This document shows positions 1-64,000 of a DNA stretch of 64,000 nucleotides, in pieces. Under the pieces are notes generated by a model, which was not told the DNA's origin, ran no database searches, and worked only from the letters and a program-made list of their open reading frames with translations. The stretch comes from Chlorokybus atmophyticus. Lineage: Eukaryota > Plantae > Mesostigma and Chlorokybus algae. The DNA lies in the NCBI GenBank assembly GCA_009103225.1, contig RHPI01003728.1, positions 131,719 through 195,718 of the forward strand. Reading direction: 5' to 3'. Each line of letters starts with the position of its first letter. Position 1 is the first letter of the stretch. The position numbers and the translations under genes are program-made.

Positions 1-998
1 TTACAAATCGGGCACTTGCTATCTGTTATTCCCTGCTTCTTTGCCCAACTGCATGCACATAGCTAGTGCCTTTGGTTAGGCCATGCCTCTGCCCGTGCCT
101 TGTGTAAGTGTAATGTTATGTTGTCCGTGGTCGTGCTTGTGTATATAAGGGGTATGGTACGGTGGCAGCATGCATGGTGTGGACAATGCGAATGGCATGC
201 ATCAGCACAAGCATACACACGCTTTACACATCAAATTTAACCACCGGGCTAGTTTTATGGCTGCTTGCTACACTATACCAATGCTAGCCCGCCCCGTTAG
301 ACATAAAAGCATGCATTCAGTTAGTACCTGCTCACATGGGCGCTGTGTGTTCTTGCATGTTTTGCATATGTATCATGGGACCCATGATTCATTGGAATGC
401 CGATATATGTGACCTATATACATATTATATAATGGTATTCTATGCATATGTTACTATATTGTAATAATAAGATTATGAGCATGTTTGCAAATATTTGATG
501 ATTTCAAAACCTTACAGTTGTTGTAGAATGCAATCATCCATAGGTGCACGTTGCAAGTACTGTGCAACATGACGGGATGGCATAATTGTGTTCATAGCAC
601 GGTATGAACATGGCACAGTATTGGCCACAGAAACCATGCCAAACCTTGGGTGTGTTTCCTTGTTGTCTGCGGTCTGTTTCCTTGTAGTCTAGTGAACAAT
701 GTGTGAAGGCCATGAGCTAGCAACTATCCTGCCATGTGCTGCATTATTGGCAGAGCAAGCACGTCATAAACCAGGCGATTTTTCCAATTTGTTGACCATT
801 GCTTCGCAACCCCGTGCAGTAGGAGCCAATTGCGTTACATGCACGAAGCCATGCACAAAATATGCGATATGACACATGCGACCGTTTGAGAGAAACACCG
901 CTTCTGCTTAATGCAATATTGCACAGCTGTATAATTACAAGAGCAAACGCCCTAAGCTAACGCCGCGAATTTGAACTCAGCAACATGACCGACACTGC

Positions 999-3900
999 CT
1001 ACACTCGGCCCGTGTCGGCAATCACCTTGGCACCTGCTTGCAGCTGATTGAGCTGGCTGATGTTTTGACCGTTTTCATCCTTGAGAGCCCGTACACTTTT
1101 GCCATCTTGCGCGATCTTCAGCTCTGTCTGGACGAGGTCGATGACCTGCAGGCAGATTACAATGCTTACAACATGCATAGTCTGCTTGCATTGTGAACAG
1201 CAGCAACAGAAGAACAGATTTCGCGCAACGATATCAACCACATACCTGTTCAATGGTGGTGAAGTTGCGAGGTATAACAATGCTCTTAACCCGCTGCACC
1301 TTTCCCGGATATATAGCCGTGATTTTCCGCTGCTGCGCCGCCATGAATGCTGGCAGGTTCCTGTCACCGTCCGGCTGCGTCAAGCGAGGCGACTCTTTGG
1401 GAACCACACCAGAACCTGAGGATTGCAATTGATTACGTAAGTGACACTGCAAGACTGTGGTTGACAACACATTGCTACATGTGCCCTGCGATGTGAGCAG
1501 ACCTCTTGGTAGCTGTAGCTTTACCTGTTTGAGGATTGAACCGCTCTCCACAAGTGACAACAAGCTTCATGCCATCTTGGACCTGCAAGACACCAGATGC
1601 GCAGTTATAAACGTAACAACAAGACTTAACAGCACGGGCGTCTGTGGTGCTTCTGTAGTGGTATATGAAACCATGCGTGACAGGAATGGGCAAGTGCATC
1701 CATGTCATGAACAGCTCCGTTAGCCTGCTCTGCTCTCATCCTGATCAGTCTGCAACCAGCGATATGAGCGAGGTAATTGACCAGTACCTGACTTAGGTGT
1801 GTGACAGGTTGACCAGTCCGCCTGTCAAAGAACTCTGTAGCGGCTTTTGTCTGTTCCTTCAACTTCAGGGTTTCATCAGCGAGTTCGATCAACTGCACAT
1901 TGCCAGTGTCAAGCTGCGATGTCCTGTGCTTCTCAAAGCCATGCATGCAGCAAACAGCCGTACCTGTTTGATGTCGAAGAACTTGTGAGGCACAACGACA
2001 ACTTTGCCCTTTGTGTCCGCAGTGTCGCCATTGATGAAGAAAGTGACCTGTCATGTGAAGTGAACCATGAAGCGTCCATGTCACGTCCTGAAGCATTCAT
2101 TGTACCACCCGACAAGTACCCAGGTGCACTTGCCTTTCGTTGGCTATATGCCATATGACGCACAGTCTCCTGAGGGCCAACGCCCTCCAGGTACACATTT
2201 GGAGCGCGCTCCAAGAATTGCTGAGTTGCTGTCTCCTTAACGCCTGTGCCTGTGAGCACAAATCGACTGTGAGCAGGAGTTCGCACCTAAACCGCCTGTT
2301 TGGACCTTTGCAAGGGACTGCTTGAGTGTCACCTGTGCGGGGGTTGAACTTGTCATTGGCCCCGCAGACCACCACCACTTGCATTTCGTCTGTCACCTGT
2401 TTGCAATGCAGCTGACTTGAACATGCTGCAGCTATCATAAATAAAGCACAGCCAGAAGACAAGGCTTGCATTCTAACCTGAGACAAGTCAGTGATTAGAG
2501 TGCCAGACTCCTTCTCATAGAGATCTGTTGCGACCTTGAAGCGCTTTGACAGCTTCAGTTCTTCATCAACATGATCCAAAAGCTGTGTACAACATGTGAT
2601 AAGCACGCTTTACCCAGCAGTTTGACAGCAACAGTGCACCCATTTGGAATAGCCATGACACGATGCACTGCACCTGTTGAACATGTGCGAGTAGGCATGC
2701 ATGACTACCTGCTTAAGGTTAAAGAACTTGTGTGGCACGACCACTGGCTTGCCAATGGTGCTACTCATGTCACCATTAACAAACACATGAATCTTCCGCT
2801 GGTGCACCTGCCGTATGTGTGCTCAACTGTGTCAGCACCCTGGAAGAGTGGGTGGCAACGCACACTCAGACGATACAAACCCGCAATGCATACCTGTCTG
2901 AAGCGCTCAACATCTCGGGGTGACACGCGCGAGAAGGCTTCTTGGGAATCGCTTATGCTTTCCCTTCTCGGTGGATTCGAGCCCGATGCTGCCAGACATT
3001 GCAATGCGACTCAGTCAATGTGTGTCAAAACCAGTGTACTAGTGAAGCAAGCGTGTATCAGAGCAGACTTACCGGTATTTGGATTGAACTTCTCGCCAAA
3101 TCCAACGGCTATATGCATTCCGCTGAAGATATGCGAAACATCTGTAATAGGGGCCCCGTCCTCCAGCGCAAATAATTCTCTAGCGGCTCGTGCGTGCAGC
3201 ATGTCGTTCAATCGCAGCTCTTCTTGCACAAAATCCAAAAGCTGACCATCATGAATGTTTGTCAGATCCGACAACACAAGAACTGAGTAGTTTACACAGT
3301 CATGTGTACCATAGACAGTAGCGTGCCATTGCTAACCTGCTTCATGTCAAAGAAATGATGCGGTATGACCACCACCTTCCCTTGTGTATCCGCGTAATCT
3401 CCGTTGATGTACACGGTAACCTTCTTCTGGTTCACCTGAACAACAGCATTTGCCAGTCAGCATAGCGATGGGTTTGAAACATGACTTGGCGGAATCACAT
3501 CGCATGGCTCAGCAGGCATGCGCGCAATGTTTGTAATGGACCTTTGTGTGCCGCATGAGAGCGCCATCACTGGTGCGAAGCTCGGCTGGCATAACCTCTG
3601 TATATGACGGTGCTGCTCCCGTGCCTAACACAGATGCGCAGATTGCCTACTGTCAAAAGGCGCGACAGCTCGTGATGCAGTTGAGTGGGGCATGGCCTGC
3701 TGTGTTACTACACCTGTGGCAGGGATGAACTTCTCTGGTCCACAGACAACCAGCTTCATGCCATGTAAAACCTGCTGCAAGTTTGTCACCTTCGTGCCCT
3801 CGCCTTGCATGTAAAGCTGCTTTGCCGCCTTGCCTACTTGCACCAGCTTCAACTCCTGCTGTATCAGGTCGAACACCTGCAGCACAGAGGCAATGCCTTG

Positions 3901-5906
3901 AGAAATCGCTGATGACAGCTGGATGCCCCATTTGATCTAGGATACGTCACCACAACCCACCTGACTGAGGTCAAAGAAGTTGTGCGGGATGACTACCCTT
4001 TTGCCGGTGTTGGCAGAGTAGTCACCGTTGACAAAGACAACAATAGTGCGCTGAGAGTTGGACATAAAGCGCTGGCTGCGGCTACCATCAGTTGACGCAG
4101 CGCTGGCAACAACTGATGATGACGCTTCTGGTGTGTTACCGCAACCAGTTCGTGGATCAAACTTTTCACCACATGACACAACGATTTCCATGTCATCCTT
4201 GATTACGCTGAAATCATTGATGCGCTGCACGCATAGCACCACTCAGAATGCGCAACTGCAACAGCAGATTGCCACGACCACTGACATCTGTCAATCAGGT
4301 GTTGCAAAGGCAGGAACGGTCCTTCAGACAAAACCCCTGCATACCGTGCCAGAGCGCGTGTACAGCTTTTTGGCCACCCTGAATGAATCCTTTAGCTTCA
4401 GAACTTCAGTCACATGGTCGATCAACTGTGATGAAGACCGATCAGATATACCCACAACACATTGCCTGTGGTTGAAGTGACAACACTTGTATGGTAACAG
4501 TTGCCCACCTGCTCCACCGTAAAAAACTTGACAGGGATAGTACAAGGCTTTCCAACCGGGTTGGGATCCTGGTTGACAAAGAGCATGACCTTTGTCGTCT
4601 TGGGGCTTGTAAATGAAGAGCGCCTCATCCCTGATGCGGTGCTTGTTCTGCAAGGACAAATGTAACTCACAACATATGACCAAGCCCACAACATGCCAGA
4701 GCATGCCTCCAGTGCACGCGACCACAAACCAAGGCTGCTGCACAACAAGTCTGCAGCAATTTGACATGCTCTGTATCTGTGGCAACCCACGCACCGTTCT
4801 CCTGTTGACGCTGATGGTGGCCGTGCTGACGGTGGCCGACTGCTGCTGTCCGTGCTGCTTAAGAGAGTGTTAGGCATTGGACCTTCATGTGTACGACAAC
4901 ACTCGATGACAGCACATCTACGCACAGGCTCTTCATCATCAGCAACAAGCTGCAGTCCCCCCCNNNNNNNNNNNNNNNNNNNNNNNNNNNNNNNNNNNNN
5001 NNNNNNNNNNNNNNNNNNNNNNNNNNNNNNNNNNNNNNNNNNNNNNNNNNNNNNNNNNNNNNNNNNNNNNNNNNNNNNNNNNNNNNNNNNNNNNNNNCCC
5101 CCCCCCCCCCCCCCTCCCCTTTGTGTGAAACGGCAATTAAGAAATGAGGCACCAACAAAGACAAGTAATCTCGGGGCGTACTGTGTAGGCGTTGGCCCGT
5201 TTTCCAAGGGTACTTGGTAGCCGAACTCCCCTCTGTCCGTGGGGGTGTCAGCACCAATGCTGTTGTCAACACGTACTGAAGCTGATGGAGTTCCTGGCAT
5301 TCAGCGACAAAAGATCATGTTGAAGTCATTGCACGTGAATTAAATTAAACAACAAAGTTAGTAGTTACACAGGGCGGAAGGCCAGCACGCAAATCATGCA
5401 TAGTACACACCTTTGGGGTTGGCAAAGGGCTCGCCAGCTGATATGATCATATTCATGCCATCACCAATCTGGTCCACGTGCGTGACAGGCTGCCCGTCAG
5501 TGTTGAAGATGACGCGTGCAACCTGCAAAGGCACACTGTTTTACCTGCCGCTAATGTGATGCGAACACACAATCTAGCCGATTGCAAATCACCTGGCCTG
5601 CATCAGACATCTCTAGTTCCTTGGTGGCGATATCCAGAACTTGGCTAATGCTGTATAGCTTAGCAGGGAGAAAGATGCGCTTCGCAGCAGACGCCTGTTC
5701 TCCGTTTCTTTGCAAGTAGGCCTGCTTAATGGCAGGCATCTGGATGGTGGCTGACAGCGGTGTGGAAACTGTCCCATTGGATGAAGCAGGAGGTGCGCAA
5801 CCACCATTGGACTTTGCTGCTGGTGTGTGGTCCAACCCAGGCAAATCTAGGTCATCTCCATCGTTTGGAGATTCAGGTGCGGGGGCATTATAAGACGTTG
5901 TTAAGC
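999..5906 (-). CDS. Multi-exon protein with ~8 tandem doublecortin (DCX)-like domains; start codon not located (lies upstream of 5906)
   Basis: Spliced GT-AG exons repeat the pattern (I/V)xVF(V/I)NGD..GKxVV(I/V)PHxFFxxxQ / L(L/I)DxxxExLKL...A..LY..G..(I/V)T.+SQ / +.DGM.+VVxCGEKFxPxTG. Example: TIVVFVNGDYSANTGKRVVIPHNFFDLSQ-VFDLIQQELKL...MKLVVCGPEKFIPATG. Stop at 999. Repeat 2 is partly hidden in the N-gap. Confidence 0.8.
4964..5097. other. Assembly gap (N) flanked by poly-C
   Basis: 134 N between C-runs at 4957-4963 and 5098-5114. Confidence 0.99.
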
Positions 5907-6755
5907 TGCCAACACAAAACCACATGTCTCAGGCAACACCTGGCTCCCCACATGACTTGGAATAATATGTTCACAGCGCATGCTCACTGAAACACTTAGC
6001 AACATTGACAGCACACAACAACCAGTCCAACATGCAAACTGTGAGCTATCGCATTGCAATCATGGCCTGTGACAATCTCTGCAAGTCTAGCAGACAACGC
6101 ACCCTGGTGTAAGCGCGAGATGCGTCGTACTGAGCATATCCATGCTGGGCATGCAGTTACCTGCAGTACAAGCTTGACACACAGACGAGTCAGTACGCAC
6201 AGCAACAACACCGTGTAACACGACAACCAAGCTACACCACCAAGCTTGCAAGAAAACTGCCAAATCAGACACTTGCAGTACGTGCGTCTCGCTTTCACAA
6301 AAACCGTTGCGAAAGTGCATTCACAAGACATAGCAACTGCACTGGGGCAATGTCTGAGGTTGACGACGTGCACGCATGAAGAACAGCAGCTTATCATTGT
6401 ATAATAGCTCTGTGTGCCTACACGTTATGTGTATACGCATTAACCAAGCTCCGTACCGCGGCTACCACGCCAGGCCAATGCAGCCCTCAGCCCGTCGCCA
6501 GCTTGAAGCCCGCCGCAGTAAGCAAGGCAGCCGGCACCTTTCACAAAAGCGAACCAAACCACAGCGAGCCAAGAGAATCAAACTGAGCTTAGTACCGCCT
6601 CACTCAATACTGTAAAGCGCCCAGCAGACAACCCTTCCCTGCTCCCGTCCAAACCCCTTCTCCTTCTCACCGTCCTCCACCTCCTCCCGCTCGTCCTCTT
6701 CGTCCTCCCAACTCTTGTCGCCTCCGCCGCCGCCGCCCCAACCTCAACCAGCAGC

Positions 6756-6763
6756 TAGGGTTT
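6756..6763 (-). promoter_or_regulatory. Telo-box (AAACCCTA) in the divergent promoter/5'UTR between the DCX gene and COX23
   Basis: TAGGGTTT on + strand next to (CCG)n/(GGC)n leader tracts. Similar motifs near 19892, 25146, 42027 and 61935. Confidence 0.55.
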
Positions 6764-6907
6764 CAAACTAGTACAAGGCGGGAAAAGCTAACCACACTGT
6801 AACGGTTCCAAGCTGTGACTCAGCCTGTGAGTCGCCAGCCAGGGTTCTGTCTCAGGTGCTGGTCAGCTGGCGGCGGCGGCGGCGGCGGCGGAAGTGGTGG
6901 CGGCGTC

Positions 6908-7554
6908 ATGCAGCAGCAGGACGTCGGGGCAAAGCACGGCGGTTTCAAGAAGGTGTCCGAGTCGTACTGCCAGGAGTTCACCGCGGCCTCCCTCAAGTGT
7001 ACGAGCGTGTTGCGTCCATGCAGCGGAGCAACTGAGCGGCTGCTTGCTTGGCTGGCATGCATTCGGTGTGACTGCGGGACGTTATCAGTAGTCAGCTGAT
7101 TGTGGTGATGCTGTACATGACGGTTTAACAGGCTGGAGATCGCTTGAGCATGCATGCTGTGTGACTGCGAGACTTGAGAACGCGATTTGCATGTCGCGTG
7201 CCTGTGAGATGTCAATGCATGTCATCTGGCATGCATGGGATTGTACCACTGGTCGTGGTCAATCATAAGTGCAACTTGACAGCCAAACAGTGTGCTTCGC
7301 GCTACAGGTTTGGACGACAACGCTTACGACGGCAGCAAGTGTCAGAAGGAGTTTGACAATTACAAACAGTGCAGAAAGCGTGAGGTGAGTACCCAGAGTT
7401 GACCGTGCTGAACGCAAACTGTGTTGTGCACATTGACTATGTATAGATCAGTCGTTGTTGCTTGGGAAATTTGGTTATTTACTCACCTCGTGTGCTTCTT
7501 GGAATGTAGAAGCAAGCACGGTTGGAGGCAAGGCGAGCTGGTGTGAAGTGGTGA
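6908..7554 (+). CDS. COX23: Cytochrome c oxidase assembly factor COX23/CHCHD7-like twin-Cx9C protein, 70 aa; exons 6908-6998, 7308-7384, 7510-7554
   Basis: Spliced product MQQQDVGAKHGGFKKVSESYCQEFTAASLKCLDDNAYDGSKCQKEFDNYKQCRKREKQARLEARRAGVKW*. Twin Cx9C spacing; C-terminus resembles plant COX23 (KKEREARLE). Canonical GT-AG sites. Confidence 0.88.
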
Positions 7555-7592
7555 CACAGCAGTTCACACTTGAACAGTACGCGCACATAGAG

Positions 7593-7931
7593 ATGAGTTT
7601 GCGTGACGAGAAGGAGAAGAGCCAAGCTAACACTTGGTGGGAGGATGTGGTGGACGGCATTTTCAGCAAAGGTTGCAATCGGCCGACGCTGTTCGCGCTG
7701 AATTGCACTCTTCTACTGCTGTTTGTGGCCGTCTCTGCTCTTGCATTTGTTACGCAAAACCTATACGGCTACGGCTTTGCTGCGCTGCACGCGGGCGTGC
7801 TGTTGATTCTGGCGGTGATTGTGTTATTTTTGGTCAACTGGTACGTTGACGCAGCGGGGATACTGGTCGATAGCAACAACAATAAGCCTGTAGAGTTGCA
7901 AGAGACTTCAACTAAGGCCAAGGCTTCGTGA
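7593..7931 (+). CDS. PKR1: PKR1-like ER membrane protein (V-ATPase assembly factor family), intronless, 112 aa
   Basis: WWEDVVDGIFSKGCNRPTLFALNCTLLLLF...VTQN...LHAGVLLILAVIVLFLVNWYV fits the remembered Pkr1 pattern (W.SIF.PG..P.L..A.N..F..L; H...L..L...+NWF+); two TM segments and a charged tail. Confidence 0.7.
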   Translation: MSLRDEKEKSQANTWWEDVVDGIFSKGCNRPTLFALNCTLLLLFVAVSALAFVTQNLYGYGFAALHAGVLLILAVIVLFLVNWYVDAAGILVDSNNNKPVELQETSTKAKAS

Positions 7932-9500
7932 TGGTGCTGCGGCGGTTTCTGCGAGCGGTTGGGCAGGCGCGACTGTTGCAGAGGTATCACGCAAATCTCT
8001 CATTTCCAGCTGTCGTGGAAGCTGCTGCGCACTTGCATAAGGCCGTCAACAAGAGTCCAGCGCAGACACGCATTGCCGTGGCTATCTCGGGTGGTGTCGA
8101 TTCGTCAGTTGCGGCTCTACTTTTCAAGCAACAGGTGATGGAAGCTACATTATATCAATCAGCATGCTGTTTGTTCGCGGATCACCCCAACACTTTGTGG
8201 GTGTTCGGGTTCTCTTGCTTGCTGTGAGGCTGAATCAAGGGGTCGACTGCAGGGTTACAATGTGTTTGGTGTGCACATGCGCAACTGGGATGAGAGCGAG
8301 GAGCGCGGGAGTGCCTGCCTGGGGGAGAAGGAGTATGCGGACGCGCAGCGCGTGTGCGAGCAGCTGCAGATGCCGCTGCACCACGTCTCCTTTGTGCGAC
8401 AGTATTGGCATCACGTGTTTGAGGACTTTTTGAATGGCCACGCACGTGGGGTCACACCCAACCCGGACCTTGCGTGCAACCGCCACATCAAGTTTGATGC
8501 ATTGCTACAGCATGCTCTGACTCTCGGGGCAGATGCTTTGGCTACCGGCCACTACGCGCGGTTGCGAATGAACAACAGCAACAACACCGTCTCGCTCATA
8601 CCTGCCTTGGACGCCTCCAAAGACCAGACATATTTCTTAGCAACAGTGCGACAATCAGCGCTACAGAAGGCTGCCTTTCCTCTTGGAGGTTTGCATAAGG
8701 CAGAAGTGAGGGCTATTGCCAAGGCGGCCGGGCTGCCAACAGCAGAGAAGCGCAGCAGCGTCGGCATCTGCTTTATCGGCAAGCGCGACTTTGCCGATTT
8801 CATTGGTGACTATGTTGACATGAAACCTGGCCGCTTTGTGTCTGTTAGCGGGCAAGACCTCGGCGCCCACAAAGGCCTGGCCGCTTACACTTGTGGACAG
8901 CGAGCTCGTATTGGTGGCGCACCACATGCATGGTATGGGCATGTTGTTTTGTAGTTCGCATATGTGCCTAACGCATATTACCTGCAAATATGGCTTGCAT
9001 GAGGACCATTATTGATGATGCTGTAACTCAGGTATGTCGCTGGAAAGGACCCTGCTATCAATGTAGTGTATCTGGCGCCTGGAGGAGAAGACGCGGCACT
9101 GTACAGCACGGCTGCAGTTACCGAGGAGTTCACTTGGATGGCTGGCCATCCGCCTGCAACCCTGCCAGTACAGCCCGGGTGGGCATACAAGTGCAAAGTT
9201 CGCTACTCGGAGAACTTTGTCAACTGCTCAATAGTGCGCCTTGGGGCAAGCCCAGATAGCACCTTATGTGATGGCGTATTGGCTTCAAGCACATTCTCCG
9301 GGTATAATGCGCGCACGGTGATTGACTTCGCTGGCTCATTAGGTGTACTGTTTGAAAGACCGGTTAGAGGTGTCACGCCAGGACAAGCCTTGGTTTTGTA
9401 TGCCAGTGATGGTGCTTGCCTTGGCTCAGCACCGATTCGCTACCAATGCAGGACTCTGCATGAGCAGAACGGCACCTTGGTCATGGCTAGCGCAGTTTAG
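7931..9500 (+). CDS. mnmA: tRNA 2-thiouridylase MnmA/TRMU with organellar presequence; exons 7931-8134, 8253-8932, 9035-9500
   Basis: PP-loop SGGVDSSVAA, MRNWD, TPNPDLACNRHIKF, ATGHYAR, KDQTYFL, SVGICFIGKR, YTCGQR, GVTPGQ. Arg-rich N-terminus MVLRRFLRAV. Confidence 0.95.
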
Positions 9501-9624
9501 GGATAGTTGTAGTCAGTTCTAGGCGTCTCTCTCTTGAGTTGTTTGGCTACTGGTTGATTAAATTAGTTTCAGATTGCTTTCAGCTTTCATCGCTCCGTGT
9601 GAGTCATACAGCAAGGATTCTCAG

Positions 9625-9669
9625 CACAACCCGCTGCACTGAAGGTGCAGCGGGTTGTGTTGCTTCTAA
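9625..9669 (+). mobile_element. Helitron-type 3' terminus remnant (15-bp perfect hairpin, then CTAA ending 10 nt downstream)
   Basis: CACAACCCGCTGCAC-TGAAG-GTGCAGCGGGTTGTG then TTGCTTCTAA; shares CAGCACAAC...GTTGTGTTGC with the hairpin at 36234. Confidence 0.45.
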
Positions 9670-10188
9670 CTGACAGAGACATGACATTTCACTTAGGTTT
9701 GAGGACGATACTCATCAGCTGGCTCTGCTGTAATGATGTTCACGCTGTGCACATGGCATGTGGGCATGATACAGCCACACCTGCTAGAAAAGCCTAGGCG
9801 CTTAATGGACCATCCAGCCATGTTGTCTGATTTGCTTTCAAAGGGTGTGTAGGAAAATAGTGTTGTGCACTTCAGTAGCAGCCTCCTGCACTGCAAGCGC
9901 GCACACATATTCAACTGCCTATCACTAAGCAACCCACCTATTAAACTGTCACCACTGCTATACAGCTACTGTACAAGTAATATACAACTTTATGCCTGCA
10001 GCCAGTATGAGATGACAAAACTGGAACAAAAAGAGCACCCCTGCGCGCCATGAGCCGTTGGCAACCACAGTTGCTTACCCACGCATACGCGACCTCACTT
10101 CTGGCTCTGCACACAAAAGCACAATGTTGTCAGCTCATATTCCCACATCTGATGAGTTGTATCTCATCAAACACACACCAACGACGCA

Positions 10189-10874
10189 TCACTTATTATC
10201 CTCACTTGCGATAATGGCCCGCGGCCGCGTCTTGAACAGATACTTTCTCCTCACTACACCGACGATGTCGTATTCCACGCCGGCGGTACTGTCGTCGCTG
10301 TCGGCTTTATCATCCTTAACAATAATTGGGGTCCTCCGCTTTCGCAGCACTGCGAACGGCTTCTTCAGCGCCACCTCCTTGCCCTCTAGCTCGTGGTACC
10401 CGATGGTCAATGTGATCGTGTTCTGCAGAGAGACATGTACAGTAAATATACTGCCGTATATACTTCCCTCCATGGCTTGGTGCGGTGAATGGTTCATGGA
10501 GTCATAGGGATTGTGACTTATCAGTCACAAGCAATGGCGACATTGTGACCAGCTGTGGTGGTGATCAGAAGACTGTACATGCAGCAAACAAGCTGCTTTC
10601 CATGTCACTTTGCATGCGAACTTGACACACACGGAAACCAAACCCCACACGAATCAAGCACGCATGCAGCAGACTCATCGAAATGACAGTGTAGTACGCA
10701 TGACTTTCTGGTTCTCGCGGTCTGTCTCACCTGCTGGGGGTGGTTGAGCCGCATGCGCCCTATCTCCAGTCCCTGCAGCGTCGCCGCCGCCTTGATATCC
10801 AGCTCCCCCTGCAGTTCCACCAGCGCCCACTCCTCCACCTCACCCTCACCCGCCCCCCTCACCCTCACCAACAT
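10189..10874 (-). CDS. CTF8: Chromosome transmission fidelity protein 8 (Ctf18-RFC subunit); exons 10874-10731, 10422-10189
   Basis: EWALVELQGEL...LEIGRM / LTIGYHELEGKEVALKKPFAVL...YDIVGVVRRKYLFKTRPRAII. Confidence 0.93.
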
Positions 10875-11322
10875 CGCCGCCACCGCCACACAACAGCGTT
10901 GGGCCAACACAAATGCAGGCCAGCATTCTCCCGCGTAAAATTCATGCGTAATGATATCCACGCCGCTACTCGATATGCAAGTCCTTGCCACCACGAAGGG
11001 AAGCATCGACGGTCAGGATGAGCTTCTGCATCAAGTACATCGGCATAGGCACTGATATCACGTTTGCGGCTCAAGCGTGCCATGCAGCCTCGCAGCTAAC
11101 CGTCAAAGCAGCGGCGGCGGCAGCGGCGGCGGCGTTGTTGGCGACGTCAGTGTTGATGCTGTAGGTGCGTAGTACGGGTCTACGAGCGCTAGCTGCAACA
11201 CGCTTTGCGAGCGCGTCAGAGACGCTTAGTGTTGGGAGGGAGGGCAGGAGAGTAGACACGAGGTTTAGCTGCTGGTGAACTTCTTGTTGTCGTCATCCTT
11301 CTGCTGCTCCACCGCCGACGCC

Positions 11323-14300
11323 ATGGCGCTGGCGGAGTCGCCTGCGGGGTCGGAGGATAAGCTGCAGGCAGCTGAGGAGAAGAAGAAGCAGGCCAACCAG
11401 TACTTCCAAAGTAGGAGGGTTGCTCAAGTTGCACTGCTTACATGTCATTGTGGTCAGTTGCATGCATCCACATATATTGGCAATCATGTAGCAAGTAATG
11501 AACAATTGCAAACGCGCCTGCTACCGTAAAGCGCTGCCTCACATTTGGCGCATGCAACAGGATTGATGTCATTCATGTTGTTCCGTAATGCATACACAGC
11601 ATGGTTGAAGTGAAACAAGGTTAAGGTGCTCACGGCTACAACACAGATTGTGATGTCAGACAACAACAAACCATAAACCAATAAGCAAAGTGAAGATTGT
11701 TGTGACGCAAGACACGGCCGCATGTTAATGTTGTTGACATATCTCGCGCGCAGATCCACTTTTTCAAGCTTTCACGCAGTATCGATGCACACTATACTGG
11801 CAGGAAGTGAAGAATATTCTCTGTGCAATCCCCTTCATTGACAATATTGGTGTTTGCGGCGATGCTTGTTGTGGTCTAAGCGAAAATAACGACGCGTGTG
11901 TCCTTGTTGCATGTCAGTCACACATCACTGTCTTCCAGGACAAGCACTCAGCATAATTTTCTACGACTTGTCAGTTACTGATTTGCGCGAGTGTACGTGT
12001 TTCCTGTGCGATAGCAGTCCACTAATATAATGCCATAGCCGCATCAGTTTGGTATATAATCAGGTACAATGTCCAGGTCTTGTTATGCAGAGAATCCGTT
12101 TGTCAACACCGCTTGTTGACACGCTTGCTGCTTTGACAAAGTGTATGGGTTGCAACAATGCACTTGTTGCGCATGCAGTTACTGCCATGCTTGTCATCTT
12201 GCACGCGCATCCTTACCACTGGGCTTCATTTGTTTACGCAGGGACTCAATACACGCTAGCTGTGGACTTGTACACTCAAGCCATTGAGCTGTGCGGCACG
12301 AATGCGGTGTACTATGCCAACCGCGGCCTCGCACACACGCGGATGGAGAACTATGGGCAGGCCATTCTGGATGGAGATAAGGCGATCCAAATAGATCCCA
12401 ACTACGTGAAGGTAAGAAGCCTATTATTGTGTTGATTGTGTGACACTACAGTACTGTGATATGCTGCTCGCTTGTGTATGCGTAACCGTGACATGTGTGA
12501 GTTTCACGCAGGGTTATTACCGACGAGGCGCTGCGTACTTGGCGCTAGGGAAGTACAAAGATGGGTTGAAGGATTTCCGCAAGGTGCGCCAATTTTGTTG
12601 GTTGCTTGATAACACACTTAACTGATATTGCTCCCATGCATGTATGCATGTCTTAACACGACTGTTGCTTGTCCATTCCTTTCAAGAAGAGCATAAACAA
12701 TTGTACATACTGAAGTACTGGTTGCTACCTTCATCGCTGTGCAGGTTGTGACATTGGCACCTCGTGATCCCGAAGCGCGAAGGAAGTTGCAGCAATGCGA
12801 GAAAGCCGTACAGCAGCTGCGGTTTGAGGAGGCCATCTCATCAGATGCGGGCCCAGTTACACCCGTGTCTGACACCATTGACTTAACGACAATGGGTAAG
12901 CTTGGATGATGCGCACTCAGCTGGTTGATTCAAGAACAACTTATGTGGCACAGGCTGTGGTGCTCTGCTGTTGTGTGAAGAGATAACCACCTTGCGCTGT
13001 GCGATGGTGTTATGTTATGTTAGATGGCTCATCATGTTGTTCTGTGTGTGACTGCGCAGATGTTGATGACAGCTATAAGGGGGCGAGGATAGATGGGGAT
13101 CAGATTACGCTAGAGTTTGTTCAACAAATGCTCGCAGATTTCAAGGAACAAAAACCACTGCACAAACGGTGGGCCATGGAGGTTTTTCTAGCCACTGTAA
13201 AGCTCATTACCTGTTGGTGGCAACAGTCATACAACTGATAAATAAGTAACCCTGTCGACTTATGCTGTGACAGGTACGCGTTCCAGATCTTGTTGAGAGT
13301 CAAGTCAATACTACAAAGTTTACCCCCTCTTGTGGACATCGACGTGCCGGAGGGCTCTCACTTCACCGTCTGCGGGGACGTGCATGGTCAATTCTATGAC
13401 TTGTGCAACATATTCGAGCTCAACGGCCTCCCGTCAGAAGAGAACCCGTACCTATTCAATGGAGACTTTGTCGATCGAGGCTCGTGGTCGGCAGAGGTCA
13501 TACTCACCCTCTTTGCGTTCAAGTGGCTGTACCCCACGGGGATGCATCTCACGCGCGGCAACCACGAGAGCCGCAACATGAATAAGGTTGGTACATCATT
13601 ATTGAGATGGCTACTTGCAGTATCAGGCATCCACACATGTATATGTAACGATGTACATGTGCATCTGAAAGCAGAGTCTCGCATTCAGGAAGTGTAGTAT
13701 CGAATGCAATCTCCAGCAACTGTGACACAGTGTGTATGGAAATTGATGAGTTCATGATGATTGACATTTGTATATCATCAAGGTGTATGGTTTTGACGGC
13801 GAGATCAAGCACAAGTATTCCGACCTGATGGTGAACCTTTTCGCCGAGGTCTTCCGCACGCTCCCTCTCGGTTTCGTCCTCAACACCCGCGTGCTCGTCG
13901 TCCACGGCGGCCTCTTCAGCAAGGACGGCGTGAAGCTGGACGACCTCCGCGCCATCGACCGGTTTCAGGAACCGCCCGATGAGGGACTCATGTGCGAGCT
14001 GCTGTGGAGCGACCCGCAGACGGCGCCCGGAAGGAGCCCGAGCAAACGAGGTGTTGGGATCGCGTTTGGACCGGACGTGACGAAGAGGTTTTTGGAGGAA
14101 AATGGACTCGAACTAATTGTGCGATCGCATGAGGTACGTTGTTTGTACGTGTCTTGCTCTCTGTTCATGTGCATCCATGTTGTCAAAGCATGGTTCATGT
14201 TGTCATTGGTACAGCGTTAGGGACAGATAGTAACAGTGGTTTGGGATTGATTTGTAACTGGTTGGTCAGTATGTACTCAACTTGGGTTTGCTGAGTTGCG

Positions 14301-14535
14301 TGTTGTGTTGTTCTGTATGCAGGTCAAGCATGGAGGTTATGAGGTTGAGCACGACGGCAAGTTGATCACTATCTTCTCCGCGCCCAACTACTGCGATCAG
14401 ATGGGCAACATGGGCGCGTTCATCCGGTTCCAATCGGACATGGTCCCGCACTTCACCCAATTCGCCGCGGTCCCGCACCCCACCATGAAACCCATGGCGT
14501 ACGCCAGCAACTTCATGTCCTTGCTGGGCGGCTGA
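11323..14535 (+). CDS. PP5: Ser/Thr protein phosphatase 5 (TPR + PPP domain); 8 exons: 11323-11410, 12242-12411, 12512-12583, 12745-12895, 13060-13168, 13274-13586, 13783-14133, 14323-14535
   Basis: TPR ([30 protein letters not shown]); PPP motifs GDVHGQ, GDFVDRG, RGNHES, HGGLFS, DPQ, RSHE, SAPNYCD; C-terminal PMAYAS. Confidence 0.97.
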
Positions 14536-15174
14536 TACACACGTGTTGCGTAGTGTGTAGTGTAGTCCGAGAAACTCTGTTAGCTTGACTTGTCTTAGTC
14601 TTCAGAAGTTGTCGTCAGTTCTGCCATGCGCAGCTCCCCTCCTGTAGATAGTGTGGAGAAATTTGTATTGTGTGTGCCATTCTTATTTTCATCGTCTTGC
14701 CTGTAGCAGCCTGTGCAAGCATAGCTGAAGTCCCGTTGCTTGCTGCTTGCGCTTGATGAAACACGTGGGTTTAGTAAAGGGTATCACAATCCAAGGTCAC
14801 ATTGCTGTGCATTCCTGCTATGCCTGGATGATAATGAGGAGGGCCTGGATGGTGGGCTGTCGTCTGCATTTGCAACATTGAAGTTGCGATTGTGTTTCTG
14901 CGGATGATGGCTACATCGTGCGGCATGCGCAGTGGCGTTCACTGTATACTACCATAATGGCATCTTCAACTGCCTTTGACATCTTGCTCACTCGTGCGCC
15001 CATACACAGGTGCAGGTGCACAGCCTCCCACATGCCGACATGCACCAGTGCAAGTCGCGTACAACCTTCCACCGCATGCATGCGCGCGCGCACTTGCAGT
15101 TGTATCAATGCCTACTGCACCAGACCTAGACAGGCACACACATACAGGCATCCCTCTCTCCCACTCTCTCCCTC

Positions 15175-18100
15175 TCACTTCTTCCCCCCTCCTTTCCCTC
15201 CCTTCTTGATCGGTTCCACCTCCGCCACCGGCACGGGTTCAGGCTCTGGTTCGGGCGTCGGGGGAGGCGGAGGCAGCAGCAGCCGCTCGACGACGTGCTC
15301 GAGGGCCTGCTCTGGCGTGGCGATCGGTGCCGCTGAGACGGATATCGACAAGGGGATGGCGGTGTCTTTGTCGGAGGGGGGGTTAGGGACGTCGATGGAA
15401 GGGGAGGACGGAACGGGCACCTGTAACAGTGGTTGATGTTGGGGTAAGACACAGGCATGGAGGTCTATGGTGTTGCCAACATGTCATACACGCACAAGCG
15501 CGCGCGTGTGCGAACGCACGCGCGGATGGATGCACACACATGTGTGCATTCATTCATGCACGCATACCCACACGCACGTACGCGCGTACACACTGATACA
15601 GCCTTGCCATACCTGCATCTGCGGTGCGCACATCACGAGCACTTGCGTCATCTCGTCGTAAGTGAGGTCGTACACGGGTCCCTCCACGCGGGGTGTCATT
15701 GGCGCAGCAGCCGCAGGAGCAGCCATCTTCATCTCACTCACACTCTCACCAGCATTGCCAACAACAACACCACTGTCCGGCACTTGTTGTTGTCTCCCGG
15801 CTGGCCCGGGCGTGGCAGGTGGGGAGACCGCTGATCCTCCCGCTGCATTAGTCACGCCGCTGGCACCGCTCTCACCCTCTTCGTCCTCGTTCCAACAGAC
15901 TTTTGATAGAGCGCGCGTAACCATCGCTTCAGTCAGGCCAGTATCCCTGAACAGCCTCCTCTCCTGCATAAGAGGGGTGTTTGATCTGGCTTCTAAACGC
16001 ACACGCACAAGCAAGCGTACACACGCTCGCGCACACGCGCACATGCGCGCGATCACACACAGTTCTGTCTGTCTTTCAACCTGGAGAGCTTCTATCAGGG
16101 CTGAGTGGGTGATTGCGCCCTCGACCACTTTCACGCCCTTTTCGGCGAGGTCTCTATGCAACTGCATGAACCACTCTTGCAGCCTCGCTTGGCTCACCTG
16201 CGTACAGGAGTGCATGTTACACACGACACACACAACTGAAAACATTACACTTGAATGCAAAGTCAATACCTGCAGAACAGACTGCATTGCCGGGGTGTCA
16301 TACCGCTTCATGCTGGCGCTCATGAAACTCTGCGCGCTCTTGCCCGTCCTCGGTATAACATAATGCACGAGCAGCGTAGACACCTGACACACAACCCACT
16401 CTTCACCCACAACATGTAACACAACACCAACATGACTCTCACTCCCCTCACCTTTGAAGCCAGTGAACCAGCATCAGTGTTGTGTCTGATGTTTGCCACG
16501 CGCACGAGCGTCTCGACGAAGTCGCGGTACAGCAGTTTGGTGTCGGGGTCGTGGCAGGAAGACGAAGAGGAGGGGAAGCGAAGACCGAGGGCGGACTTGG
16601 CGCAGGCGTTGAGCTTGGCGAGGGACAGCTGCCTTGTCATCAACTGGGAGAAGAGTGGGTATCAGAAATGACTGGTGCTGTGCCGTGTGTGTGTGTGCCC
16701 ACAAACACGAATATTCTCACACACAAGCGAACGCACATGTATGCATGCGTGCGTGCATGTGTGTGCCTCGATATATGCGTGTGTATACACATCCTCGCAC
16801 GCGCACGCGCGCATGCACACGCATACACCCACTGCATATCTCACCTTGCAGTCTTGAGCCAGGCGCCAGAGTTGCCTCAGAGTGACTTGACTTGAAGTGG
16901 AAGGAGAAGATGACGCAGCGCTATACTGTTTGTACACAGCCTTGAGTTCACTATTCGACCGCAGGACCGCTTTATCCACGGCGCGGACATCCGCCACGGC
17001 GGGCGCGATATCCTCAATGTGAAGCACAACTCCACCCGCAGGAGGCTGAGACAAGTCCACATCAGTCTCACACACGCATCCAACCCAACGTGATTATACC
17101 AAACCCACCTGTGCCATGTTCCCAACCGGCCTATCCTTCTCAAACCTCCCCTCATACACCGTCCCGTCCTCTCCAATAGCTCTCCCCTCCCCCTCTTTCA
17201 TGTTGTCGCGCCACTCCCCCTCGTACTCCCCGCCCGACGCGTACCAGACGCGGCCGCGGCCCTCGCGACGGCCGTCGCGGAAGTCACCCGTATATGTGCT
17301 CACGCTCGCCTCGCCATCCGTGCCAAACCACACGTGCTCGCCCCTGCATTGGTGTGTGGGTGTGGGTGTGAGTGTGGGTGTGCGCGGATGTGCACGTGCA
17401 TGTTCGGCAAGCACGTGTTTGCGCGTGTGTACATTGGTGCATTGGCATGTGTGCAAATGTGAGCGTGTATTGCTGCGTGTGTGTGCGTGTGCGTGTGCGT
17501 TGAAGTGTGCGCGCGCCCACGCAGCTGCACACTTGTACATGTACCGTGCGCATGTGCATGTGCATATGCATGTGTGCAACGCTTCTATGACAATATGTGT
17601 CACGTACTTGCCGTTGGGGAGGCCGTCCGCCCATTCCCCGGCATACTGCTCAATGACCGGTCCACTCGACTGCTTGATAGCACTCTTCCCACTGCAACCC
17701 ACAACACAACACCGCATCAGACACGTATATCCCGCCGCGCACACACAACAACACTCGTGACACACAGTCCTTCACACTGACCTCAACAGCAGTGGTGTGG
17801 GGTCGCGCAGGTCCCCACCAACAGTCCAAAGCATAGTTCCGACACCACACTTGCGGTCCTCAAACCACTCACCCTCATAACGATTCCCAGAAGCATACTA
17901 CAAACACACACGCAATCGTTGGTCTTACACCAACTCGAACCAAGATGTGCATGTATGCACATGTTGAAGCTGTGCATACACATATTCATGCATATGTGCA
18001 TGCATACGTTGAAAATGTGCACACGTGTTGAAAACGCGCATGCGCATACTTAACTTAACATCCACATGCAGAAGATGTGCATGTTGTTCCACACTTCAAC

Positions 18101-19724
18101 TCGCAAGAGATGTCCAACACATGCACATCTTCTCCAAGTTGTTGTGCAAAAGAAGACGTGCAAAACAACATCCTCTCCCTCACCTGCATGATCCCATGTC
18201 CGTGGCGTCGATCACACTCCCACCCCCCCTTGTAATAAGAGCTCCCCTCCGCATCGTATGTAATGGTCCCCTGCCCATGCCTTAACCCGTCGCACCAGTC
18301 GCCCTCGTAGCGGAGGGGGGAGGAGGAGAAGGAGAGGACGCCGTGACCGTGACGCTTGCCCTTGCGGACCTGGCAGAGAGTGTATGTGGGTGGGTGTGCG
18401 TGGGTGCGTGGGCGTGTGCGTGTGCGTGCGTGGGTGCACGCGTGCGCGTGTTTGTGCACGCGCGCGTGTGCCTGTGTGTGCGTGTGTGCACGTGTGTGCG
18501 CGTATGGGCGTATGTGTGCGCTTGCGAATGCACACAGATACGTCCTACTGTGTGATGACACGCATTTGTACACGCGCAAGATGTGCCTGTGCGCGTTCGT
18601 GCTCGCAACGATGCCTTCCAAGCATAAACTACATCGAACCCCCCCTCACTTGTCCCACGTATGTCGCCCCCTGGTACGTTATCCTCCCCTCGCTCCCCGT
18701 CATCTCATTGCTGTCAAGTTTCCCAGAGTACGTGGCGATGTTGTCGGGGAACGTGTACTCTCCCTTCTCATCCCCCAGAGTGTGCATGCGGCCGGCGACC
18801 CAACGACCAGAATAGCGCGCACCGCTCACAAACTCCGCCTCACCCTCGCCATCTAGTGTGGAGTTGGTTCAATGAGTGAGAACTTGATGTTGCTGTGCGA
18901 TGCTTGACAGGTTGGTATGTTGATATAAACAACCACTGTTTGCTTGTAAAGCACGTGACTGTATGACTATACAGCTGTATGTCATTCAGAGACTAGCCCA
19001 GAGACTGAGTGAACAAGTCAGTGAGTGAGTGAGTTATCGAGTATTCGAGTGAGCGAGTGAATTGCTGTGAGTTTACCTGGCAGGTTGATGCGTGGGTCAT
19101 TGTGTCCTGCGTATCGCGTGACGAGAATGGAGAAGATGGCGGGGTCATATGTGACAGTGTCGGCGTAGCGAGCCTGTGGCCGGGGGTCAGGGAGGAGGGG
19201 GGGGAGGGGGCACAGTTGCTCAGGTTAGAGTCTTATTAGTCGATGACAAGCTGTCTTCTTGTGCACATGTGTATATTTGAGAGCGTCTGCGTGCGTGCGT
19301 GCGTGCGTGTGTGCGTGCGCGCGTCTGTGGGTGTGAGTGGGTGTGAGCGACGAGCAGATGACACATCTGTATTTGCCACTACTGCTTGCTCTACGGCTGC
19401 CTGCTGGTGTAGAATAATCTGCATAACGCAAGGCCTGACTGCGTGACACACCTGGTTGTGCTCCTTGCTGTGATTTAATGGTGAATAAAGTCAACTATCC
19501 CAGCGGCATGTCTTGCCATGACTTACACCTTGAGTCAGTGAGTGAGACAGATAGACACGAATGACCATGGACGCCCTGCACACCTTCTGCTTGGGGGCAG
19601 TGGCACCGTCCTCCTCCGCCCCCGCGGCGCCCTCATCCTTCGACTCCGCCACCTCATCTCCATCTGATTCAATTGGCATTCCATCCTGCCTGGCGCCCCC
19701 CGCATCGCCCACCTCCGCGCCCAT
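15175..19724 (-). CDS. RSPH10B: MORN-repeat protein, RSPH10B-like (flagellar), multi-exon
   Basis: About 10 MORN repeats (YEGDWCDGLRHGQGTITYDAEGSSYYKGGW, YTGDFRDGRREGRGRVWYASGGEYEGEW), then RSPH10B-type motifs ELKAVYKQYS, LWRLAQDCK, LLYRDFVETLVRVA. Pro/Lys tail ends at TGA 15175. Confidence 0.82.
15490..19340. repeat. Alternating purine-pyrimidine (CA/TG/CG) low-complexity tracts in several introns
   Basis: e.g. 15490-15600, 16000-16060, 16680-16830, 17350-17580, 18375-18540, 19260-19340; also 51950-52060. Confidence 0.85.
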
Positions 19725-20012
19725 GTCGCCGCCCCCCAACAGCCTTGGCAAGGCCACTTGTGCTTTCTACTTGTGTTGTGTCTGCTCATGTGACCTAAAC
19801 AGCGGTTAAAACAACTCATGTATGGTTTGGGAGTGTGGGGCTTTGGTTGACGGCAAAGCTAACTGAGGCGGCGGTGTGGCTGGCAGACTCAACCCTAAGG
19901 AGGCGGCGGCGGCGGTGGCGGTGGTGATCGTCGAGGAGGCGGGAGGCCGTGGGGTTGGTTGAGGCTGTGGGGGGATTAATCTGCAGAGCTGTTTCTTGGG
20001 AGTCGCGATGCT

Positions 20013-22647
20013 ATGACGGCGTCTGTGGCGGTCGTGTCCAGGCTACAGGTGCGAAAATGTTGCTGCTGTCAAGTGCTCCTGCAGTGCTGTGCTTGTTGCT
20101 TCTGGCTATGCGACGCCGCCAACTTGTACGCGGACGAGCATTGCTTCTTTGCAGAAACGTTGCTCGCTGCACAACTGTGTGCTGCATTGCCTTGTGCTGC
20201 ACAGCCCGGAACACTCAGGTCGGAACCTTTCAAAACTTGTTGGTCGCACACAACTGAAGTCTTTTCCCTGTGCACTGGCCATGGCAACGCGCAATTTGTC
20301 TATTAGACAACCGCAGCCACGAAGTTCACGCGCATACTCAACGTTTGCACTCTCCAAAACAATGCCGATTGCGCAGGAGGTCATAGCGATCTCATACACA
20401 TGGGCCTCTTGTCGCGTTTCATGCTCATGAAAACTAGCATCCCGTTGAGTTGCACCACAGACTGGTTGTGCATACAAGCATCAAATACTGCTAGCCACAT
20501 GTGAAGCACACTCTTGTTACCAATGCATGGCACTGTGCTCAGGTTTTGGCCTCCAGAGTAAGCAACCCTTCTCCTGTGCTGACGCTCAGTGCAAAGGCCG
20601 CTGCCCAGTGTAGGCCCGTCGAAATCAAACCAGCCACAATGGTCTGCGATGCGAGCATGCGTGCTGTTCAAAGGCCGGGTGCCGTTACTGCTGCGTCAAA
20701 AGCCGTGTCCACATTGGCCGTCTACGAAGAGCAGCAGCAAGAAGGCGGCGATAATGATGAACATCAGGCACGAGTGGCATCCGGCAATCACGCTACCAAC
20801 ACTGAAGCCGGCCTCGAAAGGTACAAGTGTTAACGTTGTGTCCATTGTTGTGTTCATATGTGTGTTGATTTTTACATATTAGGCCATTGTTTTGGCGATG
20901 GAGTGGGCCCGGTGCGGGTTTTGGGGCGGGTAGCTGGCGGGAAGCTGCTGCCATGCACGGGGCGGTGGACACAGGACCGAGGCTGTGCGTGGCGCCGATG
21001 ATGGATTGGACGGACAACCACTTCCGCACGCTGTGCCGGCTGCTCACGCGTCGCACGTGGCTATACACCGAGATGGTGGTGGACCAGACACTCGTGCACA
21101 ACCCTGACAAGGCAAGTGTGTTTGCTGGTGCGCTGCGCAAGCCCCCTGGCTTACAGTGTTTGAGTTTCAATATGGGATGAGACGTGCAACTGTCGATCAA
21201 CAAGAAAAGGAACGATGTGCACCGCACTTCTATATTATGCTTTTTTGCTTGTATGTGTATGTGTAACCAATCTTGTGATGTACTGGGGTGTGCTGTTGGT
21301 AGTACCGGAGTGCTATGTAATAGGATGGGTCTCGAGTCTTGGAGTTCCATCCTGGTGTATGCTCAGCCAGTGCAGCGTGGGCTGATGTGGAGACTTCCCT
21401 GTCAAGCAGGCTCGCTTCTTGTCTTTCCCCGAGGGTCAGGGCCCGATAGTGCTTCAGCTGGGCGGCAGCAACCCCGCGACGCTGGCGCAGGCGTGTCGCA
21501 TCGCGCAGGACTTCGGTTACGACGAGATCAACCTCAACTGCGGCTGCCCGAGCGACCGTGTGGCGGGACACGGCTGCTTCGGTGCCAAACTCATGACAGA
21601 CCCAGGTGTGCATGCATGCATGCGTGCGGTGCGTGATGGGTATGTGAGCGTATGTAAGGTTCTGTTGGTGCATATCAGTGCCTGATGTTGGGTCTGCATT
21701 TACTTTGCCTGCAGGTTTGGTTGCGGAATGCACAGCGGCTATGGCAGCTGCCACCAACATACCAATCACGGTCAAGTGCCGCATCGGGGTGGACGATATG
21801 GAGACCTACGAGGAGCTGTGCAACTTTATTGAGACCGTGTCGACCAGGTCGCCCGTGCGCCACTTTATCATACACGCTCGCAAGGCCTTCCTGAAAGGCC
21901 TAAGTCCTGCTGAGAACAGAACCAAACCACCCCTCAAGTATGCCATACATTGTGTTTTCATATGTAGCTATATGTTCAATTTTGTTAGCTCAGTGCAACA
22001 TGTTTTGTCACAGGCACGAGTTTGTGTACGCTCTCCTGCGCGACTTCCCGCACTTGCAGTTCACGCTGAACGGCGTGGTGCCGGACTGTTACGAGGCGTT
22101 GGACCACCTGAGGCGCGGGGCGCACGGCGTGATGTTGGGGCGAGCGGCCTACCAAACTCCATGGCTGGCGCTTGCAGACGCGGATAGGTCCATTTACGGC
22201 TGCGAGAACCCCGCAACGAGCCGTCGGCAAGTGCTGCGCGACTATGCGGCGTACGCCAACGCAGTTAAAGAGGGCTGGTCTACTCACCCGCCGAGCATAC
22301 GAGTGCTCATAAAACCCCTCCTGGACTTGTTTTATTGTGAACCGCGCGCGAGGCGGTGGCGTAACGCCATTGACAAGGTGCTGAAAGAACGCGAAAACAA
22401 CATCCCGTTCGACGAGCTCCTCGACATTGCCCTGTGCGAGCTGCCGGATGAGGTTCTTGATGCCCCGCCGCCACATAAAGGGACCAAACCAGCACCCGTC
22501 CTGCGGGAGCTTCCCGTCACGCCGGAGTGGGTGCAACAGCGGCATGTTTTACATGGGACCGCGTTGGGGTCATCGGGTGTTGGCAACATGGACAGTGGTA
22601 ATGGCTCATTTGCTTTGCCTAGGTTAGCGGAGGTTGCTAGCTCATAG
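20013..22647 (+). CDS. dusA: tRNA-dihydrouridine synthase, DusA-like, with long transit-peptide-like N-terminus, multi-exon
   Basis: [87 protein letters not shown]. Upstream exons 20013-20048 and 20543-20820 are Ala/Ser/Val-rich. Confidence 0.93.
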
Positions 22648-23029
22648 TTCACTTGTAGAGAGGCTGAACTACGTTTGTGCATAACTGGAATGCTGAGGAC
22701 ATGCTAGGGGTAGGTAACATTCTGTTGTCATCATTGTTGCAGTGTACACCTGCACAACTTGCATTAGTACTAACTTTACCCCTGTTGAAGTTGGCTGACA
22801 GCATGTGGTGGCCTCGTTGTGAGTGGCACATGACTGATCAACCCAGTGATGCGGGGTGAAGCAAGATTGTGTTTTGGGTATGTATTGGCATGATATGCAA
22901 TGGCTGATTTCATGCAAGCATGCACAGGCAAGATGCATTGCACTTTTGGTAACGCGTCATGCGGTGCGACCCCGATCAGAAACAGAGCATTAAACAACCT
23001 CGACATTGCGCGATACATAGGCAATGCCT

Positions 23030-24651
23030 CACCAACCGACCTTCCGGGGCCGAGCGCCCACTAAATTGGTCGCCATCGCAAACCCGCATTCTCTCCACCG
23101 CGATGATACTTCGCTCAACCTCAAGATAAAGTTAGCACGATGCTTCGGCAGTGGCACTTGATTGGGAATGCCAGCGCCGCATTGTAGCGCCCGTACGTGT
23201 ATGTCATGCAGTTGAGCATCTTTCTCACCCTGTACCTGACCCAATGTCCTTGACGTCAGCCAAGCATCGAGCGGGCGGAATACCTGCTGGTGGGGTACGG
23301 GTCGCTGGAAAAGGCGCAAGCGTATACGCTGAACGTGTTGGCGTCAGACGCCGATTACCCCAAGCTCAGGGCGCTGGAGGTCTCGCTAGTGCTGCACAGC
23401 GCCCAACCGGGGAGGTGCGGTCGTACACGATAGACGACGCTTGGGACGCGGTCGCCTGGTTGCCGGCGCCGTCAACGGCTGTGACCGCGCAGACAAGCGC
23501 TTGCTCGGTGTCGATCCGGTCATCGTTTGAGATGCGGTGTACACCCCCGCATTCAGAGTGACGGTAGCGGCATTGCCACCGACGGTCGCCGTGGGCATTC
23601 CGTAAACATTGCTGGTATTTGACACCGTGAAAGTAAACGAAACTGCGTCTCCAGGCTTGGTGAAGAACTTTCCAAGTACGAAGTTCACTGCGACGCTGGA
23701 CGAGGAAATGGTGACGGTCGGGTTTGTGGAGTCGAAGGTGAGCCCCGTACCCGTGCTGACGGTATACGGCAATGCGACGTTGCCCGCCTTGTCGGTGACA
23801 TTGATTGCGTAATACATAGGTCCATCCGACACGCCGAAACCAAGCGTGGCTTGCGCCTGGAACGCAGCGCCGCTCACAACTGTGACGATGGCGCTCTGGC
23901 CACCGCGTGTGACAGTTATGCCACTCATCGCAGTGTCTATCACAATAAACGCAAGGTGTTGAGATTCGGACAAACTACTACACATGCATGGAGCTGGTGC
24001 AAGCACTAATACACACACGCATGCTAAACCATGAGCATAAGCACGCACAACAAGCTTAGATTTCCATGAGTTCACGGGCTTTTGTATCCCACCAGTCTCT
24101 ACACACGTCTACTCTAGCAAGCACCACGTAAGCTGTACTCAGCTAAACAAGGCGCAGTAAGTCTTTTTACATAGCTAGCTTCACACGCTTTCCAACAAGC
24201 TATGCCACGCGCCATACAATTAACTACACACGGAGTTCTTGCCATCTCTCTGGAACTCTGGGCTGCGCCAGACTCAGCAAAGTCCGGAGTCTTCGGGCTT
24301 GCTCACACTCCGCGTTGCACACTGTCCAGATATCGGCCTATGGACTCACAAATGCTCAATATCAGCTCTTAAACCCTAACCACTAGTACACTAAGGACTT
24401 AGCTATTTCAAGCTGACCGAACTTGTCCATAATATTGCATAGTTGCACTCAAAAGTGCAACTATGCAAGCCAACTTTAGACACAAAGGTCGCAGTGTTTC
24501 CTGACTTTGCCAGCGCCGTGTTGGCAAAGTTGTTACTGACAAAGCTGGTTATAGTAGGAGTCGGCGCTGACGGCTTGAACGTAATGGAGGAAGTCACGGA
24601 CATAGTGGTGGTATTGCCAGCAAGACCTTTCGCGGTGATGCTATAGCTCAA
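23030..24651 (-). pseudogene. Ig-like (Big-type) repeat surface protein, copy A, with C-terminal discoidin/F5-8-type-C-like segment; disrupted by a 540-bp insertion, stops and frameshifts
   Basis: SYSITAKGLAGNTTT..ITFKPSAPTPTITSFVSNN; YAINVTDKAGNVA..LTFDSTNPTVT..KPGDAVSFTFTVS; distal QGHWVRYRV..YTYGRYN..FPIK. Confidence 0.65.
23940..24479 (+). mobile_element. Non-autonomous Helitron-like insertion (540 bp)
   Basis: Starts TC; 15-bp perfect hairpin at 24435-24468; ends TTAG 11 nt later; no TSD. Removal restores the interrupted frame (TF-VL-DTAMSG). Confidence 0.65.
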
Positions 24652-25126
24652 AAATCGCCCGCTATATACACACTCACACCGACGTCGTTGGTGTTGAGAA
24701 CTTTCGTCGGTTCACGTCGCCAGAAAGGGTCTCAAAGCTGGCCTGCGCAAGTTTGTCGTGAGTCGGCATTCGAACACGACTATGGCAGGCCGAGCGGAAG
24801 TGTAGTGGCCCGCCGGGGTCGCGACTGCCTTGCGTTTGCGCATACTTAGAGACTACTCCGCCGCCGTGGTGGTATTGCCAGCAAGACCTTTCGCAGTGAT
24901 GCTGTAGCTCAAAAATCGCCCGCTATATACACACTCACACCGGCGTCGTTGGTGTTGAGAACTTTCGTCGGTTCACGTCGCCAGAAAGGGTCTCAAAGCT
25001 GGCCTGCGCAAGTTTGTCGTGAGTCGGCATTCGAGCACGACTATGGCAGGCCGAGCGGAAGTGTAGTGGCTTGCCGGGGTCGCGACTGCCTTGCATTTGC
25101 GCAATCTTAGACACTACTCCGCCGCC
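24605..25126. repeat. Tandem duplication, 2 x 261 bp, near-identical
   Basis: Units start GTGGTGGTATTGCCAGCAAGACC at 24605 and 24866 and end ACTACTCCGCCGCC. Confidence 0.95.
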
Positions 25127-25149
25127 CCGCCCGCCTGCCCACTCAAACC

Positions 25150-25698
25150 CTAGGTCGACCCCCCTTGACAATCGCGCTCGCGATCCCGGAGGCTGTTGCC
25201 AATCAATCCGACGTGATGATTCAACCTGAATTAGTTCTAGCCGAAATTCGCCCTGAGCATCATCTCGTGCGTGACCGAATTCGGGAAAGCCAGCTGAGCG
25301 ACCGTAGACGTCAACGGTGTGTCAAACCGACGGGACAGTTCTCGTGCTAAACGCGCAGGCGCACGTGCGTGTTGCTGACCAACGACACAGCGTCGCTCCA
25401 GCCGCTAATGACCGACACGACGCAAGCACCCTTTTGCTTGGCGTCAATGGCTGGCGTTAACCCCTCTTTAGTGCAGCCGGAGTCACTGAGGACCCGCATA
25501 GTCGCTCTTACGCACGCGGCCGAAGCGCCTATGCGCGGCGTTTATGGGCAGCAAACATACGGAATTGATGCCAGTAGCAGTTATCGCGTGAGCCGCCGTT
25601 TGAGCCACGCAACAGCTCATCTTGACACCCCTCAGGTAGATGGTCCCGGGGGGGGGGGGGGGGGGGGGNNNNNNNNNNNNNNNNNNNNNNNNNNNNNN

Positions 25699-25751
<53 letters not shown>

Positions 25752-25860
25752 ACGACGACAGCTCGTTCACCAGATCGTCGAGGCTCTGGAGGTCCAAGTC
25801 CCTGACGCAACTACTGACGAGCTCCCCCGTCTTGGCCATCGTGGCAATGGTGCTCGCCAT
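25150..25860 (-). pseudogene. kdsD: SIS-domain sugar-phosphate isomerase, arabinose-5-phosphate isomerase (KdsD/KpsF/SETH3)-like, no CBS domains seen; frameshifted
   Basis: Joined frames: GTIYLRGVKMSCCVAQTAAHAITATGINSVCLLPINAAH..FGRVRKSD / VLSDSGCTKE..AIDAKQKGACVVSVI...HENCPVGL / PLTSTVAQLAF..MMLRANFG*N*FRLNHHVGLIGNSL. Tracks KdsD motifs G.GKS, HP.EA.HGD.G, S.SG.T.E, E.CP..LAP.TST, NHP.G.IG. Confidence 0.72.
25669..25698. other. Assembly gap (N) inside a poly-G tract
   Basis: 30 N between G-runs at 25648-25668 and 25699-25749. Confidence 0.99.
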
Positions 25861-26399
25861 CGTGCGTATCACACCACGACACTTCAACGCGAGGCGGTGG
25901 ACGCGTTGTCCTTGCCTCCAAATTGGAAACGAAAATCTAGGACCTCCATTCCGTCGCACGCCATGCGAACATGTTTAATTAACCATTCAAGCCCGAGCAT
26001 TGGACGAAGCGCGGCGTTCTCAGATCGACGAGCGGCCCCGAAAGCCAACGACATCACCTACATGGCAAGCGCTTCAATGTAGACGCAGACCGGCGGCATG
26101 AGCGCCATCGATCTCGTAGCAAGTGACCCGAGCGTCTCTCATTGGTAGAAATTGTACCTCTAAGAGGTTTGGTGGGAGCATATGTTGTTAAGGAGGCCAA
26201 TACGGCGGGGCTCTTGGTCATGTACTTCGATCAGGACGGGATGAAGCGCAAGTATGGTGCAAAAGAACGTTTGCGCGCGGTGAGGGACGCATCTCTCTCG
26301 GACAGCCCCCTTGCGCGCCGGGGTGGTGGGTCGGCTGCACGAGATGCGGTTTACGAAGGTGGCTAGGTCCATCCCGCCCCCGCCATAGGAAGAGTGCCC

Positions 26400-27150
26400 T
26401 GCTCTAGCCCTTCCCGTCCACCTGCTGCAGGTCGACGGGGAGGGCTTTGCAAGATGCTGAAGGCCAAGGATGTGGGCAGGTTCGCATGCGTGTCCAGGGA
26501 TGCCATGGAGGCGGCGTCGGCAATTAGAGTCGACGCGCCGCAAGTAGCTATTGTGCACTGGCTGTGCGCGTCATGTATCTGACACGCGTGCCCAGCAGAA
26601 AGCACCAGACCTGCTACCCAAGCGCGTCAGGACGCTTGCCAACTTGCAGCACCTCCGTGACGAGACGATGTTGGTCTGCCGCACCACGATGACGCGCATA
26701 AGGCGCGGTTCGGGCCCAAATGCCGTGCTGAAGCCCAGGCTGCCCGCTGAGCTGCGGACCTTCCACATTTGTTTTTATCCAAGCATTCCAAGGGGCCTCA
26801 GGCAGGCCTTAGAACAGGCGTCATCGCTGCGCCACCTCACAGTGCACGCGTTGAAACTGCCAGACCCGGCCCGCGTACCCATGCTCACCATCATCGGCGT
26901 CGACTGGGGATCCTACCTGAGATTGTTCCTGGTGATGGCCGCTCCAACCCTGCGCCGGCTCAACATCTCCATCGCCCAGAGGGCATGCCACTGGTACTCG
27001 TGGGACTTCGGGTCCAGGGAGGGAGGTCTCAGAGGGGTTGAGCGAGTGCAGGGCCATGGCTCCGGATGTGGCGGATGTCGAGCGCACGTTCTGGCACTGA
27101 CGAAGCTGATGGCGAGCAGAGACCCACTTGGTGTACTGCCTGGCGTATAA
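26400..27150 (+). pseudogene. F-box plus LRR/RNI-like protein remnant, intronless, frameshifted
   Basis: LALPVHLLQV / KMLKAKDVGRFACVSR (F-box-like); downstream LxxLxL units (LANLQHL, SLRHLTV, TLRRLNISI). Confidence 0.5.
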
Positions 27151-27917
27151 CACCGGTAGAAATGGGTTTCGGCAATCCTAGTTGGATCCGCAACTTTGTA
27201 ATCGATGAAGCCGAACATTATTTGCGGTTTTCGCAAATTTTATGGCGGATCCGCATATATGTTGTAGCTGCAGCAGGGACTTTATGCGACCTATCACAAA
27301 CGGCAATCCGCCGTTGACGATCATAAGTATCGGATCCTCAACAACGTTGAGGATTCGGTGTTTATGTCACTAAGGGTTCGGGCCGTGAGAAAGACTTGTG
27401 TAAGTCGCAATTACAGTTGTGACCAATTTATCAACAATGCGTCTTTGGTCCCAAACGCAATTGAGGACTCGACGATAACATTGGATTGCATTCAGGTTGC
27501 ATGCTAAAGCTGTACACATCATCATTGAATTTGTGACCGGTTCCATCGACGATACGACACTTCAAACTTAACAAACTCGGAACGCTAGGATCAATCCTTC
27601 CATTATTATAAACCATAATAACTTTGCGACCTCATCATTGCCAAATTGCCGGTTCAACCCCGCGGCCTGCTAGTCGCGGGGCAAGCAAGTAGAAGGCTGC
27701 GACTTGCATGTATAATCATTGGTAAACCGTGGTAGCACATGAGGTAAACATGTAAAGACTTGACCCCAACTCTGCAAACAACCTTGCGCCAGCAGGTGAC
27801 GCAGGGCGCATAATGCAAACATCTGCTGGTAATTTCGCGCTGTGATTGGACGGAACGGCAAGTCGAACAAGGTCTCTCTCCCCAAGTCACCTTTATGTTG
27901 GTAAATTCTACTGTCAC

Positions 27918-28084
27918 CTTTTTCTTTTTGATACGTGGTACATATATATAAATACCGCGGTATATATACACATGTATATCAATATATATATATGTATATA
28001 TATACATATACATATATATTTGTATATATACATATATATATATATGTATATGTACATGTATATGTATATATATATACATGTACC
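27918..28084. repeat. (TA)-rich compound microsatellite
   Basis: Imperfect TATA/TACA/TATG array. Confidence 0.95.
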
Positions 28085-28689
28085 GGTAGTGCCGTTGTGT
28101 GCAGCTGTTGGTGCATGCGTGATGCATGCATTGCGGCACGTGAGACAATTAAGGCAGCCGCTGTAAAGGTTATAATATGTGCAAACGCGTTGCCGAGTGT
28201 CTTGTGTTGTTGCAGTCTAGCTGGTCAATGTTTGGGTCGTATGCTGTTGCTTGCTAACCCAACAGGTTCTCCCGCGCAGATTTAAAACTTGGCGATGAAG
28301 ACACGAAAATCCTTGTCATGTGGCTCTTTTAGTATTTCGCTGCGAGCTGCGGCCATAACATTTCTGGTTAGCTTACGCATTAAGATTAATCCCCTTCATA
28401 CATGATCTAACCAACTTAGTTCAAGACGTGGCCATCATTGATTTCAAGAAAAAAGCCGGATACCGAACTTAATGCACACCAGATAGTTGACCTTAATGGC
28501 AGCTCGATACCAAACAAAGTTGTGGCTGCAGCAGCAAAAAGTGCAACTGGATATGTTGCTTGCATATGGATCCCTAATTAAGTTATAGCTGGATCTTCAT
28601 TTAAATTGTGGGCAAGGCCGAAGCGTTGGGGGGCATATCTACCGGTGATAAGATAGAATGAGGAGTGTGAGATCCATCGATCAGAAGAA

Positions 28690-30730
28690 CCCGACGGGAG
28701 GCAGCCGCGCGATACAGACGGCCTACATTAAGTAGGTAGGCAAGTTGCTATCGGTGCGTCTAATGCACAACCCCGACTTTTGCGCGAGGTACAAACGGCT
28801 GCCCCGTGATCAACGGCCGTTTCCTCAACATGCCCGCACGGCGCTGGCGGACAAGGTGTCTCAGAGCGGAGTGCTTAGCAGAGTTGTATAGCGCTGACTG
28901 GTGTAGGTCGATAAAGATGCTAAATGTGCTGTTTGTACCTACGAGCAAATGGGGTAATCTCCAATATTAAGGAGCAGCGTCTGTCCAGCAACGCGTATGG
29001 CGACAAGATGTTCCGTGTCATCAATCCGCCCGGCGTGGTTGTACTGGACCTCCTAAAGGTTATGAAGCGCGACGACAGAATGGCGTCGTACAAGGTCAAT
29101 CTTGTGGCCGAGCACTTTCTCGGGGAGCGCAAGCAAAATTTGCCCTCGCAGCAGATTTTCGCCAAGTTTAGTTTCAGATCGCCGGACGACTTGGCGGACA
29201 TCGCAAGGTACGCGGTGCACGACGTGCTGCTGCCGTTCAGGCTGGTCCACCGCCTCACGTCCATGCCCGACATAATGAAACTCGCCAGCGTGTGCCACGT
29301 GCCCCTCCCGTGGCTCATCCCGAGCAGCTAGTAGTGCTGGGTGCTCAGCTCGATCGCGCAGGTGGCTCATATGAGGGGGTTTATCACGGATGACTAAATA
29401 ATAGCGCCACAATGGGCGCAAAACACACTTCGTGCTTTTGTGGCCTAGTGGTTTGTTACATTGGTCATCGGAGCTTGAGATCCAAAATGTCCTGAAGTCG
29501 AAACCGCCTGGCGGCAGATCAAGACGGATTTTTGCGGTCGTTGTTCAATCCAAGGGGTCGCGCGCGCCTGGTTAGGGCAGAAACGCGCGACTTGCCGGAT
29601 GGCAGTCGGTCATTCCGACGCGTTGCGCTTGATACCACACGACTTTGCCTGACGGCGACTGACAGTCGGTCCCATTTGCGCAATGCGCGCTGCGACTGCG
29701 ACTGCTTAGTGATGATTGCAAAATCGCTTCCATTGCTCAGTGACGAGATGTCATGTGAAAACTCACATTTAATGAGAAAATTAAACACCTAAGTGGGGGA
29801 GAATGTCACGGACGACTAAATAATAACGCCACAATGGCGGCAAAACACACTTCGTGCTTTTGTGGCCTAGTGGTTTGTTACAGGGTTTGTCGTGCCAGTC
29901 GCCTACATGTCGTCCGCTTGTGGCGACGGCAACTTGAAGTTTGTGCGCGCCACCGTCCTTAACCCCATTTCGGGCGCTTACCTCGACCCCACCATGGTCT
30001 TGGACTTTGCGTCGCTGTACCCCAGCATCATGCGCACCCACAACCTGGACCATACCACTCCTGTCATGGACCCGAGGGAGCTGGAGGCGGACTCTTTGGT
30101 TAAGGTGTACACGTGCAACTGTACGGATGTGTCCGGGGAGTACGAGTACAAGTTCGTACAGAACAGGGGGACAAGCCTGCTGCCCAAACCGCTGGAAGAG
30201 CTCACCAAGTTGCGCAAGGCTACGAAGAGGGTGATGCAAGAGGCGGTGGACCGGGGGGATACGTTCGTGGAGAAGCTGCACAACGCAGCGCAGCTCTCCC
30301 AGAAGGTGGCTTCCAACTCAACGTACGTTTTCTGCAAATTGGCTAAGAGCCGAGTTATGCTGCAGTGCAAGCCCTTAGCCATAACAGTGACGACGACCGG
30401 GAGGCAGACAAATCGCTTGGTCGAAAAACACCACTCGGCAACATCGTCTTTGTCAACTGCCTCAGCGTCGCCGAGGCGCGCGACCTAACGATGCGTCTGG
30501 CGGAGACGACGACACGTGAGCTATTCAAGGCGCCTATCAGTCTGGAGATGGAGAACGTATTTTGCCCAATGTTGCTTTTTTGTAAAAAGCGGTACGCTGG
30601 CAAGATATATGTGTCACCCGACAAGCCCTCGAAAGTAAGCGTCATGGGTCTGCAGCTGGTGAGGCGAGACTCGTGCGACTTTGTGTGAAAAACTCAGAAG
30701 CGAGTGCTGGACATGTTGTTTAACACGTTG
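28690..30730 (+). pseudogene. polB: Family-B DNA polymerase, NCLDV-like; split by a TRIM, with stops/frameshifts and the YGDTDS motif lost
   Basis: Exonuclease part LSSNAYGD..PGVVVLDL..SYKVNLVAEHFLGERK..IARYAVHDVLLP; motif A LDFASLYPSIMRTHNL; motif B QLSQKVASNSTY; LEMENVFCPMLLFCKKRYAG; GLQLVRRD. No introns. Confidence 0.93.
29382..29882 (+). mobile_element. TRIM-1: miniature LTR retrotransposon, 501 bp, 79-bp LTRs (29382-29460, 29804-29882)
   Basis: 3' LTR TGTCAC...GTTACA (5' copy begins TATCAC); PBS-like TGGTCATCGGAGC (tRNA-iMet type); PPT GTGGGGGAGAA; perfect 5-bp TSD GGGTT. Excision restores polB (MRGF-VVPVAY). Confidence 0.92.
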
Positions 30731-30741
30731 CGAGCGCGACC

Positions 30742-32545
30742 GTGACCGTCGCGCTAGGCTCGACGACGGTGTCGAGCTCCAGAGCCAACTACACCGCGAC
30801 GCTCGTCCTGAATAGGAGCGACGCGGGCGTGTATGCCGGAGACAGCGGGCGGCCCCTGAGCTACATTATTCAGGTGAAAGACCCGGCCGGCAACACGACC
30901 TCACGACGTCCGCCAACACCTCAATCACGTTCCGGCGGTCCGCACCTACCTCCTCCATGATGGGTCTCACAAGCAACAACGCCATCAACACAGCGCTCAC
31001 AAACTCCGGACCACCCTGGCATTCACGGTGCCGGACACCGCCACGGGCAGCATATCTGTCAGGATCAGCGGACAGAGCGCCACCGTCACCAGCGTGAGCG
31101 GCATCCTGTTGCAGGCGCAGGTCGTGCTAAGCTCAGGGTCCACCGCTGACGGATCGCTGAGATACGTGATCAACGACACGGACCAAGCGGAAAACGTCGC
31201 CTCGCCGTTGACGGTCGGCACGAGCACAGGGCTGACCTGCGAATCTATTAACCCGACGCTTGGCTTCGAGCGTCACCGTGAACGGTGCGACCGGCAAGAC
31301 ATTCACCAAGATCGAGGACGTTGTGTCGATCACGTTTACCGTGTCCGACCCGAATGGCGCGTCCAAGACGCCCTCTCTGCGACAGGGCGGGGCGGGCGGC
31401 GGAGCTGGCGCTGTCGCTCTGAAGCGCGGCGGCACGATCACGTAATGTCACGAATTGGGATAAATTGTGACAGACCTCACTATGGTAGTGTCTTTTACTA
31501 CCATAGCCTAGTGGTCGGGCCCCAATTGTTACAATGGCATCGGAGCTTGACGTCTTAGGTTCAATTCCCGTAAGGGACTAAGGCAGATCCAAGGCAAAAA
31601 CAAAAACATTTGGGGCGGCTTGCCCTAGGCTGGGCGCGGGATCACGACCTGCGCGCCGAGCCAATTCAACCTAAGGCCGCGTAAGCGGTCGCGCTGCGAT
31701 GGTAGGTCGCGCGGTGAGGATGGCCGTTCGGTCGGTCAGGACCGTTTGTGGCCCAGATCCAACAGGCCGCAGGCAGACCGATCGTGAGTACGGCCGCAAA
31801 CACGGCGACGTGGGCTAGTGCCTCATTGGATTATGAGGAACTCATGGGTTAAATTGGGGAGGAATGTAACGAATTGGGATAAATTGTGACAGACCTCACT
31901 CATGGTAGTGTCTTTTACTATCATAGCCTAGTAGTTGGGCCCCAATTGCTACACGTACGTCACCATCGTCGGCGGCGATGGACGAGGAGGGATATCGTCG
32001 ATTTCGTTTGGCGAAACACGGCACTGAGGGGGCGGTGGGGGCATCAGCGGCCAGACTGAAGAGGGTGCCGGAGCAGGCTATGGTGCCGCCGCTCGGATGA
32101 GAGGAGCGATCGGCCCGGTAGGGATCAGCAACATGTGCAGCGCTGGTTTGGCCGGTTTTAACTCAATCGACTACTCGACCCTTGAGATTGGCGTTGGAGT
32201 CAACGGCTCAACGGCACCGGCGACGCAGTCCGCGGGTGGCACAGGCTACGCGCCGGAAAGCGAGGGAGGATACAGCGCGAGCGACATACACCGCGAGCGA
32301 CACCGGAGGCGCTCGCGGTTAATGACGGATACGCGAGAGGAGGCGGAGGTGGCAACGACGCGGGCTCCGTGTCCGGCGGCGGAGGGAGCTCGTATCTGAA
32401 CGGCACTTACGTCACAAATCAGAGCGACGCGACGGATGTTCACGACTCGTCTGCGGGGGGGGATGTTCCCCGGGTATAACGCGTCGTTACGGAGGGCCCA
32501 GCTAGTCGGGCGACGTCATCTTGATCACGCCCATTTACTATGCTA
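30742..32545 (+). pseudogene. Ig-like repeat protein, copy B, joined to a Gly-rich (GGGG..GGSSY) domain; frameshifted and split by TRIM-2
   Basis: LSYIIQVKDPAGNTT..SITFRRSAPT; ISGQSATVTSVSG..LRYVINDTDQAENVASPLTVGTSTGLT; KIEDVVSITFTVSD; then GAGGGAGAV..GTIT/YVTIVGGDG..GGGGGNDAGSVSGGGGSSYL..GDVILITP. Confidence 0.7.
31446..31953 (+). mobile_element. TRIM-2: miniature LTR retrotransposon, 508 bp, 88/89-bp LTRs (31446-31533, 31865-31953)
   Basis: LTRs TGT..ACA; PBS TGGCATCGGAGC; PPT TGGGGAGGAA; TSD CGTAA/CGTAC (4/5). Excision restores GTIT-YVTIV. Confidence 0.92.
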
Positions 32546-32926
32546 TGTACCATGTATTGTGTGCCACCATCCACGCAAACGTTCTGGAGGCTGTTGGGAT
32601 TGTCGTCGCTCTTTGCGAATTTTTGTGCCATCTCGTGCGGGGCGTCCCAAAGCAAGCGCCGGCCACAGAGGCATCGCGACTGACTTGCCATTAGCGACAA
32701 TGGTGATGCCCGAATGACAATTAATTTGACGGAAGCGCTGACTCGGCGCTCGTAACTCATCGCAACGATCGGACCAAATTATAGCAGCTGATTGCCGCGG
32801 ACAAGCACATCAGGATCGTAAAAACATACGTGTCCCATTGGCCGCGATGAAAAAACGACGCAGCCGCTGCCAGCGGAAGATCAGCGCTCTGGGTTTAATT
32901 TTGGTATGTTACGTTGCCAAGCGTAA

Positions 32927-33250
32927 AATGGCCGAGCAGTAGCACAAGCGCTAGATTTTCCACGCGCTCAAGAGCAGCACAGACAAGACTCTGGTGATGG
33001 AAACGCCAGGCAATGGTAAAAGCTACTACGACGAAGCGCGTCGCCGCTCATAAGTTCGCGCGGTGGTACCTGAACGGGCACATACCTGGCAAGAGCAGGT
33101 GCCGGTCAAAGCCGGTATGCGACTTTGCACTCTGGCTGTTCGACGCACTGATATGGTACAAGCACGGCGAGTTGGCGCTGGCGCGAGACGCTACCACCCG
33201 AGCGGCCGAATGTCGCGTATTGTCCATGATTTTCATGGGCGCAATAGGCT
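32927..33250 (+). pseudogene. P-loop NTPase remnant (Crinkler/RHS-associated type or viral)
   Basis: IFHALKSSTDKTLVM(E)TPGNGKSYY degenerate Walker A; LWLFD hydrophobic-Asp segment in another frame; in-frame TAG stops. Confidence 0.35.
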
Positions 33251-33408
33251 AACCCTACGCTCCTTCTGTCCAGCAATATACGTCAATTCATCGATTGCAG
33301 ACGTGCGGTGCAGCTAAAAACGACGGTTCTGAGATCCGGCTTGTGCATCCACGTCTCAAAATGTATCCCCTGCCGACCAATTAAATACTGGTAACGGCCG
33401 TGCACCTA

Positions 33409-35419
33409 CACACCGATTGACGTCAAAGGACCATAAATGGTCCGTACCCTCGAACCGGGATTTTCCCCTGCTAAGTGAATTCCGTGGACCATGTCTGGTC
33501 GGACTGTCATTGACAGTCCGACCATGCATGGTCGGAAACTCACGTGAACGGTCCCATGTTTTTTTGGGGTTGCACTGTCTGGTCCGGCCTGTTTATGGTC
33601 GCGTCAGGACCAGGTACGAGCCAGTCAGCGGACCAGGGACTTAACAAAAACATTTAGTTTAACAATCATTACTGGTCCGGCCAGCGGACCATTGACCGCA
33701 ATATTTATTCATAAGCATCAGATGTAATGCAACTGACGGAAAAGTGCTCTTGAGCCGGCAGCACCGGCCACGCCCGACCTGCGGGGCCGCAGGCTGCAGC
33801 GCACGAGGCCGCGGCGTCTGAGAAATGATTAGTGAAGAACGCATGCATCCACCGAGAGTCGCACCCAAGACCTTTGGCATACAAACACGACACCCTAACC
33901 ACTAAGCTACATGTGCACGTACCGGCAGGGACGGTGCAGTACTTGCATAATAGGCTGTATCGACGGCCGCTTGGCGACTGTCGGCGGCGGAGATTGCACA
34001 GGAAGTCGGCGTTGTGAATTGACAGGCCCATAGGCAGTGCATGCACTATCAGTGTGCATAGGCTGTACCAGTATTAATCCACGGTATCACGTTAGTTTAC
34101 GTCATTATTGATGACACAGGCAGCCGCAACTCGGCGGCTGCCAAGGTGTGTAAACTACAATGCTTTGTTGGGGGCTGCTCATGAGTATGTAACCTTGTTT
34201 GGGGTTGTCAATATTCTGCTTGCGTGCGCATACACACACCTACATATGTAAACATTCGTATATGTATACATATACACGTTTACATGATATAAACACGAAA
34301 CGACGAGCATTGCGGCACCAATGTAGGTATCTACTGGCTGATTGGACAATATTTGGTCGGGACTGTCAATCATTCTGCGGTCTCATTAGAGCCAAAAAAT
34401 AGTGATGTGATTTATGTATACTTCTTATACGTCTGTTTATATGAGACATACCTTGTACACGGCTCACCCGATGATACGGCTGCTATAGCCATTTATAATG
34501 CGTATAAAATTTGGATCCATTCGTGCACACGCTAACATTCATATATATGCATTATATATATATTTAATGTTCATATATACGTAGTTACTTAGATAAACGC
34601 ATAGAACATGTTAATGGTGCATGTTCACAGATTTGCAAGTACACGTACGGTACTATGAAGTATGTTACAGTCTAACCTTGATAAGTGCATATTTGATAAG
34701 TGCATATCCGCGATAAGTGCATGGTTTTGCCCGACACCAATGCACTCTACTGGTGGTATAAGACAGCGTAAGTGCATATCCGCGATAAGTGCATAGAAAG
34801 AGGTGTTCCCGATGGTATGCACTTATCAAGGTTAGACTGTATTTGCATAGACAGCCCCTTACAGCTTAGTTGACAGCCGGCCGGCTGTCAATCAGACGCC
34901 GACCAGTTGCGGCTATCCACTTGCGGCTGTTAACGGTGTATAGCCGACAGTCGGTGCGGCTGTCGGCTATACACGCCGTTAATTAACACGTTAAGTGCAC
35001 TTGTGCAATCAGGCAGTTAGGCAATCTATTGTACCTTACGTAGGTTGCTGCTACCTACTCATGATAGCGGCAGGGCCGCGGTCACTAATCCGTGCTGCAC
35101 CGTACATAGTGCGGCGCGGACCGTGCGGCACCATGTACGGTGCATGCTAATAGGGCCACAGGACTGCGGGACCGCACCTGGTCGGCATTCAAGGACCAGC
35201 GTACAGTACTGGTTCGTGCCGCACCATGGATGGTGCGGCACGGATCATGCGTGGTGCGCGTCGCCGCGCCAGCTATTCACGGGCCGCGGGGCCCCGAACG
35301 GACCAGGAACGGTCCGTCCCTCGCGGACCAGGCAGTCCTGGCCCGCGGGGTACGGACTATGCATGGTCCGCGGGGTCCGTGAAAGGACCATGCATGGTTC
35401 TTCAACGTCAAGCCGTGTG
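33409..35419. mobile_element. Non-autonomous CACTA/EnSpm-like DNA transposon (~2.0 kb) with nested inserts
   Basis: Imperfect TIR CACACCGATTGACGTCAAAGGACCAT vs reverse complement CACACGGCTTGACGTTGAAGAACCAT; 3-bp TSD CTA; many subterminal GGACC/GGTCC repeats. Confidence 0.72.
34668..34839. mobile_element. Tc1/mariner(pogo)-type MITE, 172 bp
   Basis: Perfect 24-bp TIR CAGTCTAACCTTGATAAGTGCATA, TA TSD, internal GATAAGTGCAT repeats. Confidence 0.92.
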
Positions 35420-35536
35420 CTAAGGATACTCATTTGGACTGTCATGGCTTAGTCCACCTGTAATCTCGATACAAAAACCTGAGTATAACGGCCGTCCCCG
35501 GCCGTTTACACAAAGGGACTGACCTAGACGGACAAG

Positions 35537-35642
35537 TACCTGTTAGGTACTTATCAGTCAAGCAAAAGGGACTTGATCTAACTAACCGGTACCTGTTGGA
35601 TACCTATCAGTCAAGCAAAGGTGACTTAGCCTAATCAACAGG
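35537..35642. repeat. Two diverged ~53-bp tandem units in a GGTACC-rich transposon-like segment
   Basis: GTACCTGTT(A/G)G(G/A)TAC(T/C)TATCAGTCAAGCAAA repeated. Confidence 0.7.
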
Positions 35643-36233
35643 TATCTGACCAGTACTTATTAGTTAGGTACCGGCAACTTTATGGTAACTGTCCCTAGCT
35701 GCCAGGTACCTAGTTATGACTAACGGTACCTTAGAGTACCGTCAGTGATGAGTAGGTACCGCTTTTGTGTGACATCAACTGTGCAAGACGGCAATCATAT
35801 ATCACAATTTGATTACATCACAGTCATATACATGTCACCTACAAAGTACAAGCCCCACTACTAACATACTACGGTATACTACTACACTACTATGGTAGTA
35901 GTACTACCTACTAAACTACAGTCTGGCGCCGCTAAGTCTTGTGCTGCCGCTTGCCTGCTGCTTCCGCCCTCTTAGCATGGCCGTCCTAAGGAAAGAGGGG
36001 CGGTCAGCTAGGGCTGCGCAACACATTATTTACACATCACCACCACCACCACCACCACCACCACCACCACCACCACCACAACAACAACAGCGCACCTGCT
36101 GGCCGCCGCCGCCGCCGCCGCCTAGTCGCCGCTCTGCAACACGAAGGGTGGAAGGGCGGTCAGGCTGTGCTGCGCACTACACGACAAGCACACAAGCACA
36201 CACCCGCCGCCGTCGCCGTCGCCGCCGCAGCAG

Positions 36234-36290
36234 CACAACGCTCAACTGCGCAAGTTGACTTGCGCAGTTGAGCGTTGTGTTGCGGCTTAG
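36234..36290 (+). mobile_element. Helitron-type 3' terminus (21-bp perfect hairpin, then TTAG ending 11 nt downstream)
   Basis: CACAACGCTCAACTGCGCAAG-TTGA-CTTGCGCAGTTGAGCGTTGTG then TTGCGGCTTAG. Confidence 0.55.
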
Positions 36291-36346
36291 CGTTAAAATT
36301 CACAAGGGGGCCATTGAGTTTAAAAACTCAACGGCTTCCCTTATGA

Positions 36347-36470
36347 CACTATCGTACCATTACGATGGTACTTTTGTACCATCGTGATGGTACAAAAGTA
36401 CCAATACAATGGTACAATTGTAATGGTATTGCTGTACCACATCGATGGTACGATCGTACCATTGTCTTGA
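36347..36470. mobile_element. Orphan CACTA-type terminus with GTACCAT/ATGGTAC subterminal repeats
   Basis: Begins CACTATCGTACCAT; dense repeats in both orientations; partner end not found. Confidence 0.5.
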
Positions 36471-36925
36471 GACGAAACTTCCATCGTATCATATGTCAGT
36501 ACTTGTCCCAACTCACCGCCACCGCTCGTCCAGAAGTTGGGACTGATAAGTCACTTGCTTGCCATGATTGATACATCACCGTCGCAAAATGCTATACGAC
36601 CGGCGGTCGGTTAAATTAACTGCGTAAATATTCCGTATCATTCGTTGAAATAAGGGGAGTGAGAGGTGACTTTATTGCCATAACAGGTAGGTCACCGCCG
36701 CGGGTGCTGTACGGCCGGTGGTCGGCCGTCGACATATATTACAAGCAGGTCATGACAGGCAGGCAGCAGTCAATTATATTGTACGGTAGGCCATCGGCCG
36801 TTGATTGTTATCCATAATATACAACAGCAGTCTAGTCAGTCCCTTTATCGCCCAAGTCGTCAGGGTTAGGTACGGTCAGGTAGGGTCAGGCACTCGTTAG
36901 TCCCTCAGTTCTTAGTCAGTCACCA

Positions 36926-37213
36926 TGTAAAATTTGCAACGCAGATGGTGTTCCGAGCGAGGGCTCTCTAACCGCCGCCAATAACGTAGCCAAGGCGCTC
37001 TGCGTGAAGAACGCCGACAACATGATCAAGAGGGTCCCTGAAGAAGAACTGGCCACACGGGGCAGAAAGCAGTACGCAACCCGTGGGGTGCTGGCCATGA
37101 TGTTTAAATGCATTAAGTCCGCGCCGTTTGTGCGTTTGCTGTCCGAAAATTGCCGATCAAAGCCGATGCAAGTAGGGGCGACGAGATCGTTAACAAAGCC
37201 GCCAAAGAGCTAA
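36926..37213 (+). pseudogene. Bro-N-like DNA-binding domain remnant
   Basis: DGVP..LTAANNVAKALCVKNADNMIKRVPEEE..RGRKQYATRGVLAMMF resembles Bro-N DG.PW+VAKDVAKALGY.N...I..HV.EE; intronless. Confidence 0.4.
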
Positions 37214-40083
37214 ACCTGGCTGTTGCCGAGATTAAATAAAAGCAGTTTGGGCTACAGAGGTGCGTTTGCAGCGGTTGAATATGGCAGTGGATTGTATACG
37301 TCACTTGACGAACAATCAGTGTGCCTTCTGCTATATTTTTGTATACGTGCACGTGCCACCTTAACTCTGATCTTGATGCAAAAACCCTACCTCTCAACAG
37401 CCCCAACGACGACACCGACGACGCCGACATCGCCGTTAACCACATAACCACAAGCGCGAAGTGAAGGAGGAATAAGTATAAATCAACGTTGATGCTCGCG
37501 ATACTTACATTGAGATGCCAGCTTGCGGATTCATAGTAATGATTGCAGTGCGCGTCGCTGGGCGAGAGAGTGAGCCAGAGGCGTGCGCGAGATACAGACT
37601 CGTAGTTTACCGATAACGGTCGTGAGCGTGAATTTTCGAGCTTTCCGGCCCTCGTCGATTGCCGCGCTTGTAGCCGAGGATATCAATGCCTCAATACGGA
37701 TATCGATGCCTCAATACGGATATCGGGTTTCCCCGGCTCTGGTTGCATACCGCGTTTGCCTCCGAGATTTCGCGCCACGAGTTTGAACTTCCGGTTTCTT
37801 CTATCAGCGCGGCGCTTTTAACCAGCCCTTACTGTTATTGAGATGCCGGTTGATTACTAAGACCTTTAACACAGCAATAGCGTGCATTGTTAGTAAGGAC
37901 CATGATTAACCGCGATTTCCTTGGGTATGGAATGCGCTTAGTTGCTTGCATCGCTATGGGCGGCGTCGTTGACACGCGGTGGATGGCCGTGTTTGCTGCG
38001 ACATTAAGGTGGTGTGGTCGGTTAGCTGGCTCGTATTATAGGTTAGGGTTGTTGTAGTTCAGTCGAAGAGTCAATGGACTTGCATTTGTTTGACGGTGAT
38101 TTTAAAATCGTCGTTGCTTTGCATACTCGCGCAAGCCGTTGCCAACGTTGAGGCAGGCGGGCGCTGACGGTGCAAGTGCTTTGCATGGCGACCTGGATTA
38201 CGCTGGTAGTGTAGGTCGCCTGCTTAAGGTTGCCACCACCGGCGGTGGCGAGATAGCTACACGGTGGTGAAGCATTGCTGGCGGTGCGTGAGGCCCTGCG
38301 CTGGACTCCAATGTAGCAAGCGGCCCTTTCGTAGTTGCTATTGCTGAGACCGCGGTCCCTACTCTAGCCATCTTTGCGGCTGCTTGTTTGCAAACAGCTG
38401 AGGAGAATGGGAAGGGATGGGGGGAGAGGGGAGGGAGGCAATGGGGTGGTCTCCGTCTGCGCCTGGGCCTAGGCAGCCGTCCCACAATCGTGCAGCCCCA
38501 CCCTTTCGATCTTCGTCATCCTGTCGGCCCTGCGGCCCCTGCAGGCCTAACTCCCCTCCCCGCAGGCGCATGCTCAGGACCCTGCCCCCTGAAACTTCGC
38601 CGCCGCCTTTGCCGCTGGCCCATGGGCAAGTCGACCGTGTTGTTTTTGCTGCCTATCCATGCCTAATGGTTGATCACTGCTAGCTTTCTGCTGCTGCTGC
38701 CGCCATAGTAGCACGGCTTTGCGTGTATTAATAATAATCCGCATTGTCAGTGGTATCAGTGTTGTGTATAGAATGCTACACTCTCGTATGGAGTTGTTAA
38801 AGCTTGCATGCGTAGATTTGTAACTCACAACGTTAAAAACATGCATATGCTCATGCAGAGTGCAAAGGGATGCGGGCTGCCATGCACATCAACCTGCATG
38901 CGAGAGTTGCATGCTCTATATAGATCATACACCAATGCATGATGATGGAGTTTATTGGTTGCCCATTTCACACATAATGCTTTGCATTATACCACAATAA
39001 TACGTTGCTAGGCGGTACGCATGATGCCCACATGCGGAAAACGAGCATGATCGCCTTTGTACAGACTTTGTGAGACAAGGGAGGACTGATAGAGTATCAT
39101 TTACTGCAATGGTTGGTTGTTGGCAAGTTTCAAGATCTACATGTAGCTTAAGGGCTGCTGTTGTTTACATTTAATGACTCAAGCGGGCAACCAATACACA
39201 TGTTGGTTGTGACCGCATGCACAATAGAGAATGGTTAATGTTTTTGATGCTTTCAATTCTTCATTGCACAGCGTTGTGGGCGTGTTGCTAATGACTTCGC
39301 AGCACACGCTAGCACTCTTGATGGCCGTCACCGTCATAATATTTAAAATCTCAGGTGAAAATATGCTAACATAGCATTGCGCACTTGCGCGGGCACACAC
39401 CCGTTGTTCAATCGACAGCCGCTGCAATGAATGGCCAACATGGCCTTGAAAAACAAATCAAAACTACACCCTAAAGCTTTCCTTAATACTTTAGGGGCGA
39501 ATAGTACGCGTTTTTACGGTATCGTGTTGAATGCAATTGTAATATATTGCTACATGTGCGTGCTAGATGTATAGAGAATGCGCAACACGTACTTTTGCAT
39601 ATGCAACATGCATGCAGCATTTAAAATGCTTAAAATGCATTTCACGCGCAACATCTTTGTACAGTGTCTGAACACTTGTTAATGTCCCTTGGCTATCTGT
39701 TTGGTACCGACGCTTTGCGGCAAACGCACGTAGGTTTGCATGTAACAATTGCCTCTCGCATCTGTTGTGCACTTGCTTTAGCCTTGCACGAGAGTGCATT
39801 CCATTCTCGGTGTATGCCTGCATCAACATGAACATACAATGCGCGAGGGATATGGTCATGCATAGTGACAATCAACATCATCCCACTATCATCCCACCAA
39901 CATTTCACACTACCACATAGTTGTGCCCACATACTCCTTTATATGCCTAATTGCCCAGGACTTCCTGCGTGAAGCAGCATCTGCAACCAAACACTATGTC
40001 TACCTGGCTCACCACTGAATGTAACTATGTACTATGTACATAGGCTAACAGCTAACAAACAACCATTGGCCTCGCTATCAAAA

Positions 40084-41136
40084 CTATTCCTGTACCCGCG
40101 GCAGCCTGAACCCCATAGGCCCTCTGAGCTCGCCGGAGCCCATGCACACCATGCAGAAGGTGAAGCCAGCTCCCTTGCACACCCAACACCTGCAAAGCAA
40201 CACGACAGCAATAGACAATGACTCAGCAACGCACAAACACCAGGAGCTTGGGACACAGTGGATTAGTGACATAACAACATCTTACCAATGAGGCCATTCG
40301 CCTGCAGGCAGCATTGCCTTGTCCATGTGGTTGACCCGCCCTGCGAGGATGCACAACTCTATTCAGCAGGAATGCATGCGTAGTAACGTGTGTGGTGCCT
40401 TAGCATCCATCACAACGTGCGTGCAGTGTAACTCTGTTGCAGCCCGCCAACTTGCGGCAATGCAACAACAACTAAACACGTAGGTTGGTTAACGACAACT
40501 GTGCTTGTGTGCCACGTACGTCAACTCTGTTACCTCGTCCAAAACAATTCTTGCATGCAGTAGAGCCCGTGCCTGCACACCCTTCGCAGCAGGGCTCCGC
40601 CAGCTTCTGAAACTTGCGAACTCTCGACTGCTTGAAGGCATACACCACGTAAACACACACAGTCAGCTTGTTAATAGCACGAGAAACAAGCGAACTTGTT
40701 ACATGGTTTGCAAACTGCAGCATGTGCCAGTGCCATGAACTGCCCGTTACTGCTATGCACGAAGGAAAGTACACCATATGCTGCACGGACATTGTTCTTG
40801 CACTTCCAAGACGCCAAAGGCACAACTACGACACAAAGACATATTCGGAAAACAAGGCAGAACTGTCCCAGCTTGTAGCATGTGCAACTGTGCTAGCTGT
40901 TGCTCCCTCACAACCGAACTACGCAACCAAACGAGCACACAAGTAATAGTGCAATAAACTACGTCAATGTGCTTACGACGTCGTAGGTACATTGTGATAT
41001 GAGCGTTTGGACAACGTACCTGCGTGCGGACAATCCACTGACGGGCCTGGCCGTTAGGCCGGGGCTGCTGCCGGCTGTTGGACAGCGCCATGCTCACTGC
41101 TACGGTCGAAAAGGCGCACGCAACCCCTGCCGCCAT
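40084..41136 (-). CDS. Plastid-type DnaJ-like (DNAJE1) CxxCxGxG zinc-finger protein, multi-exon; exon(s) between 41020 and ~40630 uncertain
   Basis: Transit-like exon MAAGVACAFSTVAVSMALS..; CEGCAGTG, CKNCFGRG / GRVNHMDKAMLPAGEWPHW / CWVCKGAG, CMVCMGSGELRGPMGFRLPRVQE*. Confidence 0.82.
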
Positions 41137-41898
41137 GCCTGTCACGCCACCAACTCCAGGCCATTAGCTATGAGGCATGCCAGACCAACTTCCCCAGGCC
41201 AGACCGGACCACACCACGTCAGACCAGACCAGGCTAGACCAGATCAAACATGCGGACCCAGCCGATCAAGTCCGGCACGACCCAATAGTTCAGGCACAAC
41301 CGCACCTGTCACAAGCTCCGAGGGCGCCATCCCCTCCATCGCCGACGTGGCCGCCGCCGCCGGTACACCGGCGCCACGACCCCCGCCAAATTCTGAACCC
41401 GGCCCTATTGGGCGACTGCCCCAAATCCGGCTCGGGACAAAATGTTGGCTGCGGTCAGGACTCCTAGGCTTTCTTCACGGGCCACCGCATGCGTACGTAC
41501 GTTCACTGTGGTATGCGAAGGCCCTTATTGCTTTGAAGCGGCGCCGCAGCCGACATCAAAAGGCGATGCCCGGGTGCTTACCCAAAGCGGCAAGCCGCAG
41601 CGTGCGCTCCGACCGGACGCCGTTGCCAACTTGGAAAGGCCAGCACGGTCAGGTTCGGGGTTAACAGAGCGCAGGCTGGTTGCATTTCCCATTATATGAC
41701 TGGATATCCCGCTCTCACGAGGATTACCTTTGTGATATCGGAGCAGCTTGGGGCTGCTTGTGTGAGTAACCAAGTAAGCTAACCACGTACACATCTGTGT
41801 GCACAGCGTTGGCAAGCGGGCGAGCGGGCGAGCGGCGGCGGTGGCGGCGGAGGCGACGGTGTTCCACTGTAGCATTGTTGTGCAGAAATCAAAGGAGC

Positions 41899-44800
41899 AT
41901 GGGGCGAGTCGCCGTGCAGAGCGTGTCTGTTCTGCCTGAGATTGTTGCGCTAGGCAGCAGCTCCAGCAGCAATGGCAGGGCGACTGCGCGCAGCGCTGGC
42001 GCGACGGTGAGTGTAGAGCATGTTAGAAACCCTAGCTCACCATTGTCTTCAGCTACAGCTGCATGTTGCTGCTGTCATTCAGCTGAATTGTGCACCATGT
42101 GAACGCAATGCATGCTTCCAATGGTCATTGTATGGATGTGTTAGGCCCTTATGACGGCTATCCCGTCCTCGCTACTGTGCGTTCAGTCAGCTGGCTGTTC
42201 GTACCAGATTGCTTAGGATGCTTTTGACAATTACACATGTCTTATCTCTGTTGTTGCTAGGACTGTCGGTTATCGCGCCTTCCCAGACTCGCTCGTATTG
42301 CAGCCTAATCAGTTTCTCGACGCATGCAGCGCGATCACTGCTAGCGTGTAACGCTGGTGTAGTGGGCTTTTCATTGTTTTGCCATTGCCATGCATTACAC
42401 TAGGTTTCCGTTTTTGTTAATGTTGCATGTGCGTTGCAGGCAAGTATGTGTTTGCATGCACTTGTTTACGCTACAATGCACTGCAGGTCAGCAAGTCTGC
42501 CGCACACTTGCCTTCTCGTGTGACCACCCGCTTCCAGCATGCAGTTTCCACATCGTCGTCTTTCCTTGGGGACGTGCTGCGTCTTCCTGGTTCCAAACGC
42601 ATGGTCGTTGCAACGTGTGGAGGAAGGAGGGCTGTTGTCTGCACACTAGGTGAGTTGCACTTGAATAAACTGCGATTGTCCCGTGCATTGCAACTATTGT
42701 TTGTACCCGCAACTGAAGCTCTGCCCTGCTTAGAACGGCCATGGAAAAAGCATGACGCTCGGCTGGTACTCGAGGATGGCTCAGTATGGACGGGAGTGGC
42801 TTTCGGGGCAAAGGGTACAGTGGTAGCTGAGGTGGTATTCAACACAGCATTGACTGGGTAAGAGAATGTATTTTGCCACGGGCTCACATACGCTGCTGCA
42901 TGCTTCATCTGTGGTGTAGAGCGTCACTGAACCACGGTCACGGTTGTTGCAGGTATCAAGAAATCTTGACAGACCCAAGCTACTCCGGCCAGTTTGTCAC
43001 AATGACATGTCCGCACATTGGCAACACAGGCATCAATCCAGGTGCGCAATGCACAGCTGTTTCAGCAACGTCATTTCTCCCTCACTCTGAGCTTCAACAT
43101 GCTTCAGTTCAATTCGCCAAGTGTGCAGCTGCATCCATTGTGTGTTGAGCTCCGCAGTGTCAACATGTTGAGCAACGCTTATATGTGGGCGCAGATGACT
43201 TTGAGTCGCAACGTTGTTTCTTGGGGGGCTTGATTGTTCGGAGCTTGAGCCCAGTGTAAGTAAGCGCATGCACTCACCTTCAAGCTCATCAGGACAACCC
43301 GCAACTCTAACATGACACATTGATTGGCCCTCGTGTACAGTGTCTCAAACTACCGCTCCACCCAAACACTGAGCGACTTCCTTGAAGCACAGAACGTCCT
43401 AGGCATATGTAAGTGGCACATCTGCACGCTCTGTGTCACATGCTTGTCGGTATCTCACGATCTGGTGGCTCCATGGCAGCTGAGTTGGACACACGTGCGT
43501 TGACAAAGAAGTTGCGAGAGACTGGTGCCCTGATGGGTAGGAACAAGCCCTTTTCACCAATCTTTGTGTAGTAAAATGCAGTGTGACTTGCATGGCGTGC
43601 TGCCAAGCGTGCTTGCGAAGCGTGTGATTCACACGCTGCAACAAGGGCAACTGTCTTTGCATGAGGTCCTCACATGCCAATGCGCTGCAGGTGTCATCAG
43701 CACAGACTCGGCATTGACAGATGATCAGTTGACAGAAAAAGCCAAGAGTTGGAGTATTGTGGGTACGTGGACAATAATATCAGCGTTAAGCTCGCACAAC
43801 AAAGTTCACACGACAGTTAACCATCAGCTGGCACTGCCCAACCTGCATTGACTGACTTGCATGGTGATGGCAGGCGAGGATCTCATCACCCCCGCAAGTT
43901 CTCAAAAACCGTACGAGTGGACAGAATCAACAGACGACGAGTGGGAGTTCAGCCCACACGCCACAGACGATCGTCGACTCCATGTAAGCTTGGCCAGGGT
44001 TGCATAAAGCACTTGCCCCATAAGACTGTGAGCTGCACTCGCAGCTCAATGTCTCCAAACTGCACAGGTTGTTGCGTATGATTTTGGTATCAAGCGCAAC
44101 ATCATGAGGCGACTGGTTGCAAACGGCTGCCGCGTCACGGTTGTTCCATCCACAACCTCTCCAGAGGAGGTGCTGGCGATGAACCCGGACGGCATCATGT
44201 TCAGCAACGGGCCCGGTGATCCGTCAGCCGTGCCTTACGCGGTGGAGAACATCAAGCAGCTCCTGGGCAAGGTGCCCGTGTTTGGCATTTGCATGGGCCA
44301 CCAGCTGCTGGGTCAAGCCTTTGGCGGCAAGACCTTCAAGCTCAAGTTTGGACACCATGGCGGCAACCACCCCATTCGACACATCCCCACAGGTACTGCT
44401 CTGTAATGCATGCTTGACAACAGCCACATACACATGCTTGCCAGTTTGCTTCTCTCAACTGCTGCCAGGCGCATGACAATGTAGTTCTCCAAATGGACAT
44501 CTCATCACATCCAATGTGGCAGTGTATGCACATGCTAACTGCCCCAGTCAGCTTGCTTAAATATGCATTCACAGGGCGCATTGAGATTAGCTCTCAGAAT
44601 CACAACTATGCGGTGGACCCCGAGACACTGCCAGAGGGTGTCGATGTGACGCACGTCAACCTGAATGACGGCACCTGCGCCGGCATGGTGTACCCTGCCA
44701 TGAAGGCCATGAGCATCCAGTACCATCCTGAGGCATCACCTGGCCCTCATGACGCTGATCTGGGTATGTACAAATGATGCAAGACACAGTTGCACACAAC

Positions 44801-45168
44801 ACCCACGTACTCTATGCCATACTCACCACATACACAACCACCGGGCTACTCAGCGCTTGCGCGCTGCCCAGGCCTACATTCTACTGCTTATTCTATCGCC
44901 GACCTGTTAGTATGTTGCTAGTGTCCACATCAACAATAATGGGGCCATATCTCACAGTTTCATGTTGCTGGTGCCCCGGTGCACACTAGACGCATGCAGA
45001 TGCTGTCAGCTCTCTCTGTCGTGTGCCCCAATTCATGCATGAGACGCTGACAGTTGTGTTTGTGTGTTTCCTTCTGAAGCATTTGCCGACTTTGTCACAA
45101 TGGTGAAGGCGGAGAAGGAGGCCAAGTCAACAGCGCAGCAACCTGAGAAGACACCAGCAGCTGTTTGA
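41899..45168 (+). CDS. carA: Carbamoyl-phosphate synthase small subunit, plastid-targeted, multi-exon
   Basis: [97 protein letters not shown]. Confidence 0.97.
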
Positions 45169-46614
45169 GACGTTAAAGTTTAGCAGTGTACTAGTAGTTT
45201 GCATTGAGTTGATGTGTGCATTGAATGGGTCAGTTGCTTTACCAGTGACTGAAGTTGCAGCTTATAGTTTACACCAATGTCATGGCTGCCTGAACTTGCA
45301 TATGTTTGTCACAATCGCCCACGACATCGCGCTGTGCGACAAATGCTATCAGAGTTCGTTAATTAGACTGTCATTCGCCTGTCATCGGTTTGTTGACCAA
45401 CAAACTTGTACTCGTGTACTGGCAGACTCTTCGACACAGAATGCTTGTTAGAGTAGCTCTGAAGTGGTGCTGAACAGACAGCATGGTTGCTGACGCTAGA
45501 GGATGGCCCTGGTGTTTGATATCGTGATGAGCCTGTTGTGGTGGTTACAGTCACGCATAACAGAAAATCTTACTTGATCGCCTGCAATTTGTATGACTCG
45601 CCTACGAGGGTGTTGTTGTACATTGTTTGTGCTGAGTCATTATTGAGATTGTATCAGGTACACACCAGGCACAAGGCAGGCAGGTTAGCGGGTGCAGACA
45701 AATGACGTCAACCACACCGCTAGCTTCCTGCTCAGTACACGAGGGGCCTACACTAGGTGGCAAAAGCCTGCGCTATATGTACCAAGTGCAGATAGAGTGG
45801 GGCTGTAGTCAGCAACAGCGGTAAGCAATAGCTGCAGCCCGAAGGACAAACCTGTTGCACAAGGGTTGCATGTGCATTGCGCTTTTTGTACTTGTTTACT
45901 TTAAGAATTGCGACACCATAAATGCAACACTGAAATTTGCGTACAGCGTCAGATAATGTGACTCGTTCATGCAGTCATACCTCTGATGTAGCGATCATGC
46001 ATGGCACAATTCTTGCATTCTATTTAACAATACAAACCTATTACCATTCATACAACGTTTGCATCCATGTAATGATCAATCAATGCACGGGGGTGTGTAT
46101 GCACAAATGTGTCATACCTTTTTTTAAATATTTTACGTAACACTTATAGAGCAACATAAACACGGTGTGATTGTCATGTTTTATGAATTAAGGTGGCTTA
46201 TGCATACGGTCTGATAATAACTATCATGACATCATGTCATGATAATTGTGACAACTTGTAAGTTACATGTTTCGCGGTACAGATTACCGCCCCGGGCATG
46301 AAGTGACCAACTTTAATTGGTATATAAAAGCATTGGCCTTGTTGGGCCAAATTTACAATGCATATCCAATCCATACTCAGCTATTACCGTCATTAGTCAT
46401 CATCAATGCCAATTTATATATGAGATGAGAATTCGTGTTGTGCACTTCCTTCCGACACGTATACACGCAAAGTTAACATTAATGCACCAATCTGCTGCGT
46501 AATATTTACAGCTTGTTAATGACGCAATTATGTATATGATGTGTTTATGATAATACATACGGGATGGGGCATATAGGACATGTGGCCCACAAGGGAAGGC
46601 TCCCCTTATTTTTC

Positions 46615-46645
46615 GGCTATGGCAGCAAAAGTTGCTGCCATAGCC
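46615..46645. repeat. Perfect 14-bp hairpin flanked by T5/A5 in an AT-rich, probably transposon-derived tract
   Basis: GGCTATGGCAGCAA-AAG-TTGCTGCCATAGCC. Confidence 0.6.
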
Positions 46646-47578
46646 AAAAACAGTTCAGACGCCTACTCACAGTTTACGAGGGTAATCAAGTGTTAGTTGA
46701 ACATGGCTATTCGTTTATTGTTATGGTGCATAAGTAATCACGGCATGTCACATATGTATATTCAAGGCACTGCATGGCTAGCTGATTGTCTATTATAATC
46801 ATAATTTATTATAAACAATTACACTTAACTATATGAATTAAAATGAAGAGCAAAACGCGGGTTTGGTATAATGTATTGAATAAGGGTAAACGATGTTGGT
46901 AAATATTGGGAAAACTTGTGTGAACATTGTACACATGTATGAAAACACAATTGAATGTGATTTATTTGGTTTTTTGTGCTTATTTGACACTGCATGAGTC
47001 GAATGCAAAATGCTTGCAAAAAGATGCATGTTGCAGGGAGAGTTATTTGATCGCTATCTGGCGATTGAACTTTATATATTATTCGCTAAATGCATGCTTA
47101 TATGAGGCAATGCAAACAATTTCATGGTTCTTATGAGTACTTTGACGAAGGATATACCGCTCATAACACATCAAGGTGAATGCGGTATGCCTTGGTGTGT
47201 TATGAGATTGTGCCTTGGTGTGTTATGAATTTTACAAATGTTGAAATATATCAAAATAGTGCGAAGCTTTGTACTACTTTCATAACATACAAAAGTTGCA
47301 TGTAGAGTTCGGGGTTTGCTACGTTACAACACTTGTGTGTTTCGAGAGGTACGTTTTTTGTTCATGTACTCACGAGGACAATGGCATTGTTGGCATTACC
47401 TTGTAGAGCTTTATATTACAAATTGTAGTATAAAGCTGTATACTACTTGCCATCTACTTCGAGACTTGCTACATGCAAACATTGTGTGTTATGAGGTATA
47501 TGATGTTGCCGGGTACTCATGATCACGAGAAGCATGATATTGTTTGCATTGCCTCTTATAATCATGAGCATGTAATCA

Positions 47579-47676
47579 ATGTATAATACTTAGGCAAGCA
47601 AGCATTGTTGTCAATACTTGGGGGAGCTGTATAATACTTATGCAAGCAAGCATTCTTGTTAATACCAAGGGAAGCT
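47579..47676. repeat. Diverged ~49-bp tandem duplication
   Basis: TGTATAATACTTA(G/T)GCAAGCAAGCATT occurs twice. Confidence 0.75.
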
Positions 47677-48330
47677 AGGTATGCACAACCTTTCATAAAA
47701 TGACACAACAAGATCAAGCATACGTTCAAATGATAATTCATGTATTCTTAAGATGTATAGCATACATAAGTCCAAAGATATCAGTGCAAAGCACGGCAAC
47801 GCACGCAAACACATACACCCACACTCAAGCATGTCATACAAAGACACATCATATTAATTTTACGTATTTCATGATATCAGTTTTTTACAACACATCACAT
47901 GGGCAATGTCTGGCTTCATGCATATCACAACACCATGCAGCTTTGGAGTAAATTGATAAAATCCCCATCGCAGTCATTGCTCTGAGATGTGACACATAGC
48001 CATGGATGTGATGTAAGCTTAGTGGAGTAGCATAGGCTCTGCATCGCACGCTTAGGTATCCTATGCCGGGAGGGAGCCGTGCCGGAAAAAACTGCCGAAA
48101 ATTTCCTGCTGTCCCCTTGAGAAAGTTGGGTGCGCTGAGGCGGGAGAAACCAGGAGCGAGCGAGCGAGCGCGCGAGCGAGCGAGCGAGAAAAAGAGAGGG
48201 GGAAGCAGCTAGCGGGCGTGGGTGTGGGTGAGGGCGTGGGCGGGCGTGTCTTCTAGGGCAGCGGTGTTGTGGTGGGAGCCGGGGAGCTTTCTTCCTCTGC
48301 ACATTGCCCGCCTTGTTCGGCTGGGCCATC

Positions 48331-49834
48331 ATGTCCTCGCGAGCGGAGAGAGCCGCCAAACGAAGCAAAACTGCTGAGGCAAGTCCTATGTAGGCTTTTG
48401 GAAGAGGGGCGGGGGGGCAGGCCGGCAGCTGTTCCCCTCCTTCCGTTTGTACTTGTTTGTCCAAGCTCATGCACGAAGCATGCCAATGCGCCTGTGTGTT
48501 GTGCACCACACCCAGAGGCTTGCCACAGCTAGTGCATATTCTCCGCCTCTTTGTCGAGAGGGTAGGAGAGACGGATGCCCCTCTTTGCAGCTGCCGTTTA
48601 CAATACGACGCTGGTGTGCCAGCATTTTACCAAGCAGGGACAATATTCGTGTATGGGTATATATTGTGAACATGGCACACACGCACACAGAGGGTGTAGC
48701 AGGGTCTAACAGCTGTGTGCTAGGTCGGTGCTAGGTCGGTGAGTACGCGTCTTGACCAAGTTCAGGTCTTGCATGCAATTCTATTTCCCGCTGCACATGC
48801 TCTGACCTTGTATGTTGTTATCATCAGGCCGCTGGCCCCAGAACACTTTGTGTGCTCGCATCCTTTGTGCGTGCAACTGTTTGCTGTTGAACTGCGCTTA
48901 GCGTACACAATCTGTTCTGGTATGCCGCAACACTGTATCCCTTTTTCAAACAGTCACGCTGTTGCGCGTTGTGCATTGCGAGCTTGCTGTCATTCTGAAT
49001 ACTTGGTTTCTGCAGGAGGGAGTTGTCGCCCCCGCACCCGAGCCAAAGAAGGCAAAGAAAGCACCCGCAAAGAAGGCAGAGGACAAGGCTGAGAAGCCCA
49101 AGAAGGAGGACAAGAAGGTGGACAAGAAAGTGGACAAGAAAGAAGACAAGAAAGAAGACAAGGAGGAGGAGGAAGAGGAGGTGGTTGACGACAACAACAA
49201 CGAAAATGACGCCGACCACGAGGAGGACGAGGAGGAGAAGGAGGCGGAGTTGCCCAAGGAGGAGGTGCCTAAGGCGGCCGCGGGCAAGGTGGGCCCTGGC
49301 GACAAGGCGCCGGACTTCGAGCTTCAGGCCGATGACGAATCCACAGTCAAGCTGTCCACTGTCAATAAAGACCATGGCGTGGTCATATTCTTCTACCCCA
49401 AAGCCAACACCGGAGGATGCACCAACCAGGTAAACCTACATATCCAGATACAATAGACCTCTCTGATTGACACTTGGCTCGTGCAACCGTTTGCTATTAT
49501 ATTTGCATGACCATGAAGAGTGTCTCCTGCCCCAATGCAGGCGAATTTGTTTCGGGACATGCACTCCCAGTTCGAGGAGAAGGGTTACCGTGTGTTTGGT
49601 ATGAGCGCGGACCGGCCCAAGTCTCAGGCCAGCTGGCGTGCGAAGCAGAAGTTGCCATACCACTTGCTGTGCGATCCGGAGCGCGGGACGCTTAAAGCTT
49701 ATGGCGTGGGCAAAGGATCTAGCATCGCGCGCAGCCACATTGTCATCGCTAAGGGAGGGACAATCAAGGACTTCGTGCGGGGAGTGTCGCCCAAGGACAG
49801 TGCCAACCTGGCGCTTAAAGCCATTTCTGAGTGA
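48331..49834 (+). CDS. BCP/PrxQ-family peroxiredoxin with long Lys/Glu-rich N-terminal extension (Dot5-like); exons 48331-48378 (GC donor), 49016-49429, 49541-49834
   Basis: APDFELQADD..VVIFFYPKANTGGCTNQANLFRD..FGMSAD..LPYHLLCDP..IARSHIVI; first exon MSSRAERAAKRSKTAE followed by GCAAGT. Confidence 0.9.
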
Positions 49835-51633
49835 GAGAGAGACTGTGTGTACACGCCAACAGATGCGAGCATACTTGTATGCGAGCCTGTGTGCGCGTGC
49901 GCTCATGCATGCGTGTGCATGGGTCAGCACCTTTTGTATATGTGTGTACGTGCAGTTTGATGCCCTCTTAGCGAATCCACTGCCAGTTACGCATGCATTG
50001 ACGACTATTTCGCGATGACTGTTTCAATGTTATACGACTGAAATGTTGTCTGCTGACCTTTCCATCCTGTCCTTGCAGGAGCAAGTGAGCTTGAGCCAAC
50101 GTGCGTGACTATATATATCCAGCTACAACGCGAGCGGACGGATGATGGTCTGTTCTCTACAGCTATCTGAAGAGCGCATGCAAGTACTGTGCATCTTGCC
50201 AAAGAAGAAGGCCAATGATACCAATAATCAATTTCTGGGGGAGGCATCAGGGTGGCTGACAATTGCCAGCCACCCTGATGCCCCCGCAGTGTCCTGGGCG
50301 CGCCTCTCGCGCCATGTGCCTCTCTATGCATAACTTGCGTGCGATTTTGGTTTCGCCGGCTGTGATGCAACAGGCCATCTAAATATTCTCCAGCTAGTTG
50401 AGGATATTCGAGGGCAGCTGCTGAATGCAAGTTCATGTACGCCCTGTGATCTCTCCTCCTGTTTGCCTGTGCTGAACAGCCCAAGCTTGTGTGCATGCTC
50501 CAGCATTGAGTCGCTGTAAACAAGTGAAAAGCCTCTTGTGGTAGTGTTTGAGGGGTAGTTTGCCACTCCTTGGTTTGCGCTGGCATACCTACATTCATGG
50601 CAATGCTGCGCTGTGCAGATTGAGTAAATTTTGCATACCTTCGTTGCAACCCCTGCACTCACTTTTCCCAGACTGGCGTACTTGCATAGAGGCCATAGAG
50701 TTTAGTCCACAAAGCAATATGCACTGTCTCAGCCCATTGGCATGCTGCGCAATATGTGCTTGCCTGCTACTGGTAGGTTGGTACAATATGCCTTTCCAAG
50801 CCACCTAGCACTCCACAAATACTGCACAAGCATTCCTCAGATTGAAAAGAACGCAAAGCGTCAATGTGGCTTGCTGCATTGAGGGTTTACTGTTGGGCAC
50901 TACACGTGGGCAAATGCTTCTTTCTTTGAGGGGAAATGGACAAAAACAACAACAAATAAATTTACCACAACATCAACAACAGCAGCAGCAGCAGCAGACC
51001 ACTAACAACACAAGTTCAGCCTGAGTGTCCGTACCTATCACAACCAAAACACATTACCATCCAACGTCAGAAAAACAAGTAAGCAGTAGGTCCAAACAAG
51101 ATGTACTCGTCATTGTAAGCAGCACGCGTGCATGCACAGCCCGTGTGGTCACCGCTGCCATTCGTGGACAAGCACGAAGTATTGAATGTGGAAAGTACTA
51201 ACCCCACTTACAGTTATTGCTTGGTCAACAATCATCTCTGATGCTAGATTCCGTCAATTTAGACGAGCTTCACAAGCAATGTTAAGAAGGTGATCAGACA
51301 GTCGTCGTCTCATTTGCCACCTCAACACACCTATATGAGTTCTAAACGCTTCCAAGCCTCATAGCAGAGCCAACAAAGCTTGCCGACCCCACCTGAAATG
51401 TACATAACGTATATTGCTCTTGCCCGTTGCGCCTTACTTGCTCGACTTGGCCTGTCCTGCGAAGCTGTTATCTTCTGTGCTCGTTGTTGCCGCTGGCCTG
51501 TCTCTTGATGCTTGTTGTGCCAGTCTTTTAAGCTGCATGCACACAGCGCCGATACACCAATCTAAACTGGACGTCGAACAACCTCCTTTTCAAGTCCGTG
51601 TCACACTAAAGGGTACCAATAGCTCACCCATCA

Positions 51634-54118
51634 TCAGACCGGTTCGCGCGGCATCATGCCACAACATGAAGCCGCACCACACAGGCAGGGGTTTGTGGGT
51701 TGAAGGTTGTCCCCAGCACATGATGTAATATCCCCGTAGCTCATGGTGAACTCCTCCCCGCTGCGCACCCGCCTGCTGGCAACCAGCGCCACCGCCGGCA
51801 CGGGCCAACCCCCGCACTCACGCACCAGCACCGCGGTCAGGTTGGGATCGCACGAGTGGTTGATGAAGCGCGCCACGTTGCCGTACCTGCGGTGGACACA
51901 TTCAGCGTGCGAGGATATCTGCACCAACGAAGCTGCATGATACGGAAACTGTGCGTGCGCACACGCACACGTGTGCGTGCACACACGCACACGTGAGCGT
52001 GCCTACTTGTGCGTGTGCGTGTGCGTGTGCGTGTGCGTGTGCGTGCGTGTGTTTGTGGGCATGCATGCGTGGTCATGGCGTGCAAGCATGTACATGTGTA
52101 CATACCATGAATGGCATATGCATCGTGGCTGACATGTGCAAGGGTATGAATACACGTGTACGCATACACAGGCACACAACACAAGGACGAGGAGGTACTG
52201 ACTGACATCTATCTCAACTGCACTGTAACTTGAACTGTTACCGTGTTGGATCTATGTTGATTCTTAGGCTGGCACCCCTGGAAGGCAACACCTCCCGCAC
52301 CACCAACACGTACAGCATCCCTCTCGTGTCGTACTCCACTTGCCGACGCCGCTGCTCCGGTGTTGTCAACAGCTCACCTGGCAGCAACACCCTGCCAACT
52401 GAGTCAAACAACACGATGCAATGCGCTAGGTCACCTCAGCATTTATACATACTCATGTGTCAGTGTTCACAAATGCATGTGTGAACATCAACATACATAC
52501 ACATGCACATACACACGCAGATGCTGTTTGCAATCGTGTGCACATACACGTGAGCACACGTGCACACCAGAGTGCTAATGATATGCGCCTGCAGCCACTA
52601 ATCCAACCGACCTCTCACCGGCGTACTCGCACACAAACTGTCCCGCCTCCACCTCCTGCGCCGCATACAGGCCCCACCCTCTACTTTCATTGGCAGTCAT
52701 GCGCACGCAGCACGCAACCGACAGGCCCCTCTGCGTGACGCGGTTGCGGCAGGACTCGAGCGAGTTGAGACAACAACAGGCCGGCCCGCACTCCCGCAGC
52801 GATGGGAGAGAGCGCACGAGGGAGGAGGGGAAGAGGAGGCCGCATGGAGTGTAGTGTGGAACGCCGGAGGGAAAGCTTAGACACTCGCATGAGGAAGGTA
52901 CGCAACCGTCCTGCATGAATGGGTCCACATTCACTGCACTTGCAATGCCTGACTATTGTCGCGCTGCTGTTGATTCTGATATCATCTGCAGAACGCATAT
53001 GATGCTATGTGTCCTTGTGATGTGCATCTTCAACCAACTGACGCTAGCCTAAGCTTGGGAGGCTATGCTTGGCGCAGCAGCAATCTTAGCAATAAAACTG
53101 ACTTTGACGACAATGACGACAACGACGACGACGACAACAACAACAGCAACCATTCGTCACCTGGCATTGGCAACCATCGCCCGCTACAGTGCTATCCTTC
53201 TTTGGCAGCTCTTTGCCGCCAGCGAGCACGCAGCGTGTAACATAAGCTCCCCACATCGGAGGATACCGCTCCGCGCTTTCATCATTGACGCAGCTGCATG
53301 AACTCAATTGGTTTCAGGAATGAGTGCAACGGGCGTGGGGGCCACTTATCAGACCATGTTCAAGTCCATATGGTGCAAACGCTAGCACTTACCGCACGGG
53401 TATTGCCTCCAAGCCTGATGTGATGTCAGCAGCGCGCTCATCATGCAACGCACGCGCTGCATTGGCGAAGAGCCTGCTTTATATGTCTGTATGAGTGCAT
53501 GTGAGCTCGTGTGCAATGCATACACATGGATATCTGCATGCGCGCATGCTAGCATGTCTGTTCGTGCATATGTGCGTGTGTGGATGAGTACATCTCATGC
53601 CTTGTGGAGGCAAACCATGTGACTGCTAGCCAACAAGTTGGGGTTTGGTACACCACTACTACACTGCGGCAGTGTGAAGCACACAACCTGTTCATGCATA
53701 ACTACAGACAGTGCAATGACAGGCACCGCACTGGTGCCTTCTTACTTCCATGCCCTCAAGTCTGATATCTTCAAAAGCTGCGCCCATACATGACTGCCAC
53801 CACGTTTGGTTGAACTCACAGACCGATGCTCGCATGCAGAAGCACTTAGGACAATCTCACACAACTACAATGAAGACGGCGTGACACAGCAAGCAGCAGT
53901 TAATGTGCCCACTCATCACCATCGTCAACATTGCCGTAGTCACCTTACCTGCACGTCAACGCCGCCTGCGCGAGATCCTGGCGCTGGTCCAGCTGCGTCA
54001 GCACCCGCCGCCAAAGCTCCAGGGGAAGCAGCACGCTGGCTTCCTCCCCTCTTCCTACTGCTCCTCCTCCTCCACCTTGTCCTCCTCCGCTGCCGCCCAT
54101 TACTTTCTGCGCCTTCAT
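51634..54118 (-). CDS. SUVR3: SUVR3-like histone-lysine methyltransferase (F-box-like N-terminus, pre-SET, SET, post-SET), multi-exon; start approximate
   Basis: LPLELWRRVLTQL..LAQAALTCR; AADITSGLEAIPVRCVND; ECGPACCC..CRNRVTQRG; RGWGL; FVCEYAGE; GNVARFINHSCDPN; EFTMSYG; CLCGAASCCG. Confidence 0.85.
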
Positions 54119-54469
54119 TACCCCACCAACACTCTCACCCCGGCGGTAGTGACGACGACGACGGAGGAGGAGGAGTTGTCGCTGGGAGGCAGCTACCAGG
54201 CGGAGTGGCTTACTGACTTGCAGCTTCCTGCTGTTCAAAGGGTTATGTTGTTGCTGGGGCGGGGGTTGCTCGGTGCATAGCAGTGACGAGGAGGAGCTGG
54301 AGCTAGAGGTTGAGCTGGTGGTTAAGCCTGAGGAGGACAGCACTCATAGCCGCTGCTACAGTACAAGTGCCTAGGCGTTTGCTGCTGGCCCCAACGCAAG
54401 CTTTATAGAGGCGTCGTGAAAAGGCCGACAAAGGGGCGAAACAGCGAGCTGGATATTTCATCAGAGCTG

Positions 54470-55316
54470 ATGAACAGGCTGGCTGTCTTCGCTGTGTTCT
54501 GCGCCATTGCTAGCTTCCCCGGGGTAAGCAGCTACGCAACAACACAATAAACTACCAAGAGAAATGTACATACTCCGAGTACTAAGCACCAGCAGCAATG
54601 CACAGTCCAGAAGTTGTTTTCGCTGTTCGTGTTGCCTTCTTGTGTGCCCAACTCTGACGTAGTGCTCCCAGCTTGCTGTATGCAGGTGTTGCATAATACT
54701 GCTGAACGCCATGTGACCAGCCTGCTGCTGTGTCTCAGCTGTGTCAGCATTTGGCATGCCCAGGGCAACTGTAGTAGTACACGCGCATGTAGGCCAGCAG
54801 ACAGCGCGCGCATATCTGCCTGGCTGCTGGCCATACACGCGCATAGGGCCTATGTGCGTGTACCACTGCGAGGAGATATAAAAGCATGCAACTCTCAACA
54901 ATTACTACACAAGTAGCTAAAGCCAGTAGGTATAACTGCAGACACAGTGTACACTTGAGGCCGTATGCAGCACGCACATACAGGCCATGAAGGCAAACAC
55001 AAGACAAGATTATGTGACAAAGTCGGTCCCACCACACACTTGCAGGGTGTTTGTGGGACTGTCCTCTTTACACACAAACAGGATGACTGGATTGAATTAA
55101 TGTTGTTGTTGTTTCTTCATGATCTGCAAGGACAACACCTGCAACGATGATTGTGTTGGCCAACAGGTGCTGTATTTCTTCGAGGTGGTACCGGCGCAAG
55201 TGTGCATAGGGTTGGTGATGGCGCTGACTCTTGCTGCTCGCATCTTCATACCCATGGCTATCTCAGACAGCGAGCACAAGGCCGACAGCAAGGCAGTCAC
55301 CAAGAAGCAGCAGTGA
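54470..55316 (+). CDS. Putative small multi-pass membrane protein of unknown function; tentative exons 54470-54523, 54686-54852, 55131-55316
   Basis: ATG just after the divergent promoter; strong GTAAGC donor; phase-0 joins give an open hydrophobic frame ending ..VCIGLVMALTLAARIFIPMAISDSEHKADSKAVTKKQQ*. No family recognised. Confidence 0.38.
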
Positions 55317-55488
55317 AAAATAACGAGCTAAGTCTAGTCAAAGTGGTGTCAAAGTAGAGTGAATGCATCTATGGAACTTGGTAAGCACTCCACACTACAT
55401 TCGTATAGCTCTACCTTGGCCCCCGCCTAATCTATTTGCTTGCTTGCATGTGTGGATGCTTGTGCCATGTGTTTGCACGCCTTTTGTT

Positions 55489-55594
55489 CTCAGAGTGTGC
55501 TTGTGCTGTAAGTGATACGTGCACAAAAGGCAGTGTGGGGTCTCAGAGTGTGCTTGTGCTATAAGTGATACGTACACAAAAGGCAATGTGGGGT
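55489..55594. repeat. 53-bp tandem duplication
   Basis: CTCAGAGTGTGCTTGTGCT(G/A)TAAGTGATACGT(G/A)CACAAAAGGCA(G/A)TGTGGGGT x2. Confidence 0.9.
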
Positions 55595-56053
55595 GGGGCG
55601 CATGCATAGTACATGTACATGGGTGCATATAGCGCACTATGGAACTTGTCACAAGGCGTGCTCATGCTGACTGCAATGCATTTCGGGCATAACTTTGTGT
55701 TTGCATTTTCCCCATGTGCTGTGCAAAGGAAAGGAAATGGTGACGACAACTGGCAGTGCTGTCAGGCGCTGCATTCTGGTGTATTGTCAACTTACTGCGG
55801 TATTGTTGCCAAGCTCAACTGCAGCTTACCATGCACAACCTGAAAACAGAGCAAGATATCGCCCAAACAGGCCCAGCATGGCATCGACATTGTGTGGTGA
55901 AGGCGTTTTGATTGAGTAATTGATTGATTGATCTGCTGGAAAGCTTGCGCAGTTTACACAAGTCTTGGGATGGTGTTTCTACTGTTACAACTCTAGTATA
56001 TGTTACAAAAAGGCAGCACTTTACAGGCTGCACAAACATGGCAGGGCGGTGTT

Positions 56054-57705
56054 TCACCAGATGTAGTCAGACACATTCGCTTGGGAGAAGATCAACCAGG
56101 AACCATTCACTTTCCTCCAAAAGCAGAGGTACCTGATGTCCGCAACAGAGTCTCGCAATGATAATCTATGTGACAGCATGCCATGTGCGAGCAGCCCGGA
56201 AACGCGTAAGCAACAAGCAACAATATAATGTGCAAATCAGTGCTCACCTTCCGAGATCAACCGTGTTGCCCTGTTCGCTGACAGTCTGGTATGAGCCACG
56301 CTCTAAGGCGGCGGTGGCGTTCTCAAGAGGTATCAACTGCATGATGCCACGAAAGTCAACAGCAGCGTTCTTGAAATGTGATTGTAACTGTGTAATTTAT
56401 GTCAAGTGATTTTATGCATGCAACAAGCAGTTCCCACCTCATCAATGCTGACTTGGGAGTTCACGGCACCGCTGTGCCTGGCATACTCTGTGCTGAACTT
56501 GATTAGATCTGAAACAACAGACAAAGCTTGGTAAAAGGTTGAACTTAGGGCACCCTTGCTGATGGGCAGGCACCCCTTGCAAACAACTGAAGCAAACATC
56601 CACAAACAGCACACCTTCCCGCCCTGCGATGACATCTCGCCCACTAACCAGCAAGCGGCAGTCCTGTTGAGCATAATAGCCAAGATTGGCGAATGGCGGC
56701 AACAACTACATAATGCGCAATTGCAGTGTAGTTGTTGCAATGCCGTGTCTGAGCAAGAAACAGGTCCGATGAAAATAAACTAAGCAAAGTGACATGTATG
56801 CTTCTCTCGACTGCTGGACATGGTAGCCATACCTCAGTGAAGTACGACGCAAACTCGGTCCACCTCTGCTTTGAGAGTGCGGTGCACAAGGCATCATTGA
56901 CATTCTGTATCTCCTCGTACAGCTTGGCCGCGTCAGTTCCTTGCAGCTGGTGCATTGAACACAAGGCTGATCACAAACAGGCCAACAGAATGCAGCAATC
57001 CTTCATGCATGCACATAATACGCGCTAAGCTGAAGGACTGACCAGTTTGGCTGAAGCTGAGAGCCAGCACCACAAGTGCAGCGCCGCCACCAGCAACAAC
57101 AACGTCAGCTGACAGCTCACAAAGGGTTTTACAGCTGGCGTGAGCAACTGTGAGGAACAATAAATCAACCAGAAAACTCACCGACAGCACCGCCGACGCC
57201 TGCGGCGACCAGCAGCGCACGCCTGCTATGGTCTGAGTTGTCTGTGGAGGACGCCATGGCAACCTGTTCTTCATAGTAGCTGCATAGAAGCATTGCATGC
57301 AAAGCCCGTCACCAAAGTGACAGATTAGACATGCAAAAAAATCCGCCCAACCCAGATAGACAGCAAATATGGGGCCCTTGGCAGAAGGGTTGTCAAACGA
57401 CAGCTCCCATTGCTGCTTACCCGTCGGTAGCAGCTGCAGTGGATGCACACATGCGAACGGCTTGCCGGCCTGGCCATGCAATCAGTTGAGCAGTCGAGCC
57501 ACCAGACTCAATAACACAAGGCAGTAAGCGACCAGCTTGCAAGCAACATACCTGCATGGCGCAAAGCAGCTGGCAAGCTGCGGGGGACGAGAGGCGCAGC
57601 TGGGCGCTGTTTCAGACCATCAGACTGCAACGAACGGCCCTTCTTGAATCTGATAGCAGGCAGAGCTGCGCATGACGACAACGACGAAGCCACCACCGCC
57701 GCCAT
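56054..57705 (-). CDS. NTF2-fold (SnoaL/DUF4440-like) protein with transit-like N-terminus and a hydrophobic segment, multi-exon
   Basis: EIQNVNDALCTALSKQRWTEFASYFTE/DCRLLVSGRDVIAGRE/DLIKF..SIDE/LIPLENATAALERGSYQTVSEQGNTVDLG/RYLCFWRKVNGSWLIFSQANVSDYIW*. Confidence 0.78.
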
Positions 57706-58466
57706 CGTACCGCTAACCTTTGCCCTCAACAACCTCGCCGCCCCGTAACGCAGAACGTAACTCACCTAGCAGGTTACAGTATGCGATACGTGTTCTGATA
57801 CGCATACCGTACCAGAGCGTCTTTAAGTTACCAATGGTCAATATCAACTCCAAGCTGCGACAATCGGCGGCCAGCATTTGATATCTGTGGCGCCATGCGC
57901 CTCTTGAGTTTCAGCAGCGAAATGCCCGTCCGCGTATAGCGGCGCTACGTAGTGCGGAATGTGCAACGCGCGCGCGCGTCTCTGCCAAGCAAGAAAGTGT
58001 GAGCGACAACCGCTTGCTCAGAACAAACGCTTCTTCAGCTGAGCGTGTGCAACGTTTGGTTGTTGTGGCAGCGTTTTCTGCTTGGTGAGACGGCGCCGCG
58101 CGCTGCGAGCTAGCCGGGGTGTCCCGCGGTGGGGCATCGCAGCCAACGTGATTTTCCGATCGCTGCTGCGAGTGACTCATCCGTTTTCTGGTGTGTGTTT
58201 GGCGGTTTCTCGAAACGTGGTCGCGATATCCGCTTGCTGAGTGTGATATAGCGCTCATCTGCCCACGTCGATATACTGCTCAGCGTTGCGCTCGCCTGTG
58301 GCGGGAGCGTGTTCGAGGCATTGGCGGGCGCGGCGGCGGCGGCGGCGGCGGCAGGCGCGGAGGGGAGGTTATTGTAGGCGTGGGAGCGTAGCATCAAGTC
58401 ACTTAGGAGGTATTTTCCACCGCCGCCGCCGTTGCAGTGGGGAATAGAATAGAGTCGCCTGGCGCA

Positions 58467-59345
58467 ATGGCTTCGCGTGCAGAAAGGGCCGCCAAGAGGG
58501 CTAAGGTTGCTGAGGTACGTTTTGCTCTCCCCCCGCCGCTGGGCTTAGACCGTGCCGTGTTGTTGTTATTTGTGGCAATGTCTACGGGCTTCTGCAGCCA
58601 TTGTTATGGGCTGCATGCCGTGAGGCACCCTGCCGCACATGGCTAAAATCTGTTTGCCGCGTCCATTTGCATTACGTACCAAAGCGTTACCTCTGAGCTC
58701 TCAAGTCCCGCAAAAACTACTGCATTGTCGTTGTGGCATTGCTTGAGTGTATGTATGAGCATGCACTGAGGATGCTGGCAGGGGCAGGACGGTATCCCAA
58801 TTTCGCCGTCGCCCAAGAAGACGAAGAGGACGCCTTCAAAAGTTGAGGCGGCCGCCGAGGCTCCTGCAGCTGACGGTGCAGAGGTGGAAGTCAACGTGAT
58901 TTCTGGGAAGGAGGAGACCACCAAGAAGGACGTGGAGATGATTCAGGCTGACAATGGCGACAAGCCTGCCGCCATTGCGGAAGAACAAGCAGCCAAGTCT
59001 GTAGATGTAAAGCCCTCAGAAGAAGAAAACAAGCCTGCAGAGGAGGACAAGCCTGCTGCCGTTGATGCTGCTGAGGAAGTGAAGCCCTCAGAAGAAAGTA
59101 AGCCCGCGGAAGAAAGCAAGCCTGCTGCGGCAGAAGCTGCGCCTGCCGAGCCAAAGGAGACAGCAGCTGAGGAGCCTGCTGCTGTTGCTGCTGCTGAAGA
59201 GAAGCCTGCCGCTGAGGCTGCTGCCCAGGAAGAGAAGCCTGCTGAGTCTGTCGCTGCTAGCGAGGAGAAGCCTGCAGAGGCGAAGTCTGCGGAGGAGAAG
59301 CCTGTAGAGGAGAAGCTTGCAGAGGCTGTCGCTCAGGACAGCTAG
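58467..59345 (+). CDS. Acidic Ala/Glu/Lys/Pro-rich disordered protein; exons 58467-58514, 58782-59345
   Basis: MASRAERAAKRAKVAE / GQDGIPISPSPKKTKRTPSK.. then EEKPA(A/E)E repeats to TAG; canonical splice sites; open frame. Confidence 0.78.
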
Positions 59346-62300
59346 GTAGGTACATAGATAGAGTTAATCAGCTGCTTTGCCATATCTCAGTATATAAGAA
59401 CTGTCATCCTTTTCGCGCTTTGATTCTGGTCAAAGCAGGAGGTTTTTGTGCAGGATTGGTTCACCTCACCATACCCGTAGGTGGTGATAGGTGCACTGCA
59501 AAGTGACATGATGAGTTTATAAACCTCTTTATGCGCTAGCCATTCATTCACTGTCACTGAACTTGCTGCCAGGTGAGTGCAATGTCACAATTGGTAAAAT
59601 AAGTGATGCACCCAAGAGTCTCTCGAGTACGCGGTCGTCTGGTTCAATTTGCTTGTTCAAAAAAGTTTGTAAGCGTTGCCTACATTCCAACACGTTGTAG
59701 CAGGCAACCAATGATTATCAGCTGTCAACCATGCTAGATTGTGATGAAGACATGAATGAGAACTAGACAAGACCCACTCAAAGTGCGATGCAACTTGTGC
59801 TATACTGGTGGCGCAATGAATGAGATAATCAGAAACGGCCAACGCTCACAATCACACATCAATTGCCGTAACGGATGTAACACAACTCTCATAAGAATTG
59901 TGTTGTGGAAGCAAGCTCAAGGGCAAACACACGTGCACCACACATGGGTAGTGGTACAGTGAGTAAGTAGAGAGTTGTGCCCAGTGGTGGCTGTTGGCAT
60001 GTGGCGCATGCTGAACGTGTGTAGCGCATCTATATATTGCATGTGCGCAATACCGGTATCCATTTTTATACACGGTCAGAAGGCAAGGTAAGGTGGATCA
60101 TGTGGGGGCCCAAATAGAGCTTGATGACGGACAACCATTTAGACAACCATTTAGACGAAAGGCTTTGGAATACTGACCCTCAGGCCACGGCATGCATTAG
60201 CAAGCAGAGTAGCATCGCAGCAAGGGACAACCTGCAGAGCGCAAGGAGAAGGCAAAGGAAGAGGTTACATTCGGTGGTCCAACATGAGCGGCAGCACGCA
60301 CAACGATGTTGACATTGACGATCACATTTGCTTGAAGCAAGCTGAGCCCTCACACGCTTTAATACAATTGCTACAAGCTCACATGCATATAATGTCATAA
60401 CTTGTGACACACCATTACCGAATCATGTCGTGCTACGCATGACGTAGGACATCAATCAGAATTGATGTAAAGTGGTTGTTATCAAGATATTGATATGCTA
60501 GCTTAACGAAACTAGTGTAATGTTAAAAGGTGTAACTTGTTATAAAAACTTACATTTGCATATGTGAAATGGAGATAACTCTTATATGATGCTATGCACT
60601 ATGCACCCTATGCACTGCATTCATTCACACACATGATGCCATCAAACGTATACAGAAAGCACGTTAGGGTTGGACCGGCAAACACGCAGTCATGCACAAC
60701 AATATTAACTTCACTAGTAACACGCAAAAGGCTCCCAAACTTCCTAACGTGGGAAACGACACCCAATTTTGCACAACACCAGCTTGCACACCCGCACTCA
60801 CCAGGCAGATACCGTCACAGCCAGCCATACTACGTATAGGCTATGCAAATTCTAATCACCTTAATGATCATCACTTATCACCTCTATGTGCAAGCAAGCA
60901 TGAGCTTGATTGCATGTCGAGGTAACCATTGAGCGAACAAATTTGACATTATATTTTGTGCTTTATGATGTGGATATTCGATTAATTGATCTCACATGCA
61001 TATATATTATAACAGCTAACTTATGTCATCACGTGCTATAGCGTATATGTAACTTTATTTAAATATTTAAAGATAATATGAATCATGAAACGAACAAGCA
61101 TAATAGCATGAATGTTACAACTTTCAATGGTACGTGCCGATATGTCGATTTTTCTCGTTATGAAACCTTTGACATGGGTGGGTTGCTTTTTGCGTTTTTT
61201 TGCACTGTTGTCACAGTCAGGATATTCAAGGTATATAAGGACACGTAATTGTACATGCAGCGATGGCCCATGCTAGCTGTGTACATGTGGCGCAACTCTT
61301 GAATATTTTATGTGCTACATCAAGCACACGCACCGAATATGAAGTAATCTTGCTTGTACATAAAACCATAAAGACCATCATATAATAATCATTTCCAACT
61401 TAGCATATGTTGATCAAGTGATATGTTACTAGTCTGATCAACGTGATATGCACTGGATAGAAAAATTGTCAAATATACATGTGTATAAAACTTACGACCA
61501 AGTGAGACGTGATTCCACCAACGATTTGGTCACATTTTGCTTGGTCGTAAATGGTAACAATTGTGCCGCATATTTTGATACAAGGCGCTGTCATTTCTTG
61601 ACAATTATTGTTGAATTTTATGTTTCTGTTTACCCCCCCCCTCCCCCCCCCCAAAATGAGCAATGCATAAACTGTGGTTGGCAATGGTTGAAATCGTAAA
61701 GTTGTACGCTTAATGTATGGTAACAATATTGCTCAGTAGCCGGCGGCGGCTGTCGTGGCTTGCCAACGGTGTAATAAAAGCAGCTCACATGCAACAAATA
61801 TTTAACCATGACGCTCAATTGTTGCCATCACTGCATGCATAACGTAAAAGAGAGGGTCCCCCAGTAGTAGACACACACAAGCAAGCACACACATCATATC
61901 ATCATGCACAACAAGCAATTTATAATGCAACACAAACCCTAGGGCTATGGGGGCTGGCTAGCTAAGTGCACGCCAAACAATTGGGAGGGTTGCTGATAGC
62001 AGCAGGCGCATCAGTTGTACCTGCAGAGTATGGCGTAGAAACAACAGGAGAGGGAGAGGAAAAGGGTTAGGCCCTGACTCGAACTGACCAGAACCACGAT
62101 CATACGACTAGCCCCCTCACCACCAATTGCTTGCCGTTGTGATACAGCCATGCAACTCACAACTCGGCTGCAGGCCATTTTAGTAGCCGTTAGACATACA
62201 AGTAGGGCAAGCAGGGCACAATTCATGCAATATCAGCGGGCATGAAATGCTCCCCACCGTTGTGTGCATACATACTTACCTCCCTTATTCACTTACCAGT

Positions 62301-64000
62301 GTCATCCAACCTGCGGTGTTGCTGTAGCTGATGCAATTGCCTGAAATAAGTGCCTACAAGTGCCATCAAACACAAATCCTGGCCTCGACCACAGCACAGC
62401 ACGTAATGAGACAGAAATGTTCTCATGTCGTAGCTCATAGCCTGCATGTTGTGAGGAGCCTTGTGATTTCTTCTATTTCTTCTGGAAGTGAGCACGACAT
62501 GTGACAATCCTCAGGAACCAAAAGCTCTGCAACACCACCACATTTTTGCTTGATAGCCCGTGCAACGTTTGTAGCTGGATGTGGTGCTCTCATGGTGTCC
62601 GTCCGACGGACACGCAATGGGGACCCCCGGCAAATGCTGGCTCTCTCCCCTTACTGTACAAGCGCGTGATCACACCAATATAGCTGCAGTGCATCACTGC
62701 ATGAAAACCAACAGTATTGGTGAACAGACTTTGCCATTGTGGCTCACGAGCATAGCTTGTACCCAATCACAAGCTACGCACATTGAGGGTATTGGGCAGG
62801 CAAACCGAACAACGTTAAGCAGGTAGCAAGCATTGATGCCACCTGCCAGCGCATGAGTGGCCGGGGCCCTCAGCAGAACTACACTTGTGATGGAACGAGC
62901 AAGATATCGACCAAGCCAGCTCCTCACCTACACAAGCGCCACATTAGGCAAGTTGCCTTGGGGCAACTTAATATGGCGTTCGCTTGGGTTTGATGGGTTG
63001 AGGTCAACTCCCTGCCAAGCATTTCACAAAATGCAACTTCAAGCTTGCAAGACCTTTTTCATTTTCAAAGTGACCAATCCGGTAGATAAACTCCCAGCGA
63101 TGCACTAATACGCAGTCAATGTAGCCACGGCATATATGGGGTTCACGTTGGAGCCGGGGCCAACCTAGCTCATTTGTTAAGGTACATGTATCTTAAGCCA
63201 GGCAACATAGAGTATAGCATTGCAAAACAAAAGCGGCCACATGCGTTGTCATACACACACACACTCAGCCAAGCAAGGACAAGCACAACCATGGCAAATA
63301 CAACCATGGCAACATGAAGCTATTGACCAATGCCAACTGCATTTGTCTTGCCCTCGTGTCAAGGTGCGTGCATACTATAAGATATCCAGCGCTAACTATG
63401 TACATACTCCACAGCATCCATCCCTACCGCATGCCCAAGGGCAAGTGTCTCTGAACCTTGCATTGCTGAAATGGCGAAGGCTTAGACACAGGTGCCATTG
63501 CGCTGCAAGCAGCATGATACATAATTACCATCCGCCTGCTACCCTTCGCAGTCCTGAGAAGCTGGCTCTAGCGGTAGTTCTGCAACAACATCACCAGAGT
63601 GGGACAGGGTTAGAGTGCGTTAACTGGTGAAGCAGTTGGTTGACGTAAACCACACAAACAGCAACACAAGGACATACCGGCTGCTGGAGATATGCCATAG
63701 TATTTGGTTGGGCATACGCGCTGGGTGCCATCTGTCAGCCAAGCCAGTTCATTATCACCGTAATGTCAACCATGCTAGTGGGTGGCAACCAGTCGCGCAT
63801 TGCAGATGATCGCTATGTACTATGTGCAATAGCGCCTTCACACATGCCTGCATTTGCTGGTTGCTGGGTGCTGCTTGCTTTGATCCGCCTTGCTTACTGA
63901 GCGATGCCTTCTCACCCTGCAACAGGCCATGCAAAGTGTTACTTGCCAACACTAAAACATCATGTGTAAGCATGAAAAATGCACAAGTAACATGCTGTCC

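What the first reader, a model, noticed from the sequence alone, without database searches (positions are those of the whole stretch)
6908..9500. Candidate tricistronic nuclear locus COX23 - PKR1-like - mnmA
Seen: three recognisable, unrelated ORFs on one strand. The COX23 stop is 38 nt before the PKR1 ATG, and the PKR1 stop overlaps the mnmA ATG. This leaves no room for a 3'UTR, poly(A) site and promoter between them; the only leader-like sequence is upstream of COX23. Known: polycistronic nuclear mRNAs are documented in chlorophyte green algae, mostly bicistronic with short upstream ORFs. Inference: one mRNA makes a mitochondrial IMS protein, an ER membrane protein and an organellar tRNA thiolase. 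A three-ORF unit in a probable streptophyte alga would extend the phenomenon.
Basis: partly seen in the sequence, partly recalled or inferred. Interest (0 to 1): 0.88.

Follow-up and report, generated by a model that had tools for sequence, protein, structure and literature searches.

The report
Three-gene messenger RNA in a green alga
Three unrelated, conserved genes (a mitochondrial COX23/CHCHD7-like protein, an ER Pkr1-like membrane protein and the organellar tRNA thiolase MnmA/MTU1) lie head to tail and sit together on one spliced RNA contig, a new example of the polycistronic nuclear genes already known from green algae, probably in the early streptophyte Chlorokybus.

Summary
COX23-like CDS: 6908-6998, 7308-7384, 7510-7554. 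Pkr1-like ORF: 7593-7931, 38 nt after it. MnmA CDS: 7931-8134, 8253-8932, 9032-9500, its ATG overlapping the Pkr1 stop (TGATG). All three have family support: CHCH domain with human CHCHD7 as best solved match, Pfam Pkr1 above threshold, MnmA at 1e-70.

RNA contigs from two independent studies bridge the ORFs with all four introns removed; one 2096-nt contig covers 6836-9582. No ATG lies in 6600-6907. The only AAUAAA-type hexamer in 6800-9900 is ATTAAA at 9557. The 661 nt before the MnmA ATG hold one ATG besides the two start codons (synonymous resampling P = 0.0055), the published signature of leaky scanning.

The Pkr1-to-MnmA pair recurs in five other algal or eukaryotic sequence sets. It probably matches a published Auxenochlorella bicistron whose first ORF is unannotated. 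COX23 upstream is seen only here.

Polycistrons of up to six ORFs are published for chlorophytes, so this is a new member of a known kind. The added value is a tricistron of three recognisable proteins, a deeply conserved pair, and a probable streptophyte host. Single-molecule transcripts and translation remain untested. The scan holds 49 first-reader notes naming polycistronic or bicistronic loci elsewhere in this genome.

The parts
6456..6738 (-). First, non-coding exon of the divergent upstream gene. It bounds the unit on the 5' side.
   Evidence: The X1 contig covers 6457-6738 and then joins to an exon ending at 6172. The intron 6173-6455 reads GT..AG on the minus strand.
6739..6835 (.). 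Gap of about 97 bp between the two divergent RNA contigs; inferred bidirectional promoter.
   Evidence: No contig covers it. It holds no ATG.
6836..6907 (+). 5' leader of at least 72 nt, without ATG, containing a (GGC)n run.
   Evidence: The X1 contig starts at 6836. No ATG lies in 6600-6907.
6908..7554 (+). ORF 1: COX23/CHCHD7-like twin-Cx9C protein, 70 aa. Exons 6908-6998, 7308-7384, 7510-7554; introns 6999-7307 and 7385-7509.
   Evidence: Pfam CHCH 1.8e-9; best solved match is human CHCHD7 (2lqt) at 4.2e-6. No internal ATG in any frame.
7555..7592 (+). 38-nt spacer between ORF 1 and ORF 2, with no ATG and no poly(A) hexamer.
7593..7931 (+). ORF 2: Pkr1-like ER membrane protein, 112 aa, intronless, with two hydrophobic segments and a C-terminal KxKxx.
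   Evidence: Pfam PF08636 30.6 bits, above the gathering score of 27.7. 23 homologues found, and 17 of the 20 aligned sequences (window ORF included) hit Pkr1. Nearest Atlas clusters are Pkr1. Hydropathy.
7645..7701 (+). The only extra ATG upstream of MnmA: out of frame, opening an 18-codon mini-ORF.
7931..9500 (+). ORF 3: MnmA/MTU1 tRNA 2-thiouridylase, 450 aa. Exons 7931-8134, 8253-8932, 9032-9500; introns 8135-8252 and 8933-9031. The N-terminus is basic and presequence-like.
   Evidence: solved MnmA chains at 1e-70. First 47 residues hold 8 R+K and 1 D+E.
9501..9632 (+). 3' UTR. ATTAAA at 9557-9562 is the only AAUAAA-type hexamer in 6800-9900. RNA contigs end at 9582 (X1) and 9632 (X2).

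Best explanation
This is a single nuclear transcription unit. It starts near 6836 from a short bidirectional promoter and is polyadenylated about 25 nt after the ATTAAA at 9557. Four introns are removed, giving an mRNA of about 2.1 kb that carries three separate cistrons in three reading frames.

The three products are:
- a COX23/CHCHD7-like protein of the mitochondrial intermembrane space;
- a Pkr1-like ER membrane protein, by homology a V-ATPase assembly factor;
- the organellar, probably mitochondrial, tRNA 2-thiouridylase MnmA/MTU1.

The most likely way all three are translated is leaky scanning from the cap. Some scanning 40S subunits pass the COX23 AUG and the Pkr1 AUG, both of which have G at -3 but lack G at +4. 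They then start at the MnmA AUG, which has G at -3 and G at +4. The path is kept almost free of other AUGs. This predicts graded output: COX23 highest, then Pkr1, then MnmA. Reinitiation at the UGAUG overlap may add to MnmA synthesis.

Shown here: the ORFs, their families, the spliced RNA contigs bridging them, the AUG census, and the conservation of the Pkr1-MnmA pair. Inferred: that one molecule carries all three, the cap and poly(A) sites, translation of each ORF, and the scanning mechanism.
For: - RNA contigs: one spliced contig covers 6836-9582 in X1, and a second study's contig covers 6920-8346. No contig covers the intron interiors or 6739-6835.
- The bridging exon 7510-8134 is held at 1.00 and 0.89 of its sampled words in two RNA runs.
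- There is no ATG in 6600-6907. The single ATTAAA at 9557 is 25 nt before a contig end. No AATAAA or ATTAAA lies between the ORFs.
- Only three ATGs lie in the 661 nt before the MnmA ATG. Dinucleotide shuffles give a mean of 6.4.
- Out-of-frame ATGs in COX23 plus Pkr1: 1 observed against 6.5 expected under synonymous resampling, P = 0.0055. The MnmA CDS shows no depletion, 19 against 11.4.
- Neither upstream protein has an internal Met.
- MnmA has no other in-frame ATG before its PP-loop motif, and it carries its own basic N-terminus.
- Pkr1-like then MnmA on one strand recurs in the RNA contigs L001-L007 (6-nt spacer), the transcripts L013 (76 nt) and L015 (17-nt overlap), and the genomic contigs L016/L017 and L018.
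- Published work: chlorophyte polycistrons of up to six ORFs (PMC7896298). Leaky scanning with AUG depletion and short 5' UTRs, and an Auxenochlorella bicistron of a 291-nt ER/TM ORF plus MnmA with a 71-nt 5' UTR, a 42-nt spacer and no extra AUG (PMC11892635).
Against: - Logan contigs are assemblies, and the tool itself warns that a contig across two genes shows no single transcript. Contigs drop rare variants and have flat depth, so minor internal start sites or early poly(A) sites cannot be excluded.
- No long reads, cap mapping, ribosome profiling or peptides were available.
- The whole-region dinucleotide-shuffle test for AUG depletion is only borderline (P = 0.056).
- One out-of-frame AUG, with A at -3, remains at 7645.
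- All three start codons have G at -3, so the Kozak gradient rests on the +4 position alone. No consensus for this genome was derived.
Confidence: 0.72

Rival explanations
1. The transcripts overlap but are independent. A COX23 mRNA and a separate Pkr1-MnmA (or MnmA-only) mRNA start from an internal site in COX23 intron 2, in exon 3 or in the Pkr1 ORF. Short-read assembly then merged them into one contig.
For: Contigs cannot prove single molecules (tool note). In the other organisms only the Pkr1-MnmA pair is seen, without COX23, so a bicistronic core transcript is conceivable here too.
Against: - The spliced junction 7384|7510 lies only 83 nt before the Pkr1 ATG, and it sits on the same unbranched contig in two studies.
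- No intron sequence is covered by any contig.
- No poly(A) hexamer follows COX23 or Pkr1.
- COX23 itself is devoid of out-of-frame and internal ATGs (0 against 3.0 expected, P = 0.03). That is expected only if downstream cistrons are read by ribosomes that scan through it.
Confidence: 0.12
2. There is one tricistronic mRNA, but MnmA is made mainly by termination-reinitiation at the UGAUG stop-start overlap after Pkr1 is translated, not by leaky scanning.
For: The stop and start overlap by one base. In L015 the MnmA ATG lies 17 nt inside the Pkr1 ORF, and in L001 it lies 6 nt after it, so tight coupling recurs. PMC11892635 does not fully exclude reinitiation. Stop-start overlaps drive reinitiation in some RNA viruses (own knowledge).
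Against: - The Pkr1 ORF is 112 codons long. Eukaryotic reinitiation is normally efficient only after short ORFs (established knowledge).
- The spacer is 76 nt in L013 and 42 nt in Auxenochlorella, so the overlap is not conserved.
- AUG depletion extends over COX23, far from the overlap.
- In vivo tests in Auxenochlorella favoured leaky scanning.
Confidence: 0.15
3. Only MnmA, and perhaps COX23, is a functional product. The Pkr1-like ORF acts as a long regulatory upstream ORF, or is a decaying relic that is not made as a stable protein.
For: The exact Pkr1 sequence is absent from a 15-billion-protein collection, and word searches found nothing. Its Pfam score is only just above threshold. Re-curation of Chlamydomonas loci showed that some middle ORFs of reported tricistrons are not real genes.
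Against: - The ORF keeps the family's invariant G, N and T and most of its nearly invariant residues, two hydrophobic helices and a KxKxx end.
- 17 of the 20 aligned sequences (window ORF included) hit Pfam Pkr1, and the nearest Atlas clusters are Pkr1.
- The same protein precedes MnmA in distant organisms at only 25-40% identity, which implies purifying selection on the protein.
- Chlamydomonas Pkr1 is ORF 1 of a bicistron kept in the high-confidence, re-curated set.
Confidence: 0.08

Closest known systems
Auxenochlorella protothecoides bicistron UTEX250_A02.02855.1 / UTEX250_A02.02850.1 (Duenas et al. 2025, PMC11892635, Datasets S1-S5)
   Same: A small upstream ORF (291 nt, predicted ER, signal peptide/TM) is followed on one transcript by MnmA tRNA 2-thiouridylase, predicted mitochondrial. 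The 5' UTR is 71 nt (72 nt here), the spacer is 42 nt, and there is no extra AUG upstream of ORF 2.
   Different: It has two ORFs, not three, and no COX23. ORF 1 is unannotated there, and its homology to Pkr1 is inferred here from length and predicted location only. The stop and start do not overlap. The host is a trebouxiophyte chlorophyte.
Chlamydomonas reinhardtii bicistron Cre03.g152505 (Pkr1) / Cre03.g152500 (SET-domain protein)
   Same: Pkr1 is the upstream cistron of an obligatory polycistronic transcript kept in the high-confidence set, with few AUGs before ORF 2.
   Different: The downstream partner is a SET-domain methyltransferase, not MnmA, and there is no third ORF.
Chlorophyte polycistronic loci in general (Gallaher et al. 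2021, PMC7896298)
   Same: Two to six ORFs sit on one capped mRNA with short inter-ORF distances. The upstream proteins are small and often serve mitochondrial assembly, for example TOM22-SDHAF3, LYR proteins, and the COA4, COA6 and cysteine-alpha-hairpin proteins of the Auxenochlorella list.
   Different: Those loci were validated by Iso-Seq, and translation was tested by proteomics and in vitro for part of the set. Here only short-read contigs exist. The host is probably a streptophyte, and the apparent poly(A) signal is ATTAAA-type rather than UGUAA.
CDC26-TTM3 bicistron of land plants and green algae (cited in PMC11892635)
   Same: [quoted passage not shown] That is the depth the Pkr1-MnmA pair would reach if the host is Chlorokybus.
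   Different: The genes are different. Conservation of Pkr1-MnmA in land plants was not tested here.

Membership tests
Green-algal exclusively polycistronic nuclear locus (sense of Gallaher 2021 / Duenas 2025) | Two or more ORFs on the same single RNA molecule (long reads) | tested here: inconclusive
   Spliced short-read contigs bridge all three ORFs in two studies. No long-read data could be laid.
Green-algal exclusively polycistronic nuclear locus (sense of Gallaher 2021 / Duenas 2025) | No monocistronic transcripts of the member genes | not testable with these tools
   Contigs drop minor variants. Only indirect support exists: no internal poly(A) hexamer and no intron coverage.
Green-algal exclusively polycistronic nuclear locus (sense of Gallaher 2021 / Duenas 2025) | Short inter-ORF distance, short 5' UTR, and few AUGs upstream of the downstream ORFs | tested here: met
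   Spacers of 38 nt and -1 nt. Leader of at least 72 nt without ATG. One extra ATG in 661 nt, P = 0.0055 by synonymous resampling.
Green-algal exclusively polycistronic nuclear locus (sense of Gallaher 2021 / Duenas 2025) | Each ORF translated into a separate protein | not testable with these tools
   Support is indirect: three different reading frames, an in-frame stop at 7847-7849 ahead of the MnmA ATG, a separate presequence-like N-terminus, and conserved proteins.
COX23 / CHCHD7 (twin Cx9C proteins of the mitochondrial intermembrane space) | Twin Cx9C (CHCH) domain, with best similarity to CHCHD7 rather than other CHCH proteins | tested here: met
   Pfam CHCH 1.8e-9. The best solved match is human CHCHD7 (2lqt) at 4.2e-6; the next CHCH protein scores 0.021. 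The first motif's second Cys codon is formed across the exon 1/2 junction.
COX23 / CHCHD7 (twin Cx9C proteins of the mitochondrial intermembrane space) | Intermembrane-space location and a role in cytochrome oxidase assembly | not testable with these tools
   Inferred from homology only.
Pkr1 (PF08636, ER V-ATPase assembly factor) | Match to the family profile above the curated threshold | tested here: met
   30.6 bits against 27.7. 17 of the 20 aligned sequences (window ORF included) hit Pkr1, best 3.2e-17. Atlas top clusters are Pkr1 at 0.94-0.90.
Pkr1 (PF08636, ER V-ATPase assembly factor) | Small protein with two membrane-spanning helices and ER retention | tested here: met
   Hydrophobic windows lie within about residues 30-93, and the C-terminus is KAKAS (KxKxx). 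ER location itself was not tested.
Pkr1 (PF08636, ER V-ATPase assembly factor) | Function in V-ATPase assembly | not testable with these tools
   Known from yeast only (own knowledge); no solved structure was found.
MnmA / MTU1 tRNA 2-thiouridylase | HUP, PRC-barrel and C-terminal barrel domains, the PP-loop SGGxDS motif, and the conserved Cys-containing motifs | tested here: met
   PF03054 9.4e-76, PF20259 1.7e-14, PF20258 1.6e-11. SGGVDS is in exon 1. The NPD..CN..IKF and GICFIG motifs align to solved MnmA at 1e-70.

The most novel reading that the evidence does not exclude
The host is Chlorokybus, one of the streptophyte algae most distant from land plants. Obligate, chlorophyte-style polycistronic mRNAs read by leaky scanning therefore exist in Streptophyta. 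[quoted passage not shown] Chlorokybus later added COX23 to make a tricistron of three recognisable proteins. With the scan's many other candidate loci in this genome, polycistrony would be an ancestral and pervasive trait of green plants' algal relatives rather than a chlorophyte peculiarity.
Probability: 0.45. Interest if true: 0.65.

Novelty: new member of a known kind. Interest (0 to 1): 0.5.

Why it matters
Nuclear polycistronic mRNAs have been validated in chlorophytes. In streptophytes the papers read here name one bicistron, CDC26-TTM3.

This locus is a clean tricistron in which every cistron is a recognisable conserved protein. Re-curation in Chlamydomonas reclassified at least one reported tricistron as probably bicistronic, its middle ORF judged probably not a real gene.

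The locus also exposes a gene pair, Pkr1 then MnmA, that stays physically coupled across very distant algae. Pkr1 acts in the ER and MnmA probably in mitochondria. That suggests selection on co-expression or on a fixed expression ratio.

If the host is Chlorokybus, the origin of polycistrony in the green lineage becomes directly testable with existing cultures and long-read RNA sequencing.

In practice, the Pkr1 ORF's exact sequence is absent from the large public protein collection, and a word search found no copy of the COX23-like protein. Both small proteins are therefore probably missing from public gene sets, the usual annotation loss at such loci.

Tried and rejected
- Word-index homologue searches for the Pkr1 ORF and for COX23 found nothing. 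Exact look-ups of the Pkr1 ORF found nothing either.
- The exhaustive HMMER search was needed to find Pkr1 relatives.
- The Atlas search with MnmA exon 2 returned only bacterial clusters and no help on taxonomy.
- Rfam found no family in the window.
- Pfam on the window's long ORFs gave no good taxonomic marker. In that call the minus-strand references were trimmed at the wrong end, so it is not a fair test.
- Pkr1 relatives P0123 and P0125 have no MnmA downstream.
- MnmA relatives P0004, P0005 and P0006 show no Pkr1 upstream. Two of these had no DNA served, and one has an N gap upstream.
- tblastn of the COX23 protein against all fetched loci found no copy next to Pkr1 elsewhere.
- Stop-codon readthrough or a fusion protein is rejected. 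The three ORFs use three frames, and the MnmA frame has a stop at 7847-7849.
- Alternative splicing that joins the ORFs is rejected. Only the four GT..AG joints are seen.
- A chlorophyte-type UGUAA signal is not at the 3' end. The nearest TGTAA sites are at 9022, in an intron, and at 9729.
- The supplements of PMC7896298 are not held, so whether this pair is in its Dataset S4 could not be checked.
- The organism could not be named independently. Names are coded, and the genome's own proteins did not appear in the searches.
Full report
**Observation.** I rebuilt the three gene models from the sequence.
- ORF 1 is a 70-aa protein encoded by 6908-6998, 7308-7384 and 7510-7554, with TGA at 7552-7554.
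- ORF 2 is an intronless 112-aa ORF at 7593-7931, so the spacer is exactly 38 nt.
- ORF 3 is a 450-aa protein encoded by 7931-8134, 8253-8932 and 9032-9500. Its ATG shares one base with the ORF 2 stop (TGATG).
- In the shared exon 7510-8134 the three ORFs use three different reading frames. The ORF 3 frame has a stop at 7847-7849. Readthrough or a simple fusion is therefore excluded.

**What the ORFs are.**
- ORF 1 has a CHCH twin-Cx9C domain (Pfam 1.8e-9). Its best solved relative is human CHCHD7, the COX23 orthologue, at 4.2e-6; the next CHCH protein scores 0.021.
- ORF 2 passes the Pfam Pkr1 gathering score, 30.6 against 27.7 bits. An exhaustive HMMER search of 1.8 billion representatives found 23 relatives.
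- In an alignment of 20 sequences (the window's ORF, 18 small relatives and the L001 ORF), 17 hit Pfam Pkr1 and G27, N29 and T32 are invariant.
- The ORF 2 protein has hydrophobic windows within about residues 30-93 and ends in KAKAS, a KxKxx motif. Its nearest Atlas clusters are Pkr1 clusters dominated by Streptophyta.
- ORF 3 is MnmA/MTU1, with all three domains and 1e-70 to solved MnmA, the conserved Cys motifs aligned. Its N-terminus is basic and presequence-like, with 8 R+K and 1 D+E in 47 residues.

**Transcript evidence.**
- Two RNA runs from different studies hold about 63% of the words of 6700-9700, about what the spliced exons would give.
- In X1 a single 2096-nt contig covers 6836-9582 with exactly the four predicted GT..AG introns removed.
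- In X2 an 882-nt contig runs from COX23 exon 1 through Pkr1 into MnmA exon 2.
- No contig covers the intron interiors. The bridging exon is held at 1.00 (X2) and 0.89 (X1) of its sampled words.
- Upstream, another contig covers 6457-6738 and splices to an exon ending at 6172. The intron reads GT..AG on the minus strand. This is a divergent gene, which leaves about 97 bp (6739-6835) for a bidirectional promoter.
- No ATG lies in 6600-6907.
- The only AAUAAA-type hexamer in 6800-9900 is ATTAAA at 9557, 25 nt before the X1 contig end. None lies between the ORFs.
- Contigs are not single molecules, so this is strong but not final evidence for one mRNA.

**Signature of the mechanism.**
- The 661 nt of mature RNA before the MnmA ATG contain only three ATGs. 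Two are the start codons. The third is an out-of-frame ATG at 7645, which opens an 18-codon ORF.
- Dinucleotide shuffles give a mean of 6.4 ATGs, P = 0.056.
- I resampled codons while keeping the proteins fixed. Out-of-frame ATGs in COX23 plus Pkr1 number 1 against 6.5 expected (P = 0.0055). The MnmA CDS has 19 against 11.4.
- Neither upstream protein has an internal Met.
- All three start codons have G at -3, and only MnmA has G at +4.
- These are the features that Duenas et al. 2025 tie to leaky scanning: a short 5' UTR, weak upstream context and a dearth of AUGs upstream of ORF 2. Their in vivo tests favoured leaky scanning over reinitiation.
- The UGAUG overlap leaves room for some reinitiation.

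**Conservation.** The Pkr1-to-MnmA order on one strand recurs widely.

| Sequence set | Type | Spacing |
|---|---|---|
| L001-L007 | RNA contigs of a very GC-rich alga | 6-nt spacer; no ATG between the two starts |
| L013 | MMETSP transcript | 76-nt spacer |
| L015 | JGI transcript; closest MnmA, 59% identity | MnmA ATG 17 nt inside the Pkr1 ORF |
| L016, L017 | metagenome contigs | not resolved |
| L018 | 27-kb genomic contig | not resolved |

- In the literature, Auxenochlorella has a high-confidence bicistron of a 291-nt unannotated ER/TM ORF followed by mitochondrial MnmA. It has a 71-nt 5' UTR, a 42-nt spacer and no extra AUG.
- Chlamydomonas Pkr1 is ORF 1 of another obligate bicistron (PMC11892635 datasets).
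- COX23 upstream of Pkr1 was found nowhere else. Small CHCH, COA4 and COA6 proteins are, however, typical members of algal bicistrons.

**Organism.**
- Names are coded, so I could not identify the organism directly.
- Earlier follow-up notes of this scan call the genome Chlorokybus.
- The run pattern fits Irisarri et al. 2021 (PMC8611356). A 2013 multi-species study holds the sequence with no differences. A 2021 study under one organism label holds one near-identical and two diverged data sets.
- The ATTAAA-type 3' signal and the Streptophyta-dominated Pkr1 neighbours agree weakly.
- I treat the streptophyte assignment as probable, not shown.

**Comparison and verdict.**
- Polycistronic nuclear mRNAs with up to six ORFs are published for chlorophytes (PMC7896298). 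[quoted passage not shown] The kind is therefore known.
- Three things are new here. It is a tricistron made of three recognisable proteins. The Pkr1-MnmA pair is recognised as a deeply conserved coupled pair; no paper in the library mentions Pkr1 together with bicistronic. And the host is probably a streptophyte alga, for which I found no report of nuclear polycistrons.
- The scan holds 49 first-reader notes naming polycistronic or bicistronic loci elsewhere in this genome. I did not test them.
- My confidence that one spliced mRNA carries all three ORFs is about 0.88. My confidence that all three are translated, chiefly by leaky scanning, is about 0.7.

Noticed in passing
window 6456-6738 (-), intron 6173-6455: The divergent upstream gene has a 283-nt first exon with no ATG on its own strand. 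Its 5' end lies only about 97 bp from the start of the tricistronic contig, a compact bidirectional promoter. I read the absence of ATG by eye, not with a tool.
   Followed up: partly
window 7996 and 8039: Run X1 differs from the window at two places in MnmA exon 1. T7996C is synonymous (Asn22). A8039G changes Lys37 to Glu in the presequence-like region. Run X2 has no differences. This looks like strain polymorphism, not editing.
   Followed up: partly
P0121 (2507 aa) and P0122 (1627 aa), hits: Two very long predicted proteins contain 10 and 6 Pkr1-like stretches. They are either odd tandem-repeat proteins or run-on gene calls over tandem Pkr1 copies.
   Followed up: no
L003 1-24 and its last 26 bases: This Logan RNA contig carries sequencing-adapter sequence at both ends. 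The insert starts at the position matching L001:166, 26 nt before the Pkr1-like ATG. That may mark the transcript's 5' end in that alga.
   Followed up: no
L001 1-144 (-) and 1767-2000 (-): The GC-rich alga's 2-kb RNA contig also holds ORFs on the opposite strand at both ends. The neighbouring genes are therefore extremely close, or their transcripts overlap.
   Followed up: no
window 6864-6890: A (GGC)n run of about eight units sits in the 5' leader, 20 nt before the COX23 ATG. It breaks read placement in the contigs (tool note) and could form structure that affects scanning.
   Followed up: no

Follow-up and report, generated by a model that had tools for sequence, protein, structure and literature searches.

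A probable three-ORF nuclear mRNA carrying COX23-like, PKR1 and MnmA/MTU1 coding sequences in the streptophyte alga Chlorokybus atmophyticus

Three unrelated ORFs of Chlorokybus atmophyticus appear to be carried together on one spliced nuclear mRNA. The locus occupies positions 6836–9632 of the window, i.e., the 64,000-nt stretch of contig RHPI01003728.1 that we analyzed and to which all positions refer. In our assessment it is probably one nuclear transcription unit whose spliced mRNA contains a COX23-like ORF, PKR1 and MnmA/MTU1, in that order, and is translated by leaky scanning. Under this proposal, ribosomes would load at the cap and scan; some would initiate at the COX23-like AUG, the remainder would bypass it and reach the PKR1 AUG, and a further share would bypass that codon as well and reach the MnmA AUG. 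Such a route would be workable because almost no other AUG, in any frame, occurs in the 661 nt before the MnmA start, which would keep this start reachable.

Results

Coding content and transcript architecture of the locus

The locus has the following features, 5′ to 3′.

6836–6907, + strand: 5′ leader of the proposed tricistronic RNA; 72 nt, no ATG, with a (GGC)n run; its 5′ end is only the end of the X1 contig (see below)
6908–7554, + strand: ORF1, twin-CX9C (CHCH) protein, COX23/CHCHD7-like, 70 aa; exons 6908–6998, 7308–7384 and 7510–7554; stop TGA 7552–7554
7555–7592, + strand: ORF1–ORF2 spacer; 38 nt, no ATG
7593–7931, + strand: ORF2, PKR1 (ER membrane V-ATPase assembly factor family), 112 aa, intronless; stop TGA 7929–7931; Pfam PF08636
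7931–9500, + strand: ORF3, mitochondrial tRNA 2-thiouridylase MnmA/MTU1, 450 aa; exons 7931–8134, 8253–8932 and 9032–9500
9501–9632, + strand: 3′ UTR; contigs end at 9582 (run X1) and 9632 (run X2)

The predicted products carry Pfam CHCH, Pkr1 and tRNA_Me_trans domains, respectively, and are thus genuine conserved proteins. The CHCH domain was detected on exon 2 of ORF1 (E = 8.4e-7), and the best PDB match of this exon was CHCHD7, a weak one (E = 0.17); the “COX23” label is taken from these two exon 2 matches only. For ORF2, PF08636 scored 30.6 bits (E = 3.7e-7), above the gathering cut-off of 27.7. ORF3 contains PF03054, PF20259 and PF20258 and is 100% identical over 450 aa to a Chlorokybus protein in the eukprot collection (jgi/Chlat1/1358). 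Alignments of bacterial MnmA begin only at about residue 40–48 of ORF3; the algal N-terminus is therefore an extension, presequence-like and about 45 aa long, ahead of the PP-loop motif SGGVDS. The alternative that MnmA starts at a downstream AUG is ruled out, because the ATG at 7931 is the only one in frame before SGGVDS; the public Chlorokybus model begins at this codon too.

An exact look-up and a word search of public protein collections recovered no protein identical or related to Chlorokybus PKR1. That PKR1 lacks a model there, although the locus is represented by its MnmA model, suggests that annotation pipelines limited to a single ORF per transcript probably lose small conserved genes of streptophyte algae. 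A metagenome scan with MnmA exon 2 returned bacterial, intron-free MnmA loci only, none with a PKR1 or COX23 match.

Might the two upstream ORFs serve chiefly to repress translation of MnmA, in the manner of long uORFs, their protein products being dispensable? Any upstream ORF reduces downstream initiation, and ORF1 is treated as a “large protein-coding uORF” in the algal literature (PMC11892635). Yet each upstream ORF matches a curated protein family with a score above or near threshold, the COX23-like frame survives two introns with both CX9C motifs retained, and PKR1-like sequence is conserved across distant algae. We regard a mainly repressive role as highly improbable.

RNA contigs connect the three ORFs. 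In run X1, a single 2096-nt contig (6836–9582) includes all of them, with four GT..AG introns removed, while run X2, from a separate study, yielded an 882-nt contig (6920–8346) that comprises ORF1, ORF2 and MnmA exons 1–2. The ORF1 splice joints (6998/7308 and 7384/7510, both GT..AG) are found in RNA contigs of the two studies, and those of ORF3 (8134/8253 and 8932/9032) likewise come from RNA contigs. At the contig level, the mature mRNA carries at least two protein-coding ORFs, as a polycistron does. We infer that a single mRNA molecule carries all three ORFs exclusively and that all three are translated. The stop codons of both upstream ORFs precede two exon junctions, which raises the question of how they escape nonsense-mediated decay.

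These contigs were assembled from short reads, and one that spans two genes is no proof of a single transcript. One could thus envision separate, overlapping monocistronic transcripts, with transcription of MnmA and/or PKR1 beginning within the preceding gene and assembly having merged the overlapping RNAs into spanning contigs; assembled contigs, the only form of RNA evidence here, are blind to ends and to single molecules. The inter-ORF spacers speak against this scenario: at 38 nt and −1 nt, they leave no room for a separate intergenic promoter.

AUG depletion upstream of MnmA

The initial annotation stated that ORF1 and the spacer lack internal ATGs and that PKR1 contains a single one, at 7645 and out of frame; this count proved exact. 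In the spliced RNA from 6836 to 7930 (661 nt), there are three ATGs: the ORF1 start (6908), the PKR1 start (7593) and that at 7645. No ATG spans a splice junction between the ORF1 and MnmA starts in the mature RNA, and the ORF1 coding sequence has no internal ATG in any frame. Internal Met residues are absent from PKR1 and, indeed, from all 180 residues encoded upstream. The genomic sequence at 6500–6907 is also free of ATG. The stray codon opens the following frame.

7645–7701, + strand: out-of-frame ATG inside PKR1; 18-codon ORF, ending 230 nt before the MnmA ATG

A short ORF that ends far upstream of MnmA is the least harmful kind.

The density of ATG is 4.5/kb in the 661 nt, vs. 19.2/kb in the MnmA coding sequence (26 ATGs in 1353 nt); the triplet is under-represented in the leader, the upstream ORFs and the spacers, and not in the last ORF. 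It had been claimed that several ATGs would be expected from base composition. Indeed, the mononucleotide expectation is 10.8, vs. the three observed (Poisson P(≤3) = 0.006), while a dinucleotide-preserving shuffle of the 661 nt gave a mean of 6.4 and a borderline P(≤3) of 0.054. Genomic stretches of 661 nt with three or fewer ATGs account for 0.19% on the + strand and 0.08% on the − strand. As to other coding sequence, every one of 50 open stretches of at least 150 aa in the window has a higher density (median 19.1/kb, minimum 7.1/kb). At the codon level, where controls had been proposed in the initial annotation, a within-gene synonymous permutation gave only P = 0.10. Synonymous sites able to form an out-of-frame ATG do so at 1 of 20 positions in the upstream ORFs vs. 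19 of 38 in MnmA (Fisher p = 0.0005). For NAT codons before a G, the figures are 1 of 14 upstream and 16 of 25 in MnmA (p = 0.0007). Other ATG-poor stretches of the window (20886–21593, 53871–54599 and 57896–58607) have an ordinary low-complexity or intergenic look.

The idea that selection keeps the downstream starts reachable fits a depletion that is present upstream and absent in the last ORF. Separate transcripts would leave a depletion confined upstream of MnmA unexplained.

The start contexts, judged here by the general rule rather than by a Chlorokybus consensus, are gtcATGc (ORF1), gagATGa (ORF2) and gtgATGg (ORF3). The MnmA AUG has the best of these, with G at both −3 and +4; the two upstream starts have no G at +4. 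A purine occupies −3 at each of the three upstream AUGs, which by the same rule makes them “adequate” rather than weak. Because ORF3 would be reached only past three AUGs, the output of MnmA would be low.

The PKR1–MnmA junction

Two features mark the junction between the second and third ORFs.

7929–7933, + strand: TGATG in the sequence; its first three bases are the PKR1 stop TGA and its last three the MnmA start ATG, with one base shared between the two different frames
7927–7991, + strand: predicted RNA hairpin enclosing the MnmA start; basal stem CGUGAUG/UAUCACG; z = −2.16, with 3 of 200 shuffles folding equally well

The overlap had been described previously and was confirmed, and either leaky scanning or coupled reinitiation had been suggested from it and from the paucity of AUGs. 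The first of these suggestions is supported, as the scarcity of AUGs throughout the two upstream ORFs agrees with leaky scanning and not with termination-reinitiation; the second, reinitiation by way of TGATG, fared poorly. In a coupled scheme, PKR1 would be translated, termination would occur at the UGA at 7929–7931, and a retained 40S subunit would restart at the overlapping AUG, this being the main route to MnmA. Besides the overlap itself, near-zero PKR1–MnmA spacers occur in two related contigs (1 nt in L092 and 6 nt in L081). After termination, 40S subunits are able to restart at AUGs close by, a behavior conceded as a possible cause of some local AUG depletion (PMC11892635), and cellular UGAUG-type cases are reported in human mRNAs (PMC3923131). 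However, PKR1 is 112 codons long, and the efficiency of reinitiation drops with ORF length, as is generally known and as was argued in PMC11892635. The scheme also does not predict AUG avoidance over both upstream ORFs, out to a genomic distance of about 1 kb from the junction. Further, strengthening the ORF1 start lowers ORF2 output in Auxenochlorella protothecoides (PMC11892635). The junction has the overlapping stop and start of TURBS-type systems, but TURBS motif 1 (TGGGA, the only motif sought) is absent from 7800–7931, the 130 nt upstream of the junction and thus including the ~100 nt in which UGGGA would be expected, and the junction geometry is not conserved. Conservation of the overlap in relatives had been proposed as a check; the PKR1–MnmA spacers measure −1 (Chlorokybus), 1, 6, 42 and 76 nt, i.e., the gene pair is kept and the overlap is not. 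Coupled reinitiation is therefore an unlikely main route to MnmA.

A role of TGATG as a functional coupling element is not supported, given the variable spacing in relatives, the lack of TGGGA, a depletion that spans two whole ORFs, and the inclusion among leaky-scanning loci of green-algal bicistrons whose stop and start overlap (PMC11892635). The 1-nt overlap is best read as an extreme shortening of the inter-ORF spacer, not as a dedicated coupling device, although some minor reinitiation may take place there. The predicted hairpin is weak evidence for structure around the MnmA start.

The PKR1–MnmA pair in other green-lineage genomes

A PKR1-like ORF lies directly upstream of MnmA in Auxenochlorella, Chlorella vulgaris, Coccomyxa sp. 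Obi, and contigs L081-087, L088, L092 and L096; the collinear pair is conserved. No COX23-like ORF is conserved at the position upstream of the pair in these relatives. In a quick tree, the sequences from L081, L088 and L092 fell inside the green-lineage MnmA clade. The ATG density before MnmA in L088 and L092 is about half that of the MnmA coding sequence; synonymous ATG-capable sites in the relatives are used at 3 of 19 positions upstream and 25 of 113 in MnmA, a difference that is not significant.

These comparisons also bear on the scenario of separate transcripts. In the annotations of Coccomyxa and Chlorella, the PKR1-like gene is listed apart from MnmA as a gene of its own, in keeping with that scenario; on the other hand, PKR1 and MnmA are also joined in transcript contigs of three other organisms. 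We consider separate transcripts quite unlikely and retain a single mRNA, presumably read by leaky scanning, as the preferred explanation.

The linkage of PKR1 to a downstream mitochondrial MnmA in both green divisions would mean either an ancient origin or repeated selection for placing a small ORF on a longer mRNA. Tentatively, and with a likelihood that we place a little short of even, we propose that the PKR1–MnmA two-gene mRNA is older than the Chlorophyta/Streptophyta split, and so among the oldest conserved green nuclear polycistrons; that leaky-scanning polycistrons, including those with three genes, are regular in early-diverging streptophyte algae rather than peculiar to chlorophytes; and that PKR1 is a recurrent passenger ORF before unrelated genes.

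Comparison with known systems

Nuclear polycistronic mRNAs translated by leaky scanning are established in chlorophyte green algae (Gallaher et al. 2021, PMC7896298; Duenas et al. 2025, PMC11892635). The Chlorokybus locus shares with them several conserved ORFs per spliced mRNA, a leader that is short and free of AUG, a strong depletion of AUGs ahead of the downstream ORF with normal density in the last ORF, an arrangement with a small ORF first and a long one last, and the occurrence of very short or zero spacers. It differs in that Chlorokybus is a streptophyte, while the surveys in PMC7896298 and PMC11892635 covered only chlorophytes, and in having three ORFs rather than the two of the curated chlorophyte sets. 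In Chlorokybus, where the case is built from sequence and RNA contigs, translation of the ORFs and its Kozak dependence are presumed.

A close parallel is a curated high-confidence bicistron of A. protothecoides, UTEX250_A02.02855 / UTEX250_A02.02850, with a 71-nt 5′ UTR, a 42-nt spacer and zero AUGs before ORF2 (PMC11892635, Dataset S01). As in Chlorokybus, the downstream ORF encodes a mitochondrial MnmA-like thiouridylase. ORF1 of this bicistron, a 96-aa ER/transmembrane protein without InterPro annotation (PMC11892635), is PKR1-like: it has the MWLEDVLLGAL...GVN motif, and Pfam Pkr1 matches its exon 2 with E = 0.0026. Unlike the Chlorokybus locus, it has a 42-nt spacer in place of an overlap, and no COX23-like ORF lies upstream. 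In this alga, leaky scanning was shown in vivo by mutagenesis of Kozak sequences and AUGs, and the inter-ORF size is 0 in 5 of 43 loci (PMC11892635).

PKR1 is again the upstream ORF, without an in-frame internal AUG, in the C. reinhardtii bicistron Cre03.g152505 (Pkr1) / Cre03.g152500; there, however, the downstream partner is a SET-domain protein and the spacer is 70 nt. The CDC26–TTM3 bicistron of land plants and green algae (cited in PMC11892635) involves different genes. That pair has been kept in land plants; in the liverwort Riccia, by contrast, the 6 kb upstream of MnmA yielded no PKR1.

Viral termination-reinitiation employs UAAUG/AUGA overlaps together with a TURBS element, as in caliciviruses and influenza B M1/M2. 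Overlapping stop and start codons are common to these systems and the Chlorokybus junction; the latter differs in lacking an upstream 18S-complementary UGGGA, in AUG depletion over whole upstream ORFs, and in an overlap that is unconserved.

The Chlorokybus locus is thus a well-supported new tricistronic example, from a streptophyte, of a known leaky-scanning type, and the mechanism itself is not new. With it, the green-algal rule that one nuclear mRNA can encode several proteins reaches a streptophyte near the base of the land-plant line, and the locus offers a compact natural three-ORF design for testing the reach of leaky scanning.

Organization of the three ORFs

The forward strand carries three consecutive ORFs, the first COX23-like, the second PKR1 and the third the mitochondrial tRNA 2-thiouridylase MnmA.

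6836-9632, +: three consecutive ORFs (sequence)
6908-6998 + 7308-7384 + 7510-7554, +: ORF1, 70 aa, with two CX9C motifs (spliced model)
38 nt, +: spacer between ORF1 and ORF2 (sequence)
7593-7931, +: ORF2, 112 aa, without introns (Pfam Pkr1)
7929-7931 and 7931-7933, +: TGA of ORF2 and ATG of ORF3, with the A in common (sequence)
7931-8134 + 8253-8932 + 9032-9500, +: ORF3, 450 aa, MnmA/MTU1-type tRNA 2-thiouridylase (Pfam PF03054, PF20259, PF20258)

Exon 2 of ORF1 by itself matches the Pfam CHCH domain (E = 8.4e-7), and its top match among solved structures is human CHCHD7, the COX23 orthologue; because that match reaches only E = 0.17, the name COX23 given to ORF1 in the initial annotation is plausible but unproven. 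ORF2 scores 30.6 bits to Pfam Pkr1, for which the gathering score is 27.7. The spliced MnmA model is identical to the Chlorokybus protein jgi/Chlat1/1358 (100% over all 450 residues). The public protein collections searched contain this MnmA model but neither an exact nor a related match to PKR1 (7593-7931), which thus seems to be missing from the publicly available annotation of Chlorokybus genes.

Spliced RNA spanning the ORFs

Of the words sampled from 6700-9600, approximately 64% were found in each of two RNA runs from different studies (X1 and X2), the value expected because RNA is spliced. A single 2096-nt contig from X1 corresponds to 6836-9582 with four GT..AG introns removed; an 882-nt contig from X2 corresponds to 6920-8346 with three introns removed, and runs from ORF1 through ORF2 into the second MnmA exon. 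The adjacent upstream transcript contig stops at 6737/6738. A spliced RNA sequence uniting all three ORFs exists, seen as assemblies rather than molecules; it may not be the sole form, and its 5' limit at 6836 is that of the contig. Separate promoters for ORF2 and ORF3 have no intergenic room, because the spacers are 38 and -1 nt.

The upstream stops (7552-7554 and 7929-7931) are located far 5' of the junctions 8134/8253 and 8932/9032. Because these two exon-exon junctions are so far downstream, termination at either stop would be expected to make the three-ORF transcript a target of nonsense-mediated decay, which it would have to escape.

The start of MnmA

Alignment of bacterial MnmA to ORF3 begins only at about residue 40-48. 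The first ~45 residues (MVLRRFLRAVGQARLL...) are thus an extension relative to the bacterial protein, most simply read as a mitochondrial presequence. The initial annotation had left open initiation at a downstream AUG. This alternative is ruled out: ahead of the PP-loop SGGVDS, 7931 is the sole in-frame ATG, so that an AUG-initiated, functional MnmA would have to start there.

X1 matches the window fully across the upstream 1.1 kb of mature RNA. In MnmA exon 1 it differs at 7996 (T>C, synonymous Asn) and at 8039 (A>G, Lys37Glu in the presequence); X1 thus represents a slightly different strain or allele.

AUG depletion before MnmA

The mature RNA of 6836-7930 (661 nt) contains three ATGs: the starts of ORF1 and ORF2 and, as the initial annotation had counted, a single additional one at 7645. 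The latter is out of frame and starts a short ORF of 18 codons, whose end at 7701 leaves 230 nt to MnmA. Base composition predicts 10.8 ATGs (Poisson P(<=3) = 0.006); a dinucleotide-preserving shuffle, which is conservative because AT and TG counts stay fixed, gave a mean of 6.4 (P = 0.054). Only 0.19% (+) and 0.08% (-) of genomic 661-nt windows have <=3 ATGs. At 4.5/kb, the density upstream of MnmA is lower than in any of the window's 50 open stretches of >=150 aa (lowest value 7.1/kb; median 19.1/kb) and lower than in the MnmA CDS of the same RNA (19.2 ATG/kb). The proposed AUG depletion is therefore real, and the density is not typical of this genome's CDSs.

Codon usage was also compared. 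Codon pairs that could synonymously form an out-of-frame ATG do so in 1/20 cases in the upstream ORFs vs. 19/38 in MnmA (Fisher p = 0.0005), and His, Asn, Asp and Tyr codons preceding a G end in T in 1/14 vs. 16/25 cases (p = 0.0007). Synonymous permutation within genes was not significant (P = 0.10), because the offending codons are nearly absent from the upstream genes. No internal Met occurs in the 180 residues of the ORF1 and ORF2 proteins.

The 408 nt of 6500-6907, a C/T-rich stretch with a (GGC)n run around 6869-6893, have zero ATGs; they take in the upstream transcript end, the gap between the two transcripts and the 5' leader. Elsewhere in the window, counts of <=3-4 ATGs per 661 nt occur only in 53871-54599 (+), 57896-58607 (+) and 20886-21593 (-), which resemble low-complexity or intergenic DNA rather than upstream ORFs.

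Possible routes to MnmA: leaky scanning and reinitiation

Two cap-dependent routes to MnmA, both proposed in the initial annotation, were weighed: leaky scanning and coupled reinitiation at the TGATG. Scanning 40S subunits would meet AUGs inside ORF1 and ORF2; elongating ribosomes would not. The avoidance of AUG runs along the whole of both ORFs, far from the stop/start junction, as leaky scanning predicts, because the scanning 40S would meet these AUGs. Reinitiation, according to the algal authors, could account for AUG depletion only near the ORF1 stop (PMC11892635). Experiments in Auxenochlorella protothecoides bear on the same choice: a stronger ORF1 start lowered ORF2 output, and one AUG put back into ORF1 abolished it (PMC11892635).

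Stop/start proximity itself has precedent, as the inter-ORF size is 0 in 5/43 curated A. protothecoides loci and overlapping stop/start codons are mentioned (PMC11892635). Across relatives, the junction is not kept at one spacing (range, -1 to 76 nt), and no TGGGA motif occurs in the 130 nt that precede it. At 112 codons, ORF2 is also long for efficient reinitiation, which long upstream ORFs disfavour. The same argument from ORF length has been made for green algae (PMC11892635). Coupled reinitiation at UGAUG may make a minor contribution; we regard the 1-nt overlap as a by-product of spacer loss.

The start contexts are gtcATGc (ORF1), gagATGa (ORF2), aggATGt (7645) and gtgATGg (MnmA). Judged by the general rule, only the MnmA start combines a purine at -3 with G at +4; because all upstream ATGs also have the -3 purine, this evidence is modest. 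Leaky scanning is probably the main route to MnmA. A hairpin is predicted at 7927-7991, in which CGUGAUG, containing the stop/start overlap, pairs with UAUCACG at the base of the stem; the fold of 7880-8000 (MFE -45.5 kcal/mol, z = -2.16) weakly suggests such a structure at the MnmA start.

The PKR1-MnmA pair in relatives

The curated A. protothecoides set includes a high-confidence bicistron with an MnmA-like ORF2 (PMC11892635, Dataset S01). This ORF2 (UTEX250_A02.02850) is a thiouridylase with a mitochondrial transit peptide, and ORF1 (UTEX250_A02.02855, 291 nt) is an ER/transmembrane protein without InterPro annotation; the mRNA has a 5' UTR of 71 nt and a spacer of 42 nt, and zero AUGs precede ORF2 (PMC11892635). 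We found that ORF1 at this locus is PKR1-like (MWLEDVLLGAL..GVN motif; Pfam Pkr1 E = 0.0026 on exon 2). A same-strand PKR1-like ORF is directly 5' of MnmA in Chlorella vulgaris and in Coccomyxa sp. Obi, where the upstream product is flagged Pkr1; another precedes MnmA on contig L096, whose flanking genes resemble the Auxenochlorella locus. The pair is also found on transcript-like contigs of three green-lineage organisms, with spacers of 6 nt (L081-L087, 77% GC), 76 nt (L088, where Pfam Pkr1 scores 27.9 bits) and 1 nt (L092, TAGCATG). A search of the 6 kb upstream of MnmA in the liverwort Riccia did not reveal it, nor did L094 and L095 show it. In Chlamydomonas, a curated bicistron has PKR1 as ORF1 and a SET-domain protein as its partner.

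In an MnmA tree (quick search only), the sequences of L081, L088 and L092 fall within the green-lineage clade, apart from Chlorokybus and from Mesotaenium + Riccia. The linkage of the pair thus extends across both divisions of the green lineage. No relative examined has a COX23-like ORF upstream of the pair; on present sampling, this ORF and the 1-nt overlap are confined to Chlorokybus.

Before MnmA, ATGs are roughly half as dense as within its CDS in L088 (7.9 vs. 18.2/kb) and L092 (6.9 vs. 14.3/kb); L081-L087, with only 4 ATGs in 2 kb, have too few to gauge depletion. Internal Met residues are absent from all PKR1 orthologues examined. At synonymous sites, the contrast in relatives (3/19 vs. 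25/113) was not significant.

On L092, an additional 66-aa ORF (78-275), which lacks cysteines and matches no Pfam family, is situated 5' of the PKR1-like ORF; this contig may also have three ORFs, beginning with a gene other than the COX23-like one. Its ATG 549, within the PKR1-like ORF, shares the frame of MnmA (annotated start 579); MnmA could thus start 10 codons earlier, with a 29-nt overlap.

Comparison with known polycistronic loci

Chlorophytes are known to have polycistronic nuclear mRNAs (PMC7896298), for which leaky scanning has been demonstrated, and the curated list already includes a pair of MnmA with a small ER protein (PMC11892635). That algal mechanism paper makes no mention of streptophytes (PMC11892635), and no mention of a nuclear polycistron in Chlorokybus was found in the literature searched. 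New here are the recognition of Auxenochlorella ORF1 as PKR1-like, the breadth of the PKR1-MnmA linkage, the third, COX23-like ORF in front of the pair, and the 1-nt PKR1/MnmA overlap. Also new is the host, an early-branching streptophyte alga.
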